NCBI GenBank assembly: GCA_963765675.1
Contig: CAVXXK010000001.1
Coordinates: 1,888,001 to 1,952,000 of the forward strand
DNA length: 64,000 nt
Source: an uncultured delta proteobacterium
GTDB lineage: Bacteria; Desulfobacterota; Binatia; Binatales; Binataceae
Direction of reading: 5' to 3'
Part shown: piece by piece, positions 1 to 64,000 of the stretch
How the letters are laid out: each line of letters begins with the position of its first letter
Numbering within the stretch: the stretch's first letter is position 1
Position numbers and translations under genes: made by a program
The notes under the pieces: generated by a model
The model's database searches: none
Seen by the model: only the letters and a program-made list of their open reading frames with translations
Told to the model about the DNA's origin: nothing

Positions 1-103
1 CGAGCGGGACGTTCAGCATCCCCGCGACCAGCGCGAATACGATTTGCGGATAGAGCAGGCTTTTGGAGGCGGTCCGCGTGCGCGCGATTGTCTTCATCGC
101 CAT
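1..103 (-). CDS. Possible 5' end of a gene running off the window (perhaps the LytS-type sensor partner of the LytTR regulator)
   Basis: ATG at 103 directly after the LytTR stop. A hydrophobic stretch (LLYPQIVFALVAG) is readable only in an adjacent frame. Too short to identify. Confidence 0.25.
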   Translation of the reverse strand, partial: MAMKTIARTRTASKSLLYPQIVFALVAGMLNVPL

Positions 104-105
104 CG

Positions 106-915
106 CTAGTAATTGAGCATCTCGCCGAGCAGCCGGGCCTGGCGCCGGCTGACTTCGATCTGTTCGTGCGGCTCCAGGCTGGCGAAGCGAACGACGTAGC
201 GCCCGCCGAACCACGGATGAATTTCGCTGGCGAGGTCGAGGTTGATGAGCGTCGAGCGGTTGGCGCGAAAAAATCGCTTCGGCTCGAGGATCGCCTCGAG
301 CTCGCGCAGCGAGCGGCGCACCGACAGCCGTCGTCCGCGCACCCGTGCATAGACCGCGTCGCCTTCCGCCACGAAGTAGAAAATCTCGGCCGGTTTGGCG
401 AGCACGATATGTTCCTTGTCGTGCAGCGCGATCCGATTCGCCCCCGGCTCCGCGCCGCCGCTTATCCGGCGCAGCAGCTCGCTCATCTGCAGCGGAGGCT
501 CGGCGGCGTGAATCCGCGCGCGCACCCGCTCGAGCGCGGTGTCCACGCGAGCCTGTTCATAGGGTTTCAGCAGGAAGTCTATAGCTTCCACCTCGAAGGC
601 CTGGATCGCGTACGAATCGTATGCGGTCGAAAAGATCACGTGCGGGCGGTCGCGCAGTCGCCGCAGAACTTCCAGTCCCGAAATATCCGGCAGCTTGATG
701 TCGAGCATTACTAGATTAGGGCTGGTGCGCTCGATAAGCGCGATCGCCTCGGCGCCGGTTGCGGCCTCGCCGGCGATCTCGACGTCGGGATGCGCGCGCA
801 GAAATCTCGCCAGGCGCGAGCGCGCGGGCGCTTCGTCCTCGACGATTACGCTTCGGATCGGCCGCTGGGCGCCGGATTGCTGGTTCTCGTGCATCGCGCG
901 TATCAGCACCGACAA
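106..915 (-). CDS. LytTR-family DNA-binding response regulator
   Basis: Receiver domain (IVEDE, LDIKLP, FSTAY, FLLKP) plus LytTR C-terminus (FFRANRSTLINL, VSRR). Start uncertain. Confidence 0.93.
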   Translation of the reverse strand: MSVLIRAMHENQQSGAQRPIRSVIVEDEAPARSRLARFLRAHPDVEIAGEAATGAEAIALIERTSPNLVMLDIKLPDISGLEVLRRLRDRPHVIFSTAYDSYAIQAFEVEAIDFLLKPYEQARVDTALERVRARIHAAEPPLQMSELLRRISGGAEPGANRIALHDKEHIVLAKPAEIFYFVAEGDAVYARVRGRRLSVRRSLRELEAILEPKRFFRANRSTLINLDLASEIHPWFGGRYVVRFASLEPHEQIEVSRRQARLLGEMLNY

Positions 916-1008
916 TTATCAGCCGAAAGTCCAATAAGTCCACGCCGGTTGGCTCAGCGGCCCGATGCGCGGAGCGGACGGCGTCGTCGCGGCGGCGAAC
1001 GGCGGCGG

Positions 1009-2067
1009 CTACTTAAGGAATCGGTACACCAGCTTCTGGAAGTGCTGGATGCCCCGTTCGCGCGAGAGCATCAGGCTGCCGTGCCCGACGACGCCCGAGC
1101 GCATCCCGCGCTGCACCGATTCGCACAGCACGATATCCTCGCCCGTAACCAGGTCGCTCAGCTCTGTGTACGCCGATATCTCGGCGTCGGTCGTGCCCTC
1201 GGCGAAAAAATAATCCACCGTCTCGTGCGTATGTCCGGCGTCGATTGGATGCGCGCAAATCACTTGCAGCGCCATCGGACCCGTCGACGCCGCGAGCATC
1301 GCGTTCGGCCACAGAGTCGCGTAGGTAACGCCGGCGCCGCGCGGTTTGAAGTAGGGTCCGTAGTAGGTCGAGAAAAACTCGTGTTCGGTGTCGCTCTGGT
1401 ATTTGTCGGTATCGATAAATTCCGAGAACTTCGGATGCGCAACCGGGCAGTGGTAGCACTCGTTGAAATTCTCGATCACGATCTTCCAGTTCGCCGCGAA
1501 CTCATAATGGTCGCGCCGCACCATCCGCAATCGATCCATATCGATCTCGGCGTTCGCGATGATCTCGGGCAGTTTTCCGCTCACGTCGCCGAACTTTCCC
1601 GCCTTGCGATCCGGATTGACGAAAATCAGCGGCCCCCAGGTCTCGAGGCCGAGCGGAATCAGCCCGAGCGATTCCTTCGCGAATGCTTCCTGCTCGTTGG
1701 CGCGAGGCGCATTGCGCAAAGATCCGTCGAGGTTGTAAGTCCATCCGTGATAGTGGCACTGCAGCGTGCGCCGGTTGCCGGAGCATTCGAGAACCACTTC
1801 GCTGCCGCGATGACGGCATACATTGGCGAACGCGTAGAGCTTCGTGTCGGTGTCGCGCGCAATCACGATCGGGACGTCGCCGATTTGCGTGGTAAAAAAA
1901 TCTCCCGGCGTGGCGACCTGTCCGGTATATCCGGCGTACTGCCACGAGCGGTTGAAGATCCGCTCGCGCTCGGCCGCGTAGATCGCCGGATCCGCGTACC
2001 AATGCGCGGGCAGCGTATTGCCGCGTTCGAGTCCGTCACCAATCGAGGGATTGATATCTAGCGGCAT
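1009..2067 (-). CDS. Rieske non-heme iron oxygenase alpha subunit (choline monooxygenase/CntA-like)
   Basis: Rieske CRHRG...CHYHGW and mononuclear-iron ENFNECYHCPVAH motifs. GGAGG precedes the ATG at 2067. Confidence 0.92.
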   Translation of the reverse strand: MPLDINPSIGDGLERGNTLPAHWYADPAIYAAERERIFNRSWQYAGYTGQVATPGDFFTTQIGDVPIVIARDTDTKLYAFANVCRHRGSEVVLECSGNRRTLQCHYHGWTYNLDGSLRNAPRANEQEAFAKESLGLIPLGLETWGPLIFVNPDRKAGKFGDVSGKLPEIIANAEIDMDRLRMVRRDHYEFAANWKIVIENFNECYHCPVAHPKFSEFIDTDKYQSDTEHEFFSTYYGPYFKPRGAGVTYATLWPNAMLAASTGPMALQVICAHPIDAGHTHETVDYFFAEGTTDAEISAYTELSDLVTGEDIVLCESVQRGMRSGVVGHGSLMLSRERGIQHFQKLVYRFLK

Positions 2068-2305
2068 ATTTCCTCCGTTCTCATACAATTCAAAATCATC
2101 ATACTCATCGAACTAGTTCGCAATATAACGCGAGCCCGGCTTCAGGTAATCGCGCCCCGGTGCCTGGAAACAGCGCCGACTGCCGCCGGTTTCCAGCCGA
2201 TCGCCGTTCTTGCCGGACCGATCGGCGAATATTCGTTGTCAGGGTTGTTTGCTCGGACGATCCTGTCACGTGGGAGCGGTTGATCGGCAATCCACGGAGG
2301 CACTG

Positions 2306-3676
2306 ATGCGAGCGAATCGAGCGGAGCGGATTACTAAACGATTGGGGATAGCCGCGATACTGGGGTTGGCGATTGCGCTCTCAAGTCCGGCGTATGCGCA
2401 GGTGAAGCCGGGTGACGTGATCACGAAGGCTAACGCCGCCCTGGTGCAGAATCTCGTGAGCCCGGGCAATTACACGTTGGTGCAGCGCGGGATGGTGATG
2501 GATATTGTGCCGAGCGAGAAGCTCGAATGGCCTCCGCCGTACACTTCGGCGACCGAGAAGTATCATGCGCAGGTTGCGCTCGCGCCCGACGGCACGCTGC
2601 ACAACTACGTCGCCGGATTGCCGTTTCCCCTGCTCGACGCCAACGACCCCGAGATGGCGACCAAGCTGATGTGGAACTTCAGCTACCGCCCTCTTTATAG
2701 CGACGACGCCGACCTGCGCTTTCCCGAGATCGCCAGCTATGCCGCAACCGGCGGCGATCCGCTGAGCTACTTCACCGTCGGACATTTCGCCTTCTACAAC
2801 AATATCGGCCGGATCGAGGTTCCTCCGGTCCCGACCGATCCTGACGCCGCCGAAAGCGGCGTGCGCTATCGCTTCGGCTTCTATCCGTTCCTCGAACCGT
2901 CGGAGCTGCGCGGCTTCGGGATGGTCCGGTATCGGCATATCGACCCCAAGGTCGAAGACAACACCTGGGTGTTCAATCCGGAGAATCGACGGCTGCGGCG
3001 CGAATCAGTCGACGTGCTGACCGACGCGATCGGGATGCTGCCCGGATTCTCGGCCAGCGGCGGCGGAGGCGGCGGCGGTGGTTATGGCGGCGGCGGTGTG
3101 GCCGCGAGCGCGGGCGGGTCGCTGGCTTCTTCGATCGATCCCGATTCCTACTTTGGCTTCGCCGCCAAGATCGAGGACTACACCTACAAATTCCTGGGCG
3201 ACAAGAACATGCTCGCGGTGGTCAACGCCAAGACCTCGCCCGAGACCGGATGCCCCTCCGACGGCAACCACACCGTATGTCCCGAGAACTGGGAGATGCG
3301 CCATCTGTACGTGGTCCAAGCCGACGCCAAGCCGGGCAACAACTTCTCGATCTCGAAGCGGATTCTCTATGTCGATTCCGAGGGCTGGTTCATCACCGCG
3401 TCGGACCAGTACGATCGCCAGGGCAAGTTGTGGAAGACGCTGGCGACCTTCAACACCTATCGCGACCGCCCGATTCCTGACGCCCGGATCGCGATCTATC
3501 CATACAAGCGGATGTTCCAGCTTGCGCTGGTCGACTACGACCTGACCAACTCCAACAGCTCGATAGTGTTCATGCCCGGTCCGACCGCGCCCGATCGCGA
3601 GTGCTGGTATATCGACATGGGCGTCGTCAACAACTCCTTCTTCACTCCAGAGGCGCTCAAAAACGCCGGCCACTGA
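2306..3676 (+). CDS. DUF1329-family secreted/periplasmic protein
   Basis: Signal peptide, GLPFP..D..DP, RRLRR and YDRQGKLWK motifs. GGAGG RBS before ATG 2306. Confidence 0.8.
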   Translation: MRANRAERITKRLGIAAILGLAIALSSPAYAQVKPGDVITKANAALVQNLVSPGNYTLVQRGMVMDIVPSEKLEWPPPYTSATEKYHAQVALAPDGTLHNYVAGLPFPLLDANDPEMATKLMWNFSYRPLYSDDADLRFPEIASYAATGGDPLSYFTVGHFAFYNNIGRIEVPPVPTDPDAAESGVRYRFGFYPFLEPSELRGFGMVRYRHIDPKVEDNTWVFNPENRRLRRESVDVLTDAIGMLPGFSASGGGGGGGGYGGGGVAASAGGSLASSIDPDSYFGFAAKIEDYTYKFLGDKNMLAVVNAKTSPETGCPSDGNHTVCPENWEMRHLYVVQADAKPGNNFSISKRILYVDSEGWFITASDQYDRQGKLWKTLATFNTYRDRPIPDARIAIYPYKRMFQLALVDYDLTNSNSSIVFMPGPTAPDRECWYIDMGVVNNSFFTPEALKNAGH

Positions 3677-3819
3677 GACCATGCCGACCCGGAAGGCGCC
3701 GCGTTGCTAGTGACCCCCGCGCTACTCCCCGAAACGCGGCGCCTTCATCTTTTTCTCCCGGCACGAGCCGCAAATGCCGATAAACGGACCCGCTTGTGGA
3801 AGCCTGCGGCGCAAGCGGA

Positions 3820-3848
3820 TTGACAGGAAAAATCCCTGCCAATAACAT
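3820..3848 (+). promoter_or_regulatory. Sigma70-type promoter for tRNA-Gln/prs/rplY
   Basis: TTGACA-N17-TAACAT about 95 bp upstream of the tRNA. Confidence 0.7.
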
Positions 3849-3942
3849 CGCGATCCCGGTGCGTGATCGATCTCCCGCAGACTGTTGGGGTGGCGGAATA
3901 CGCGCACTAAAATATTCTGGGAGCCTTCGATAACGATTTCGT

Positions 3943-4018
3943 TGGGCGGTCGCCAAGCTGGTAAGGCACCAGGCTTTGGACCTGGCATTCGAAGGTTCGA
4001 ATCCTTCCCGCCCAGCCA
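3943..4018 (+). tRNA. tRNA-Gln(TTG)
   Basis: Cloverleaf with anticodon arm CCAGG-CT-TTG-GA-CCTGG, T-loop GGTTCGAATCC and encoded CCA. Typical position upstream of prs. Confidence 0.97.
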
Positions 4019-4084
4019 TTTGGCGCCGGGCGCGGCGGACGGTTTTGCGGGATTTGACGGACGCGATTTCGAGCGGGAGTGACG

Positions 4085-5044
4085 ATGTCGGAAAGGGCCA
4101 AGGACGAGCTGGAGATATTCACGGGTAACGCGAATCCCGCGCTCGCGCGCGAGGTCGCGGAGCATCTCCAGGTGAAGCTCAGCCAGGTCGATGTCGGCCG
4201 CTTTCCCGATGGCGAAGTGATGGTCGAGGTGCGCGAGAACGTGCGCGGCGGCGACGTCTTCGTCATCCAGTCGATCTGCACCCCTCCCAACGAAAATTTG
4301 ATGGAGCTGCTGCTGATGATGGACGCGCTGCGCCGCGCCTCGGCCAAGCGCGTCACCGCGGTGATTCCGTATTTCGGTTACTCGCGGCAGGATCGCAAGG
4401 TCGCGCCGCGCGTGCCGATCAGCGCCAAGCTGGTCGCCGATCTGATCACAACTTCCGGCGCGAGCCGCGTGCTCACCGTCGATCTGCACGCCGGGCAGAT
4501 CCAGGGTTTCTTTAATATCCCGGTGGACAATCTGTACGCGATGCCGGTGCTGATCAGTTACCTGCGCAAGCGCCTTGACGGACAGAATATCTCGGTAGTC
4601 TCGCCCGACGCCGGCGGAGTGGAACGCGCGCGCGCATTCGCCCGCCGCCTCAACGCCAACCTCGCGATAATCGACAAGCGCCGCCAGCGCGCCAGCGAGA
4701 TTGCCGGGATGCGCCTGGTCGGCGAGGTGAAGGACACGGTCGCGGTGCTGGTCGACGACATGATCGATACCGCCGGGACGATCACCGAGGCGGCGAAAGT
4801 GGTCTCGGCCGCGGGTGCGAGCGAAGTCTTCGCCGTGGCGACTCATCCGATTCTGTCGGACCCGGCATGCGATCGGCTCAGCAAATCGATCATCAAGGAA
4901 ATAATCACGACCAACACGATCCCGCTGCGCGCCAAGGCGCAGGCGGAATTGCAAAAGCTCAAAATGCTGTCGGTTGCGCCGCTGATCGCGGAAGCCGTGC
5001 GGCGAATTCATAATGAGGAGTCGGTGAGCTCGCTGTTCAGTTGA
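4085..5044 (+). CDS. prs: Ribose-phosphate pyrophosphokinase
   Basis: FPDGE, PYFGYSRQDRK, DLHAGQIQGFF, VSPDAGG and DDMIDTAGT motifs. Confidence 0.98.
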   Translation: MSERAKDELEIFTGNANPALAREVAEHLQVKLSQVDVGRFPDGEVMVEVRENVRGGDVFVIQSICTPPNENLMELLLMMDALRRASAKRVTAVIPYFGYSRQDRKVAPRVPISAKLVADLITTSGASRVLTVDLHAGQIQGFFNIPVDNLYAMPVLISYLRKRLDGQNISVVSPDAGGVERARAFARRLNANLAIIDKRRQRASEIAGMRLVGEVKDTVAVLVDDMIDTAGTITEAAKVVSAAGASEVFAVATHPILSDPACDRLSKSIIKEIITTNTIPLRAKAQAELQKLKMLSVAPLIAEAVRRIHNEESVSSLFS

Positions 5045-5072
5045 ACCGCGGCCGCCTATCATAAGGACCACG

Positions 5073-5810
5073 ATGGAAACCGGTGAAATGAATTGTGAAG
5101 CGCGGCCTGTGCGCCCCAAGGGCGTCAAGCACGCGATCCGTCATCAGGGACGCGTGCCCGCGGTGCTGTACGGACCGGGCTCGAAGCCTACCTCGCTGTC
5201 GATCGCCTCGAGCGAATTAAAGGCGCGCATCGCGGCGTCGGCACACACCCGTATCGTGCGGCTCAAGTCGGCGTCCGCCGAGCTCGACGGCCGCCACGTG
5301 ATCTTCAAGGACCTGCAGCGCGCGCCGGTGTCCGGCGAAATCCTCCACGCCGATCTCTACGAAGTCGATCTCAAGCGCGCGATCCGCGTCCAGGTCGCGC
5401 TCAAGTTCACAGGCAAGGCCGCGGGCGTAGCCGAGGGCGGAATTCTTCAGCCGCTGGTCCGCACCGTCGAGGTCGAATGCCTGCCGCTCGAAATTCCCGA
5501 ATCGATCGAGGTTGACGTCACCGCGCTGGGAATCCATGACGTGATCCACGTCTCGGCGATCAAGTTTCCGGACAACGCCAAGCCGCACTACGACCAGGAT
5601 TACGCGGTCGTCTCGGTTCTGCCGCCGACCGTCGCCGAAGTTGCGGTTCCCGTCGCTGCGGCAGTGGAAGGCGCACCGGTCGAAGGTGCTGCGGCCGAAG
5701 GCGCCGCCGCTGCGGCTCCTGGAGCCGAAGGCGCGGCCAAGGAAGGCGCTGCCGCTGCCGCGCCCGCGGCCCCCGGCGGAAAGAAGGGAGAGGCGGCGGC
5801 CAAGAAGTAG
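5073..5810 (+). CDS. rplY: 50S ribosomal protein L25/general stress protein Ctc
   Basis: VPAVLYG, ILHADLY and GGIL motifs with an Ala-rich tail. Follows prs. Confidence 0.95.
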   Translation: METGEMNCEARPVRPKGVKHAIRHQGRVPAVLYGPGSKPTSLSIASSELKARIAASAHTRIVRLKSASAELDGRHVIFKDLQRAPVSGEILHADLYEVDLKRAIRVQVALKFTGKAAGVAEGGILQPLVRTVEVECLPLEIPESIEVDVTALGIHDVIHVSAIKFPDNAKPHYDQDYAVVSVLPPTVAEVAVPVAAAVEGAPVEGAAAEGAAAAAPGAEGAAKEGAAAAAPAAPGGKKGEAAAKK

Positions 5811-5923
5811 TTCCGCGCGATCGAATTTCGCGCGGCCGGTGCAGTTGCGACACGCAATTGCATCAGGAATGTGTTCGGCGGTGCGCTCGACGCGCGCCAC
5901 CGGTCGGGGGCGGAGGTGCCGCG

Positions 5924-8900
5924 GTGAGTTTTGCCCATCTGCACGTTCATACGCAGTACAGCCTGCTCGACGGTGCGAACAAGCTCGGTCCGCTGATCGA
6001 GCATGCCAAAGCCTCCGCGATGGAGGCGCTGGCGATCACCGACCATGGCAACATGTTCGGCGCGGTCGAGTTCTACCAGAAGTCCGTCGCCGCCGGGATC
6101 AAGCCGATCATCGGATGCGAGGCGTACCTCGCCGGTGGCAAGCGCACCGATCGTACCCAACCTCCGCGCAGCGACGACTTTGACGGCGGCGGCAATTATC
6201 ACCTGATCCTGCTGGTCCAGAACCGCGAGGGTTATCGCAACCTGTGCAAGCTGCTCACGGCGGCCTATCAGGAAGGGCTCTACTACAAGCCGCGCATCGA
6301 CAAGGAAATTCTCGAGCAGTACAACGCCGGGCTGATCGTGCTCTCGGGATGCCTGTCGGGCGAGATCGCGCGGGCGCTGCGCGCGGGCAAGATGGACAAG
6401 GCGCGCGAGTGCGCGCAATGGTACGCGCGCGTCTTCAAGGATCGCTACTACCTCGAGCTGCAGGACAACAAACTGCATTCGCCCTTCAACGACGCGCTGC
6501 GCGAGATCGGCAAGACCGTAGGACTGCCGCTGGTCGCGACCAACGACTGCCACTATCTGCACCGCGACGACGCCAAGGCCCACGAAGTCCTGCTCTGCGT
6601 CCAGACCGGCAAGACCATGGCCGACGAATCGCGCTGGCGCTTCGACACCGACGAGCTCTACGTCAAGACTCCGCAGGAGATGGCGAAAGCGTTTGGCGCC
6701 GAGTCCGAGGAATTCCGCAACACGATGGAGATCGCGCGGCGGGTCGATTTCGAATTCGAATTCGGCAAGTTCCGCTTCCCGGTCTATACGCCGGACGACG
6801 GCAAGAAGATCGACTTCGGCGACGAGATGGAGCGGCGCGCGCGCGAGGGCCTCGAGCTGCGGCTTGCGGAAATTCGCGCGCGGCGCGGCGGCGAGCTCGA
6901 CGCGGCGCCGTATTACCAGCGCCTCGATCAGGAGCTGCCGGTGATCCGCGATATGGGCTTCGCGGGCTATCTGCTGATCGTGCAGGATTTCATCAGCTAC
7001 GCCCGCGGGCAGGGAATCCCGACCGGTCCGGGCCGCGGCTCGGTGGTCGGCTCGCTGGTCTCGTACTCGCTCGGCATCACCGAGGTCGATCCGGTCGAGC
7101 ATCGGCTGCTGTTCGAGCGCTGGCTGAATCCCGGGCGCAAGTCGATGCCCGATATCGATTCCGATTTCTGCTTCGAGCGTCGCGATGAAGTTGTCGACTA
7201 CGTGCGCACCAAATACGGCGCCGACCGCGTCGCAAACATCATTACGTTCGGAACTATCAAGGGTAAGCAGGCGATCCGCGACGTTGGGCGCGTGCTCGGC
7301 CTGTCGTTCGCCGACACCGACAAGATCGTCAAGCTTTATCCTGCTCCCAAGCAGGGCCGCGATTTTCCGCTCAAAGAGGCGCTCGAGATGGAGCCGCGGC
7401 TCAAGGACGAGCGCAAGGCTCATCCCGAGCTGTTCGACTACGCGTTCAAGCTCGAGGGACTGCTGCGCCACACCTCGAAGCACGCAGCCGGCGTGGTGAT
7501 AGCCGACGTCGCGCTGCCCGAGGTGGTGCCGCTCTATGCCGACAAGGAAACCTCCGAAGGCGGAATCGCGATTACGCAATACTCGATGAAGAGCGTCGAC
7601 GAGGTCGGCCTGATCAAGTTCGATTTCCTCGCACTCAAGACGCTCACCCAGATCAAGAACACGCTCGATCTGATTCGCGCTGTCGGCAAGGAGCCGCCCG
7701 ACTTAAATACCCTCGCCCTCGACGATCCCGACACTTACCGGCTGCTCGCGCGCGGTGACACGGTCGGCGTGTTCCAGATGGAAAGCTCCGGGATGCGCCG
7801 GTTCCTGTCCGACTTGAAGCCGACCTGTTTCGAGGACGTGATCTCCGCCGTGTCGCTGTTTCGGCCCGGTCCGCTCGACGCGATCGAAGACGGCAAGACG
7901 ATGGTGCAGCACTTCGTCGATCGCAAGCACGGCCGCGAGAAGGTCGAATACGACCATCCGCTGCTCGAGCCGGTGCTGAAAGACACCTACGGCGTCATCG
8001 TTTATCAGGAGCACGTGATGCGCGCGGCGCAGGCGATCGCCGGATACACGCTCCAGCAAGCCGATATCCTGCGCGCCGCGATGGGCAAGAAGAACAAGGC
8101 GGCGATGGAGAAAGAACGCGAGGGCTTTATCGCGGGCGCGCTCAAGAGCGGACTCCCGCGCGATCTGGCGACCGCGATTTTTTCCAAGATCGAGACTTTC
8201 GCCGCGTACGGATTCCCGCGCGCCCACGGCGCCGCCTACGCGCTTACCAGCTATCGCACCGCGTACCTGCGCGCGCACTATCCGCACGAATTTATGGCGG
8301 CGCTGATGTCGCTGGATATGGACGACGTCGTCAAGACCTACAAAAATATCGCGTCGCTGCGCGAGATGCGGATCAAAATTCTGCCGCCCGACATCAACCA
8401 GAGCCAGGTCAAGTTCGCGGTGGTCGACGGCGACATCCGCTTCGGCCTGGCCGCGATTCGCGGCGTCGGCGCGAAGGCGGCGGAAGCGATTATCGCCGAG
8501 CGCGAGAGCAATGGGCCATTCGAGGGTCCGCTCGATTTCTGCACCCGCGTCGGCGCGCAGACGATCAACCGCCGTGTGCTCGACGCGTTGATAAAATGCG
8601 GCGCTTTCGATTTCTCCGGCGCCGCGCGCGCCGCGCTGGCCGCCACCGCCGAAGACGCGATCAAGCTCGCGCAGAAAGCGCACAGCGACGCCGAGCGCAA
8701 TCAGATGGGCCTGTTCGGCGGCGCGGGCGCCAAGCCGCCCACGCTCGCTCCGCGCGAAGCGGTGACGGAATGGGAGCCCAAGGAAAAGCTGAAATACGAA
8801 AAGGAAGCGCTCGGCTTCTACATCACCGCGCATCCGCTGGACAAGTACGCGCGCGAGCTCGCCGCGGTCAGTAAGATAACCACCGCCGATCTGCCCAATG

Positions 8901-9409
8901 TGCCAGACGGCAGCCGCATCAATATCGCGGGCGTGGTCCAATCGCTCAAGCTCAAGAACAACAAGTCGGGAAAACGCTACGCGACGTTCTCGCTCGAGGA
9001 TCGCGCCGGAATCCTCGAGGCGATCGCGTGGCCCGAGACCTACACCAAGTACGAGGCGCTAATCTCGGGCGACGATCCGGTGCTGGTCCGCGGCAAGCTC
9101 GACGTTGACGACGATCGCGCCCAGATAATTATCGACGAGATTCGTCCGCTCTCCGCCGCGCTGGTCGATTCCGTGCGCGAGGTCCGAATCCGCGCGCCCA
9201 AGACCCGCCTCGACAACGGCGGCCTCGACGCGCTGAAGGCGACTCTCTCGCGCCATCGGGGAAACTCGGTAACCTATCTGCACCTGGGCCTCGAAGACGG
9301 CCGCGAAGCCGTCCTCGTACTCGGCGACGGTTTCCGAGTCTCCCCAACCGACGCCTTCGTAACCGACCTGGAACAATTACTGACACCAGGTGCCGTGCAG
9401 TTGAGATAG
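5924..9409 (+). CDS. dnaE: DNA polymerase III alpha subunit
   Basis: PHP HLHVHTQYSLLDG, GPGRGS, MPDIDSDF and KFDFL motifs with OB C-terminus. GTG start after GGAGG. Confidence 0.98.
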   Translation: MSFAHLHVHTQYSLLDGANKLGPLIEHAKASAMEALAITDHGNMFGAVEFYQKSVAAGIKPIIGCEAYLAGGKRTDRTQPPRSDDFDGGGNYHLILLVQNREGYRNLCKLLTAAYQEGLYYKPRIDKEILEQYNAGLIVLSGCLSGEIARALRAGKMDKARECAQWYARVFKDRYYLELQDNKLHSPFNDALREIGKTVGLPLVATNDCHYLHRDDAKAHEVLLCVQTGKTMADESRWRFDTDELYVKTPQEMAKAFGAESEEFRNTMEIARRVDFEFEFGKFRFPVYTPDDGKKIDFGDEMERRAREGLELRLAEIRARRGGELDAAPYYQRLDQELPVIRDMGFAGYLLIVQDFISYARGQGIPTGPGRGSVVGSLVSYSLGITEVDPVEHRLLFERWLNPGRKSMPDIDSDFCFERRDEVVDYVRTKYGADRVANIITFGTIKGKQAIRDVGRVLGLSFADTDKIVKLYPAPKQGRDFPLKEALEMEPRLKDERKAHPELFDYAFKLEGLLRHTSKHAAGVVIADVALPEVVPLYADKETSEGGIAITQYSMKSVDEVGLIKFDFLALKTLTQIKNTLDLIRAVGKEPPDLNTLALDDPDTYRLLARGDTVGVFQMESSGMRRFLSDLKPTCFEDVISAVSLFRPGPLDAIEDGKTMVQHFVDRKHGREKVEYDHPLLEPVLKDTYGVIVYQEHVMRAAQAIAGYTLQQADILRAAMGKKNKAAMEKEREGFIAGALKSGLPRDLATAIFSKIETFAAYGFPRAHGAAYALTSYRTAYLRAHYPHEFMAALMSLDMDDVVKTYKNIASLREMRIKILPPDINQSQVKFAVVDGDIRFGLAAIRGVGAKAAEAIIAERESNGPFEGPLDFCTRVGAQTINRRVLDALIKCGAFDFSGAARAALAATAEDAIKLAQKAHSDAERNQMGLFGGAGAKPPTLAPREAVTEWEPKEKLKYEKEALGFYITAHPLDKYARELAAVSKITTADLPNVPDGSRINIAGVVQSLKLKNNKSGKRYATFSLEDRAGILEAIAWPETYTKYEALISGDDPVLVRGKLDVDDDRAQIIIDEIRPLSAALVDSVREVRIRAPKTRLDNGGLDALKATLSRHRGNSVTYLHLGLEDGREAVLVLGDGFRVSPTDAFVTDLEQLLTPGAVQLR

Positions 9410-9488
9410 ATAGGCGCTGATCTACGACTCCCTGATGTGATGCCCATGCAGGAAGGTTACAAGACGCCTTATCCGACTCTGCCCGGTA

Positions 9489-9497
9489 TGCTATAAT
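9489..9497 (+). promoter_or_regulatory. Extended -10 promoter element
   Basis: TGCTATAAT is a perfect TGnTATAAT match in the dnaE-hflX intergenic region. Confidence 0.45.
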
Positions 9498-9572
9498 CAC
9501 TCTGGTGAAGCGCTCCGTGGAACTAGAGCGCCGAGCGCGCCGCGTCCCAGTCGTGAGGTTGCGTTCTCTATT

Positions 9573-9616
9573 CCCTCTCCGACGGGAGAGGGTGCCGCGA
9601 AGCGGCGGGTGAGGGT
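9573..9616. repeat. CCCTCTCC/GGAGAGGG-type palindromic repeat (family B)
   Basis: CCCTCTCCgacgGGAGAGGG followed by hairpin GCCGCgaaGCGGC and GGGTGAGGGT. Related copy at 54939-55015. Confidence 0.75.
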
Positions 9617-9678
9617 GCTGCTCTGCTTCCTCTCTCTGCCGACGACCCGAATGACGGATCCTCGTGCGTCAGCAGGAA

Positions 9679-9701
9679 CCTGCCCGAGTCCGCCGAAGGG
9701 C
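9679..9701. repeat. CCCTGAGCCTGCCGAAGGG-type short palindrome
   Basis: cctgcccgagtccgccgaagggc matches the reverse complement of 60751-60774 with one gap and two mismatches. Confidence 0.5.
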
Positions 9702-9952
9702 GCGACAATAATTTTTCTCTGTCGCGCAGCAGAACGCGTAAATGCCCTCCGGAGCTGCTAAGCGAAGACTTGGAGAACCTCAAACGAACTATCTCTGTTG
9801 GACGGAAAGTCTTTGATTTCACTGGATAAAATGATTTGGTCGATCGCAAAATCGCCTGAACGAACCCACCGATGAAACAGCGTATTAAAGTGGACGCCTC
9901 ATTTTGATAGACTCGGAGCGACGCCGCACTTTGGCGGCGGCGGCTGACGCAG

Positions 9953-11260
9953 TTGCATAACATCACCACTGAAGGGCTGGACCGCGCGATCCTGGTCGGG
10001 ATCGAACTCGGCGCCGCCGAGGGAATCTCGACCGAGGAATCATTGGCGGAGCTTCGCGCGCTCACGCTCAGCGCCGGGGCCAGCGTCGAGGCGACGGTCA
10101 GCCAGAAGCTCAAGGCTCCTGACCCGCGCACCTTTATCGGCAAGGGCAAGGCGGCCGAGGTTCGCGAGCTCGCGCATCAGACGGGCGCGACGCTCGTGAT
10201 CTTCGACGACGCGCTCTCGCCCGCGCAGGCGCGCAATCTTGAGAATGAACTCAAGCTGCGCGTGATCGATCGCAGCCAGTTGATTCTCGATATCTTCGCA
10301 CTGCGTGCGCGCACCCTGGAAGGCAAACTGCAGGTCGAGATCGCGCAGCTCGCCTACCTGCAGCCGCGCCTGACGCGCCAGTGGTCGCATCTGTCGCGCG
10401 TCCGCGGTGGAGGCGGTAGTGCCGGAGGCGGCGGCAGCGGAGCCAGCGGCGGCGGAGTCGGCACGCGCGGACCCGGCGAAACCCAGCTCGAGGTTGATCG
10501 CCGCCGCCTGCGCGAAAAGCTCACTCGCCTGCGAGCGCGCCTGCGCGAGGTCGAACGCACGCGCACGATTCAGCGCCGCCGCCGTCTTGAGGTTCCGTAC
10601 CCGACGGTGGCGCTGGTCGGCTACACCAACTCCGGCAAATCCACGCTGATGAACGCGTTCACGGGTGCTGGCGTCGAGGCTGCGAACCGCCCGTTCTCGA
10701 CGCTCGATCCGACGATCCGGCGCCTCAAGCTGCCGGGCAGGATGTCGGTGATGCTGGCCGACACGGTTGGATTTATTCATCGCTTGCCGCACGGACTGAT
10801 CGACGCGTTCAAGGCGACGCTCGAAGAAGTGCGCACCGCGAGCCTGCTGATTCACGTGGTCGATGCGAGTTCCGAGCTTGCAGGAGAGCGGATGGAGATC
10901 GTCGATCGCGTGCTCGAGGAGATCGGCGCCGGCGCGACTCCGCGAATTATCGCGATGAACAAGAGCGACCTGACCGAGAAAGCTCCGCACGTCGCGGCCG
11001 ATCACGACATCGTCGCGATCTCGGCACTGCGCGGCGAAGGGCTGGACGAGTTGCGCGACGTGATCGCGCGCCACTTCAGCGGCTCGCGCCAGGAAGTTGT
11101 CGTGACGCTTGCGGCCAGCCGAGGCGATCTGGTGGCTATGGCGCGCCGCGATGGCGAAGTGCTAAGCGAAGAATACAGCGACGGCAAGGTCGCGATGCGC
11201 GCGCTGGTCAGCGCCACGGTTGCGGGACGGCTGCGCAAAGCCGCGCTCGCGCGGGCCTGA
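9953..11260 (+). CDS. hflX: GTPase HflX
   Basis: GPGETQLE, GYTNSGKST, STLDPT, DTVGF and NKSD motifs. Confidence 0.97.
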   Translation: MHNITTEGLDRAILVGIELGAAEGISTEESLAELRALTLSAGASVEATVSQKLKAPDPRTFIGKGKAAEVRELAHQTGATLVIFDDALSPAQARNLENELKLRVIDRSQLILDIFALRARTLEGKLQVEIAQLAYLQPRLTRQWSHLSRVRGGGGSAGGGGSGASGGGVGTRGPGETQLEVDRRRLREKLTRLRARLREVERTRTIQRRRRLEVPYPTVALVGYTNSGKSTLMNAFTGAGVEAANRPFSTLDPTIRRLKLPGRMSVMLADTVGFIHRLPHGLIDAFKATLEEVRTASLLIHVVDASSELAGERMEIVDRVLEEIGAGATPRIIAMNKSDLTEKAPHVAADHDIVAISALRGEGLDELRDVIARHFSGSRQEVVVTLAASRGDLVAMARRDGEVLSEEYSDGKVAMRALVSATVAGRLRKAALARA

Positions 11261-11283
11261 ATGACGCGCGGACTGGAACGGAA

Positions 11284-11910
11284 ATGGCTGCAGGTCAACC
11301 ACATCAGACCCCGCCGAGACTCGTCAGGAAGGCGGGTACTCCGGCGGTCACCAAGCGGCTGCTCAACCTGCCGAATATCCTTACCCTGTGCCGGCTCGGC
11401 TCGATTCCGATTTTTCTGTTGCTCCTCAGCAAGCAACGCTACACCGCCGCACTATATGTTTTTGTCGCTGCCGCGGTGACCGACAGCCTCGACGGCACGG
11501 TCGCGCGATGGTTCGACGCGCGCACCGAGCTGGGCGCATTTCTCGACCCGTTCGCAGACAAGCTGATGCTGGTGTCGGCGTTCGTCGTGATGACGATCTA
11601 CGGCGATTTTCCGGCGTGGCTGTTGATCGTGGTCGCGATCCGCGACATCGTGATCGTCTTCGGCTACCTGATGCTGTCGTTCTTCACCGGCGAACGGATT
11701 CCCGTGCGTCCGAGCTACTTGGGCAAGATCAGCACGTTCCTTCAACTCGCGTGCGTGACCGCCGCGCTCTTGCGATTGGGTCAGCTCTATCCGGACTATT
11801 TCTACGCGCTGCTGTACCTGACCGTCGCGGCCACCGCGATGTCGGGAGTCCATTACATGTACCGCGGCCTGGTATGGCTCGGATCGCGCGAGCCCGAGAT
11901 GTTTACCTAG
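11284..11910 (+). CDS. CDP-alcohol phosphatidyltransferase (PgsA-like)
   Basis: NLPNILT and DSLDG..AR...G..LDP.ADK signature. Confidence 0.92.
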   Translation: MAAGQPHQTPPRLVRKAGTPAVTKRLLNLPNILTLCRLGSIPIFLLLLSKQRYTAALYVFVAAAVTDSLDGTVARWFDARTELGAFLDPFADKLMLVSAFVVMTIYGDFPAWLLIVVAIRDIVIVFGYLMLSFFTGERIPVRPSYLGKISTFLQLACVTAALLRLGQLYPDYFYALLYLTVAATAMSGVHYMYRGLVWLGSREPEMFT

Positions 11911-11911
11911 C

Positions 11912-13084
11912 CTAGTTGATCACTTTCGCGGCGCGCAGCTCTTCCACTTGCGTGCGATCGATTCCGAATTCGCGCAGGACTTCTTCGGTGTGCTCGCCGA
12001 GCTTCGGCGGCGTGCGCCACATCCGCGCCGGCGTCTCGCTGAATCGCGCGCCCGGATTGACCGTGCGTACTCTGCCCGCCGTCGGATGATCGTAAACCAG
12101 GAAGCTTTCGTTGGCGACAATCTCCGGATCAGTCAACAGCGTATCGTAGTTATGCACGGGACCGCACGGGATGTCGGCCTTTTCGAGGATCGGCAGCCAG
12201 TGTGCGGTCGGCTGCTCGGGAAACAGCTTGGCGAGTCCGCGCATGATTCCGCGCCCGCGCTCCATCCGGTTCTCCACGCCGTCGTACCATTCCAGATGCC
12301 CGACCGCGTCGCACAGGCGGCGTAACTGCTCGTCGGTGAAGGGCGCGATCGTGAGCCATCCGTCGGCGGTGCGGAACGGATCGAGGGTCGAGCTTTTGGG
12401 CGCGGTGCCCTTGAACTCCGCCTCGGGAAGAAACGTGTATTCGTACATAGAGTCGTTGGCCGTGAACGCCATCATCGCTTCGAGCATCGGCACCTTGACG
12501 AACTGGCCGACTCCGCGCGCGCGCGCCGCGTGCAACGCCGCCACTACGCTCAGCGCGGCGGTGATCCCGCTGACCTTGTCGGCCAGCGCCATCTTGACCG
12601 CAGTTGGCTGTCCGCTCTTGCCGCCCTGCACATGCTCCATCCCGGAGTATCCCTGGATTACAGGATCGTAGGCGGGAAAATTCGCGTAGCGGCCCTTGGG
12701 CGGAAATCCGCAGATCGAGCAATAGACGATCTTGGGATTCGCGCGGCGGATATCGGCGTAGCCGATACCCAGGCGCTCGGCGACGCCCGGACGATTGTTC
12801 TCGACGATCGCGTCAGACTTTACCGCGAGGCGGCGCACGAGGTCGCGGCCGTGCTCTTTTTTGATATCGATCACGACGCTGCGCTTGTTGCGGTTGAAAT
12901 TCAGAAACGCCGCCGTCAGCCCGTTTCTCTTTGGCCCGATGTTGCGGCGCAGCGAATCGCCCTCGGGTGACTCGACCTTGATCACGTCCGCACCCAGATC
13001 GCCCAGCAGCATCGTGCAGAACGGTCCTGAAATGACGGCCGTCAAATCCAGAATGCGAAAACCGGCCAGGGGTCCCTCAGCCAT
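11912..13084 (-). CDS. CoA-transferase family III (CaiB/BaiF)
   Basis: LGADVIKVE, NRNKRS, ENNRPG and PKLGEHT motifs. Confidence 0.94.
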   Translation of the reverse strand: MAEGPLAGFRILDLTAVISGPFCTMLLGDLGADVIKVESPEGDSLRRNIGPKRNGLTAAFLNFNRNKRSVVIDIKKEHGRDLVRRLAVKSDAIVENNRPGVAERLGIGYADIRRANPKIVYCSICGFPPKGRYANFPAYDPVIQGYSGMEHVQGGKSGQPTAVKMALADKVSGITAALSVVAALHAARARGVGQFVKVPMLEAMMAFTANDSMYEYTFLPEAEFKGTAPKSSTLDPFRTADGWLTIAPFTDEQLRRLCDAVGHLEWYDGVENRMERGRGIMRGLAKLFPEQPTAHWLPILEKADIPCGPVHNYDTLLTDPEIVANESFLVYDHPTAGRVRTVNPGARFSETPARMWRTPPKLGEHTEEVLREFGIDRTQVEELRAAKVIN

Positions 13085-13288
13085 AATACTAATTCCTCGA
13101 CTACTTCCGCGCGTGCTGAACCTGTGCCCGATCTCGGCAGACCGCCGGCGGCGCCAATCATGCGCGATCGCGGGTGAGAAGCCTGCTTAGCCCGCCCAGA
13201 CTTCCGCGTCAAGGCGCGTCGCGCGGGATTTCCGCGCGTCGATGCATCGTGAGCGAGTCGATGCCGTGATTTGTGGGCTGAAGCGAGC

Positions 13289-14125
13289 CTATTGCGCGGC
13301 AACTTTCGGAATACTGGTTCCGAACGCAACTTTCAGATCGTCGCCGGCGAATGGATAGACGTGCACCATCCATCCGAACGCGAGCGGCAGGAAATGTCCG
13401 CCGGCGGCCTGACACGCCGCCGCAGTGTGGATCTTTCCGGTGAATCCAAAACGTCCGTCGGCGAAGACGCCGTACTTCTGATCGCGGCCGAGCGCTTCGG
13501 GATTCGCCGCGATCGGAATCATCCCGGGAAGATTCTGCTGATCCTGTCCGGCGTTGCCGCGCAGCAGGTCGTCGAGCGTGATCGCCTGGGGCAGGCAAAT
13601 GTCCGTATGCTCATGCCATCGCGCGATTCCGAGCGGAATGAGCTGATTGAGCTGCTCCGGAGTAAAGTCCGGCGGCGCGCTGTACATCGCGCCGACCAGC
13701 ACGTAGTTTCCGTCGGGCTGCTTGACGTAAAGAATTGAGCCCGGATGCGCCAGGTCGAAGCGGCCGCGGTACTCGTCGCCCGCCCAAGCGTAGTTGGTGA
13801 AGTGATAAACGTCCTGCGGAACGGTCGGCATGAAAATCCGAAAGCCCTGCGCCAGCGCCGCGTGGTAATTGCGATATGGCAGGAGCACGCGGCGGAGGGT
13901 TGAGAGGATGTCGTTGGCGCGCTCGATATCCTCCGGCGTCGCTTCACGCAGGTCGGTCATGCGCATGTGCTCGTCCATGTGCATGTCGGAGCCCATTCCG
14001 TTGACCGAGGTGATTCCCGGCATCCCCTGCATCGAATCCATCGAGGACATATCGTGAGCATAGGCGGTCGCGGCCAAAACCGCGGCGACTCCGGCGGCGA
14101 TTGCGAGTGCGCTGATTTTCTTCAT
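13289..14125 (-). CDS. Secreted hypothetical protein with Met/His-rich N-terminus
   Basis: Signal peptide MKKISALA...AYA, then HDMSSMDSM...MHMDEHM. WHEH and WMVHV motifs downstream. Confidence 0.75.
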   Translation of the reverse strand: MKKISALAIAAGVAAVLAATAYAHDMSSMDSMQGMPGITSVNGMGSDMHMDEHMRMTDLREATPEDIERANDILSTLRRVLLPYRNYHAALAQGFRIFMPTVPQDVYHFTNYAWAGDEYRGRFDLAHPGSILYVKQPDGNYVLVGAMYSAPPDFTPEQLNQLIPLGIARWHEHTDICLPQAITLDDLLRGNAGQDQQNLPGMIPIAANPEALGRDQKYGVFADGRFGFTGKIHTAAACQAAGGHFLPLAFGWMVHVYPFAGDDLKVAFGTSIPKVAAQ

Positions 14126-14165
14126 TGGGTTTCGATTCTCCTGCGGGCAAGCCGCCGCGAGATTA

Positions 14166-14984
14166 TCAATTCCGATCGCCGCGCAGCCGCGCGTGCGAGA
14201 GCGCGGGCAACTCGCGCCGCACGCGCTCCTGGTACTCAAGATCGATCGGTGCGATCACCACGCCCTCGTAGTCGGCGGCGCGCGCAAGCACCCGCCCCCA
14301 CGGATCGACGATCATCGTATTTCCATAGTCGCTGAACCCGTGTGGATTCGGTCCGAACTGCGCCGGCGCGATCAGATAGACCTGGTTCTCGATCGCCCGC
14401 GCACGAATCAGCGTCTCCCAATGCGCCTCGCCGGTCGGAAAAGTGAACGCGCTCGGCAGCGTGACAATCTGCGCGCCGGCGAACACGAGCTGGCGGTAAA
14501 GTTCCGGGAAGCGCAGGTCGTAGCAAATCGTGAGTCCGATCGTCCCGAGAGGAGTCGGCGCCGCGACAACTTCGGCTCCGGGCATCTTCACGTCCGACTC
14601 GCGCGCAGTGACTCGTCCCGGCAGGTCGATATCGAACAGGTGAATCTTGCGATACACGGCGATACGCGAGCCGTTCGGGCCGAGCAGGACCGAGGTGTTG
14701 TAGTTGCGCGTCTGGTCCGCGACGCGCTCCGCGATCGATCCCGCGATCAGATGAAGTTGCAGCTCGCGCGCCAGGCGCGCCATCCGGGTGATCGACTCGC
14801 CCTCGAGCGTCTCGGCCGCCGCGGCTTCTTCGGCGCGCTTGCCGCGCCAGTTGAACATCTCGGGCAGCGCGACCAGGTTCGCGCCGCGCGCGGCCGCAAC
14901 GCGCACCAGGCGTTCGGCTCGTTCTAAGTTGGCGGCTTTGTCCGAAGCCGCCGCCATCTGGATCGCCGCCGCGAGGTAAGTCAT
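14166..14984 (-). CDS. Carbon-nitrogen hydrolase (Nit1/deaminated glutathione amidase-like)
   Basis: LPE, YRKIHLFD, ICYDLRFPE and RARAIENQ motifs. Confidence 0.93.
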   Translation of the reverse strand: MTYLAAAIQMAAASDKAANLERAERLVRVAAARGANLVALPEMFNWRGKRAEEAAAAETLEGESITRMARLARELQLHLIAGSIAERVADQTRNYNTSVLLGPNGSRIAVYRKIHLFDIDLPGRVTARESDVKMPGAEVVAAPTPLGTIGLTICYDLRFPELYRQLVFAGAQIVTLPSAFTFPTGEAHWETLIRARAIENQVYLIAPAQFGPNPHGFSDYGNTMIVDPWGRVLARAADYEGVVIAPIDLEYQERVRRELPALSHARLRGDRN

Positions 14985-15041
14985 CAGAATCTCAATACCC
15001 TGAAGCCGGATTATCCCGCTTTTGGGCGCGGTTTAGTAGCG

Positions 15042-15368
15042 TCAGTAACGCGGCACGGAGGGGTCGGCCTCGAGCGACCATGCGTTGATTCCGCCGGCCA
15101 AATTGACGACGTGCGTAAAGCCGTTGCGCGCCAGATACATCCCCACCTGCGCACTGCGCATCCCGTGATGGCATACGACGATCGTCTCGCGCTCGGGATC
15201 GAGCTCTCCGATTCGCGCCGGAATATCGTTCATCGGGATATGCGTCGCTCCGGGAAATGCCGCCAGCGCGATCTCCGCCGGCTCGCGCACGTCGAGAATG
15301 AACACGGTTTCGCCGCGTTCGAGGCGCGCCCTCAATTCCGCCGCATGAGTCTCGGAAAGCTCCGCCAT
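15042..15368 (-). CDS. Rhodanese-like sulfurtransferase
   Basis: LDVRE, CHHGMRS and NLAGGINAW motifs. Confidence 0.92.
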   Translation of the reverse strand: MAELSETHAAELRARLERGETVFILDVREPAEIALAAFPGATHIPMNDIPARIGELDPERETIVVCHHGMRSAQVGMYLARNGFTHVVNLAGGINAWSLEADPSVPRY

Positions 15369-15400
15369 GCCGCAACGATTACTCGGACAGGCGCCGCGCG

Positions 15401-15928
15401 CTACTGCGTGACGACGTCGGGATACAGCTTAACCTTCGCGAACCGCGGCAGCATCGGCATCGGGATCGAAAACGCGAAATGGTCGGTCGCGCCCGGCTTG
15501 AGCGGATCGAAGTGCGGCTTCTCGTTCAGGATTCGGCTGACCTCGGCATCCTCGTTCATGGATACCGCCTGCGAGTTGTAAACTGTCTCGGCGTGAACGA
15601 TCTTGCCGTGAGCATCTTCGAAACTGAAGACGAACTTCACGTAGTCGATCGGATGGGAATCCGTATTAGTTACTTTTCCGGTGACCACCAGGTTGGGCGG
15701 CATGCAGCACGAGCGCATGATCTTGTCCGTGCTGATGATCACGTGCACGTCCTTGACTGGCTGGAGCTGGGTCATCGGATGATCGTAGAGCATGTGCGTC
15801 GTCGCGGCCTCTCTTGCGGCCTCCGAGTTGTCCTTGACCGTGACCGCTGCCATCACGGTGACGGCGGCCAGTACACTGGCCGCGAAGGCCAGCGCGGTGA
15901 ATCCGATAGGTCCGATATGCTTTTTCAT
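15401..15928 (-). CDS. Exported hypothetical protein (FxLYD-like Ig-fold domain)
   Basis: N-terminal hydrophobic segment and VTGKVTN...LKPGAT.HF pattern. Confidence 0.6.
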   Translation of the reverse strand: MKKHIGPIGFTALAFAASVLAAVTVMAAVTVKDNSEAAREAATTHMLYDHPMTQLQPVKDVHVIISTDKIMRSCCMPPNLVVTGKVTNTDSHPIDYVKFVFSFEDAHGKIVHAETVYNSQAVSMNEDAEVSRILNEKPHFDPLKPGATDHFAFSIPMPMLPRFAKVKLYPDVVTQ

Positions 15929-16018
15929 AAGCAGGTTCTCCGTTCCGATCTTGGCCGTCGGCGCTCGCAAATGTCAAACTGGTATTAGCAAGCTATACTA
16001 CTCCGAAGAGCCGAGCGA

Positions 16019-16492
16019 ATGAGTATTCACGCTAATCTGGGTTCGAGCGAAGAGCGCGCCCTGATGGCGCTGGCGATAGATGAAGCTAAAACCGCCGGTT
16101 CCGAGGGCGAGGTTCCCATCGGTGCGGTCGTATGCGTCGCCGGAGAAGTTGTGGCGCTCGGGCATAACCGCCCGATTTCGTTGAACGATCCGACCGGACA
16201 CGCCGAGATCCTCGCGATTCGAGAGGCTGCCCGCGCACTTGGCGTCTACCGCCTGACCGAGGCCGCGCTATACGTCACGCTCGAGCCGTGCGTGATGTGC
16301 GTCGGGGCGATCATCGCGGCGCGGCTCGCGAAGGTCGTCTATGGCGCCCGCGACGAAAAGGCCGGCGCGCTCGGCTCGGTATACGACATCGGCCGCGACG
16401 GCCGCCTGAACCATCGGATCGAAGTGCACGGCGGCATAATGGCCGACGAGTGCGCGGCAATCCTGCGCGACTTCTTCAAGAGCCGCCGCTGA
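16019..16492 (+). CDS. tadA: tRNA adenosine(34) deaminase
   Basis: EVPIGAV, HAEI and TLEPCVMC motifs. Confidence 0.93.
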   Translation: MSIHANLGSSEERALMALAIDEAKTAGSEGEVPIGAVVCVAGEVVALGHNRPISLNDPTGHAEILAIREAARALGVYRLTEAALYVTLEPCVMCVGAIIAARLAKVVYGARDEKAGALGSVYDIGRDGRLNHRIEVHGGIMADECAAILRDFFKSRR

Positions 16493-16519
16493 GAGCAGAC
16501 GCGGGGAAAAAGGGGGACG

Positions 16520-16858
16520 ATGGGCAATTTCAGATTTTATCGGCGGATGCGAATCTTCCCGGGGCTGTCGGTCAATCTCTCGAAGTCGGGGCCGAGCCTG
16601 ACCGTCGGGATGCGCGGCGCGCACGTGACGGTCGGATCGCGCGGGGTGCGCAAGACGGTCGGAATTCCCGGCACTGGAATCTACTACACCTCGCATAGCG
16701 GCTATCACTCGGGAGTTCATTCGGCGCACGTCGAGGGTCCGATCTCAGCGCAGCAGCAGGCCGCCGCGCACGGAGCCGGCGCAGGTATCGCGATCGTGAT
16801 CATTCTCGGCCTGGTGCTGCTGATAGGAATCGCGATCGGCTCAGCGATGGGACATTAG
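16520..16858 (+). CDS. DUF4236-domain membrane protein
   Basis: FRFYRR....PGLSVNLSKSG...IPGTGIYY followed by a C-terminal TM helix. Confidence 0.85.
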   Translation: MGNFRFYRRMRIFPGLSVNLSKSGPSLTVGMRGAHVTVGSRGVRKTVGIPGTGIYYTSHSGYHSGVHSAHVEGPISAQQQAAAHGAGAGIAIVIILGLVLLIGIAIGSAMGH

Positions 16859-16864
16859 AGAGCC

Positions 16865-17014
16865 TGGACAATGTCGGCTGGGGGCTTTTGGCGTATACGG
16901 CGGAACGATACCGACTCCGCGGGTCGACAAGTTGGCCAGCGAAGGCATCCGCTTCAACAACTACAACGTCGAGGTTCAGTGCACGCCGACGCGCTCGGCC
17001 ATAATGTCCGGGCG
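16865..17014 (+). pseudogene. Arylsulfatase N-terminal fragment
   Basis: About 89% identical (manual alignment) to 18303-18453, with a 1-bp deletion and no start codon. Retains CTPTRS. Confidence 0.85.
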
Positions 17015-17034
17015 TCATCGGGCTCGCCAGACGG

Positions 17035-18033
17035 TTACATCGCGTCAAGCGGGTTTTCCTTGTTCGCGCCGAAGCTGACTACCAGCTTGAACCACACGGT
17101 GTTGCCGCTGAGCCGATTCGTTACGCCGATTTCCGGCAGCCATTTGGCTTCGGCGGCCAAATCCAAGCCGCCAACGCTGTAGGCATACGAGATTTCGGGG
17201 CCGATGCCCGCAGTCATGCCCTCGAAGCCACCGAGCCGCGCGCCGCTGCCACCGTCGCCGGTGATTTGCTGATAGAAAAATCCATTGGCGCCGGCGCCGA
17301 TGAATCCCCCGAACAACGGCAGATGCTCGGCCAACGTGCCGTCGAGGTAAAACTGATCACCAGTCTGGTAGTTGGTCGTGCCGTTCTCGGTGTTGAAGTC
17401 GAAGCCAGTGAATGCCGTCAGCTCGAAGCCGTACTTGCTGCTGAGGTAACTGGCTGCCGCGCCCGGCTCGAAGGTCCAGTAGTTCTTGCCGACGTTCGCA
17501 AGGGCGTCTTTTTTGAAGTCGCCCGTGGGCGCGTAGATCCCGAATGTCCCCTGCCACTTTAGGTCACCTTTGATCCAACCGAACGTCAAAGGCAGGATTT
17601 CAATGTCTCCGAACCCGTTGTCCGTACCCCGCGCCTGGCGGCCAAGAGTTAAACGTTTAAGATTAAGGACCGCGTTTGCCTTCACGTCCAACCATACATA
17701 AGGGACCGCCACCGCGGCTCCATACTGCCCGCCCAACAAGGTCCACGGGGCCTGATAGAGGAAGATGGAAGTGTCGGCGTAGACTGTGCTTTTGATGTTG
17801 GCAGCGACCTGTCCTCCCAGTTGGAGGTCGCGCGACGCGCCCGCCGACCCGTGGTAGTAGAGGAACGCGTTTGCGTAGACAAATGTGGATGTCCCCCGGT
17901 CGGGGAGCATGTCGATGAATGAAGCGGTCGTTCCTGGCTGATAGTGACCGCTGCCGCCTTCTTCCGCGCACGCAAATCCGCAGAACATTGCAGCCGATGT
18001 CATAATCAGAAAAACAATCGTGCACAGGTTCAC
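17035..18033 (-). CDS. SphA/MetA-pathway-of-phenol-degradation family outer-membrane protein
   Basis: EGGSGHY.PG, GFGDI and APTG....ANVGKNYWT motifs. Confidence 0.82.
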   Translation of the reverse strand: MNLCTIVFLIMTSAAMFCGFACAEEGGSGHYQPGTTASFIDMLPDRGTSTFVYANAFLYYHGSAGASRDLQLGGQVAANIKSTVYADTSIFLYQAPWTLLGGQYGAAVAVPYVWLDVKANAVLNLKRLTLGRQARGTDNGFGDIEILPLTFGWIKGDLKWQGTFGIYAPTGDFKKDALANVGKNYWTFEPGAAASYLSSKYGFELTAFTGFDFNTENGTTNYQTGDQFYLDGTLAEHLPLFGGFIGAGANGFFYQQITGDGGSGARLGGFEGMTAGIGPEISYAYSVGGLDLAAEAKWLPEIGVTNRLSGNTVWFKLVVSFGANKENPLDAM

Positions 18034-18172
18034 TTTTTATCCCCTCCGCGTCGGCCGCAGGAAAAATCGTAAGATTGTACATCGGCTTGGAAAACGGCGG
18101 ATGAGCCTCAGCGATGGAAGATTGCTGCCCGAACGAATAAGTTCTCCGCTCAAAGCACCTCTGGAGAATCGT

Positions 18173-19651
18173 ATGACGCAAGGAACCATTAGACGGAGCG
18201 CCGCGCTACAGATAATCGGCTGCGCGGTGCTCGGTTTGGCGATGTTAGCTGCCGTGCCGGTGTCGGCAGCGGAACAAAAGCCCAACATCGTTTTCATCCT
18301 GGTGGACAACGTCGGGTGGGGCGCTTTTGGCGTATACGGCGGGACGGTACCCACTCCGCGAATCGACAAGTTGGCTAGTGAAGGCATCCGCTTCAATAAC
18401 TATAACGTCGAGGCTCAGTGCACGCCGACCCGCTCGGCCATCATGACTGGGCGGTATTCGGTACGCTCGGGCACCTACAAGGTCCCTTTTCCCGGGGAGG
18501 GGCTGGGTGGGATGGCGCCTTGGGAATACACGATCGCCGAACTCCTCTCCGACACCGGCTACGCCACCGCGTTATACGGCAAGTGGCATTTGGGCGATAC
18601 CCAAGGCCGGCTTCCAAACGACCAAGGCTTCGATGAGTGGTGGGGTGTCAAGAACACCTGGGACGAGGCGGGCTATACGGCGTGGCCGCTGTTCAAGGAA
18701 AGCGGCCAGCCGGTGCCAATGCTCTGGGAAGGAAAAAAAGGCGAGCCGTCCAAGCCGGTGATGCCGCTTGATCTCAAAGTGCGCGCCATCGTGGATGGAC
18801 AGTACATCATCCCGAAGACCGTCGAGTTCATCAAACGCAATGCGGCCGCGAAAAAGCCCTTCTTCGTCTACGTGGGTTACTCCGAGATGCATCCGCCCAT
18901 CATCGGCAACCCGGACTTCGTCGGCAAGTCCACCCAGCGCGGCGGCCTGTACGCCGATGTCATCGGCGAGATGGACTACCGCGTCGGTCAAGTCGTGGAC
19001 GCCATCAAGGACGCGGGTATCGAGGACAACACCATCGTGATTCTGAGCAGCGACAACGCGAGCGGCGGCGCGATTCCGCAGCTCGGGGGAAGTACCAATG
19101 GACCGTGGCGAGGTGATTTCACGAACACGCCGTTCGAGGGAAGCATGCGTGTGCCTGCGATGATCCGTTGGCCGGGTAAGGTCCCTGCCGACGTCGTTAC
19201 GAATGAGATGCTTGCCGCGGTGGATTGGCTGCCCACGCTCGCCGGAATGGTGGGTGCGTCGAAATTGGTGCCCAAGGATCGACCGATCGACGGCGTCGAT
19301 GCTTCAGCCTTCATGCTGGGGAAGAGCAATACGACCGGCCGCGACAGCTACATGTTCTTCGGCATCGACGGCCAGCTGATGTCGATCAAGTGGAAGATCT
19401 ACAAGACGATCTTCCGCTACACAGATAATACACTGTCTCCCGCCATCCAGAGTTCCTACATCCAGCCGCAGTTCCCCATGATGTACGACCTGAGCAGCGA
19501 TCCGCACGAGGACAACAACCTTACCTACACTGATCTGACCAACGGTTGGATATTTGGTCCGGATTTCAAGCTCATCGGAGAATATCAACGGAGCCTTAAG
19601 AAATACCCCAACATCAAGGTAGGTGAGGATTTCAAGGGCTATGCGAGATGA
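18173..19651 (+). CDS. Arylsulfatase (formylglycine-dependent, Cys-type)
   Basis: Signal peptide, PNIVFILVD, CTPTR (CxPxR) and GKWHLG motifs. Confidence 0.94.
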   Translation: MTQGTIRRSAALQIIGCAVLGLAMLAAVPVSAAEQKPNIVFILVDNVGWGAFGVYGGTVPTPRIDKLASEGIRFNNYNVEAQCTPTRSAIMTGRYSVRSGTYKVPFPGEGLGGMAPWEYTIAELLSDTGYATALYGKWHLGDTQGRLPNDQGFDEWWGVKNTWDEAGYTAWPLFKESGQPVPMLWEGKKGEPSKPVMPLDLKVRAIVDGQYIIPKTVEFIKRNAAAKKPFFVYVGYSEMHPPIIGNPDFVGKSTQRGGLYADVIGEMDYRVGQVVDAIKDAGIEDNTIVILSSDNASGGAIPQLGGSTNGPWRGDFTNTPFEGSMRVPAMIRWPGKVPADVVTNEMLAAVDWLPTLAGMVGASKLVPKDRPIDGVDASAFMLGKSNTTGRDSYMFFGIDGQLMSIKWKIYKTIFRYTDNTLSPAIQSSYIQPQFPMMYDLSSDPHEDNNLTYTDLTNGWIFGPDFKLIGEYQRSLKKYPNIKVGEDFKGYAR

Positions 19652-19678
19652 ATTACGAAATCGGCATGACCGCGCCAT

Positions 19679-20326
19679 TCAACGGGATTGAGGCGCTAAC
19701 ATCGCAATCGCGAGATTCACAAGCTCTTCAATGCGGCCGTGTCCGAATCGCGCCGGTTCAACGGGAAACATCATAGCCCAACCGTCGGCCAACGCACTGA
19801 TTTGATCGGCGAGCAAATCCGCCCGAAAATCCCGCCGTACAACTCCTTCCGCTTGCCCCTTTTCGAGCAGGGCTGCAAGCTTGCGCCGGAATTGCGCATA
19901 GCGTCTCTGGATGACGGCGGCGAGTGCTGGGTCGGTACCGGCGTGGACCAAAAGCTGGAGACTGACAAGCCATGCGTCCCCTTGGTCGGACTTTGTCCAG
20001 AAAATGAAATGGTCGAAAATGGCCCGAATATCGTTGACCGAAGCGCTATTTAGCCACTCATCAAATTCATCGAACAAGGCTTCTGCGACGGCAACGACCA
20101 TGGCTTCCTTGTTCGCAAAATAATATGTGACCGCTCCCGTTGTGAAGCCGGCGCGCTTCGCTACCTTGCGGAGTGACGCGCCAGCGTATCCCTCGCGAGC
20201 AATCACGTGTCGTGCCGCCGCGAGCAATTCGCCGTTCCTGGCTTGACGATCGCCGACGGGCCGCCCTCTTTTTCGGCCGCGTATCCGGGGCAGAGCTGTC
20301 GAAGTGCGTAGAGTTCGCTGCCGCAT
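19679..20326 (-). CDS. TetR-family regulator (BetI-like C-terminus)
   Basis: HTH ASLRKVAKRAGFTTGAVTYYFANKE. Divergent from the PhyH operon. Start uncertain. Confidence 0.9.
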   Translation of the reverse strand: MRQRTLRTSTALPRIRGRKRGRPVGDRQARNGELLAAARHVIAREGYAGASLRKVAKRAGFTTGAVTYYFANKEAMVVAVAEALFDEFDEWLNSASVNDIRAIFDHFIFWTKSDQGDAWLVSLQLLVHAGTDPALAAVIQRRYAQFRRKLAALLEKGQAEGVVRRDFRADLLADQISALADGWAMMFPVEPARFGHGRIEELVNLAIAMLAPQSR

Positions 20327-20353
20327 GCGTTTCAAAATATATTTTTTTCTTTT

Positions 20354-20371
20354 ACATAACAAGTGTTGTGT
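20354..20371. promoter_or_regulatory. Candidate TetR operator
   Basis: ACATAACA-AG-TGTTGTGT inverted repeat (7/8) in the AT-rich divergent region. Confidence 0.5.
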
Positions 20372-20423
20372 TAAATCGCCGGCCATGCTATTTGTGCTTC
20401 ATCATCGATAAGGAGAACCGACA

Positions 20424-21257
20424 ATGGATACATCCAAACAAAAGTCGCTGGCCGGGGACGGAGCCGTCCTGATTGAAGGATTTCTCAACTCCGACCAGCT
20501 GGCCAGATGCAGAACCGTCTTTGATTGGTGCGTCGAGAATCCCGGTCCTTTCGCAGTTACCCTTTTTCCTGGAACCGAAAAACAGACACACAATGACAAC
20601 GCCAATCCGCGCGCCACGCAAAGACTTAATGAACTGGTATCGTCGATTCCGTTTGGTGAGTTGTTCGCCAATCTCTGGGGCTCGGCAAATGTCTGGTACT
20701 TCGCGGAAGAAGTGTTTCTGAAGAGCGGGGGAAAAGGTGGCCGCACACCCTGGCATCAGGACACGTCGTATCTTCCGTGGGCCGGAATGCATTGGGCGAA
20801 TGCCTGGATCAGCTTTGAAGGCGTCCCCAAGCCTAACTCACTTGAGATGATTAGAGGCTCACATCGGGGCATCCAATACGACGGCACTAGCTTCGCCGAT
20901 CCGAACGACCCCACCGCGCCGTTGCATGGTGGAACCGCTTTGCCGCGGCTTCCCGACATCGAGGCGAAGCGGAAAGAAGACCCGAAAGCCTATGACATTC
21001 TCTCCTGGGCTACTCAGCCGGGAGACATAGTAGTTATGCATCCCGGAACGCTGCACGGCGGAGCGCCGGTCGACACGAATTTCAGGGAGCGCCACACCTT
21101 GGTGTTGCGCTTTTTCGGTGACGACGCCACATTCCGCTCCCTCCCGAGCCACAGCGATAGCATGTACACACCGGCGGGGGTGCTTTTTCTCGACCAGATC
21201 GGACATTTGAAGGATGGAGAGCCATTTCGTTCACCCTTCTTTACGAAGCTTAAGTGA
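20424..21257 (+). CDS. Phytanoyl-CoA dioxygenase (PhyH)-family Fe/2OG enzyme
   Basis: TPWHQD, then H..TLHG and R motifs. Confidence 0.9.
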   Translation: MDTSKQKSLAGDGAVLIEGFLNSDQLARCRTVFDWCVENPGPFAVTLFPGTEKQTHNDNANPRATQRLNELVSSIPFGELFANLWGSANVWYFAEEVFLKSGGKGGRTPWHQDTSYLPWAGMHWANAWISFEGVPKPNSLEMIRGSHRGIQYDGTSFADPNDPTAPLHGGTALPRLPDIEAKRKEDPKAYDILSWATQPGDIVVMHPGTLHGGAPVDTNFRERHTLVLRFFGDDATFRSLPSHSDSMYTPAGVLFLDQIGHLKDGEPFRSPFFTKLK

Positions 21258-21336
21258 CCACCTCAACGGCGCACCCCTCGGACATGATCCTCGATCCGCT
21301 TTGGGCCGAAGCAAGCAGCAAGGAGACGTTTTTCAA

Positions 21337-21738
21337 ATGAAGCGAGTTCTAGTCAATCCCAAAGAAACCCAACCGATGTACGATGCCTTCCATTTTTCGC
21401 AAGCGAATCGGGTGGGCGATACAATCTGGGTTTCAGGACAAGTCGGCGTCGACAGCAACTTGTCGCCCGCGAGCGGAATGGCGGCGCAGGCGCGGCTCGC
21501 CTTCGAGCGACTGAAACGGACATTGGCCGAAACCGACGCGTCGCTTGAGGATGTTGTCGAGCTGACCACATTTCATATCGATTTGCGCGGAGAGATGGAC
21601 GAGTTCGCCAAGGTCAAGGACGAGTTCTTCCCGCGCGATTACCCTGCGTGGACCGCGGTGGGTGTGACCCAGCTTGCTCTTCCGGAGTTGCGCGTCGAAA
21701 TTCGAGCGGTCGCGGTAGCAGGGTCCGGAAAGGAGTGA
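21337..21738 (+). CDS. RidA/YjgF-family protein
   Basis: FSQA, VSGQVG and YPAWTAVGV..L....VEI motifs. AGGAG RBS. Confidence 0.9.
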   Translation: MKRVLVNPKETQPMYDAFHFSQANRVGDTIWVSGQVGVDSNLSPASGMAAQARLAFERLKRTLAETDASLEDVVELTTFHIDLRGEMDEFAKVKDEFFPRDYPAWTAVGVTQLALPELRVEIRAVAVAGSGKE

Positions 21739-21842
21739 CAATCGAATGCCCCCGCGGAGAGCCGATCATCTGCCGCGCCGTTCAGCCTGATAAAAGCGAG
21801 CGGCCGGCTCCTGCGGCAATTCAGTGGAGAGGAATAATCTAA

Positions 21843-23198
21843 GTGTCAACTATGCTCTACGGACAAAACGGATCCGCTGGCGTCAGCGGTTGGCTGACAT
21901 CTGCACCGGAGCGGCGACCGTCATTGCAAGGAGACCTTCGGGCGGACGTTGTAATCGTCGGCGGAGGGTACAACGGCCTTTCAACCGCGCTCGAGCTACG
22001 AGCTCGCGGGATCGATGCCGTCGTGCTGGAACGGAATTTTGCCGGTTCCGGAGCCAGCGGGCGCAACGCCGGCTATCTGGCGGGCGCACTGGGTTTGGAG
22101 TTCGACCTGATAATCCGGCGGCTCGGACGCGAACGAGCTGCGGCGCTGGTTGGCTTTTACGACCAAGCAGTTCGACACGTCGAGAAGCTTCTCCCCCAGC
22201 ATCGGATTGACTGCGATTACGAACCGACCGGGCTCCTCATCGCCAGTGTTCATCCCAATCAAGAAGCTCGCGTCCGACATCAGGCTGAAATCGGGCGTGA
22301 GCTCGGCACAGCAGCCCGATTCCTTGGGCAGGACGAAATGCGTGAGCGCGGGCTCCCGCCAGCTTTTTTGTGCGGCGCGCTCAGTGAAATAGGTGGAACG
22401 CTTGACCCCGGGAAATATGCGCTCGGGTTACGCAAGGCAGCGATCGATGCCGGCGTGCGCCTGTTCGAAGGTTCATCGGTGCTCGGAATCGACGACGGCG
22501 CACCAATTCGGGTGCACACTCAACATGGATCGGTGACCGCAGATGTGTGCATTCTCGCGACCAATGCCTATGGTCCTGACCTGGGCTTTCTGGCTCGCAC
22601 AGTGCTGCCGATTCAGGTCTCGGCGATCGAGACCGCGCCCATGAGCGGCGAGCAACGCGAGGCGCTGGGTTGGCCAGGCCGCGAAGGTATTGTCACTGCG
22701 CATTTTGCGCTGGAGAGTTTTCGCCTTACCAGGCGCAACACAGTCCTCGTTTCGACTAAACGCCTGAACTACTCGTACGGCAGTTGCGCTCCAGAGGGTC
22801 GTGACGCCGCCGCCTGCGAAGTATTACAGAATATGCTGCGCCAGCGCCTGCCGGTGCTGCACGACATACCCGTCAACGCCCAGTGGTCCGGTTGGGTAAC
22901 CTTCTCGGGCGACACTATTCCGGTCATCGGTGTTGCAGGCGCGCGTCGAAACATATTTTACGCGAGCGGCTGCAGTGGACACGGGGTAGCGACACAGACC
23001 CTGATGGGAGTCCTCCTTGCTGAGCGTGCTCAAGGAAAGGAGCATGAATTGGAGTCCGTGTTCCGACGCAAAGTTCCGAAGCTGCCGCCGGAACCACTTC
23101 GCTGGGCGGTTTGCAAAGTACTGCTCTCCGCCGCAAACTTTCTGGATGCTCGAACAGATCGCAAGGTCTCGCGCGCTCAAAAGTCGCCAAGAAGCTAG
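21843..23198 (+). CDS. FAD-dependent oxidoreductase (PuuB/DadA-like amine oxidase)
   Basis: GGGYNG, GASGRNAG and GCSGHGV motifs. Confidence 0.9.
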   Translation: MSTMLYGQNGSAGVSGWLTSAPERRPSLQGDLRADVVIVGGGYNGLSTALELRARGIDAVVLERNFAGSGASGRNAGYLAGALGLEFDLIIRRLGRERAAALVGFYDQAVRHVEKLLPQHRIDCDYEPTGLLIASVHPNQEARVRHQAEIGRELGTAARFLGQDEMRERGLPPAFLCGALSEIGGTLDPGKYALGLRKAAIDAGVRLFEGSSVLGIDDGAPIRVHTQHGSVTADVCILATNAYGPDLGFLARTVLPIQVSAIETAPMSGEQREALGWPGREGIVTAHFALESFRLTRRNTVLVSTKRLNYSYGSCAPEGRDAAACEVLQNMLRQRLPVLHDIPVNAQWSGWVTFSGDTIPVIGVAGARRNIFYASGCSGHGVATQTLMGVLLAERAQGKEHELESVFRRKVPKLPPEPLRWAVCKVLLSAANFLDARTDRKVSRAQKSPRS

Positions 23199-23334
23199 GG
23201 AAGCTCTGCATAGGTCGGTGGGCAGAGGCGATTGATTAAAATAGTCATGGGAATCGGGTTCAGCGAGAGTGGTTTAGAGGACGCTTGCGCGCACCGCTTC
23301 GCACGCTTATCTACCGTGTGTTAGGTTAATCACA

Positions 23335-24465
23335 ATGAGTACCGCGCAGGATCTCGTGGTCGATTGCGACTCGCACGTGATGGAGCCGCCCGACCTCTGG
23401 CAGAACTATATCGAGCCGCGCTTTCGCGACCGCGCGATCCGGATCGCGATCGATCCCGCCGATGGGATGGAAATGCTGATGATCGATAATCAGCCGATGC
23501 TCAAAGGCGTGCTGGCCGGGTTGGGCGGAGCGAACCTGCCGCGCGAGTCGCTGTTCGTCCCGGGCCAGAAAAAATATCTCGACGGATGCCCTCCGGCGTC
23601 GTACCTGCCCGAGGAGCGCGTACGGATGCTCGACGAATGGGGCGTCAGCGCGGGGGTGGTCTTTCCCACCGTCGGGATTCTATGGGACACTTCCGACGAC
23701 GCGCTGGCGCTCGCCTACACGCGCGCCTACAACAACTGGCTGAATGATTTTGCGCTGCGTGCACGTAATCGCGTGATACCGATCGCGCATATCGCGATCC
23801 AGGAACCGGTCACGGCGCTCGCGGAGCTCAAGCGATGCCTCAAGCTCGGGTTCAAGGGGATTTTTCTCGCGCCCGAAACGATCGGAGGCAGGCGCTTCTC
23901 GCATCCTGATTTCGATCCGATCTGGAGCGAATGCGAAGCCGCCGGAATTCCGGTATGCCTGCACGTGATCGTGCGCTTCAACCGCGCGCCGGGAATCATG
24001 GGCCAGTTCTATCAGCCCGGCGAATTCCGCGCGGTATACGGCTTCGCACTGGGCGGATTTGCGCAGGTGGTGCCGGCCGCGATGACGATGATCGCCGACG
24101 GGTTGTTCGACCGTTTCCCGCGGCTCAAGGTGCTGTGCGTCGAAGCGGGCTGCGGATGGGCTCCGTACATCATGGATCGGATGGACGAGAAGTATGAGCA
24201 TCTGGGATGGACCTTTCCGACCAAGCTTAAACCGTCTGACTATTTCCGCCGCAACATTTGGGTAGTCGCCGAACCGGAAGAGCGGACGATCGGCGCAACG
24301 ATGGAGTTGTTGGGCGAAGAGCGGGTGCTGTGGGGCTCTGACTATCCGCATATCGATTCGACGCTCGCGGCAGCCCGCCTGATTCGCGAAAGCGTAGCGG
24401 AGTTAAGTCCCGAGCGGCGGCGCATGCTTCTCGGGACCAACGCGCGCAATGTGTTTCCTGAGTGA
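23335..24465 (+). CDS. Amidohydrolase_2 family metal-dependent hydrolase
   Basis: DCDSHVMEP, EAGCGW and WGSDYPH motifs. Confidence 0.9.
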   Translation: MSTAQDLVVDCDSHVMEPPDLWQNYIEPRFRDRAIRIAIDPADGMEMLMIDNQPMLKGVLAGLGGANLPRESLFVPGQKKYLDGCPPASYLPEERVRMLDEWGVSAGVVFPTVGILWDTSDDALALAYTRAYNNWLNDFALRARNRVIPIAHIAIQEPVTALAELKRCLKLGFKGIFLAPETIGGRRFSHPDFDPIWSECEAAGIPVCLHVIVRFNRAPGIMGQFYQPGEFRAVYGFALGGFAQVVPAAMTMIADGLFDRFPRLKVLCVEAGCGWAPYIMDRMDEKYEHLGWTFPTKLKPSDYFRRNIWVVAEPEERTIGATMELLGEERVLWGSDYPHIDSTLAAARLIRESVAELSPERRRMLLGTNARNVFPE

Positions 24466-24507
24466 TTGAACTCGAGTTCTGAGGTCCGACTGCCGAGGTT
24501 CCAAGAG

Positions 24508-24711
24508 ATGCCGAGTGAGAAGGCCAAGGACAACAAGGCGCTGATGGCGACCTGCGCCGCGTGTGGCAAGCCAGTCTCGACCGAAAGCGCGGTCGCGCTG
24601 ATGGGTGCAGAGGACGGCCGCCGCAAACAATCGGTGGTCTGCGTCACCTGCGCCAACAAAGGCTGGCGCCCCCCGGGCTTTGGCGGTCTATACTCCATCC
24701 GCCCGCACTAA
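24508..24711 (+). CDS. Small hypothetical protein with two CxxC motifs (possible Zn ribbon)
   Basis: CAAC...CVTC in a 67-aa ORF. Confidence 0.55.
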   Translation: MPSEKAKDNKALMATCAACGKPVSTESAVALMGAEDGRRKQSVVCVTCANKGWRPPGFGGLYSIRPH

Positions 24712-24762
24712 GGTCGCAACGTATCGCGCCCAAAGACCGAGCGCGCAGCATCGCGAAGTCTC

Positions 24763-24799
24763 GCAGAGGCCGGGATTTCTCCCTGCCGTCGAAATGACG
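24763..24799 (-). repeat. CGTC-tagged REP-like unit (family A), left arm of the inverted repeat around the GIY-YIG gene
   Basis: gcagaggccgggatttctccctgccgtcgaaatgacg is 35/37 complementary to 25177-25213. Confidence 0.9.
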
Positions 24800-24825
24800 A
24801 ATGGGGGATCGTGGTAGCTCGATAG

Positions 24826-25110
24826 CTAGAGCTGTTCCGCTAAATCGGTCCACTTCGGATTCATCGATTCTATGAGTTTGATCTTTTTTTCGCGGCGCCA
24901 TCGCTTGACCTCCTTCTCGCGCGCGATCGCGTCGAGCGGACCATCGTATTCTTCAAAGTAGACCAGCCGAGTGATGTTGTACTTTGTGGTGAATGCCGCC
25001 GGGCGGCTCTCACGATGCTCCTGCACGCGGCGTAGGAGATCGTTAGTTACTCCGACATACAAAGTCCGCGAAGGACTCGCGAGTATGTAAATAAAGCATC
25101 GCCGCGCCAT
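24826..25110 (-). CDS. Stand-alone GIY-YIG nuclease (94 aa)
   Basis: FIYIL...LYVGVT.DL.RR..EH, FT.KY, AIAREK..K.W.R and NP.W.DL motifs. Confidence 0.93.
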   Translation of the reverse strand: MARRCFIYILASPSRTLYVGVTNDLLRRVQEHRESRPAAFTTKYNITRLVYFEEYDGPLDAIAREKEVKRWRREKKIKLIESMNPKWTDLAEQL

Positions 25111-25176
25111 CTCCGTCAGCGTAGTGCCTTCACTTTAATTCCGCGAGAAGCCTGCGTCTCTACCCGAGACCCCCTA

Positions 25177-25213
25177 CGTCATTTCGACCGCAGGGAGAAA
25201 TCCCGGGCTCTGC
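25177..25213 (+). repeat. CGTC-tagged REP-like unit (family A), right arm
   Basis: cgtcatttcgaccgcagggagaaatcccgggctctgc. Confidence 0.9.
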
Positions 25214-25277
25214 CAGCTTTCGCACTTCTGAGAACCTGGCCGTGTGCAGTAGCCTCCGTACCTCTCGCCGCGTCGGA

Positions 25278-26564
25278 TCAATCTACTCGGGCGTGCTCTG
25301 CTTGGTCGGCGCGGGCTTGTTCGGCGGCGGCTATTTCGTAGCGGGTCTTGCCGGGACCCGTTTCGGGCAGGAAATACATCGCGACGATCGGCAAGAACTG
25401 AAATACCAGGAAAGACAGCATCACGGCGCGCAGCCCGATGTGCGCGGCCAGCGCTCCGCCTAGAAACGGCGATACGAACGCGCCGAAGTACCCGATCGCC
25501 CATACGAATCCGATCGCGGCGCCCGCGCGGACTGGCGTCATTCCGGGCAGTTCCATCAACAGCGTCGTGATCGCGGCCAGCGATCCGGCCGAGCCGATTC
25601 CGACCAGCACCAGCGAGAGCCGAATCCAGGTCGGGTCGGGAATCATGATCGCGCCGGCGCATCCGACGAGCGTCGTGATCGCTACCGGCCAGGTGAACGG
25701 CTTGCGCAGCCCGGTGATGCCGGTGCCGATTCCGCCGATCGCGGCGGCGAACATCCCGGTCAGCGGCAGCACCTGGGTCATCAGCGACGCTTGCGACATC
25801 GTCATGCCGCGAAACACGCGGAAGTATTGCGGCAGAAACGCGGTGTAAATCTGGAACACCCACATCCCGCCGAACAGCCCGGCCGCGATCAGCAGCACGT
25901 CGCGCATCTTTGCGACTTCCGCCAACGCAGAGCCGCGCGCCACCGCCGATTCCGTCGTTACAGCAGGCGGATCGACCAGCGCAGTGCGGCGCTCGCGGCC
26001 GAAGAGCGTGCATAGCAGCGCGACGCCCGCCGATCCGATCCCATACCACAGCAGCACCGAGCGCCAGGACGATCCCACCGCGACGAACAAGGCAGGAGTG
26101 AAGCGGAAAACGGCGGTCAGCCCGACGTATCCAAAGGCGAAGTTGATCATGTTGATGTAGGGCCATTCGCCTTCACCGAACCACTGCATCGTGAGCGTGC
26201 CCGGCGGCGCGATCACGATTCCGTAGCCGATACCCTCGAGTACGCGGCACGCGAGCAGCGCCGCGAAGTTCGGAACGTAGCCGCTCAGGATCTGTCCGCC
26301 CGCCATCAGCCAAATACCTATGATCATCGCGCGCGCGGCGCCGACGCGTTCCGATACCACCGCGCCCAACAGCGAAAAGATGCCGATGCATAGCGCGATG
26401 ATCGAGATGATCAATCCGGCGCTACTGAGCGAGATGCCGAGGCCGTTCTTGATTTCCTCGAGAATCGGCGCGGGCGCGAGCCAGGTGAGCGACTGCGCGA
26501 TCAAAAGGAGCAGCAGCAGGACTTCGATAACCCATCGATAGGGCGAAAGTTTATGTGACTTCAC
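25278..26564 (-). CDS. MFS transporter (CynX/NimT-like)
   Basis: About 12 hydrophobic segments and motif-A-like GAVVSERVG. Confidence 0.85.
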   Translation of the reverse strand: MKSHKLSPYRWVIEVLLLLLLIAQSLTWLAPAPILEEIKNGLGISLSSAGLIISIIALCIGIFSLLGAVVSERVGAARAMIIGIWLMAGGQILSGYVPNFAALLACRVLEGIGYGIVIAPPGTLTMQWFGEGEWPYINMINFAFGYVGLTAVFRFTPALFVAVGSSWRSVLLWYGIGSAGVALLCTLFGRERRTALVDPPAVTTESAVARGSALAEVAKMRDVLLIAAGLFGGMWVFQIYTAFLPQYFRVFRGMTMSQASLMTQVLPLTGMFAAAIGGIGTGITGLRKPFTWPVAITTLVGCAGAIMIPDPTWIRLSLVLVGIGSAGSLAAITTLLMELPGMTPVRAGAAIGFVWAIGYFGAFVSPFLGGALAAHIGLRAVMLSFLVFQFLPIVAMYFLPETGPGKTRYEIAAAEQARADQAEHARVD

Positions 26565-26664
26565 TCATCGGTGGTGAGGGTAACGCGTACAGGGCGATAC
26601 GCGCCAACGAAAAGCGTCGCGAGTTTCTTTCTGGTCCCGCGCCTTATTTCTTCGTCTCAATGAG

Positions 26665-27957
26665 TTACAGCTTGCGGTCGCCGGAGGCCCAGCGGAGATA
26701 GCCCGCCAGGCCCAGGACGTCGACGGCGGCGATCAGATAGAAGACCGCGGCGAATGAACCGGAGGCCTGCACGATAAAGCCGGTTACTGCCACGCCGATT
26801 ATTCCGGGAATCGCCGCAATCGTGTTCGAGATGCCCATCAGCACGCCCGCGTAGGTCGGGCCGACATCGAGATGATTGACGCCATAGGCGGCCAGGCCAA
26901 GGCCGTTGGCCGCCGCTGAAATTGTGATGAGCGCGATCGCGGCGCCGGGGGAGCGCGCGGCCGGGAGCGCCAGCAGCGGGAGCGCGCCGATCCCGAACGC
27001 GCAGGACTGCATCAGCTTGCGCGTGGCGCCGACGCTGGTTCCGCGCAGCAGCATCGCGTCGGCGATCCATCCGCCGGAGTTGACTACCACGAAGGTCGCG
27101 ATCCACGGGACGATCGAATAAATCCCGACCCGCGCCACCGTCACGCCGAAAGTGTGATGCAGATAAGTCGGCAGCCAGAGCAGCAGGATGTTGAAGCCGA
27201 AGTTGCTGCAGAAATGCGCGAGCACGATCGCCCACACCGCTTTCTCGCGCGCGATCTTTGCCCACGGCACTCGACCCGCGCGCGCCTCCGCGTTGCGCGA
27301 TGACGTGATTGCGGCAATCTCGGCGGGCGAGATGTGCCGCGAGTCTTCGGGACGGTCGGCCGCCGCCAGCATCCATGCCAGCACCCACACCAGTCCGAGC
27401 GCGCCCGAAATATAAAACAGGGCAGGCCATCCGAACGCGGCGATTATCATCGGACTGGCAAGCAGGGCGAGCACCGTTCCCAGGTACATCCCGCTGAAGT
27501 TGAATGACAGCGAGCGTGCCCGCTCCGACACAAGCATCCAGCGCGCGGTCAGGCTGTGAATCGCGGGAAAGTTAACGCCTTCACCGAGACCCAGGACCAC
27601 GCGGATCGTGAACAGCACCGCAAACGAGATCGCCGCAGCCTGGGGAGTGAAAAGCGTCGCGAGCGACCAGATGGCGACGCCCGCGCCGAGCACGCGGCGT
27701 CCACCGAATCGATCAGACATCCATCCGCCGACCAGCTGAGTGCAGAAGTATCCCCAAAAAAATGCCGACAGGATCAGGCCCTGAGCGCCGGCAGCGTAAT
27801 CGAAGCGGCGCGCGAGCGGAATGATCGCGACCGAAATGCTGACGCGATCCACGTAGCACAGCATCGTCGCAAGAAAATACAGGGCGACGACAATGTAGCG
27901 GCGCGGAATTCGCGACGGCGTGATCGAGGGCGCGGGCGATTCGGGATACGGTCGCAT
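26665..27957 (-). CDS. MFS transporter, ACS family
   Basis: YVDRVSIS, SAFFWGY, GWMSDRFGGRR and GLGEGVNFP motifs. Confidence 0.9.
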   Translation of the reverse strand: MRPYPESPAPSITPSRIPRRYIVVALYFLATMLCYVDRVSISVAIIPLARRFDYAAGAQGLILSAFFWGYFCTQLVGGWMSDRFGGRRVLGAGVAIWSLATLFTPQAAAISFAVLFTIRVVLGLGEGVNFPAIHSLTARWMLVSERARSLSFNFSGMYLGTVLALLASPMIIAAFGWPALFYISGALGLVWVLAWMLAAADRPEDSRHISPAEIAAITSSRNAEARAGRVPWAKIAREKAVWAIVLAHFCSNFGFNILLLWLPTYLHHTFGVTVARVGIYSIVPWIATFVVVNSGGWIADAMLLRGTSVGATRKLMQSCAFGIGALPLLALPAARSPGAAIALITISAAANGLGLAAYGVNHLDVGPTYAGVLMGISNTIAAIPGIIGVAVTGFIVQASGSFAAVFYLIAAVDVLGLAGYLRWASGDRKL

Positions 27958-28087
27958 GAAATCGATGCGACCGCAGCTTAATCACCCTTTGCGCGCCGCG
28001 CCAACGAGAAGCGCCGCGTGAACGCACGGACCTCGTAGCTGAGTCCATGCGCTCGCGCGGCGCGAGACTTGGGCGGGCTCTCGGGAG

Positions 28088-28516
28088 CTAGCGGCCGACC
28101 GCGTGGCGAACCGTGGTCAGGATATACAGGAAGTCGCGCGGCGAACGGACGTCGCCCATCAGCGCGACCCGGCTGAGCATCTCCATTTCTTCGCCGGAGA
28201 TATTGTGAATCCGGCGCAGTTGCTCATTCTTGCGGAAGTCTTCCCATGCCGAGCTGGCGGGAGTTTCCGGTTCCGGATTGAGCAGCGCTTGCGCGCGCGG
28301 ATTGGCAAGGAAAAAGAGCTCGCGCCGATCGAGGCCCAGCACTTCGGCCAGCCGCGTGACGATCTTGTCGGACGGATGGCGCTTTCCGGACTCCAGGTGG
28401 CCGACGTACGGAGTCGAAGTTTTGATCCGGCGCGCGACCTCTTCCTGGGTGAGGTCAAGCTGGCGGCGCCGTTCGCGAATCACCTGCCCGAAATTTCGTT
28501 CCTTGGTCCGTGCCAT
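28088..28516 (-). CDS. XRE-family HTH transcriptional regulator
   Basis: LTQEEVA....STPYVGHLESGKRHPS. Confidence 0.88.
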   Translation of the reverse strand: MARTKERNFGQVIRERRRQLDLTQEEVARRIKTSTPYVGHLESGKRHPSDKIVTRLAEVLGLDRRELFFLANPRAQALLNPEPETPASSAWEDFRKNEQLRRIHNISGEEMEMLSRVALMGDVRSPRDFLYILTTVRHAVGR

Positions 28517-28700
28517 AGGGTATCCCTCTTTGACCTTTGAACCTTTGTGGCCCGGAGGCGGGCCGCGCTTCCCCTCGAACAAAAAGGTTTGTTTAAGTGA
28601 CTAACTGTAAGTAACATCGGGTCGCCTTAAAGGCAAACAACTAAAACCGGAAAGATGAGCCTGATGTTTTGTAGCATTTTACCGTCGCGGGGCCTCTTCT

Positions 28701-28717
28701 GACACCAAAATGGTGCG
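28701..28717. promoter_or_regulatory. NtrC-box-like palindrome
   Basis: GACACCAAAATGGTGCG matches TGCACCAAAATGGTGCA at 14/17. Confidence 0.4.
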
Positions 28718-28800
28718 TTTAGAAACGCTTACGCGAATTTCACTTAAGCTAGGACCTCTCCATAAATTAGTATTATTCATCTCAGATTCGCGCCGCCGAA

Positions 28801-29154
28801 TCAATTCCCGTACGGATTGCGCCCGTGATTCAGGTAGATCGAGAACTCCGAGACCTCGCCGAGCGCCCGCGGAGGAGTCGCGAAGTGCGCTTCGGCCCCG
28901 GTCTTCATACCCGAGACGACGATCTTGTCCTGCCCGAGCGGGCGCCCGTTGGCGTCGTAGTAATGAACTTCGACGTCCAGGGGTCCGAGGTCGGGTCCGG
29001 TGTTCTTGAGGCTGCCGTCGACGAACACCTGGCCGCCGCGATGCTCCAGGTGGCTTGCGACCACGCGCACCGGCTCGACTTTGAACAGCGAGTAGAAGAC
29101 GAATGCCACAAAGACGATGGCGACGATCAGGATTGCCAGGGTGCTCTTGCGCAT
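28801..29154 (-). CDS. Membrane-anchored FxLYD-like hypothetical protein
   Basis: N-terminal TM helix and VDGSLKNTG...VHYYDANG..LG pattern. Confidence 0.65.
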   Translation of the reverse strand: MRKSTLAILIVAIVFVAFVFYSLFKVEPVRVVASHLEHRGGQVFVDGSLKNTGPDLGPLDVEVHYYDANGRPLGQDKIVVSGMKTGAEAHFATPPRALGEVSEFSIYLNHGRNPYGN

Positions 29155-29485
29155 CGGATGACCGGTAGCCCGGAATACAGGGACCTCGAATAGCCGGAAT
29201 TATTGTAGCGATTTGAGCGCCGCGCGCGAACCTGTACTGGCGCATTTGCGGTTCTCGGTCGCGTGCTATCGGCGGGTAACCGGTGAGCATTCGGGTGGCA
29301 GATGCATCCGCTATGAGCATCACCGGGCGGCCGTTAACGATGAACGACGGTCCAGGGACCGCACTTTCAAACTCGAATGGAATATTGTCACGCGGGTACG
29401 AAACTTGTAATCCGTCCCGCGACGAACTCGCTGAACGTTCGTCGGCGGACAAAATCATGCCTAATTCCGTGAGGGAGGAGTCAGA

Positions 29486-30868
29486 GTGAAACATCGGATC
29501 GTTAAGAGAGCGATTTCGAGGATCGGCCCTATCGGCGGATCTGCAATGATGGCATTGCTAATCGCATCGACCGTATGGGCGGCAGGTCCGGCCGCCGCGC
29601 CGACCGCCAGTGAGCAACAGCGGCTCGACGCGCTGAGCGGTCAGGTCTCGAACCTGGCGACCAAGGTGGACGATACGCAAAGCGAGGTAAAAAAGATCGA
29701 GAAGGAGATCGTGGTGGCGGCGCCCGCCGATGCGAATGCAAAGCCGCAGACGGTCGGCGAGCATGTGGGGCTGCTCGAAAAGAATTTTGGCGATTTCAAA
29801 ACCAACGTCGAGCAGAATCTCGGCGTCAGCATCCACGGCCTGGTCGACGTCGGGTACGAGCACAACTTCAATCAGCCCAACGGCAACGTGAACACCTTCC
29901 GCGCGTGGGATGAGGACGGTTTTCAGCTCACCCAGGGCAACCTGCATATCGAAAAGGATGGCACGGTTGGCTTTGTGACGGACATCAACTTTGGCCAGGT
30001 GGCCAATTCGATCTCGGCGGCGACCAACTATTCGAACCTCTCGCACGTGGGCGGACAGTTCATCGATCCGACCCAGTACTACCTGACCTACACGGCTCCG
30101 CTCGGGAGCGGGATCAGTCTGCAGGGCGGACGCTTCGTGACTCTGTTCGGCGCGGAAATTATCCCGACCTACCAGAACCAGAATTTCAACGAGACGCGCG
30201 GACTGCTGTTCACGCTGGGCGAGCCGCTGACCCATACTGGAATTCGCGGATCTTACACTTTCAACGATTACGTTTCAGTTACCGCCGGATTGAACAACGG
30301 CTGGGATGATCCTGCCGCCAACAACAATGGCGGACCGACCGGAGAAGGCGAGCTCACGCTCAACACCAAGGACAAGTCGCTAACCTTCGTCGTCAACGGC
30401 AGCATCGGATCGCAGGCGCTTCATTCCTCGAACCAGACCCTGGGCGCGATCGATCCGATCCTCACCTGGAAGCCTTCGTTCGTTCCGAACCTGACCCTCG
30501 AGAGCGAATACCTGTACGGGTCGGAGGACGGCCCCGTCATCAACGGGCATAGCGCCTCGTGGCAGGGCTTCGCGCAGTACATCGTGTACGACTGGAACCA
30601 GTATGAGTTCGCGAGCCGCGGTGAATTCTTCCAGGACAAGGACGGTGCGCGCACCAACGGCAGTGCGCAGACTCTGTGGGAGCTCACGCAGACCGTGTCG
30701 TACAAAGTGCCTGAAGTTACGGGTCTGGTGGTCCGGCTGGAATACCGGCACGACAACTCGAACGTCGCGTCGTTCGCCAACAATAACTTCGTCAACCCGG
30801 TCACCGGCGTTCAGCACATGTGGCGCGGGCAGGACACGATGTCGACGGCGGTGATCTATGCATTCTAA
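29486..30868 (+). CDS. Outer-membrane beta-barrel porin (putative BBP2/DUF1597-like)
   Basis: Signal peptide, coiled coil, GRFVT.FGAE, P.THTG.R, NGWD, RLEYRHD and C-terminal Phe. Confidence 0.82.
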   Translation: MKHRIVKRAISRIGPIGGSAMMALLIASTVWAAGPAAAPTASEQQRLDALSGQVSNLATKVDDTQSEVKKIEKEIVVAAPADANAKPQTVGEHVGLLEKNFGDFKTNVEQNLGVSIHGLVDVGYEHNFNQPNGNVNTFRAWDEDGFQLTQGNLHIEKDGTVGFVTDINFGQVANSISAATNYSNLSHVGGQFIDPTQYYLTYTAPLGSGISLQGGRFVTLFGAEIIPTYQNQNFNETRGLLFTLGEPLTHTGIRGSYTFNDYVSVTAGLNNGWDDPAANNNGGPTGEGELTLNTKDKSLTFVVNGSIGSQALHSSNQTLGAIDPILTWKPSFVPNLTLESEYLYGSEDGPVINGHSASWQGFAQYIVYDWNQYEFASRGEFFQDKDGARTNGSAQTLWELTQTVSYKVPEVTGLVVRLEYRHDNSNVASFANNNFVNPVTGVQHMWRGQDTMSTAVIYAF

Positions 30869-31027
30869 GGGGGTGCACAACCCCTAACCTACGTCTCCGC
30901 GCTCGGGGGAGCGCCCTGGTCAAAGCAGCATGGGCGGCGGACCGATTCGATCGGCTCCGCCGTCCGGCTATTTCGGGTGGCTCGCGCCGACGGAGCGGCT
31001 CTGTTATTGAGATGCATTCACGCTGCG

Positions 31028-32041
31028 ATGAATCTGCCTGCCGCAATTGTTGTTCTGGTGCTGATGCTGTTCGGGCCACTCGCGGTCCACTGGATCGAGC
31101 GCAATATCGAAATTTACATTCTCGCGATTGGCGTGGTCGCGACCATGCTGGCCGGAGGTTTCGAGCGCACGGTCGTCGAGCACGCGCTGACCGAGCCGAT
31201 CCTGATCACGCTTGCGGTGATCGTCGCGGCGATTGCGTTTGGGTACTCACGCGAATATCTCGATCGAATTTTTTCGCTCCTGCGACGGCGGATGAGCCGC
31301 GCGGTTCTGGCCGGAGCGTCGATCTTTATCCTCTCGATCGCTTCGAGCATCATCACCGCGATCGTCGCGGCGATCGTGCTGGTCGAGATTGTCCGGTTGC
31401 TGCACCTCGAGGGCGCGGCGCGTGTCCGCGTGACCGTTGCGGCGTGTTTCGCGATCGGGATGGGTGCGGCGATGACGCCGATTGGCGAGCCGCTGGCGAC
31501 ACTGGCTGCCGCTGCGCTCAAGCTTCCGTTTCTAGGTCTGTTCGATCTGCTGGCGCCCTGGATCATTCCGGGCGCGCTGGCCGCCTCGATCCTGGCCGGA
31601 GTCTTTGCGCGCGGCGATTATCTCGAAGAGACGGCGCAATCGGCAGTGCGAGAATCGCCGCTGATAGCTCTGGCGCAGGGGCTGCGCGTGTACGGGTTTA
31701 TCGCGGGTCTGGTGCTGGTCAGTTATGCGTATGCTCCGCTGGCGGTTGAGATTGTCGGACGGCTTAGCAACGACGCACTGTTCTGGGCGAACACAGTGTC
31801 GGCGGCGCTCGACAACGCGACGCTGGTCGCGCTCGAGGTTCACGACATGACACTGCCGCGGGCGCGCGAGGCGATTTTGGCGCTGTTAATTTCCGGCGGG
31901 ATGCTGATACCCGGGAACATCCCGAATATCATCAGCTCGAGCGCGCTCAAGATCGGCAGCGTGGGGTGGGCGCGAATCGGAATACCGATCGGGCTGGTCG
32001 GTTTGGGCATCTATTTTGCTCTCCTGAAATTCGCGGTATGA
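31028..32041 (+). CDS. DUF1646-family membrane protein (putative cation transporter)
   Basis: TPIGEPL, SAALDNATL and GGMLIPGNIPNII motifs. Confidence 0.8.
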   Translation: MNLPAAIVVLVLMLFGPLAVHWIERNIEIYILAIGVVATMLAGGFERTVVEHALTEPILITLAVIVAAIAFGYSREYLDRIFSLLRRRMSRAVLAGASIFILSIASSIITAIVAAIVLVEIVRLLHLEGAARVRVTVAACFAIGMGAAMTPIGEPLATLAAAALKLPFLGLFDLLAPWIIPGALAASILAGVFARGDYLEETAQSAVRESPLIALAQGLRVYGFIAGLVLVSYAYAPLAVEIVGRLSNDALFWANTVSAALDNATLVALEVHDMTLPRAREAILALLISGGMLIPGNIPNIISSSALKIGSVGWARIGIPIGLVGLGIYFALLKFAV

Positions 32042-32333
32042 CAACGCCGCGCGACAATCGGAAGAAAGGTGGAAGCGGTTGGCTACGAGTTGGGAGGGCC
32101 GCTCAAGCGTGCGCACGATGGCGCCTAAAGTGGCGGCAATTGACCAATTTGCGGGCGTTGCCTTTGTGATGGTTTCATGCGAAACAACTTTGCGGTACCG
32201 CTGCTGCGTCGCGCAGCCGGCATCCTATCCAGGATCATTTGACGATAACGATCGATTGAGCGGCATCCGCCGCTTCGATGCTTCCGCACAACAAGCGCTA
32301 CGGCTGTAAATAGCCAGGAGGGTTACGGGTTCG

Positions 32334-33761
32334 ATGACGCCAAAACAAGTTCTGCAGATGATCAAGGATCAGGGAGTCGTGATGGTCGATATCAAGTTTA
32401 TCGACTTGCTCGGCACCTGGCAGCATTTCACTGCCCCGATTTCCGAATTCAAGGACGAAGCAGCCTTCGATGAGGGCCTTGGCTTCGACGGATCCTCGAT
32501 CCGCGGATGGCAGGCGATCGACGCGAGCGACATGCTCGTGATTCCCGACCCTGACACGGCAGTGATGGATCCGTTCACCAAGGATCCGACCTTGTCGCTG
32601 ATCTGCAATATCTCGGATCCGATCACGCGCACCGATTACTCGCGTGACCCGCGCAATATCTCGCGCAAGGCCGAGGCCTATCTCAAGTCCACCGGAATCG
32701 GCGACCTGTCGTTCTTCGGACCGGAGCCGGAATTCTTCATCTTTGACGGGGTCCGCTTCGATACCACGCAGAATGCGAGCTACTACCATATCGAATCCAA
32801 CGAAGGTAACTGGAACGCGGGCAAGGAGAATGCGGTCCGCGGTGGACTCAACCTTGGCTACAAGATCAGAAACAAGCAGGGGTACTTTCCAGTACCGCCG
32901 ACCGACAGCTTGCAGGACATCCGCACCGAGATGGTGCTCGAGATGGAGCGGGTCGGAATCCGCGTCGAGAAGCAGCATCACGAGGTCGCGACCGCCGGCC
33001 AGGCGGAAATCGACATGCGCTTCCAGCCGCTGACCAAGATGGCGGACTGGCTGACCTGGTATAAGTATATCGTCAAGAACGTGGCCGCGCGCCACGGGAT
33101 GACCGCGACCTTCATGCCCAAGCCGATCTTCGGCGACAACGGCACCGGGATGCATACGCATCAGAGCATCTGGAAGGGCGAGACGCCGCTGTTCGCGGGC
33201 AACGGCTACGCCGGGATGTCGGAACTCGCTATGCACTACATCGCGGGAATCCTGCATCACGCGCCGACAATCGCGGCGTTCACGAATCCCGGCACCAATT
33301 CCTATCGGCGCCTGGTCCCCGGCTTCGAGGCTCCGATCAACCTGGCGTACTCGAGCCGCAACCGCTCGGCTTCGGTGCGAATCCCGATGTACTCGCCGTC
33401 GCCCAAGGCCAAGCGAATCGAAGTCCGCTTCCCCGATCCGACCTGCAATCCGTACCTCGCATTCTCCGCGATGCTGATGGCGGGGCTCGACGGAATCCAG
33501 CGCCGGCTCGATCCGGGCCAACCGCTCGACAAGGACATCTACGCGCTGACGCCGTCGGAGCTGGCCGAAGTGCCGAGCATGCCGGCGTCGCTCGAGGAAT
33601 CGCTCGCCAACTTGAAGCGCGATCACGAGTTCCTGCTGAAGGGCGACGTATTCACCGAGGACCTGATCGAGACCTGGATCGAATACAAGATGGTGAACGA
33701 AGTAAGCGCGATCAGGCTACGGCCGCATCCGTACGAGTTCGCGCTCTACTACGACGCGTAA
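32334..33761 (+). CDS. glnA: Glutamine synthetase type I
   Basis: [34 protein letters not shown] and RIEVR motifs, plus adenylylation-site Tyr (DIY). Confidence 0.98.
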
Positions 33762-33786
33762 GCTCGAACGATCGATCGCAAACACC

Positions 33787-33825
33787 AAACGGCGGCGCGC
33801 ATCAAGCACGCCGCCGTTTTCTTTT
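33787..33825 (+). terminator. Intrinsic terminator of glnA
   Basis: AAACGGCGGCG...CGCCGCCGTTT stem followed by a T-rich tail. Confidence 0.8.
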
Positions 33826-33881
33826 GGGGCGCCATCTAAGAGAAGAGCACGGGCTCGCACCGGTCCCAAGAGTTACAGCGT

Positions 33882-34013
33882 TCCCATTCGTCATTTCGAA
33901 CGGAGGCTGCCGGAGTGAGAAATCCCGCGACTCCTGCATACGCCCGCGTACTCAAAAGCGCCTGGGTACGCAGAGGCCGGGATTTCTCCCTGCGGTCGAA
34001 ATGACGAATGGGA
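33882..34013. repeat. Family A REP doublet (REPIN-like, no gene)
   Basis: tcccattcgtcatttcga...gagaaatccc, spacer, gggatttctc...tcgaaatgacgaatggga. 33969-34012 matches 24762-24805 at 43/44. Confidence 0.9.
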
Positions 34014-34049
34014 CCTCACTAACGAGTTCGCGATTTCAAACCGCCGTCT

Positions 34050-34895
34050 TTACGGTGCTGTCGGCGGATGCGCGCGCTTCCAGTCTGCGGCTACGTTCGC
34101 CATCGTCGCGAAAGTTACCCCGCGATGAGCCTGGATATGCTTGATCAGCCGCTCGAGCATGAGCATCCGATGGCCGCGCCCGATCACCTGCGGATGCATC
34201 GTGAGCGTGTACACTCCGGTGCCGACGCGCTCGTACAAATAATCAAAATCGCCAGCCCAGATATCGTAAACCGCTTTCGGTGAGGCGAGTCCGCTTTGAA
34301 TTCCCGCGCGGCTGGTCACGTATTCGAACGCGGGAAAATCGTCCAGACCCCAGGTGAACGGCAGCTCGACGACGCCAGTGTCTTTTCCGAAAACGTAAGC
34401 GCCGTCGGCGGGAGCCTGGTCGCCCGCGCGCAGGTAGTACGGCGAAAAATCGTCGCCCATCAGGCTCGAGTCGTAGTCAAAGCGGTGCTTCAGCAGCATC
34501 GCGACCATATTCTCGCTGAGCCCGGCGCCGGGTGAGCGGTAGCCGATTGGGCGGCGTCCTGCAATTTTTTGGATCACTTCGTTGCCGCGCACCAGAATGT
34601 CTTCCTCGTCGGCGGGGCTCTTCGGATGCGTATGCAGATAGCCGTGGTTGCCGACTTCATGGCCGTCGGCGACGATTCGTTCGACGATCTGTGGAAAGGT
34701 CTCCGCGCTATGTCCCGGCACGAACCAGGTTGCGGGAATTTTGAAATCGCGCAGCAGGTCGAGAATTCGCGCCGCACCGACGCGTCCGAACTCGCCGCGC
34801 GAGATGGCGCTCAGCGAGCGTGCGCGGAACCCGCCGATCCACAGTGACAGCGCGTCGAAGTCGAAGCTCAGGCATACCGAAATTTTGGCGTCCAT
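34050..34895 (-). CDS. Polysaccharide deacetylase family (PuuE/HpPgdA-like)
   Basis: SFDFD, TWFVPG, HEVGNHGYLH, YDSS and TMHP motifs. Confidence 0.9.
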   Translation of the reverse strand: MDAKISVCLSFDFDALSLWIGGFRARSLSAISRGEFGRVGAARILDLLRDFKIPATWFVPGHSAETFPQIVERIVADGHEVGNHGYLHTHPKSPADEEDILVRGNEVIQKIAGRRPIGYRSPGAGLSENMVAMLLKHRFDYDSSLMGDDFSPYYLRAGDQAPADGAYVFGKDTGVVELPFTWGLDDFPAFEYVTSRAGIQSGLASPKAVYDIWAGDFDYLYERVGTGVYTLTMHPQVIGRGHRMLMLERLIKHIQAHRGVTFATMANVAADWKRAHPPTAP

Positions 34896-34960
34896 TTCCT
34901 CCCTATGCCACGCATCGAGCGCGCAGCGCCAGAGCGGACCGACGGCGGAATCTGAGCTGA

Positions 34961-37552
34961 TCAGCTCTCGCGCGGACGGGTCGCGGCTTCGAGCTTCTCC
35001 AGCCGCTCCTGGAGCTTTTTGTTCTGCTCGCGCAGTTTGTCCATGTCTTCGCGCAGGCGATTGCCTTCCTCAATATGGCTGCGCCCCTCGCCGAGGATCG
35101 CGACCGCCTCGCTGGCGCGGCGATGGATGCGGCCGTCGAGGTCGCGCTCCGCCAGCCGGCGCATCGGCGCGATTGCGCGCGCGTCGCCGATTTCCTCGAA
35201 CGCCGCCGGCAATCGCATCCGCACCATGAACTCGCGATCGTCGGCGAGTGGAGTGAGAAAGTCGATAATCTCGTCGCGCGCCGACTCCTTGTGGCGCGCG
35301 ATTTTCGCCAGCGTGCCGATTGCGGCGACGCGCGCGCGCGGCGGACGTCCGTACGCGCACCATTCGCGCCCCACGGCGAGCGCGCGGTCGTCGCGCGTCT
35401 CCGCCATCCCGGCCAGAGCATGTGCGCGGATCACGTCGAGATAGGACGGACGTTCGAGAGCTTTTTCGAGCTGCGTGAACCCACGCGGATCGCGAGTCTT
35501 GCCGAGAGCAAGCGCTGCCTCGGCCTCGACGAAATAACTCGGGTCGCCTTTTTCCAGAACCGCGGCGAGCGCTTCGGCTGCGCGCGGATTCGCGCGAAAT
35601 TCGCCGAGCGCGCGCATCACGGAGCGCCGCGCTTTCGGATGAGCCACGCCGATCCCTTCGGTCAGCGCGTCGAGGGCGGCCTCGGTTCTGATTTCTCCCA
35701 GCGCGGCCGCGGCGTCGCCCTGCACGCCCCAGAATTTATCGCCAAGCAACGCAGTTCGCAGCGCGGCGGTCGCTTGAGGACTGCCTTCGATCCCGAGCTC
35801 GTGCGCGGCGGCAGAGCGCCCGATGGCTTCAGGAGCGTGCGTGAGCTCAAGCTCGAGAGCCTCGCGTCCACGCTTATGCTTGAGCGTTTTGACCAGATCG
35901 TGCTCGGGATCGAAGCGGACTGCCTTGGGCGCCTTGTCGCTCGCGAAGAAGAACGCGTGCTCGCGTTCGCGAATTTCGACGCGCTGACGAGTCTCGTGCC
36001 CGTCGGCGTCCATCAGCGCGATCGTCGCCGACAGTCGGAACAGCCCAATCGTTTCGGAAGTCTTCTGCGTCTGCTTGACGGTGACGCTCGCGAGCTTGCG
36101 CTTGTCGTCGAACGCGCTCGTGACCTCGATTTCGGGATGGCCTTCCTTGTAGACCCACTGGTCGAAGAAAAAATCGAGATTGCGTCCAGTCGCGTCGTCG
36201 AACGCGCGCTGCAAATCCTGCGTGATGACGTTCTGCCCGCGATGCCGCGTGCAATAGAGATTGAGCGCCTTGAAAAACAGCGCGTCGCCTACCTCGCGCC
36301 GCAGCATGTGCAGAACGAGCGAGCCCTTCTCGTACAGGTGCCGGTCGAACAGCTCGATCGGCGCGCGATAGCGATTGCACACGATCGGACGGCGGTAGTG
36401 ATGCCCGTCTTCGTCGAAGTAGCCGCCGCGATCCTGGCGCAGGTTCCACGCGAACTCGTCGGCGCCGAGATTTTCCTCGCACCACATCGCTTCGAAATAA
36501 GTCGCGAAGCCCTCGTTCAGCCACGCGTGCGACCAGTCGCGGCAGGTGAGCAGGTCGCCCCACCATTGATGCGCCAGCTCGTGCGCGACCAGAGGGTCGC
36601 TCGAGAAATCGAGATGCGCGCGCGCGTCGTGCATGGTGTCGGCGGTTTGCGTGGTCGCCGAAGTATTTTCCATCCCGCCGAAAATGAAATCGCTGACCGC
36701 GACCTGCGCGTATTTTGCGTACGGATAAGGCACGCCGATTTTGCGCTCGAAGAACTCGATCATCTTCGGCGTATTGCCGAATGCGCGGCGCGCGTCGTCC
36801 TCGCGTCCCGGCTGCACGTAGTACAGGACGGGAGTCGCGCCGGCATGATCCTCGATCGTCGCGAACTCGGCGGCGGCCAGAGTGATCAGGTACGCCGAAT
36901 GTGGAACGTCGTGGCGAAAGTGAAAAGTGCGGGTGTGCGTTGCGGGGTCATGGCGATTCTCGATCAGCGCGCCGTTGGAGACCGCGGTGAACTTTTCGGG
37001 CACGGTCGCGATAACCTCGCTGGTGCCGCGGTTGTTCGGGTAGTCGTAGCACGGGAACCAGTAGCGCGAATCCTCGTCCTCGCCCTGGGTCCACGCCTGG
37101 ACCGGCTTGTCGGGATAGGCGTCATCGGGACCGATGAAATACAGTCCGCGCCGCGGAGTTGCGGAATAATCGATCGCAACTTCGATCTCGTCGCCCGCCG
37201 CCAGAGCGCGCGGGAACGTGATTCGGAGCTTGCGGTCCGCGGTCTCGAACGGGACAGGCTCTCCGCCGGCGCGCACCGCGCTGATCGCGAGCTCGCTCGC
37301 GTCGAATTCGAGCGCTGCGAGCCCGTCGGCAATCGCGGCGATGCGATGCGTCGCCGTGCCGGAGATATCGCGATGCTCGAAATCGAGCGCGAGCTCGATC
37401 TTGATATGCCTGATCTCGGCGCTGCGATCGCGCGGCCAGTTAGGTTCGACGTGCGCGGGCTGGAACGCGCGGCGTCCGCGAGCGAAGCCGGTGAATGCGT
37501 AGCGATCGCCTAACTCAAGCGCCATCTGGTCGAGAAAACGCGGTTTGTGCAT
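34961..37552 (-). CDS. M1 aminopeptidase with C-terminal HEAT repeats
   Basis: GGMEN, HELAH and NEGFA motifs, then HEAT-like repeats and a coiled-coil tail. Confidence 0.93.
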   Translation of the reverse strand: MHKPRFLDQMALELGDRYAFTGFARGRRAFQPAHVEPNWPRDRSAEIRHIKIELALDFEHRDISGTATHRIAAIADGLAALEFDASELAISAVRAGGEPVPFETADRKLRITFPRALAAGDEIEVAIDYSATPRRGLYFIGPDDAYPDKPVQAWTQGEDEDSRYWFPCYDYPNNRGTSEVIATVPEKFTAVSNGALIENRHDPATHTRTFHFRHDVPHSAYLITLAAAEFATIEDHAGATPVLYYVQPGREDDARRAFGNTPKMIEFFERKIGVPYPYAKYAQVAVSDFIFGGMENTSATTQTADTMHDARAHLDFSSDPLVAHELAHQWWGDLLTCRDWSHAWLNEGFATYFEAMWCEENLGADEFAWNLRQDRGGYFDEDGHHYRRPIVCNRYRAPIELFDRHLYEKGSLVLHMLRREVGDALFFKALNLYCTRHRGQNVITQDLQRAFDDATGRNLDFFFDQWVYKEGHPEIEVTSAFDDKRKLASVTVKQTQKTSETIGLFRLSATIALMDADGHETRQRVEIREREHAFFFASDKAPKAVRFDPEHDLVKTLKHKRGREALELELTHAPEAIGRSAAAHELGIEGSPQATAALRTALLGDKFWGVQGDAAAALGEIRTEAALDALTEGIGVAHPKARRSVMRALGEFRANPRAAEALAAVLEKGDPSYFVEAEAALALGKTRDPRGFTQLEKALERPSYLDVIRAHALAGMAETRDDRALAVGREWCAYGRPPRARVAAIGTLAKIARHKESARDEIIDFLTPLADDREFMVRMRLPAAFEEIGDARAIAPMRRLAERDLDGRIHRRASEAVAILGEGRSHIEEGNRLREDMDKLREQNKKLQERLEKLEAATRPRES

Positions 37553-37605
37553 GGCGAAATCCTAAACAGCCCCGCTGACTCGCGCAAACGTGGAGGGACT
37601 ACGCC

Positions 37606-39186
37606 TCACTCGAGCGCGAGCACAATCGCTTCCAGAGGTGCGAGCCGCACCGCGCCCGAGATCGCCCCGGACACTCGCGCCGGATCGCTGCTGATCAGAA
37701 TTTTCGCGCGCGGAACGTCGATTGCGATCGGTGCATTCGAGAAATTCAGCGCGACGAGCGCCTGACTCGCCCTGGCGGTTCGCGCGAACACAAAACAATC
37801 GGCCGGCGAGTCCAGGATTTTCACCTCTCCCGTTTCGAGCGCTGGCGACTCGCGCCGCAGGCGAATCATCCGCCGATAGAACGAGAGCATCGACGTCGGA
37901 TCGTCCGTCTGGCGCGCGGCGTTTATCGCGGCGTAGTCGCCGCATTGGAGCCACAGCTCTCCAGTGGTAAATCCGCCGTGCGTCGCGCCGGACCATTGCA
38001 TCGGTGTGCGGCATCCGTCGCGGCCGACCGGATCGCGCCATTTGGATCTTGCGATCTCGACGTTCGGCATTCCGAGCTCCTCGCCGTAGTAGAGGAACGG
38101 CGTGCCGCGCAGCGAAAGGATCATCACGGCCGCGAGCCGCGCACGCGCCGCAGTGAAATCGCCGTCAGCGTAGCGCGTGATGTGGCGCGGGAAATCGTGA
38201 TTCGAGAGCGTGTAGGTCGGCCACGATCCACGCGGAAATAATTCCTCGACTTGCGCCACCTGCGCGCGAAAGCTCGCCGCACTCCACGGGCAGAAGAGGA
38301 AGCGAAAGTTGAACGCCTGCTGCAATTCGTCGGGGCGCAGATAGTCGGCCAGCGAGCGATTGTCGCGCGGCCAGACCTCGCCGACCAATACGCGGTCGCC
38401 ACCGTATTCCTCGAGCACGCGGCGAAACCCGCGCACTATCTGATGCACCTCGGGCTGATCGACGTCATACAAATGCTGCTGTTTGAGCGCGACGTCGCTC
38501 TGTGTGCCCGGCTCCGCGGTGACCAGAGCGGGATTGTCACGGAACTGAGCGTCCTTGATCATCCCGTGGATCACGTCGACGCGAAATCCGTCGGCGCCGC
38601 GGTCGAGCCAGAACCGCATCACGTTTTGCATCGCGGCCACGACCTCGGGATTGCGGTAATTCAGGTCGGGCTGCGATTCGAGGAACAGATGCAGGTACCA
38701 CTCGCCGGTCGCATCGTCGTACTTCCAGGCGGGTCCGCCGAAGATGCTGACCCAGTTGTTGGGCGGACGATCCGGTGGACCCGGCTTCCAGATGTACCAA
38801 TCGCGCTTGGGATTTGTGCGCGACGAACGCGCCTCGCGAAACCATTCGTGCTGATCCGACGTGTGATTGGGCACCAGATCCAGGATGATGCGGATCCCGC
38901 GCCGATGCGCCTCGGCGATAAGCCGATCGAAGGCAGCAAGATCGCCAAGCTCGGGATGCACGCCGCAGTAGTCGCTTACGTCGTAGCCAAAATCGCGCAG
39001 CGGCGACGGATTGATCGGACTCAGCCACAGGGCGTCGATTCCCAGTGAGCGCGCGGTGCCGTCATTGAGGTAGTCGAGATGCGCCGTGATTCCGTTCAGA
39101 TCGCCGATACCGTCGTCGTTCGAGTCCGCGAAGCTGCGCGGATAAATCTGGTAGAAAATCGCCCGCCGCCACCAATCCGATGCCAT
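37606..39186 (-). CDS. GH13 alpha-glucosidase/alpha-amylase family
   Basis: YQIYPRSF, DLVPNH, DGFRVD, NHD and YYGEE motifs. Confidence 0.94.
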   Translation of the reverse strand: MASDWWRRAIFYQIYPRSFADSNDDGIGDLNGITAHLDYLNDGTARSLGIDALWLSPINPSPLRDFGYDVSDYCGVHPELGDLAAFDRLIAEAHRRGIRIILDLVPNHTSDQHEWFREARSSRTNPKRDWYIWKPGPPDRPPNNWVSIFGGPAWKYDDATGEWYLHLFLESQPDLNYRNPEVVAAMQNVMRFWLDRGADGFRVDVIHGMIKDAQFRDNPALVTAEPGTQSDVALKQQHLYDVDQPEVHQIVRGFRRVLEEYGGDRVLVGEVWPRDNRSLADYLRPDELQQAFNFRFLFCPWSAASFRAQVAQVEELFPRGSWPTYTLSNHDFPRHITRYADGDFTAARARLAAVMILSLRGTPFLYYGEELGMPNVEIARSKWRDPVGRDGCRTPMQWSGATHGGFTTGELWLQCGDYAAINAARQTDDPTSMLSFYRRMIRLRRESPALETGEVKILDSPADCFVFARTARASQALVALNFSNAPIAIDVPRAKILISSDPARVSGAISGAVRLAPLEAIVLALE

Positions 39187-39204
39187 CGTCAGGTCCTTCT
39201 CGTT

Positions 39205-41112
39205 TCATTCATAGAGGATCTGGGCGCGGAGGTCTCGGCGGACCGCATCGGCGAACGGCTTGAACTGGGTGGCGTCCTTAGGGGTGCACACCGGACCGGG
39301 AGTGCGATCCGAGAGCTCGCGCGCGACGGTTACGGTGTCGCCGTCCTGCTTGTATGTGGCGGTATAAGTCGAATCGGCCCCGCTCAAGTGAACATCCCTG
39401 GGCATCGCCATGATCTTCACTCCGGGCGGAAAGTGAATCGTGAATTCCTCTTTCGAGGTCTGGCCGCTACAGGCGAAATCCACTGTTCGGTCCGAGTCGG
39501 CGAATCCCTCCAGCGCCGTTGCGACGCTACCCCAGTCCGGAAAAGGTATTCGAATTGGTATTGCACCAGGTCCGGGCAGGTTCATCGCATCATTGAATTG
39601 GTATTTGATGGCGTAGTTATAAATATCCGCGAAATCCTTGTTCTTGCCTCTTAAGAAAGATCCGGTTCCCGTATAGCCACTGCGCGCGAGCGCGCGCTGG
39701 AGCAGGTCTTCTTCTGTATTTGGCTGGAGATAGCTCAGCGCGAATCTGGCTATTACGGCGCTGTAGCCCTCCGCGCGGATACTGGTTACCCCATTAGCGG
39801 AGCCATCGGGATGAATAGTCAAGACCGTGTTGAAGTCTTTTCCCTCATTCTTGAAGTCGAATGGCGGTGTGTGCTGAATCCCGTCGTAGTCCGCCGTATA
39901 GATGACGGGTTTGCCGGCTTCTTCGGGTGGCAGCAGTCCGAACGGAGTATATTTCGCCGTCGAATCCAAATACAGGTTTAGACTTGGTATGTATGTGATA
40001 ACGTGGTTGAACAACTCGGGGCAGGGCGCCTTCGGTAGCGTATAGGCGGATCTGGCATTGATCAGGGCGGGCGTGCTCGCGATTCCTTTCGCCGCCAGAA
40101 GCGATTGGAGAAGCGTCACATGGTCCTTACAGTCTCCCATCCTGTTGGTCATGATCAGATCGGCTTCGTGCGGCACCACGGCGCCAACTCCGACGTTGTT
40201 TCCCGCGTAGTCGATGTTCGCGGACACCCATTCGTAGAGTGCTTTGGCTTGCTCGCGAGGACTACTCAGTCCTTTGGTCAGTTCGTCCGCCAGTTTCTGC
40301 GTCTGCTCGGTTACTGCGGACTTCGACGCGGCCCTGGCATTGTAGGCCGCCGCGATAGCGCCGTAATCCTTGAAAGTAGTGGCGGCAATAAGTGGTCCAT
40401 AGTCGTAGGCCGAAACCGAGGCGGGTTCAGGCTTGGCGATTTGCTCGTTCTGATATTTCCAGAGCCAGTTGCGTCGTCCATCCTTTTCGGCAATCTCGCC
40501 GCCCTGCACTCCGCGAGTATATACTTGAAGTTGCAGCGACTTTGGCGCACTCAGGCTGATTTCGACCTTGTCGTACACTTCAAATTTGGAGAATGACTGC
40601 AACAGCGAGAAGTTGCCGGGATAGGTCGGTTCCCGCTGCGTCAATTTGTAAGAAACCACTATCGAGTCGCCCACCGCGACATCCGGAAACGCGACGGTTT
40701 TGGTCCGCAGGTCGGAGAACATCGGCGCCGCCGCGCCCCTGCCGGTATTGGTTTGGTCCTGAAAGTTGGACGCCGGGACGTTGATCCGCCGTCCATCTTT
40801 CTTGAGCGTATAGGCGTAGAGGAAATCGACTCTCTCGAGCCGATCGCTGAAGGTCACCGCGACTTGGTTCGCCTCCGAGATGCCCTGTTCGGTCAGCACC
40901 TTCATCGCCCAGCTCTGTTTTTCGACATGCGTCCCGTCGGGATTCACGTCATAGTGTGCGCGGTACCATTCATACTTCGTAAACCCTTGGAACGGTTCCG
41001 GTTTCGCTCCTGACTTGGCCGGCTCAGCCCGCGCCGCCGGCGCGATGAGAATCAACAGGCACAAGGCCACCAGGACCGCGAGATACGGCCGGTGGTCAGG
41101 ATTTTGCTTCAC
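39205..41112 (-). CDS. DUF3857 and transglutaminase-like domain protein
   Basis: Signal peptide, GDCKDH, FNHVI and LDST triad pattern. Start uncertain. Confidence 0.85.
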   Translation of the reverse strand: MKQNPDHRPYLAVLVALCLLILIAPAARAEPAKSGAKPEPFQGFTKYEWYRAHYDVNPDGTHVEKQSWAMKVLTEQGISEANQVAVTFSDRLERVDFLYAYTLKKDGRRINVPASNFQDQTNTGRGAAAPMFSDLRTKTVAFPDVAVGDSIVVSYKLTQREPTYPGNFSLLQSFSKFEVYDKVEISLSAPKSLQLQVYTRGVQGGEIAEKDGRRNWLWKYQNEQIAKPEPASVSAYDYGPLIAATTFKDYGAIAAAYNARAASKSAVTEQTQKLADELTKGLSSPREQAKALYEWVSANIDYAGNNVGVGAVVPHEADLIMTNRMGDCKDHVTLLQSLLAAKGIASTPALINARSAYTLPKAPCPELFNHVITYIPSLNLYLDSTAKYTPFGLLPPEEAGKPVIYTADYDGIQHTPPFDFKNEGKDFNTVLTIHPDGSANGVTSIRAEGYSAVIARFALSYLQPNTEEDLLQRALARSGYTGTGSFLRGKNKDFADIYNYAIKYQFNDAMNLPGPGAIPIRIPFPDWGSVATALEGFADSDRTVDFACSGQTSKEEFTIHFPPGVKIMAMPRDVHLSGADSTYTATYKQDGDTVTVARELSDRTPGPVCTPKDATQFKPFADAVRRDLRAQILYE

Positions 41113-41292
41113 CTTAAATGTCTCCAACGCCCAAAGCTCAGGATCAGATGCGAGACTGGCAGCGTAATCTATCGCTCGATGCAGCGCGAGCGCATGCACG
41201 GTTCTCTTCGCGCGGCGCATCTCTGCGAAGATAGCTCATGGACCGCTTCGAGCGTCGCGGCTAGCTTATTCGATCGGCACCGCTGCTTCACG

Positions 41293-42576
41293 ATGTACGA
41301 CCACGAAAGCCCGCCACAACGTTCTGAATCGTGGAATGCAGCGCACGCCCCCGCCCCGTCGAGGCGCAGCTTGCGCGGGCTCGACCTCGCGAATTTCTTT
41401 CAGGCCGACATCTCCACCGGCATCGGTCCGTACCTCGCAATCTATCTGATGGCGAGCCAGCATTGGGCGCTGGGACGAATTGGAATCGCGATGGGGGCGC
41501 AGGGCGTCGCGACCGTGCTTGCGCAGACTCCAACGGGTGCGCTGGTCGATGCGACCCGGCACAAGCGCGCGCTGATGGTGGCGGCCTCGGCGGCGATTGC
41601 ACTTGGATGCGTCGCGATCGCGGCGCATCCGTCATTCGGCGTCGTAATCACAGCGCAGGTCTGGATTGGCGTCGCAGCGGTCGCATTCGCGCCCGCGCTT
41701 GCGGCCGTGAGCCTGGGTCTCGTTGGGCACCATCGATTTCCTGCTCGCGCCGGGCGCAACGAATCCTTCAATCATGGCGGCAACGTCTTCGGTGCGGTGG
41801 TCGCGGGAGTAATGGGCAGGTTCATTTCCTACGCCGCGATCTTCTACACCTCCGCCGCTGTCAGTGTCGCGACTATCGCGTCCGTACTCTCAATTCGCGA
41901 GCGCGAGATCGATCATCGTGTCGCGCGCGCCGCACTGCCCGAGGACGGCGATGCGCACCTTTCAGGATGGCGCGAGCTGCTGGCCAATCGCAGCCTCGCG
42001 ATCTTCGCGATAGCGGTGATCCTGTTCCACTTCGCGAACGCGGCAATGCTCCCCCTGGTCGGCGAACTGCTCTCCTCTGCGAAGCATGCGAGTCCGGCGT
42101 TAGATATGTCGGCATGCATCGTGATCGCGCAGATCGTGATGATCCCGATGGCGGCGTTCGCGGGACGTTATTGCGCCATCTGGGGACGCAAACCAGTCCT
42201 CTTGCTTGCATTCGCGGTGCTGCCGCTGCGCGCGATCCTGTACACGCTCACGCGGGATTCTTACCTGCTGGTCGCGATTCAGGCGCTCGACGGAGTAGGC
42301 GCGGGCATCTTCGGCGTCGCCTGGATTATCGTGGTCGCGGATCTGGCGGAAGGCACCGGCCGCTTCAACCTGATAGCAGGCGCGATCTCGACCGGCGTCG
42401 CGATCGGCGCGTCGCTCAGCAACGTGATGACCGGTTTTGTCGTGCAGCACGCGGGGTTCAATACCGGTTTTCTGGTTCTGGGCGCGATCGCACTTGCGGC
42501 CTTCGCGGTGCTTGCCCTCGCGATGCCTGAAACGAGAGCAGGAGCTCCGACTAGTCGCCGAAGCCCAAATCCTTGA
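41293..42576 (+). CDS. MFS transporter
   Basis: About 12 TM segments with FHFANAAMLP and WGRKP motifs. Confidence 0.88.
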   Translation: MYDHESPPQRSESWNAAHAPAPSRRSLRGLDLANFFQADISTGIGPYLAIYLMASQHWALGRIGIAMGAQGVATVLAQTPTGALVDATRHKRALMVAASAAIALGCVAIAAHPSFGVVITAQVWIGVAAVAFAPALAAVSLGLVGHHRFPARAGRNESFNHGGNVFGAVVAGVMGRFISYAAIFYTSAAVSVATIASVLSIREREIDHRVARAALPEDGDAHLSGWRELLANRSLAIFAIAVILFHFANAAMLPLVGELLSSAKHASPALDMSACIVIAQIVMIPMAAFAGRYCAIWGRKPVLLLAFAVLPLRAILYTLTRDSYLLVAIQALDGVGAGIFGVAWIIVVADLAEGTGRFNLIAGAISTGVAIGASLSNVMTGFVVQHAGFNTGFLVLGAIALAAFAVLALAMPETRAGAPTSRRSPNP

Positions 42577-42838
42577 GAGCTTTGCGCGCATCTGCCGCGC
42601 GGTCGCGATGCACCATCAGGCGCGCGAGGATCGCGACGGTCGAACCGAGCATTCGCGAACCGTCGCCGTCGAACACCCAGCATTCAAATCCCGCCTCGGT
42701 CAGCAGATCATACGCCATCTGCACCTGCGTCGAATCAATAGCCGTGAAGACTTCCTCGAGTTCGTCAGGCGCAAATTGCTGCTGTTCGGCCATCGCGGGG
42801 TTCCTCTTTTCGCTTTCCGTAGAGCTTGAGTCACTCAC
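42551..42838 (-). CDS. DUF2007-type small protein
   Basis: LLTEAGFEC and RLMVHRDRAADAR pattern. Overlaps the dedA stop. Confidence 0.7.
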   Translation of the reverse strand: MSDSSSTESEKRNPAMAEQQQFAPDELEEVFTAIDSTQVQMAYDLLTEAGFECWVFDGDGSRMLGSTVAILARLMVHRDRAADARKALKDLGFGD

Positions 42839-43475
42839 CGGCAGCGTCGCTTTGTGGCGCGGCCATGATGCCTCTGACTCGATTGTAGATGATGGCGGCG
42901 ACGCCCGCGACGATTAAAAGCGCAATCACGCCGTCGAAGCGGTGAAACCACGGTGCGAGGTCGTCCCAATGCTGCCCGAGCTTCATCCCCGCGTACGCCA
43001 GGATCAGGCACCACAGATACGATCCCGCAAGCGTATAAATCGTAAACGGCAACAGGCGCATGCGCGCGACTCCAGCCGGAAATGCGATAAAGGTGCGGAC
43101 CACCGGCAACAACCGGCTGACGAAAACGGCGGGCGAGCCCCAGCGCGCAAAAAACCGGTCGGCCATTTCGATTTCGTGCGGCGCGATCAGCACGAAGCGT
43201 CCGTACTTGAGCAGAAACCATCGCCCGCCGCTGGCGCCGATGTAGTACGCGACGTATGAGCCGAGCAGACATCCGAATGCACCCGCGATCGCAACCGGCT
43301 GCAGGCCGAAGCGCCCGGTGTGCACCAGGTAGCCGGAAAACGGCATGATCACTTCCGACGGTAACGGGATGCATGAGCTTTCGATCGCCATCATCAGGAG
43401 CACGCCGCCATAACCGAGCGACGAAATCGTCGCGATAATAAACCCCGATACGCCGGCGAGCAGCTTGTCGATCAT
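42831..43475 (-). CDS. DedA-family membrane protein
   Basis: IESSCIPLPSE and RLLPVVRTFI..PAG motifs. Confidence 0.93.
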   Translation of the reverse strand: MIDKLLAGVSGFIIATISSLGYGGVLLMMAIESSCIPLPSEVIMPFSGYLVHTGRFGLQPVAIAGAFGCLLGSYVAYYIGASGGRWFLLKYGRFVLIAPHEIEMADRFFARWGSPAVFVSRLLPVVRTFIAFPAGVARMRLLPFTIYTLAGSYLWCLILAYAGMKLGQHWDDLAPWFHRFDGVIALLIVAGVAAIIYNRVRGIMAAPQSDAAGE

Positions 43476-43565
43476 CTGGTCAGATTTCCTGTGGCGCGCC
43501 TTCGGTCTTTTGGTCTCGCGCTGTCCCGGAACAGGTCCGCGTTCGAGGGTGCCATTTCGATTGTG

Positions 43566-43580
43566 GCAAAGCGAGTGCCC
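43566..43580 (-). promoter_or_regulatory. Possible sigma54 (-24/-12) promoter upstream of the DedA gene
   Basis: Minus strand reads GGGCACTCGCTTTGC (GG-N10-GC), about 90 bp upstream of the ATG. Confidence 0.35.
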
Positions 43581-43692
43581 GGCGGTTGCCCGGCGTCGCG
43601 AATTTGTCGTAAACTCCCGTTATCGACTACTGCATATATGTTGAACGAGAAACGCCGTACAGTGATTTAGATAACCCAAAGAGGATGACGCC

Positions 43693-45024
43693 ATGGCCAA
43701 GGAAACGCTCAGCATCACCGACAATCGCACCGGCAAGCGCTACGACATCCCGATCGAAGAGGGCGGCGTCATTCGTGCCGCGGCGCTGAGGCAAATCAAA
43801 ACCTCGCCCGACGATTTCGGCCTAATGTCCTACGATCCGGCGTTCATGAACACGGCATCGTGCCGCAGCCGGATAACCTTTATCGACGGCGACAAGGGAA
43901 TCCTGCGCTACCGCGGTTATCCGATCGAAGAGCTGGCGGAGAAGAGCAACTACCTCGAGACCGCGTATCTGATCGTCAAGGGCGAGTTGCCCGACCGCGA
44001 GCACTACCTGCGCTGGGAGCACAACATCAAGATCCACACGATGGTCCATGAGAGCATCAAGACTTTCATGGAGGGCTACCGCTACGACGCGCATCCGATG
44101 GGGATGCTGGTGGGGACCGTCGGCGCGCTCTCGACGTTCTATCCCGACGCCAAAAATATCCACGACCTCGAATCACGCCGGCTCCAGACTCGCCGCCTGA
44201 TCGGCAAAATTCCCACGCTTGCCGCATTCGCCTACCGCCACACACGCGGACTGCCCTACGTCTATCCGGACAACGATTTAAGCTACACCGGAAATTTCCT
44301 CTCGATGCTCTTCAAGATGACCGAGCTCAAGTACAAACCCAATCCGGTGCTCGAGCGCGCGCTCGACGTGCTGTTCATCCTGCACGCCGACCACGAGCAG
44401 AATTGCTCGGCCAACGCGATGCGCGCGGTCGGCAGCTCGCAGCCCGATCCTTACGCTGCTGCAGCGGCGGCGGTCGCCGCGCTATACGGTCCACTGCATG
44501 GAGGCGCCAACGAGGCCGCGATTCGGGGTCTGATGGAGATCGGCTCGGTCAAGAATATCCCGTCATTTATCAAGGCGGTGAAGAACAAGGAGCGCCGCCT
44601 GATGGGCTTCGGGCATCGCGTGTACAAGAACTACGACCCACGCGCGAAGATTCTGAAGGCGATGGCCGAGCAGGTGTTCGAGGTCACCGGCCGCAATCCG
44701 CTGATCGACATCGCGGTCGAGCTGGAACGAATCGCGCTGCAGGACGACTATTTTATCGAGCACAAGCTCTATCCCAACGTCGATTTCTATTCTGGTATCA
44801 TCTACCAGGCGATGGGCTTCCAGATGGAGATGTTCCCGGTGTTGTTCGCGATTCCCCGCACTTCGGGATGGATGGCGCAGTGGGCCGAGATGGTCCGCGA
44901 CCCCGAACAGGCGATAGCCAGGCCGCGCCAGATATACATCGGCGAGCAGACGAGGCATTACACCCCGATCGACTCGCGCCCCAAGCCTACGATGCGCGAG
45001 GACGCGGTCAGCGAGGCTATCTAG
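43693..45024 (+). CDS. gltA: Citrate synthase
   Basis: LHADHEQN, GPLHGGAN, GFGHRVY and PNVDFY motifs. Confidence 0.97.
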   Translation: MAKETLSITDNRTGKRYDIPIEEGGVIRAAALRQIKTSPDDFGLMSYDPAFMNTASCRSRITFIDGDKGILRYRGYPIEELAEKSNYLETAYLIVKGELPDREHYLRWEHNIKIHTMVHESIKTFMEGYRYDAHPMGMLVGTVGALSTFYPDAKNIHDLESRRLQTRRLIGKIPTLAAFAYRHTRGLPYVYPDNDLSYTGNFLSMLFKMTELKYKPNPVLERALDVLFILHADHEQNCSANAMRAVGSSQPDPYAAAAAAVAALYGPLHGGANEAAIRGLMEIGSVKNIPSFIKAVKNKERRLMGFGHRVYKNYDPRAKILKAMAEQVFEVTGRNPLIDIAVELERIALQDDYFIEHKLYPNVDFYSGIIYQAMGFQMEMFPVLFAIPRTSGWMAQWAEMVRDPEQAIARPRQIYIGEQTRHYTPIDSRPKPTMREDAVSEAI

Positions 45025-45190
45025 CCAGGCCCGGGGGAGGCACGCGACTGAGGGCTTTGCACCCATACGCATCCACAGTGAATACTTGACAGATTAGGGG
45101 TGGCATGAAGTGGCTCTGCTTGCTAAAAAAGAGTAGGCATGTATTAGGTAGAGTGGGGCGTGAGACCTGATCACGGTGGGAAGCATTTTT

Positions 45191-46306
45191 ATGGAAAGGC
45201 AAAGCCAGACCCGGATTCGTTATTTGAACATCGACGAGATGTTCCTCCGGATCGATAAACTCCGTTCCGAGCGCGAGCGATTGGAAGCGCGAGCTGCCCA
45301 AATCCCTGATTATGTTGCACAATTTGAGCGCTGGGCCCTTGCAGAGTCGACGGCTGCTCCCTGGATGCAACCGGCTCAGACGGCAGAACTCGCGCGGATA
45401 TCAGCCAGCACAGAGCGCTTCGCTGACCCGGCTTACGTCTGGATGGGCGATGATATGGCCGTGCATCTGGAAGCCGCTGATCCATCCGAACTTGACATTG
45501 ACACCGACGAGGACTTTGACGGCGACAGCGTCAGGAAAGAGCCGTGGCGCGACGCGCCGACGGGCTTCCTCGCCAAGTGGGGACTCGAGCGTTATGCTTT
45601 GGGCGCCACTGCGGTCGGAATCATCGCGCTGCTCATCGCTGGAACCGCCTTCCGCACCGGACCCAGCGATACGTTGAACAGTCTCGCGATGGCGAATCTG
45701 TCGGCAGGCCGCGATCCATACAACGAGGTCGCCATCGACGAAAACGTTACTGCGATGCCTTCGGGACAGGTCGAGGTCGCGGCAATTTCGCCTCCGCGTC
45801 AGGCGCCTACTCCTGATGAGGTGGACGAGCGGGTCCATCAGGCGCTCTCGGATCAGGGTTTCTGGGATATCGGCGTATCTGCGGGCAGTCGCGGCGATAT
45901 CTATCTGGCGGGCGACGTTTACAGTATGGACGAAGCCAAGTACGTGATGGCGGTTGCGCGTCATGCGACCCATGCGGCCAGCGTGTTCTTCCTCCATCCG
46001 GATGTGCTTCCGGCACAAGGCCCAGCCTATTTCGGTGCCGCAGCGGACTATGCTCCTGCCGTCTGGGGAGCAAAGATTTCTTACGTGGCGATCGGTTCGC
46101 CGGCGTACATGGCTGGCGTGCGCGCGGGCGACGTGATCCGTGGGTTCGATGGCAAGATGGTCGCCGATGCGGATGATCTGCAAAAGGCGGTTTCCGCGCA
46201 TCAGCCCGGTCAGAGAATCCAGATTAGGGTCTGGCGCGACAACGCGAATCAATTCCTGGTCGCGCGGCTGACTACGAAGCCCCGAACCGAAGTCGCGATG
46301 CGCTAG
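45191..46306 (+). CDS. Membrane protein with C-terminal PDZ domain (possible BON-like middle domain)
   Basis: N-terminal coiled coil, one TM helix and SPAYMAGVRAGDVI PDZ motif. Confidence 0.75.
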   Translation: MERQSQTRIRYLNIDEMFLRIDKLRSERERLEARAAQIPDYVAQFERWALAESTAAPWMQPAQTAELARISASTERFADPAYVWMGDDMAVHLEAADPSELDIDTDEDFDGDSVRKEPWRDAPTGFLAKWGLERYALGATAVGIIALLIAGTAFRTGPSDTLNSLAMANLSAGRDPYNEVAIDENVTAMPSGQVEVAAISPPRQAPTPDEVDERVHQALSDQGFWDIGVSAGSRGDIYLAGDVYSMDEAKYVMAVARHATHAASVFFLHPDVLPAQGPAYFGAAADYAPAVWGAKISYVAIGSPAYMAGVRAGDVIRGFDGKMVADADDLQKAVSAHQPGQRIQIRVWRDNANQFLVARLTTKPRTEVAMR

Positions 46307-46333
46307 TCTTTACGCGAAATTAAGGCGCTTTTA

Positions 46334-46376
46334 AGAAGCCGCGCTGATGCTTCCGCATGAGCGCGGCTTCTCTTTT
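46334..46376. terminator. Hairpin terminator between convergent genes
   Basis: AGAAGCCGCGCT...AGCGCGGCTTCT followed by CTTTT. Confidence 0.7.
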
Positions 46377-46398
46377 GCCGCCGCGACGGCTACCGTTT

Positions 46399-47223
46399 CT
46401 ACGCGCGCTCTTTGAAGTGAGGTTTGCGCTTCTCGACGAAAGCGCGCGCTCCCTCTTCGATATAGCCTGCGCGCACGCACAGCACCTGGTTGCGGTCTTC
46501 CATCGCGATCGCCTGCTCCAGGCTGCCCGCATCGACGCTCGCCCACAGGCATTCTTTGGTCATCCGCAGTCCCAGCGGCGAGGTCTCCGTCATCTCGAGT
46601 GCGAGCTTTGCGGCGGCCGCGTCAACCTCCGCGTCGGGATGCAGCTCCGAAACCAGCCCCGTCGCCAAAGCGCGTTGCGCGTTGATAAACCGCCCCGTCA
46701 GCATCAGCTCGGCGGCGACTGCGGTCCCGACGGCGCGCGGCAGATGATAGCTGACGCCCATGTCGCATGCGCTAAGGCCGATTCGGATGAATGCCGCGTT
46801 GAAGCGCGCCGATTCGCCGGCAATTCGCGCGTCGCATGCCAGCGCTAACGCGAAGCCGCCGCCGGCCGCGGGTCCTCGCACCGCCGCGATGAACGGCTGC
46901 GGCGCCCGGCGCATCGAGACCACCAAATCGCTCATGCGCCGCTGCGATTCAACCGTGTCGGTGGTCGAGGAGCCAAGCCCGGTCCCGCCGCGGTTCTGCT
47001 CCTTCAAATCCAGCCCGGCGCAGAAGGCGCGCCCGGCCCCGCGCATCACCACCACGCGGGTCTGTTTGTCGCCGGGGAGCCGTCGCAGGAAGTCCTCGAG
47101 CTCGGTCACCATCTGGCCGCTTAACGCGTTCAGATTGTGCGGACGATTGAAGGTCAGCCAGCAGACCGCCCCGTCATTTCTGGTCTCTATCGCTTCATAA
47201 GCCATCTGTTTGTTCTCCAGCAT
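46399..47223 (-). CDS. Enoyl-CoA hydratase/isomerase
   Basis: NRP..LNAL, AFCAGLDL and AAGGG..LALACD motifs. Confidence 0.93.
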   Translation of the reverse strand: MLENKQMAYEAIETRNDGAVCWLTFNRPHNLNALSGQMVTELEDFLRRLPGDKQTRVVVMRGAGRAFCAGLDLKEQNRGGTGLGSSTTDTVESQRRMSDLVVSMRRAPQPFIAAVRGPAAGGGFALALACDARIAGESARFNAAFIRIGLSACDMGVSYHLPRAVGTAVAAELMLTGRFINAQRALATGLVSELHPDAEVDAAAAKLALEMTETSPLGLRMTKECLWASVDAGSLEQAIAMEDRNQVLCVRAGYIEEGARAFVEKRKPHFKERA

Positions 47224-47445
47224 GGATTTTTATTGCTGCGCGCTTCGGCGTTTGTCCTGATGTTCTCTGGCGTCGCATCGCTGTTGCGGCCCGTTTGTGC
47301 GCTATGTTCCCTCAGCGCGGTGTTTTATGCCCCTTATTGTCCCTTGACATAACTGTGACCCAACCGGAATCTTTGCCTCATCCTCGATTCGCGGCGGCGC
47401 TTGCGCAATCTCGCTCGCGAGGTCAGCACGAGGTAAGGAGACGCG

Positions 47446-47691
47446 ATGGCTGGAGACAGTGACATATTGACAATCGCCGAGTTGTCGCGGCATTTGCGGG
47501 TTCATCCCACCACCATTTATCGACTGCTTCGGCAGGGACGGATTCCCGGATTTCGGGTTGGCAGCGCGTGGCGATTCAACAAGTCTGCCATCGAAAAATG
47601 GGAACACACGCAGGGACCCATAACCGACTTCGACATTCCTCAGCGTGGACGTCGCTCGCGCACCGCAAAAGTCGCGCGTGGCAGAAAGTAG
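47446..47691 (+). CDS. Excisionase-like (HTH_17) DNA-binding protein
   Basis: ILTIAELS..LRVH.TTIYRL...G.IPGFRVG..WRF. Confidence 0.85.
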   Translation: MAGDSDILTIAELSRHLRVHPTTIYRLLRQGRIPGFRVGSAWRFNKSAIEKWEHTQGPITDFDIPQRGRRSRTAKVARGRK

Positions 47692-47940
47692 AGCGCAGAG
47701 CCGATGCGCTCTGCAAGCGCGGATTTCCGCGCCGCAGAGTGCTGCCTGGATCATCTTTCACTCATTTCTGTAATCAAAACCTCGGACGTGATTCCGCTCG
47801 AGCAAGATCCGCGCTTTCTCGGCTCGAGCCGCGCTCGTTGAAGAAGGCGTGATCGCCTCGCTCGCAGTGCCGTTTGACAACCGCGCGGCTAACCTAATAG
47901 CTAACTTTCAAACGAAGCTTGAGTGGAGTGACACGCGGCG

Positions 47941-48757
47941 ATGCCGACCAAGTACACCGACGTTAAGGGCCACGCGACTTACTATTTCTATCACGGCGCA
48001 ACTTGCCTGCCCGATGTGGTACCGGACCTGAGCCGCGGACGTGCGATTATTTTGATCCACGGCGCGGGCTCGAACGCGCATTCGTGGCATCGCCAGGTTG
48101 ACGCGCTCGGCAAAAACCACAGCCCGGTCGCGCTCGATCTGCCCGGCCACGGCCGCTCCGCCGGAGTCGAGGGTCTGGCGACGGTGCAGGACTACGCCGA
48201 TTTCGTCGCCGCGTTCATGGACGCGCTGAAATTGCGCTCGGCCGTAATCATGGGACATTCGATGGGCGGCGCGGTCGCGATGGAGATGGCGCTGCGGCAT
48301 CCCGCGCGCGTGCAGGCGCTGGTCCTGGTCGCCACGGCGGCAAAGTTCAATCTGCCGCCTGCGTTGGTCGAGGGATTGCGCGCGGTGATGATGGGGCGCG
48401 CGCCGCAGAGCTTTACCACCGACGGCTACTCGCCCAAAACGATCAAGGAAAACTTCGACGTGATTCGCGAAGGCTGGATGGAGCAGATCCGAACCGACCC
48501 GCGCGTGCGCTACACCGACGTCGCCGCGTGCATGAAGGTCGATCTGCAGCGGCGCGATCGCGAAGATCGACAAGCCAACGCTGATCGTCGCCGGCGCCGA
48601 TGATCTCGGGACTCCGCCCGCCGATGCAGAAATTATCCGCAGCAAAATCCGCGGCGCGAAGCTGGTAACGATTCCCGAAGCGGGCCACGTGATCGTCCAT
48701 GAGCGCCCCGCCGAACTGCAGGCCGCCGTCGACTCCTTTTTCGCCGAGCTGAAGTAA
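47941..48757 (+). pseudogene. Alpha/beta hydrolase with apparent +1 frameshift at about 48547
   Basis: HGAG and GHSMGG motifs. Removing one base restores PTLIVAGADD...IPEAGH to TAA at 48757. May be a sequencing error. Confidence 0.85.
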
Positions 48758-48782
48758 CGCGCGCTCAAGTAAGGACCTCGCC

Positions 48783-49943
48783 ATGAGTCTTTCCCGAAAA
48801 ACTGCAGTCGCCGGAGTGTTCGAGCATCCGACCCGCTTCGCTCCGGACAAGTCGATGTTCCAAATCATGGCCGAGAGCGTGCGCGGCGCGCTCGACGACG
48901 CCGGGCTCACGATCAAAGACGTTGATGGCCTCGCGACCACCGGCATGGGCATGGGCGGGATGGGGATAATCGGCTTCTGCGATTACCTGAATCTGACGCC
49001 CAACTACGTTGATTCGACCGCGATTGGAGGGTCGTCGTTCGTCGCGCATACCGCGCACGCCGCCGCCGCGATCGCCGCCGGGCTGTGCGAGGTATGCGTG
49101 GTCGTGTACGGCTCGACAGCGGCGTCGTCGCGATTCGCGATCGGAACCGGAGGCGCGGGAGGCTCGGGCGATCCGCCCGATCAGTACGACGCTCCCTTCG
49201 GCGTCACAACGGTCGGCGCATACGCGATGATCGCGCAGCGCCACATGCATGACTACGGCACCACCTCGGAGCAGCTCGCGGAGATCGCGGTCACGATGCG
49301 GCTGCATGCGTCGATGAATCCGGTGGCGAAATATCGCGACCCGATCACGGTCGAGGATGTGCTCGCCTCGCGCGTTATCTCGTCGCCGCTGCATCTGCTC
49401 GATTGCTGCATCATCTCCGACGGCGGCGGTGCTCTCGTTATCACCTCGGCCGAGCGCGCGAAGAGCCTCAAGAAGAAGCCGGTCTATATTCTCGGCGTCG
49501 GCGAGGCGGTGCGTCACGCGGCGCGCGGACAGCGCGACTACCTTGATATCGCGGCGGCGCAATCGGGCAAGCTCGCGTTCGAGCGCGCGGGCGTATCGCA
49601 CAAAGATATCGACATGGCGATGATCTACGACTCGTTCACGATCACCGTGCTCTCGACGCTCGAGAACCTGGGCTTCTGCAAGCGCGGCGAGGGCGGCGCG
49701 TTCGTGAGCGGCGGCAGACTGCGCTATGACGGCGCGTTTCCGATCAACACCGACGGCGGCGGCCTGTCATCGAATCATCCGGGGATGCGCGGAATCTTCC
49801 TCGTGATCGAGGCGGCCAAACAACTACGCGGCGAATGCGGTCCGCGCCAGGTGAAAAATTGCAAAACCGCGCTGGTGCACGGCACCGGCGGAGCACTCGG
49901 CACGCGCCACTCGGGCGCAACGCTGATCCTCTCGAATCAATAG
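48783..49943 (+). CDS. SCP2/Ltp2-type thiolase-like protein
   Basis: DCC..SDGG, YDSFT and NTDGG.LS motifs. GGSS replaces the catalytic Cys. Confidence 0.9.
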   Translation: MSLSRKTAVAGVFEHPTRFAPDKSMFQIMAESVRGALDDAGLTIKDVDGLATTGMGMGGMGIIGFCDYLNLTPNYVDSTAIGGSSFVAHTAHAAAAIAAGLCEVCVVVYGSTAASSRFAIGTGGAGGSGDPPDQYDAPFGVTTVGAYAMIAQRHMHDYGTTSEQLAEIAVTMRLHASMNPVAKYRDPITVEDVLASRVISSPLHLLDCCIISDGGGALVITSAERAKSLKKKPVYILGVGEAVRHAARGQRDYLDIAAAQSGKLAFERAGVSHKDIDMAMIYDSFTITVLSTLENLGFCKRGEGGAFVSGGRLRYDGAFPINTDGGGLSSNHPGMRGIFLVIEAAKQLRGECGPRQVKNCKTALVHGTGGALGTRHSGATLILSNQ

Positions 49944-49952
49944 GTTACCGCC

Positions 49953-50378
49953 ATGCCCGAGCAGAAAGAAAAAAAATACGCGAAGCCTCTGCCGCATCTC
50001 GATGAAGAAAACCGCCCGTGGTGGGAAGCGATGAAGCGCCACGAGCTGTATATTCAGAAGTGCCGCGATTGCGGCGATATCCGCTATTATCCGCGCGCGC
50101 TCTGCACGAGCTGCCTGTCGCCGCGCACCGAATGGATTCGCGCCAAGGGGCACGGCAAGGTCTATACCTTCACTACGACCTACCAGAATCAGGCCGCCGG
50201 ATTTCGTGAATCGCTGCCCTATATCATGGCCTACGTTGAGCTAGACGAAGGGCTCAAGATGCTCACCAATCTGGTGGAATGCCGTCCGGAAGAGGTTAAA
50301 ATAGGAATGCCCGTCGAGGTCGTATACGAGGATGTCACCCCCGAGGTGACGCTCGCGAAATTTCGCCCGGCGAGGTAA
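49953..50378 (+). CDS. DUF35 Zn-ribbon/OB-fold protein
   Basis: CRDC...YPR..CTSC and VELDEG motifs. Confidence 0.92.
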   Translation: MPEQKEKKYAKPLPHLDEENRPWWEAMKRHELYIQKCRDCGDIRYYPRALCTSCLSPRTEWIRAKGHGKVYTFTTTYQNQAAGFRESLPYIMAYVELDEGLKMLTNLVECRPEEVKIGMPVEVVYEDVTPEVTLAKFRPAR

Positions 50379-50390
50379 GGAACTAGCCGC

Positions 50391-51074
50391 TTGAGCACAA
50401 CCCTTGATCTGCATTCGCATAGCGATGCGTCCGAAGACAGCCGCGCACCGGTAGAGGCGTACCTCAACTGGATCCGGCTTCGGCGCGCCGAACGTCCGAT
50501 CGACGGAATCGTCCTGACGGAGCATCGCCAGTTCAACCGTGAGGCCGACTATCGCGCGCTCGAAGACCAGTTCGGCGTGATGGTCTTGCGCGCGTCGGAA
50601 GTCGAGACCAACTACGGCCACGTGCTGGTATTTGGCGTCAACGACGACATCCTGGCGCGCTTCGATTTCGCCAATATCCGGCTCGACGCTCAGACGCTCG
50701 TCGACGAAGTCGCGCGGCTCGGCGGAGTCGCGGTGCCGTGTCATCCGGGGCGCCCGAATATCGGGCTCTACGAGCACTACGCGACGCGGCCTCCGTTGGA
50801 AAATCTGGTCGCCGTCGAGGTGCTCAACGGCGGCTCGCGCAAGGGCGAAGACGAGCGCAGCGCGGAGCTGGTCGCGCGTTTCGGCTATCGTGCGGTGGGC
50901 GGATCGGACAGCCATCTGGTGAGCCTGATTGGCCTGTGCGCGACGCGTTTTGCGGCCGAGATTCGATCGATCGACGACCTGGTGCGCGAGCTCAAGACCG
51001 GCGCCTACGAGCCGGTGGATTTTCGTCCCAGGCGCAAACCGGTTGCGCATGCGGTGGCCGAGGAAACGAGATAA
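50391..51074 (+). CDS. PHP-domain metal-dependent phosphoesterase
   Basis: DLHSHS, TEH, GH, HP and GGSDSH motifs. Confidence 0.88.
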   Translation: MSTTLDLHSHSDASEDSRAPVEAYLNWIRLRRAERPIDGIVLTEHRQFNREADYRALEDQFGVMVLRASEVETNYGHVLVFGVNDDILARFDFANIRLDAQTLVDEVARLGGVAVPCHPGRPNIGLYEHYATRPPLENLVAVEVLNGGSRKGEDERSAELVARFGYRAVGGSDSHLVSLIGLCATRFAAEIRSIDDLVRELKTGAYEPVDFRPRRKPVAHAVAEETR

Positions 51075-51080
51075 ATCGCG

Positions 51081-51527
51081 ATGGCTGTGGAATACGATCC
51101 GGCGCTGATCAACAAGGTTTTTGAAATCACCGATCCGGTTGCCGTCACGCGCGAGAAAATCGCGAAGTTCTGCGCCGCGATCGGCGAGACCAATCCGCTC
51201 TACACCGACGACGAAGCGGCGAAGAAAGGCCCCTTCGGCGGGGTAGTCGCACCGCCATCATTCGCCACGATGTTCCGCAACGGACGCCATTTTTTCGAGA
51301 ACGTGCCGCGCTTCGGCCGTCGCGGCTTCGACGCCGGCAAGGACGTTGAATTTGTCGAGCCGATCCGGCCGGGCGACGCAGTCACGCTGAGCTCGGCGGT
51401 CAAGGAAATTTACGAAAAGACCGGACGCACCGGAACGATGGTGTTCGTGGTGATCCGCTCGACGCTTAAAAACCAGAAGGGCGAGGTCGTAGCGCATATC
51501 GACCATCGCTTCATGAACCGCCCGTAG
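51081..51527 (+). CDS. MaoC-like dehydratase, N-terminal type
   Basis: FCAAIGETNPLY, APPSF and PIRPGD motifs. Confidence 0.88.
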   Translation: MAVEYDPALINKVFEITDPVAVTREKIAKFCAAIGETNPLYTDDEAAKKGPFGGVVAPPSFATMFRNGRHFFENVPRFGRRGFDAGKDVEFVEPIRPGDAVTLSSAVKEIYEKTGRTGTMVFVVIRSTLKNQKGEVVAHIDHRFMNRP

Positions 51528-51552
51528 CCATCGGCGCATCGCGACTCGAATC

Positions 51553-51969
51553 ATGAAAAGTTTTGCGGACGTTACAATCGGCGACACGCTCGGACCGTCC
51601 GAGCAATTCGTGAGCAAGGATCAGTGCCGCGCATTCGCACGCGCGGGCGGACTCGAAGCGCCGCGCTTCATGGACGACGAAGGCGCCAAGAAAGAAGGGC
51701 TCCCCGGAATGATCCTGCCCGGCAACATGAGCCTGGGCCTGCTCTCGAAATTCGTGACCGACTGGATCGGCACCGAAGGCGGTGCCCGCCTCATCCGGAT
51801 AAGCACGACCTACCGCGTGCCGGTGCAGCCCGACCACACGTTAACGCTGAACGGGTTCGTAACCCACTCGACGCCAGCGGAACGGACAGCGGAAATCGAC
51901 GTCTGGATAGAAAACGAAGAAGCCGACCGACTCGTAACCGGCACCGCCACCGTCCAGTTCGACCAGTAG
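51553..51969 (+). CDS. MaoC/hotdog-fold dehydratase subunit
   Basis: AKKEGLPGMILPG and PV.P...L pattern. Confidence 0.8.
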   Translation: MKSFADVTIGDTLGPSEQFVSKDQCRAFARAGGLEAPRFMDDEGAKKEGLPGMILPGNMSLGLLSKFVTDWIGTEGGARLIRISTTYRVPVQPDHTLTLNGFVTHSTPAERTAEIDVWIENEEADRLVTGTATVQFDQ

Positions 51970-52137
51970 ACGCTCGCCTCACGAATGAGATCTGCGCCAA
52001 TTGAAATAGAACCTTATTTTGTAATTGAAAATATGCCGAAATTGCTTAACTTTTTTAAATCATAGTGTTTTCTGTCGTAGCATTTCTAGCCTTGGAGTGA
52101 GAAGATCAAAGGGTCGCCGATCAATGGAGGGGGAGAA

Positions 52138-52347
52138 ATGGAAGACGCAAAACTAAATGTCGAGAAGAAGGTTGCGGCAGATTTTCGAGACATGGAGAAG
52201 GCGCTCGAGGCGCGCAATCCAGGCGTGTTGGAACTGCTACGAGTCTATGGAGGCTATGAGGCGGCAATCGTTCAAGCCGAATCTTACCTGGGATTGATAG
52301 ATCTCGTGCCGCTCGTGGTGTCTTCGTCAACTGATTCCAATTCTTAA
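52138..52347 (+). CDS. Small hypothetical protein (69 aa)
   Basis: Strong RBS GGAGGGGGAG. Lies directly upstream of the protease gene. Confidence 0.65.
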   Translation: MEDAKLNVEKKVAADFRDMEKALEARNPGVLELLRVYGGYEAAIVQAESYLGLIDLVPLVVSSSTDSNS

Positions 52348-52375
52348 GCGCCTCGCTCAATGGAAAGGGGAATAA

Positions 52376-53413
52376 ATGCCAACATGGGGGGAAGTGTTAA
52401 AGGAGCTTCAGCAGGTCAGCCAAGCAAATCAAGCACAGAAGCGGCCCGGGAGCAGTGTTCAGTCACCTTTTGACGTCGTTCGACGGAAATACCTAGAACG
52501 CGTATCTTCCATTACGGGGCGTCCAGTAATTCTGTACGCAACCGCTTGGACACAGGGAAAGGCGGGGACATTAGATCCCGACCTCGTGAGTATCGTCGCC
52601 GAGGATATCCAAGGACTGATGGAAGTTATGCATGGTGTCGCGGGAGGCAAGCTTGATATCATTCTGCATTCGCCGGGAGGGTCTCCTGAGGCGGCGGAAT
52701 CAATCGTCTCGTATCTTCGATCAAAATTTACGGATGTGAGAATTTTCGTCCCGCATGCCGCGATGTCAGCAGCGACGATGTTGGCGTGCTCCGCAAATCG
52801 GATCGTCATGGGGAAGCATTCATATCTCGGCCCAATAGATCCTCAATTCATCATTCAGACCGAGCTCGGCCGCCGCATGGTTCCGGCACATGCCATACTT
52901 GAGCAGTTCGAGCTCGCGAAGAAGGAATGCGCAGCCAGTCAATCAGCTTTGCCCGCGTGGCTTCCCATGCTCAGGCAATACGGCCCGGCGTTATTGGTTC
53001 AATGCACGCTGGCTCGCAAGCTCGCGGAATCGCTCGTGTCGCAATGGCTTGAAAAGTACATGAGGACGGAACCCGACGGAGTGAATATCTCAGGGCCTGC
53101 GATCGCGGCCCAGCTTGCGGACCATTCTAAGTTCATGAGCCACTCGCGATTCATCGACCGAGCTGACGCGAAGAACCTTGGACTGTTAGTGATGGACCTT
53201 GAAGCCGATCAATTCTTGCAGGACGCTGTTCTCAGCGTATTTCACGCCGCCTCTCATACCTTTAATGGAACTCCATGCGTGAAGATCATCGAGAACCATC
53301 TCGGGAAGGCGTTCATCAAACAACAGCAGATCCTAACAATTCAGCAGCAGCAAGTTGTTGCACCCCTTCCGGCGAGTCCGGTTCCTCCATCAGTGCCGCC
53401 TACGCGGCCCTGA
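52376..53413 (+). CDS. SDH_sah/ClpP-class (S49-like) serine protease
   Basis: LHSPGG, AMSAATM, LGPIDPQ and SH.R.I motifs. Confidence 0.85.
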   Translation: MPTWGEVLKELQQVSQANQAQKRPGSSVQSPFDVVRRKYLERVSSITGRPVILYATAWTQGKAGTLDPDLVSIVAEDIQGLMEVMHGVAGGKLDIILHSPGGSPEAAESIVSYLRSKFTDVRIFVPHAAMSAATMLACSANRIVMGKHSYLGPIDPQFIIQTELGRRMVPAHAILEQFELAKKECAASQSALPAWLPMLRQYGPALLVQCTLARKLAESLVSQWLEKYMRTEPDGVNISGPAIAAQLADHSKFMSHSRFIDRADAKNLGLLVMDLEADQFLQDAVLSVFHAASHTFNGTPCVKIIENHLGKAFIKQQQILTIQQQQVVAPLPASPVPPSVPPTRP

Positions 53414-53479
53414 TCCATAGTTCTGGTACGGAGTGGCTGCTCACGAACCTTGGCGCGAAAGGAATGGAACCGCAGTGAT

Positions 53480-53544
53480 CCCGGAATGATTCTGCCGCGC
53501 AACATGAAGCTGGGGCTGCTCTCGAAATTCGTGACCGACTGGAT
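53480..53544 (+). pseudogene. Degenerate duplicate of an internal segment of the MaoC gene
   Basis: 59/65 identical to 51703-51767, with the last 29 bp identical. Confidence 0.85.
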
Positions 53545-53654
53545 GCCGAAAAGCGGAACCCATTGGTGGGGCGCGCCTGCGGCGCACCCGTCTCCCACGG
53601 GCGAGACGCCCGCGCCATTATTTCCCGTGCCTTGATCTGGTTATTCACTGCCAG

Positions 53655-53707
53655 GTTGGTTGCACTAATCGCTTCGCGGAGATCCTTCACCTGCGGCTCA
53701 GGATGAC
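53655..53707 (-). repeat. Family A variant, left arm of a 53-bp inverted repeat
   Basis: 51/53 complementary to 55041-55093. Confidence 0.92.
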
Positions 53708-53774
53708 TAGACGGAGGGTTTGCGAGAAAATCGAGAGCCGTCTTCGAGTCGCGCGAAATTGCCGGCCGCGCAGG

Positions 53775-54911
53775 TCACAGCGCGCGGAGTTCGGAGGAGA
53801 TATCGCGGCGCATCGCGAGGATCGCGGGCACCATCGCGCTGAGCAGTCCGATCGCGGCGGCGATTAGAAAGCTCTCGACCGCGACGATCGGTACCAGCCG
53901 CAGGATTTGTGCGAACGGGCCCAGCACCGCGCCCGCGTACGGAACCAATGCCAGCGCGACGTACGCCAACGCGCATCCCAGCGCGCCGCCGGCGCATCCG
54001 ATGAGCGCGCCTTCGCCGAGCAGCATCACCATGATGATTCGCGAGGTGAACCCGAGCGAGCGCATCACCGCCAGCTCGCTTTTGCGCTCGCGCACCGCCA
54101 TCGCGGCCGTGTTCGCGGCGACCATCCCGATCACGACGACGACGATGAATGCCAGAATCTTTACTCCGTCGAACAGCAGCCGAAACATCCGGAGCTGATT
54201 GAGCGCGAGCGTGATCTCGGATTCGGTGGTGGTCTCGAAGGCGGAATTGGCGAAGCGGGAATCGACCTCGTTGATAACCGCGGGAATCGAGTCCGAACTA
54301 TCCACTTTGATGAAATAGAGAATGACCTGGCCGTGCACCGGCGAGGCTTGGTCAACAAAGTCGCGCCGCATGATGAGCGCATTGCCGGGACCCTTGCGGC
54401 CCAGCGCTCCGAGAATCTTGACCTCGAGCTTTCCCTCAACGCCGCTCAGCGTAATCGTGTCGCCGACTCTCCATCCAAAGCGCTTCATCATCGCGCGGTT
54501 GGCGATTCCTCCGGAGCGCACCTGCTGCAACTGCTCGACGACCGACCGCGAGACGCCCCAGTCGGGCCAGATCTCGCGGATCACATCCGGATCGACTCCC
54601 ACGCCCGCGATCAGATCTGTCGTCTTGCCGTAGTTGCCGACCCATACCGCGTAACCGCTGACCGCCATGACATGCGGCATCGCACGGATGGTTGGCTCGT
54701 ACGCGGCGGGAAGGGCGTAAAAGAATCCGGCCTTGTTGTGGACGATCACGCGCAGGTCGCTCGCTGAATCGTGCAGGATCTGATCGACCACCGCGGGCAG
54801 GCTGATGAGCGCGGCGAAGATAAAGATCGACACGCCGATCGAGAGCACGGTCAAAAGTGTGCGCCGCCGATTGCGCAGCAGGTTGCGGAAGATCAGGGGA
54901 AGATATTTCAT
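53775..54911 (-). CDS. FtsX/MacB-like ABC transporter permease
   Basis: RNLLRNRRRTLLT and AVRER..ELAVMRSLGF motifs. Confidence 0.9.
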   Translation of the reverse strand: MKYLPLIFRNLLRNRRRTLLTVLSIGVSIFIFAALISLPAVVDQILHDSASDLRVIVHNKAGFFYALPAAYEPTIRAMPHVMAVSGYAVWVGNYGKTTDLIAGVGVDPDVIREIWPDWGVSRSVVEQLQQVRSGGIANRAMMKRFGWRVGDTITLSGVEGKLEVKILGALGRKGPGNALIMRRDFVDQASPVHGQVILYFIKVDSSDSIPAVINEVDSRFANSAFETTTESEITLALNQLRMFRLLFDGVKILAFIVVVVIGMVAANTAAMAVRERKSELAVMRSLGFTSRIIMVMLLGEGALIGCAGGALGCALAYVALALVPYAGAVLGPFAQILRLVPIVAVESFLIAAAIGLLSAMVPAILAMRRDISSELRAL

Positions 54912-54938
54912 CGGTGGCGCACGATGCGGCGGAGCAGC

Positions 54939-55015
54939 ACCCTCACCCACGCGTCACGGCGATTGCAAAAAAGAGCAATCGCCGCGCCGCGTCGCCCTCT
55001 CCCGGAGGGAGAGGG
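54939..55015. repeat. Family B palindromic repeat
   Basis: ACCCTCACCC, hairpin GGCGATTGC...GCAATCGCC, then CCCTCTCCcggaGGGAGAGGG. Confidence 0.75.
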
Positions 55016-55040
55016 TATTTCTGGTAACTCCTCAGTTGGT

Positions 55041-55093
55041 GTCATCCTAAGCCGCAGGCGAAGGATCTCCGCGAAGCGATTAGTGCAACCAAC
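55041..55093 (+). repeat. Family A variant, right arm of the 53-bp inverted repeat
   Basis: gtcatcctaagccgcaggcgaaggatctccgcgaagcgattagtgcaaccaac. Confidence 0.92.
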
Positions 55094-55133
55094 GCGGGTT
55101 CTCCGCACTAATTGCCAGCTCGTGCGGATGTCC

Positions 55134-55682
55134 CTACAGCAAGGCGCCGCGGAAGGGTTCGTCGCGCGGGGGCGGATATTGCAGCAGGTTGATTGCCCAC
55201 CTGCGCGCTTGATGCAACGCGTCCTCAGCGCGGCGGAACGTGCGCTCCCGGTACATCACGCTCCACACGTACGCGTCGACCGACGGCTCGTCGCCCAGCG
55301 TCACATCGAGCATCCAGTCTTCGAGCCCGGGCCCGCAGATCAGAAGCCGCACCAGGCGGCCGTGGTCGAGGATTATTCCGCGCGCCTCGCGCGGGAGACG
55401 GAACTCGTCCTTGACGCGCTTGACCAGATGCGGCGGGTAATGCTCTTCCGTCATCGCGACGTAAACCCATTCGCCTTGCGCGGGATTGGCTTGGCGCGCG
55501 ATGCGCAAATTGTTGTCGGTGAGGTCGTCCTTGGCGCGATCCTGATCGTAATCGCGCGCGACCTGGTAAAACGCCATCGCGACCGGCAGCTCCGGCATCT
55601 CGATCTCGGATTTTGCCTGCTTGGGTTTTTTGAAGGTGGTTTCGACCCACCAACGATTCTCGACGTTGGGTTTGTTCGCCAT
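55134..55682 (-). CDS. Hypothetical protein
   Basis: 182-aa ORF with genome-like codon usage. No recognised family. Confidence 0.65.
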   Translation of the reverse strand: MANKPNVENRWWVETTFKKPKQAKSEIEMPELPVAMAFYQVARDYDQDRAKDDLTDNNLRIARQANPAQGEWVYVAMTEEHYPPHLVKRVKDEFRLPREARGIILDHGRLVRLLICGPGLEDWMLDVTLGDEPSVDAYVWSVMYRERTFRRAEDALHQARRWAINLLQYPPPRDEPFRGALL

Positions 55683-55694
55683 CGCGAATTGATT

Positions 55695-56171
55695 CTACGC
55701 CGCTTTCATGCGCCGTGCTCGCCGTGCCGACGCCGCTCGCGACGTATTAGCGGTGCGTGTCCGCCGCTTGCGCGATCCGCGGGCCGGTGCGCGGCGCGCC
55801 TTGCGCGCGGTCCGCAGTCCGGTAACCATCCGGCGCATGAAGGCGTCGGCCTTGCGCTCGGCGTCGGTCCAGAACAGGTAATGACCCATCTCGTGATAGA
55901 TCATCTGCACCCACATCCGCTCGCTGTTATGGATTCGGCCGCGTTTCCAGTTTTCCGGATGCACCAGATGAATCCGGCCGTCCTCATAAGTTTTGCCGGC
56001 GGCCCTGCCCCAATCGATATACTCGAACCACGAAATTCGCGGACGCCGCACCGCGAAGTAGCGGCACAGGCGCGCGACGGCGCGGTTGAACGACGCCTTG
56101 CGATGCGTGTGGAAGAACTCGACCAGTTCACGGTCGATTGAGCGCCGATGAATTTTCGGCGGGACCATCAT
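55695..56171 (-). CDS. Small HExxH metallopeptidase-like protein with basic tail
   Basis: YHEMGH....E..AD motif and Arg/Ala-rich C-terminus. Confidence 0.65.
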   Translation of the reverse strand: MMVPPKIHRRSIDRELVEFFHTHRKASFNRAVARLCRYFAVRRPRISWFEYIDWGRAAGKTYEDGRIHLVHPENWKRGRIHNSERMWVQMIYHEMGHYLFWTDAERKADAFMRRMVTGLRTARKARRAPARGSRKRRTRTANTSRAASARRARRMKAA

Positions 56172-56330
56172 TCGCACGGCCGGACCTCCGGGAAGCGAGA
56201 GGGAAGTGTCCAAATCATACGAAGCGCGCGCGCGGACAGTCAACGCGGGAACCAAAAATAGCCTAAGTAGCTGAAATCGCTCGAGTATTTCTCAGATGCA
56301 CCCACGGCCGCGAGGATCGCGGCGCGGCTT

Positions 56331-57547
56331 TTAGACGATCGCACCGGACTCCTTGAGCCGCGCGATCTCGCTCCCACGTCAGGCCGACCTCGAGCGCGAC
56401 TTCCTCGGTATGCGCGCCGAGCTCGGGAGCCGCGCGATGCGCTCGCGGAGCTACGTCGCCGAAATGCACAGGACTGTTCACGATTCGAGCGCCGGGAAAC
56501 GCGGGGTGATCGACTTCGGCGAACGCGCCGATCGCATGCGCCTGCGGATCGCGCAGAACTTCGGCCCCGGTATGAACGGGCGCCCAGATGAGCTCGTGAC
56601 GATCGAAAATCGGCGCCCATTCGTCGCGAGTGCGCGTGGCGACGGCCGCGTCGATCTCGGCGGTCATCGCTGGCGCAGTTCTGTGCGCGCGCCGAACCGT
56701 CGGCGAAGCGCGGATCATTCTTCCATTCGGGATGGCCCAGCGCGGCGCAGAACTGCGCCCAGAAGCGGTCGGCCTGGATCAGCACGAAGTAGATCCACTT
56801 CCCGTCCTTGCACGCATACGAGCTCCACAGCGGATTGATCCGCTGGTCGCGGCTCTCGCTCGCGGGACTCGTGCCGGTCATCAGGCCGACGGTCAGGTCG
56901 CTCGCGTTCATCCACAGGCCCATCGAGAACAGCGAGATTCGCACCTCGCGGCCGCGGCCGGTGCGGGTGCGCGCGAGTAGCGCCGCCGAGATCGCGCCGG
57001 CAAGTCCGAGCCCGACCGCGTGATCGATCATCGCGGGACGCTGCGCCGGTGGCGGCGCACCCGGCTCCTGGATCGTCGCCATCAGGCCCGAGCGCGCCCA
57101 CGCTGCCGCGTAGTCGTACGCGGGGCGATCGCGGTCGGGTCCGCGATGCCCGTAGCCGTTGAGCGAGGCGTAGATCAGGCGCGGGTTGCGCGCGGCGAGC
57201 GCCTCGTAGCCGAGCTTCATCCGCTCCAGCGCTTCCAGGCGCAGGCTGGTGACGAACACGTCGGCGCGGTCGATTATCTTGAGTGCGAACTCGAGCCCGT
57301 CGGGTTTGCGCACGTCGACCGCAACCGAACGCTTGTTGCGGTTCTCGAGCTCGTAGGGCGGACGCACGCGGAGCTTGGGATCGTTCATCGCGCGGCTGGT
57401 TGCTCCGCGAATCGGATCGCCGCCGTCTGGGTTCTCGAGCTTGATCGCGTCCGCGCCCCAATCGGCCAGCACCGCGGCGGTCGACGGTCCCGCGACCCAC
57501 ATCGCAAGCTCCACGACCTTGATACCGGAAAGAGGACGATCGTCCAT
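56331..57547 (-). pseudogene. CoA-transferase family III with two apparent +1 frameshifts (about 56671 and 56374)
   Basis: WGADAIKLE and NRNKRS motifs. Removing single bases restores AMTAEID...APELGAHTEEV and WSEIARLKESGAIV*. Confidence 0.85.
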
Positions 57548-57674
57548 CGCGCCAACTACCTCTCGCGTAGATCACCGTCACGCGAATTTTCGCGTGCGAA
57601 AAAAATGAAATCGCTGGCCGAATTGCTAGCAGGTATTCGCCCGGGATTGAAAGCGTCGCGCGCGATCAGCGCGC

Positions 57675-58133
57675 TTATCTGCCTTGCCGCAGCGGACGGA
57701 TTCGCGCCTTGCGCCGGCGCCTGACGCGATTGACGGTCAAGCGCTGCACGCGGCTGGCTTCCTTGAGCCGCAATCTGAGCGGCGCCACGCGAGCGGCGTT
57801 GCTGTCGCCGGAGACGAGCGCGCGCAGGCGCCATCTTAGAGCCTCGGCGTCGATCCCGAGCGCGTCGCACACGTTCTCGAACGCGAGCGGACACTTCGCG
57901 CCCTGCGCAAAGATCCAGCTCCACGCCTCGGCGAACGGGCCGCGCTTGCGCGCGGATTCCGAATGATGGAAATCCTGCACGATATTGATCGCATCGGCCA
58001 GCACCGCCAGCATCAGGCGCTGTTCGCTCGAAAGCGATCGCGTACCAATCAGTTCGAAGAATTGGCTGCGCAGAATTACGTCGGGGAAAGGGCGCGCATC
58101 GGCGCGTGGCATCGAGGTTTCGGACGGGAGCAT
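57675..58133 (-). CDS. Conserved-looking hypothetical protein
   Basis: EQRLMLAVLADAI...FENVCDALGID pattern. GGAGG/AAGGAAG upstream. Confidence 0.7.
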   Translation of the reverse strand: MLPSETSMPRADARPFPDVILRSQFFELIGTRSLSSEQRLMLAVLADAINIVQDFHHSESARKRGPFAEAWSWIFAQGAKCPLAFENVCDALGIDAEALRWRLRALVSGDSNAARVAPLRLRLKEASRVQRLTVNRVRRRRKARIRPLRQGR

Positions 58134-58532
58134 CTTCCTTCGACCTCCGCCGCGAAACCTTCAAAACTATCCGGAGCTTCGCGGCATATTCTCAAACACA
58201 GTCACAGACATCCTAATCCTGCCACTCGCCCGCGCTTATCCTGCTGGACGGCAAGACGAAGTTAGAGCGATCGTAATCGGCATGCAAGCGAAATCGTGAT
58301 CGCATCCGACGACGCAAAATCCACTGCATAAGTAGCGTTACCATAGCCAATCTTTAAGATAAGTTAGCTTTAATGAATTGAGCGCTGAGGCGCGGTCGCC
58401 GATGCGCCCTTCGAAGCGTTTCTGCTATACTCCGATGAGTCAGCGCGCCGCGGCGAGCGACGCCAACTCAACAACTCTCGCTTTTCCTTACGGGCGCGGG
58501 CCGCCCGTCATAACGGCCCGGGAGAATCGACG

Positions 58533-58865
58533 ATGGCTGATTTTTATAGCAAGGAAACTTCCAAGCATCTGCGCAAACTCCGGCAAATGGCGCCCGACAT
58601 GTTCAAGGGCTTCCTCGACTTCGACCAGGTCGTTTTCAAAGACGGCGCGATCCCTTCGAAAACCAAGGAGCTGATGGCGATAACCGCGGCGCATGTCACG
58701 CAGTGCCCGTGGTGTATCGAGGCGCACGTCACGCGCGCGAAAGAGAAGGGATGCACCGACGAGGAAATCGCCGAGGCGGTGTGGGTGGCGGCTGCGATGC
58801 GCGCGGGAGCGGCGTTCAGCCACGGCGCGATCGCGATGTCGGTAACCGAAGAACACAAGCATTAG
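58533..58865 (+). CDS. Carboxymuconolactone decarboxylase/AhpD-like protein
   Basis: KTKELMAI and CPWCI..H motifs. Confidence 0.9.
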
Positions 58866-58909
58866 ACGCGGCCGTCGCGCCGAGCGGAATTTTCAGGCAG
58901 CATTATCGA

Positions 58910-60067
58910 ATGGATCAGCAGGCAGCTTCGGGACGTAGAACCCGCGCGGTTGAAATCGGCGCGATCAGGGTGGGCGGCGGAAATCCGGTCGTCGTGCAAT
59001 CGATGTGCGCGACGCGCACGATCGACATAGATCTGACCGTCGCGCAGGCGCATCAACTCGCCGATGCGGGCGCGGGAATCGTGCGGATCGCGATGGACTC
59101 GGACAAGGAGATCCCCGCGATCAAGGAAATCCGCAAGCAGACGGCGGGCATCAACCTCTCGGTGGATTTGCAGGAGAACTATCGCATCGCCGATCGCGTC
59201 GCGCCGTACGTGGACAAGATCCGCTACAACCCCGGCCATCTGCATCATATCGAGAAGAAGAAAACCATCGAGCAGAAAGTGAAGTGGCTGGTCGAAGTCG
59301 CGCGCGACAACAACGTCGCGATTCGGATCGGCGTTAATTGCGGCTCGGTCGCACCCGCGTTCCTGGAAAAATTTCCCGGCGATCAATTGGGCGCGATCGT
59401 CGAGTCGGCGGCCTACCACTGCGACCTGATGGACGAGCTTGGCTTCACGCGTTTTGTCGTGTCGCTCAAGGACTCCGAGCCGCAAAAGGTAATCGACGCC
59501 AATCGCCGCTTCGCCCAGCGTCGTCCCGACGTGCCGATTCATCTCGGAGTGACGGAGGCTGGACTTCCGCCCGACGGCATCATCAAGACCCGACTCGCGT
59601 TCGAGAAGCTGCTCGCGCAGGGAATCGGCGAGACGATTCGCGTCTCGCTGACACTGCCCAACGAGCGCAAGCACGAAGAAGTGCTGGTCGGCCACAAGAT
59701 TATCGGCGACGTGCAGGCCGGCCGCTTCATCTCGGTGCCGGAATTCGGCAAGGGCCTCAACATCATCTCGTGTCCGTCATGCTCGCGGGTCGAGAACGAG
59801 AAATTCGTCGAGCTGGCCCAGCAGGTCAAGGTGCTGAGCGAGTACGCGTCGAAGCATCGCATCACGATCGCCGTAATGGGATGCCGCGTGAACGGCCCGG
59901 GCGAGACCGACGACGCCGATCTGGGTCTATGGTGCGGGCCGACGACGGTAAACCTGAAGAAAAAAGACAAGAAGGTCGGCTTCTTCAGCTACGACGACGT
60001 GCTGCCGCGGCTCAAGATCGAGCTGGACAAGCTGATCGCGCTTCGCACCGACGCCTCGGCGAACTAA
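58910..60067 (+). CDS. ispG: (E)-4-hydroxy-3-methylbut-2-enyl-diphosphate synthase
   Basis: [31 protein letters not shown] and [10 protein letters not shown] motifs. Confidence 0.96.
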
Positions 60068-60086
60068 TCCTGCCTGATCGCGCTGC

Positions 60087-60482
60087 TCACGCGCGTACCA
60101 CGCGTAAGCGGAGATGCCGCTCGAAGGGATCGAAGTCACGATCGCAATGCAGCAACTCGTGCCCTTCGACGATACAGAACGTCGCGATTAGCGTGTCGAT
60201 AGTGGTGCGGACCGTCGCTCCGCAGGCGCGAAGCTTGCGGTGATTCTGCACCGCCGCGATCGCGATCTCGCGGCCCGCCATCGGACGGCATTCGAGTGCG
60301 TCGAGCTGTCCAAGCGCCCGGTGAAAATCGAGATCGGAACGAAATCCCTGCAGAACCTCGGCAAGGATTAGGTCGCCGATCAGCAGCTCCTCGGCTCCGA
60401 GCAGACGGTTGAGCAGGTCGGTCTCGGCGGTCGCCCGGCCGTTGAAGTAGTTAATCCAGACCGAGGAATCGACCACGATCAT
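60087..60482 (-). CDS. vapC: PIN-domain toxin (VapC)
   Basis: IVVDSSVWI, EVLQG, D.LIA and DRDF motifs. Confidence 0.9.
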   Translation of the reverse strand: MIVVDSSVWINYFNGRATAETDLLNRLLGAEELLIGDLILAEVLQGFRSDLDFHRALGQLDALECRPMAGREIAIAAVQNHRKLRACGATVRTTIDTLIATFCIVEGHELLHCDRDFDPFERHLRLRVVRA

Positions 60483-60686
60483 CGCTTCGGAAAGCGGTCA
60501 CGCCGCATCGCCTTCAGATCGCCTTCCCATTTGAGCTTGCCGCGGAGACCCTCGGATTCGCTCCTGTTGCTTTAGCCTCACCAGGAGCCGCAACGCGCTT
60601 TCCACCGCCTCGCGCTTGGTGGCCGCGCCCGAAACACGCATCGCCTGCTCCATCAACTCGTCATCGATTACGATATTAGTCCGCAT
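60479..60686 (-). CDS. vapB: VapB-type antitoxin with apparent +1 frameshift at about 60550
   Basis: MRTNIVIDDELM...TKREAV motif. Deleting one base restores LRGKLKWEGDL and an ATGA overlap with vapC. Confidence 0.85.
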
Positions 60687-60740
60687 GGCTTCGCTCTCGA
60701 TGTGTATGCTACGTCGCTATCATACACATTACTAGCCTAT

Positions 60741-61051
60741 TCATTCCCGCGCCCTTCGGCAGGCTCAGGGCAGGCTCCGGCTGGTGCACGAGAGAAATCC
60801 CCGGACGAGAGGCCGCTGCTTGAGTTGTGGGCTTGGAGCATGGACGCCTCGGGATTCCTCGCCTATGGCTCGGAATGACGGATGTAGGCTCGATGCATGA
60901 GTATCGTAGTCTCCGCCGAGCCCTCGACTCGTCATTTCGAGCCCAAGGCGAGGAATCCCGAGGCGTTCGCGCACTCACTTGCGAGTTGCATAGAGGCCGG
61001 CGGCCGAGCACGGGATTCCTCACGCACGGCAGCCACGCGCGCGGGAATGAC
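60741..61051. repeat. Array of four alternating family A units with a nested CCCTTCGGCAGGCTCAGGG palindrome
   Basis: Units at 60741-60800 (+), 60844-60880 (-), 60930-60966 (+) and 61012-61051 (-). The inner pair is 34/37 complementary. Confidence 0.88.
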
Positions 61052-61071
61052 ACCTTGGCGAATTCGGCCCG

Positions 61072-61827
61072 CTAGCGCGCTTTGCGCGCTGAGAGCAGGA
61101 AGTGCTTGGCTGTGAACGACAATGGATGCCCCGAATCGAGCCGCGCCTGAAGCTTTTCGAGCGCGCCGCGATGCCGTGCGACTGAAAATCCTTCGACGAC
61201 CCAAGGGACGTTGACGAGAAAATAGACCAGCGCGCCGACATCGGCAAAACCCGTTCTCACTTCGCATTCGCGGATATCAAGAACATTTAGTCCGCAAGCT
61301 TCGGCGCTGCGCGCTACATTCTGAGCATTGTGCTCGGGCCACTTGGGATGGCTGCCAAAAATTTCCATGAGGTCGGCGAGCGAATCGCCCGCGACTTGTT
61401 GGGTCAGGAAGCGCCCGCCCGGCGTTAAGATGCGCGCAACCTCCGGCAGGCCCAGAGGACCGCCATGGCGATTAAGGACCAGCTCGACAGTTTCATTTCC
61501 AAGCGGAAACCGTTCTCCCCCGTCGTCCAGGCCGAGCACCGTGACGCCCAGCGGAGTAAGGCACTTGCGAGCTTCGATGACATTGGGCGGCCATGCTTCG
61601 AGCGCAACGGTACGCGGCGTTAACGGAGCGAGCGACTCCAAAACCTCACCACCGCCGGTATGGATGTCGGCAAGCGACGCCGCCTGCGCGACGAGCTCGC
61701 GGGCCAATGCCATGTAATCCCATGACATTTCATCGGTTCGCATCCGCTCCCGGATATAGGAGAAATCCCACCCCTTGAAAGGGGCGGTCTCGTCCGCAAG
61801 CCATTGCTCATACAACGCGGCGCTCAT
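61072..61827 (-). CDS. Class I SAM-dependent methyltransferase
   Basis: GWDFS, DIHTGGGE and RILTPGGRFLTQQV motifs. Confidence 0.88.
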   Translation of the reverse strand: MSAALYEQWLADETAPFKGWDFSYIRERMRTDEMSWDYMALARELVAQAASLADIHTGGGEVLESLAPLTPRTVALEAWPPNVIEARKCLTPLGVTVLGLDDGGERFPLGNETVELVLNRHGGPLGLPEVARILTPGGRFLTQQVAGDSLADLMEIFGSHPKWPEHNAQNVARSAEACGLNVLDIRECEVRTGFADVGALVYFLVNVPWVVEGFSVARHRGALEKLQARLDSGHPLSFTAKHFLLSARKAR

Positions 61828-61850
61828 CGATCTTCTTCTGGACCGGCTGG

Positions 61851-63017
61851 TTAGACTACTTGGCGGAAGGCCATTGCCGGGACGACGCGCATTGCCTGCA
61901 TCACGGGAATGATCGCGCTGGCGATACTCACTATCAGGGCCACAATGATCGCCGCGATCGCGGTCTCGGGGCGCACCTGGATGTAGCCGAGGAGGCCGGT
62001 TATTTCGCCGAGACGAACGCCGTGGCCGAAATAGTACAATGCGCACGCGGCGCCGATCACTGCTCCGGCGAGGCCGATCATCGCCGCTTCGGAGAACAAG
62101 AGAATCCCAATGTGCGATCTCGTGAATCCTAGCGCGCGCATCACCGCGACTTCGCCAATCCGGTCGCGCACCATCATCGCCATCGAATTTCCTGCGATCA
62201 GCAACACGGTCAACAGCACGACGATGCACAGGCTATAGATAATCGTGCGGATGTTTCCGATCGCGCTAACGACGTTGGCAACCGAATTCGATTCGGTCGT
62301 GGTTTCGGTTTCCGCGTCGGAATTGTGGAAATTATCGTCAATCTCGGTTGCCACCTGGCCCATGTTCTCGGTCTGGTCCACGCGAACCAGCAGGAACGAC
62401 GCCCGGTCCTGAATATTCGCGCCGTAAACTTTATTCACCGCATCGTCGAACATCCGGCGGTCGAAGAGAAAGGCGTGCGACATATATTCATTGGGAAACA
62501 CGACCAGCGGGATGAATGTCAGCGTGAGCCGGGAATCGCCGGGATTAGAAAGGGTGACCGGCTGTCCAAGTTTCCAGCCATACTCGTCCATCAGCGCGTA
62601 TCCGATCATCGCATAGCGCCGGTCGGTCAGTAGCTTCTTCGCCAGATCCGCGGGCACCTGGTAGTCACTGCTCGCGGTTACGTTTGTGATATCCGGGGTT
62701 ACTCCATAGGTGATGATGGGACTTTTGGGATCGCGATAGATCGCTCCCCATAAAATCTCCGGCGCGCATCCGAGTACATGCGGAAGCTTTTTGATTGGAC
62801 CGCAATAGCGCGCGGGCAGGTTATTGTTATTACGCTCGGTGACCACCAGGCGCAGCCCCTTGGATGCGTTGGCGGCAATTCGATCCATCGACCACGGCAC
62901 CGCGACCAGCACCGTGTATATAAACACCGCGACGGCGAACGTCAGCGCGGTCAGGATCGTGCGCCGAAGCTGGCGGCGCATGTTCCGAAACGCGATGGTT
63001 AGAAGCTTCCCGATCAT
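61851..63017 (-). CDS. FtsX/MacB-like ABC transporter permease
   Basis: RN..R..RRTILT and VRDRIGEVAVMRALGF motifs. Confidence 0.9.
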   Translation of the reverse strand: MIGKLLTIAFRNMRRQLRRTILTALTFAVAVFIYTVLVAVPWSMDRIAANASKGLRLVVTERNNNNLPARYCGPIKKLPHVLGCAPEILWGAIYRDPKSPIITYGVTPDITNVTASSDYQVPADLAKKLLTDRRYAMIGYALMDEYGWKLGQPVTLSNPGDSRLTLTFIPLVVFPNEYMSHAFLFDRRMFDDAVNKVYGANIQDRASFLLVRVDQTENMGQVATEIDDNFHNSDAETETTTESNSVANVVSAIGNIRTIIYSLCIVVLLTVLLIAGNSMAMMVRDRIGEVAVMRALGFTRSHIGILLFSEAAMIGLAGAVIGAACALYYFGHGVRLGEITGLLGYIQVRPETAIAAIIVALIVSIASAIIPVMQAMRVVPAMAFRQVV

Positions 63018-63033
63018 CTTCGACCTCGGTAGC

Positions 63034-64000
63034 TCACGCCTCTCTGAGTGCCCCAATAATCTCCTGGCGTGACGCGCGCAGCGCCGGCATCAGGCCGCCT
63101 ACGATCCCGATGATAGTTGCCACGATGATTCCGGCCGCGAATGCCCCGATGGTCGGCCGATAGGAGAAGAACATCGCGCCCACGGTCATCGAGCGGCTGG
63201 TCAATCCTGTCGCCCACGCCACGATGATCGAGAGCACGACGCCGGTTGCGCCGCCGGCGATTCCGAGCAGCGCGCTTTCGATCACAAAGCTGCCCAGTAT
63301 ATTTGCGCGCGAGAAACCGAGCACCCGCAGCACACCGATTTCGCGTCCGCGCCGCGTCACCGCGGTGTACATCGTATTCATCCCGCCGAAGATGGCGCCG
63401 ATCGCGAGCGCCAGGGCTACGATCAATCCGAGGTTCCTCAGTTGCGCGACTACTTTGATCTGCGCGGCGTAGTATTCAGCCTCATTTTCCGCGTCGACGC
63501 TCAAACGGCCATCGGATTTGATCGCATTTTGAAAGTCGGCGCTTCGGCCGGGTTTCAGCACCACGTGCAGCGCCGTCGAGCCGCCGGGATCCCAATGGCG
63601 ATCGTTGATGAGATCTTCGATATCAGTCCAGATTTCCGATTCGCGTTCGCTGTCGTTGTCGGAGAAAACCCCGACAATTTTCCAGTCGCGATGGCTGTAG
63701 TGAAACGTCGTGCCTGGCGCCAGGTAAGGAAAGCGCGCGAAGAGCTTGCGTCCGATCACCCATTCTCCATCGCCCCGCACCGGCCAGTGACCTTCGACGA
63801 TGCGCAGGTTCGGATGAACTTCGTATGCGATCGGTTCCACGCCGCGCAGAATCGCGAACTCCTTGGCGCCCTTGGTGCGGCTGATATTCACGCCCGCGAT
63901 GGTCTCGCGCGAGACTAGAGGATGATGTCCAGCGTCAGTCGCGATTTCGGGCCGCACTCTTAGAATCTCGGTCGAGGGATGCGGAACGAAGCTCTGGTTC
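63034..64000 (-). CDS. FtsX/MacB-like ABC transporter permease (5' end outside the window)
   Basis: NTMYTAV..R.REIGVLRVLGF motif. The frame continues to the window edge. Confidence 0.88.
   Translation of the reverse strand, partial: NQSFVPHPSTEILRVRPEIATDAGHHPLVSRETIAGVNISRTKGAKEFAILRGVEPIAYEVHPNLRIVEGHWPVRGDGEWVIGRKLFARFPYLAPGTTFHYSHRDWKIVGVFSDNDSERESEIWTDIEDLINDRHWDPGGSTALHVVLKPGRSADFQNAIKSDGRLSVDAENEAEYYAAQIKVVAQLRNLGLIVALALAIGAIFGGMNTMYTAVTRRGREIGVLRVLGFSRANILGSFVIESALLGIAGGATGVVLSIIVAWATGLTSRSMTVGAMFFSYRPTIGAFAAGIIVATIIGIVGGLMPALRASRQEIIGALREA

Follow-up and report, generated by a model that had tools for sequence, protein, structure and literature searches.

CGTC-tagged REPs were sorted by Di Nocera et al. 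2013 (PMC3733652) into families CGTC-1 to -4, which include Neisseria dRS3 and Rickettsia RPE-4 and RPE-6. As described there, these repeats have continuous 8-9-bp stems with 4-5-nt loops, and no dedicated enzyme was found for them; the statement in an earlier note on this DNA that CGTC-tagged REPs were described as lacking a transposase is correct for that account. A GIY-YIG partner was identified only after the 2013 paper. The Ssn family of Chenal et al. 2025 (PMC11893778) comprises GIY-YIG enzymes of 94 aa with a single domain, which bind to NTS/SRM hairpins within single-stranded DNA (ssDNA). For Neisseria SsnA and three homologues, binding to the flanking repeats required ssDNA and cleavage fell a few nucleotides upstream, on one strand only; cleavage of double-stranded DNA (dsDNA) by Ssn enzymes was not detected in that work. 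Cutting and binding depend most on the GTC before the palindrome and the C right after it, with this C mattering most for binding, and mutation of Tyr6, Tyr17 or Glu64 of the N. meningitidis enzyme abolishes cleavage. Homology to SsnA was set at tblastn E<1e-10 in the same study, Ssn homologues varied in specificity, and 71% of homologues had at least one nearby motif, with 42% having motifs on both sides. The assignment of a GIY-YIG enzyme as the cognate nuclease of CGTC-tagged repeats has therefore been published already (PMC11893778). A full-text search, judged on titles and abstract openings and reaching few subscription journals, returned no further paper tying GIY-YIG genes to CGTC/REP-type repeats.

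A similar arrangement is known from REP/REPIN-RAYT systems, which share with the locus described here a small nuclease gene between inverted hairpin repeats and the scattering of those repeats, single or as dimers, over the genome. By analogy with SsnA, a further likeness would be that the nuclease recognises a folded hairpin carrying an unpaired tag in ssDNA. The two differ in tag (CGTC here versus GTAG) and in the flanked gene (GIY-YIG versus HUH/Y1, IS200-like TnpA-REP), and their nucleases are unrelated in fold and chemistry, with GIY-YIG hydrolysis on one side and an HUH/Tyr covalent intermediate on the other.

Anatomy of the locus

Within the window, the whole stretch of 64,000 nt that was analysed, a small GIY-YIG gene lies between two inverted, tagged hairpins, as follows.

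24826..25110, minus strand: ssn-type gene encoding a 94-aa single-domain GIY-YIG nuclease (ORF and Pfam PF01541)
24763..24799 (core 24775-24798), minus strand: left hairpin repeat, SRM-like, with its CGTCAT tag at the right end, toward the gene
25177..25213 (core 25178-25201), plus strand: right hairpin repeat, SRM-like, with its CGTCAT tag at the left end, toward the gene
24746..24811, no strand assigned: extended left arm of a 66-nt inverted repeat, 82% complementary to 25165-25230
25165..25230, no strand assigned: extended right arm of the 66-nt inverted repeat, 353 nt from the left extended arm

The 37-nt arms (24763-24799 and 25177-25213) are complementary at 35/37 positions, the left one 26 nt from the ssn stop codon and the right one 66 nt from the start codon, which confirms the bracketing described in the earlier note. 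Between the arms, 24826..25110 (minus strand) is the sole fully contained ORF of at least 50 aa; the other listed ORFs cross the arms. The hairpins read CGTC-ATTTC-GA-CG-GCA-GG-GA-GAAAT-CCCGG on the minus strand at the left and CGTC-ATTTC-GA-CC-GCA-GG-GA-GAAAT-CCCGG on the plus strand at the right. The ungapped inverted-repeat score at the gene was 33, compared with a mean of 8.6 and a maximum of 15 at random window positions, and none of 300 control positions of the same geometry reached 33. Genes around the locus are chromosomal housekeeping genes, and the junction that holds the unit (23335-26564) comprises an amidohydrolase gene, an 81-aa ORF and an MFS gene.

The 94-aa protein matched Pfam GIY-YIG (PF01541) with E=3.2e-13 and 50.2 bits (cut-off 22.6) over residues 5-77, with no second domain. 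Tyr8, Tyr18, Arg28, Glu65 and Asn84 were without variation in an alignment of 26 relatives, and the family assignment and Tyr/Arg/Glu/Asn set given in the earlier note are thereby borne out. AlphaFold2 predicted a compact beta-beta-alpha-alpha-beta-alpha-alpha fold (mean pLDDT 88.1) whose closest matches, UPF0213 BH0048, Slx1 and the UvrC N-terminal domain, are all GIY-YIG proteins; a fold search with the model returned 1zg2 at E=1.5e-4, followed by Slx1 at E of about 1e-2 and a TM-score of about 0.6. By sequence, 1zg2 was also the best solved structure (E=9.5e-6), and this search found no solved Ssn structure. The sole NCBIfam match, TIGR01453, covered 30 residues and scored 18.1 bits against a required 56.05, and a Protein Atlas search returned generic GIY-YIG clusters and nothing more specific. 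UPF0213/YhbQ-type proteins and the Slx1 domain are thus the nearest structures, yet they share only 22-28% identity with the window protein, and, unlike the window gene, have not been reported with flanking tagged repeats; Slx1 also differs in requiring Slx4 and in working on branched dsDNA. Nor does the protein match homing endonucleases of the I-TevI type, dsDNA cutters of introns or free-standing in phage that join a GIY-YIG domain to a DNA-binding domain. Transposase Pfam families, Y1_Tnp included, were absent from the 84 window ORFs scanned, in agreement with the earlier reading that no Y1 or DDE transposase is visible; most of these ORFs were at least 150 aa long, a bias through which a short Y1 transposase could escape.

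Relationship to the Ssn family

A tblastn search of PLSDB (7.3 Gb) matched the window protein to a Neisseria gonorrhoeae chromosome record at 47% identity and E=3e-11. In a pairwise BLASTP comparison the N. gonorrhoeae homologue shared 41/87 residues (47%) with it at E=3e-28, and the gene for this homologue lies amid seven exact copies of the NTS consensus within 2.26 kb. Aligned through the same protein, Tyr8, Tyr18 and Glu65 of the window protein correspond to SsnA Tyr6, Tyr17 and Glu64. Identity to the homologue of Azospirillum lipoferum 4B, one of the 29 motif-defining genomes of Chenal et al. 2025 (PMC11893778), was 51%, and the ssn gene of that strain is flanked by four matches to the published SRM pattern. 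Four species in our set of relatives' loci, G. rosea, T. robiniae, P. ascidiaceicola and B. hipponense, have genomes listed in Supplementary Data 4 of the same paper as positive for an ssnA homologue and for cd10448 (GIY-YIG_unchar_3), the CDD entry for the Ssn family. In 10 supplementary files of that paper, a word search turned up no name starting with 'Binat' (PMC11893778).

The likeness extends beyond sequence identity. The window protein, like SsnA, has 94 aa and a single domain without an extra DNA-binding domain; its gene sits inside inverted CGTCAT-tagged hairpins, the nearest tags facing the gene as at the Neisseria and Azospirillum loci; the repeats have GTC before the stem and C after it, as SRMs do; and they are otherwise scattered intergenically, including around a membrane-protein gene. 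Judged from its sequence, the locus is very probably an Ssn-type module, in which a GIY-YIG endonuclease gene is accompanied by inverted repeats that its product recognises. Because Ssn homologues differ in specificity, we infer cognate recognition here from position. Ssn homology and repeat association together support a role for the small GIY-YIG protein as the putative partner nuclease of the CGTCAT-tagged hairpins, specific for both their structure and their sequence. This part of the proposal in the earlier note therefore stands, whereas its other part, a RAYT-like mobiliser with autonomous and non-autonomous copies, was not demonstrated.

By analogy with the SsnA enzymes, the window protein would bind the folded repeat only in ssDNA. 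Recognition would depend on the GTC tag immediately 5' of the stem, on the stem sequence itself and on the C that directly follows the stem, and cleavage, a few nucleotides 5' of the tag, would use Tyr8, Tyr18 and Glu65. Cut sites are predicted at about 25170-25176 (plus strand) and 24800-24806 (minus strand), in each case between a repeat and the gene. In the cell, such an activity could serve to trim ssDNA, whether incoming or replicating, where repeats occur, or could contribute to spread of the module.

Repeats beside relatives of the gene

Relatives' loci were taken as the best 80 of at least 595 confirmed matches; 76 were testable and four had flanks that were too short. The closest named relatives among the matches listed were Candidatus Binataceae, at 80-85% identity, and the host of the window is accordingly judged to be probably of that group. 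In 56/76 testable loci the flanking inverted repeat outscored all 20 controls from the same locus. Up to 200 bp upstream and 100 bp downstream of the gene, tagged hairpins numbered 4.5-5.5 per kb, versus 0.32 per kb past 1 kb, an enrichment of the kind that the earlier note proposed as a check; over the 80 loci, from many phyla, motif density beside homologues was about 15 times background. At least one nearby hairpin was present in 52/76 loci and hairpins on both sides in 36/76, proportions that resemble the published 71% and 42% of Chenal et al. 2025 (PMC11893778). The 36 two-sided loci included 25 with tags pointing out and five with tags pointing in; the close relatives of the window gene are thus mostly tags-out (25/36), in contrast to the Ssn loci of Neisseria and Azospirillum, which are tags-in.

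These data bear on a reading in which the hairpins would be palindromes or terminators of the usual intergenic kind, placed next to a small gene by chance. Folding stability calculated from nearest-neighbour DNA energies was unremarkable (z from -0.55 to +0.29 for six copies, not significant), and under a looser repeat definition the motif was not clearly enriched in the window (10 copies versus 5.6 expected, with a maximum of 13), as such a reading would have it. Against it stand the absence of any equal to the inverted-repeat score among the 300 control positions, the roughly 15-fold density beside homologues and the absence of T-tracts, terminator-like matches and Rfam matches at the window repeats, and we regard it as extremely improbable. 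At gathering scores, Rfam matched nothing in the whole window but a tRNA at 3943-4015, and over 24600-25400 there was no match at E<=1. Sigma-70-like promoter sites were likewise absent within 24400-25600. A terminator or promoter interpretation of the window repeats was rejected, as neither type of site was found there.

Since folding energies give no significant support, the hairpin structure rests on covariation; for both gene-flanking copies the minimum-energy fold differs from the hairpin that covariation supports. Outer triplets were complementary in 29/32 distinct sequences from sites picked without a pairing requirement, against 5.5 expected and a maximum of 12 in 1000 trials with shuffled partners. 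A C directly followed the stem in at least 151/155 near-gene copies, although the scan placed no condition on that base. The co-variation of nuclease phylogeny with repeat subtype suggested in the earlier note was not seen: stem type changed 35 times on the nuclease tree, compared with a mean of 38.1 and a minimum of 34 for shuffled labels, no signal in a low-power test (55 labelled rows, 18 types) on a poorly resolved tree with 3/78 branches starred.

A variant hairpin outside the published pattern

The window hairpins, and those beside most close relatives of the gene, are a variant with a 5-bp stem, tandem G.A pairs, a clamp of 2-3 bp and a GNA triloop, and this variant appears to be new relative to the published repeats. 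It differs from the NTS, a perfect 8-9-bp palindrome. It also departs from CGTC REPs, in that the order of 5-bp stem, G.A/G.A, 2-3 bp and 3-nt loop is not a continuous stem as in those families (PMC3733652). Likenesses to CGTC REPs are an unpaired CGTC/TGTC tag, a stem that starts with A-T and then T-A, a short unpaired C-rich tail, frequent head-to-head dimers, intergenic position and the lack of a Y1 transposase partner (PMC3733652). Hairpins interrupted by G.A and capped by a GNA triloop also occur in Acidobacteriota, Chloroflexota, Gemmatimonadota, candidate-phyla bacteria and others.

The degenerate search pattern for SRMs, HGTCWY N(0-2) YYVSBRH N(0-5) WNVSBRG N(0-2) RNCYNB (Chenal et al. 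2025, PMC11893778), had no match on either strand of the window, where shuffles averaged 0.57. The window repeats therefore lie outside the operational motif definition of the Ssn family. Our implementation of the pattern works, as judged from its eight matches in the N. gonorrhoeae locus and four in the Azospirillum locus. Beside relatives (best 80 of at least 595) it matched at 5/76 loci only, versus 52/76 at which a tag-plus-stem rule found hairpins. Surveys that rely on the published pattern probably give too low a count of Ssn-associated repeats, and the class they would miss is structurally distinct, built on a G.A-flanked mini-hairpin of the GCGNAGC type.

Gene-less copies in the window

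Recurrence of the repeat without the nuclease at 33.9, 53.7, 55.0 and 60.8-61.1 kb is real, and CGTCAT-tagged hairpins were located at each place.

33890..33923, plus strand: gene-less copy with ATTTC stem (same subtype) whose inner segment is longer; makes up the left half of a tail-to-tail dimer
33982..34005, minus strand: gene-less copy whose core has the same sequence as that of the right ssn arm
53682..53707, minus strand: second-subtype copy, ATCCT stem, at the inner end of the 53-nt arm 53655-53707
55041..55066, plus strand: partner copy with ATCCT stem, at the inner end of the 53-nt arm 55041-55093
60844..60880 (tagged hairpin 60854-60879), minus strand: third-subtype copy, ATTCC stem, left half of a head-to-head dimer
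60930..60966, plus strand: degenerate copy with imperfect stem (ATTTC versus GGAAT), right half of the 60844-60966 head-to-head dimer
61015..61051, minus strand: ATTCC-stem copy in which the inner stem is long and G+C-rich

Under a strict definition (GTCAT, a 5-nt stem closing within 3-50 nt, then C), the window holds eight copies, all intergenic; 300 dinucleotide shuffles gave 2.25 +/- 1.55 and reached eight once. The pattern GTC-AT...AT-C in all eight is by construction, the scan having required GTCAT and the trailing C. The copy at 33890..33923 sits between glnA and a polysaccharide deacetylase gene, and that at 33982..34005 matches the left arm of the ssn gene at 97.7% over 44 nt. The halves of the 60844-60966 dimer, 37 nt each and 92% complementary, are separated by a 49-nt spacer, and the arms 53655-53707 and 55041-55093, 96% complementary, bracket an ORF for an FtsX/MacB-type permease.

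This second repeat-gene-repeat arrangement resembles the NTS-gene-NTS clusters around membrane-protein genes described by Chenal et al. 2025 (PMC11893778), and with the intergenic position of all eight strict copies it agrees with a role serving the host, of the kind shown for Neisseria, in which the nuclease would trim incoming or exposed ssDNA at repeats and so lower recombination of repeat-flanked genes. Knock-out and complementation data from N. meningitidis (PMC11893778) point the same way. Consistent bracketing of the ssn gene itself across phyla is left unexplained by such control of ssDNA, which we consider possible rather than probable. If the nuclease did act in this way, the repeats flanking the ssn gene would be there incidentally or would serve autoregulation.

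Possible mobility of the module

The idea that the gene works as a RAYT-like mobiliser would make the repeat-gene-repeat unit an autonomous transposable element and the gene-less hairpins non-autonomous derivatives spread by the nuclease. Its inverted-repeat architecture is common to IS elements and REPtrons, and Chenal et al. 2025 offer the same idea in their Discussion, as a hypothesis only (PMC11893778). The most direct evidence comes from A. lipoferum 4B, where sufB and sufC are separated by a block of about 510 bp made up of an SRM dimer, ssn and a second SRM dimer. Every one of the 11 other Azospirillum records with this operon matches in two pieces with the block absent, and in the three empty sites inspected the intergenic sequence was 87 nt, 129 nt and about 30 nt and contained no SRM. 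The gene-less dimer at 60844-60966, with the same head-to-head geometry, local multi-copy arrays at two relatives' loci (three units of 97-99% identity at L066, two units at L035) and the location of many relatives on very short contigs would also suit mobility.

Other observations weigh against a mobiliser. GIY-YIG enzymes are not known to join DNA ends or transfer strands, and transposition is therefore a supposition here, a point of difference from REP/REPIN-RAYT systems. Only cleavage was shown for Ssn by Chenal et al. 2025 (PMC11893778). The arms are tagged on opposite strands, and one ssDNA strand would therefore have a single cleavable end. No target-site duplication was seen at either the window element or the Azospirillum block, stem type does not follow the (poorly resolved) protein tree, and the Azospirillum case is one locus in a lineage other than that of the window. 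The L066 and L035 arrays are both tandem and fit unequal recombination; as they do not discriminate between the two processes, they were set aside as evidence for transposition. Near-identical units were seen in tandem only, with none dispersed, in the relatives' loci that were fetched. Derivation of the gene-less dimer from the ssn unit by deletion was likewise rejected as unsupported: past the hairpin the dimer showed no convincing similarity to the unit ends, and 60815-60995 aligned with both ends through the hairpin and isolated bases only. A second comparison of filled and empty sites, on a plasmid of Rhizobium sp. CIAT894, found just the adjacent peptidase gene shared with other plasmids, an IS4 element forming the opposite flank. 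Compared with insertion sequences, then, presence or absence of a whole unit was seen once, in Azospirillum, no target-site duplication was found, and near-identical copies were tandem only. On balance, mobilisation of the repeats by the nuclease is a tentative proposition; it is compatible with the proposed ssDNA-cutting activity and would add to it.

GIY-YIG homing endonucleases exist, and the nuclease gene might be a selfish passenger of the homing type that entered pre-existing hairpin dimers, the hairpins then being its target and not its cargo. Gene-less head-to-head and tail-to-tail dimers do occur in the window, and varied insertion into dimers would yield both the tag-out (25) and the tag-in (5) arrangements found among the 36 two-sided loci. 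The window protein, with its domain at residues 5-77 only, is without the DNA-binding extension typical of homing enzymes, and dsDNA cleavage was not detected for Ssn (PMC11893778). In Azospirillum, moreover, the repeats arrived with the gene, as the empty sites are without any dimer. We therefore consider homing very unlikely.

Implications

Interpretation of the locus as an Ssn-type module adds one Ssn/repeat pair from a poorly known lineage. A further-reaching interpretation, which we hold to be unlikely, is that repeat-ssn-repeat units are autonomous mobile elements of a new mechanistic class, with CGTC singlets and dimers as their progeny and the G.A hairpin as a second major repeat class. 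If true, a GIY-YIG ssDNA nickase would cut 5' of the tag at each end of the element, on one strand at the first end and on the other strand at the second. Dispersed CGTC-tagged singlets and dimers would then be the analogue of REPINs, answering the question, left from 2013, of how CGTC REPs spread, and the repeat class with G.A-interrupted stems and GNA triloops would be one that is invisible to the published search pattern. The filled and empty sufB-sufC sites of Azospirillum, a single case, are direct evidence for gain and loss of the block as a whole, and they bear on whether repeat-ssn-repeat modules are mobile. The probable under-counting of Ssn-associated repeats is relevant to the mining of Ssn enzymes as sequence-specific cutters of ssDNA.

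A GIY-YIG gene bracketed by tagged hairpins

The repeat-gene-repeat arrangement at the GIY-YIG gene is real and lies well past chance. The inverted-repeat score at this site was 33, compared to a mean of 8.6 and a maximum of 15 for 300 random window positions with the same geometry. Re-reading of the sequence returned exactly the arm lengths, 35/37 complementarity and 26- and 66-nt distances reported in the earlier note, and the other copies it had listed exist, at 33.9, 53.7, 55.0 and 60.8–61.1 kb.

Hairpin repeats and the associated gene in the window
24826..25110, minus strand: ssn-type GIY-YIG gene, ORF encoding 94 aa
24763-24799: left hairpin arm, 37 nt, 35/37 complementary to right arm, 26 nt from ssn stop codon
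25177-25213: right hairpin arm, 37 nt, 35/37 complementary to left arm, 66 nt from ssn start codon
24746-24811 / 25165-25230: extended inverted repeat from repeat search, 66 nt, 82% complementary
33890-33923 (plus) and 33982-34005 (minus): tail-to-tail pair, gene-less copies
53682-53707 (minus) and 55041-55066 (plus): ATCCT-subtype pair, inner ends of 53-nt arms
60844-60880 and 60930-60966: head-to-head pair, gene-less copies
61015-61051, minus strand: further copy

Beside the gene, the tagged strand reads CGTC-ATTTC-GA-CC-GCA-GG-GA-GAAAT-CCC. The tag is unpaired and leads into a 5-bp stem whose first pairs are A-T and T-A; a tandem G.A mismatch and a 2-bp clamp follow, the loop is a GCA triloop, and the tail is C-rich. 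Three stem subtypes in the window (ATTTC, ATCCT and ATTCC) share this plan. Among 155 near-gene copies at relatives' loci, GA...GA surrounds the inner segment in 107 and a C directly follows the stem in at least 151. Covariation supports the hairpin. In 32 distinct sequences from sites picked without a pairing requirement, outer triplets were fully complementary in 29, with seven pair types (5.5 for shuffled partners, maximum 12 in 1000), inner pairs were complementary in 24 versus 13.4, and 23 had a GNA loop. Unusual folding stability was not seen for the window hairpins (energy-model z-scores of -0.55 to +0.29); these unremarkable energies weigh against the modeled hairpin or, at the mildest, lend it no support. 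A core of GA-GCGNAGC-GA within a 5-bp stem is common to many phyla in the flanks of the matched gene (loci L001-L080). When the core is translated in ORF lists, spurious peptide motifs turn up repeatedly, such as ...VIPSAARDLRL... and ...SSRAQRGICG... (locus L035), and the C-terminal ...RDSSLRRLRSE of database protein P0108.

Under a strict definition, the window contains eight copies, all intergenic, where shuffles gave 2.25 +/- 1.55 and 1 of 300 reached eight. A looser definition gave 10 copies versus 5.6 expected, and enrichment is not clear. The window has a G+C content of 61.3%, and Pfam scans of 84 ORFs, mostly of at least 150 aa, revealed ordinary chromosomal genes (dnaE, prs, the L25 ribosomal protein gene, an hflX-type GTPase, glnA, citrate synthase and ispG) and no transposase family. 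A 53-nt inverted repeat (53655-53707 / 55041-55093), 96% complementary and ending in tag-in ATCCT hairpins, encloses a 1333-nt segment with a lone FtsX/MacB-type permease ORF (53775-54950, minus strand; Pfam FtsX E=3.6e-14, MacB_PCD E=3e-8). The geometry is that of the nuclease locus, with better preserved arms, and resembles the Neisseria NTS-gene-NTS clusters described around membrane-protein genes (Chenal et al. 2025, PMC11893778). An 81-aa ORF (24466-24711, plus strand) begins right behind an amidohydrolase stop codon (24465) and stops 35 nt short of the extended left arm. The encoded peptide shows two CxxC pairs (CAACGK...CVTCANKG), and Pfam returned nothing for it.

Relation to the Ssn family

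Chenal et al. (Nat Commun 2025, PMC11893778) defined the Ssn family of single-domain GIY-YIG ssDNA nucleases, equated with CDD cd10448, of which Neisseria meningitidis SsnA has 94 aa. Its target NTS, a 28-nt repeat (CGTCATTCCCGCGMAVGCGGGAATCYRG), encompasses dRS3, which Di Nocera et al. (2013, PMC3733652) equated with the CGTC-1 family. The latter authors concluded that CGTC REPs have no dedicated transposase, as the earlier note had stated. According to Chenal et al., SsnA binds NTS solely when it is single-stranded, on just one of the two strands, and cuts a few nucleotides upstream; cutting depends most on the three bases before the palindrome and binding most on the C after it. Y6A, Y17A and E64A abolish cleavage, and three homologues cut their own repeats. 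The same paper reports at least one such motif (SRM) near 71% of homologues (both sides in 42%); where a genome holds over 200 SRMs, it encodes a homologue in 81% of cases.

Residues 5-77 of the window protein match Pfam GIY-YIG PF01541 (E=3.2e-13), and in NCBIfam only the model for group I intron endonucleases responds, below threshold at 18.1 bits (cut-off 56.05). Its AlphaFold2 model (mean pLDDT 88.1, pTM 0.78) is nearest in fold to UPF0213 BH0048, Slx1 and the UvrC N-terminal domain; sequence search with the protein found no Ssn structure. A PLSDB search matched an N. gonorrhoeae chromosome record at 47% identity (E=3e-11; 41/87 identities and E=3e-28 by pairwise BLASTP). This homologue lies within a 2.26-kb stretch holding seven exact copies of the NTS consensus, and those closest to it have tags that point at the gene, as in the window. 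Y8, Y18 and E65 of the window protein align with the catalytic residues of Chenal et al. (2025, PMC11893778). The N. gonorrhoeae record (L081), a 2.17-Mb chromosome labeled plasmid in PLSDB, is almost unannotated; the homologue (1001-1279) lacks any ATG/GTG/TTG start codon ahead of its conserved N-terminus there, and mechanical ORF calling lists just an internal 71-aa ORF. The homologue of Azospirillum lipoferum 4B, one of 29 genomes defining SRM (PMC11893778), is 51% identical to the window protein, and the published SRM pattern matches at four places flanking its gene. In Supplementary Data 4 of that paper, four species represented in our fetched locus set have genomes marked positive for an ssnA homologue and cd10448.

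E-values were at or below 1e-3 for 6621 of 6623 candidate relatives, the closest named being Candidatus Binataceae MAGs (80–85% identity). P0028, a GIY-YIG protein 66% identical to the window protein (P0001), is probably a second paralogue in the same genome, which would then have two or more ssn genes, possibly paired with the different repeat subtypes of the window. With one genome taken per species, a profile scan gave at least 599 matching stretches; 595 of those listed were confirmed, and the best 80 of these 595 cover Acidobacteriota, Pseudomonadota, Chloroflexota, Gemmatimonadota, candidate-phyla bacteria and others. Flanks were too short in four. In 56 of the 76 testable loci, the bracketing inverted repeat beat all 20 same-locus control positions, with a TGTCAT...GGATC-type sequence in nearly every arm. 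The enrichment beside homologues that the earlier note proposed as a check was evident: tagged hairpins occur at 4.5–5.5 per kb close to the gene (up to 200 bp upstream or 100 bp downstream) versus 0.32 per kb farther than 1 kb away, with at least one nearby in 52/76 loci and both sides occupied in 36/76. Thus, the repeat-nuclease association is general among relatives. Tags face out in 25 of the 36 two-sided loci, in (the window's type) in five, and are mixed in six.

The published degenerate SRM pattern has no matches in the window and finds hairpins near only 5/76 related loci (both sides in three); the same script recovers Neisseria and Azospirillum repeats. This failure places the window in a sub-population whose repeats are structural variants of SRM.

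Mechanism and mobility

The best-supported account carries published Ssn activity over to the window enzyme by homology. The enzyme would recognize the tagged repeat when folded as a hairpin in ssDNA, nicking just 5' of the tag; predicted nick sites fall between each repeat and the ssn gene. The earlier note had proposed a cognate nuclease that also mobilizes the repeats. The first part is supported, and was anticipated in print by Chenal et al. (2025, PMC11893778), who also raised an IS-like NTS-ssnA-NTS architecture and a parallel to REP-associated transposases as a hypothesis; the mobilizer role fared less well.

That the nuclease moves the whole repeat-gene-repeat block is doubtful, although Azospirillum provides a case for block movement. 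A. lipoferum 4B carries a ~510-bp block (SRM dimer-ssn-SRM dimer) between sufB and sufC, which is missing from all 11 other Azospirillum records with the suf operon.

Filled suf site
L082 870-1486 (A. lipoferum 4B plasmid AZO_p3): compared with Azospirillum loci L083, L084 and L085

Three of these empty sites, of the kind the earlier note had suggested seeking, were inspected: sufB and sufC are separated there by 87 nt, 129 nt and roughly 30 nt, and no SRM occurs in between. The most parsimonious explanation is that a single lineage gained the block whole, by insertion. However, this is one case, at one locus, in a lineage other than the window's. No target-site duplication was seen at the window element or the Azospirillum block, the two ends of the window unit carry their tags on opposite strands, and the GIY-YIG fold is not known to have a joining chemistry. 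Nor did nuclease phylogeny and repeat subtype co-vary, as the earlier note had envisaged: stem types fall on the protein tree, itself weak, much as shuffled labels do (35 changes versus 38.1). Multi-copy arrays at L066 and L035 are tandem. The former (3476-5424) holds three repeat-gene-repeat units of ~600 bp with 97–99% identity; the latter (3691-5600) has two gene copies, duplicated 726-bp stretches that are 86% identical, and additional repeat modules spaced roughly 600 bp apart. By alignment, the gene-less dimer at 60.8 kb does not look like a deletion derivative of the ssn unit.

Collectively, the window locus adds a new member with a variant hairpin to the known Ssn/SRM systems; its genome is probably one of the Binataceae.
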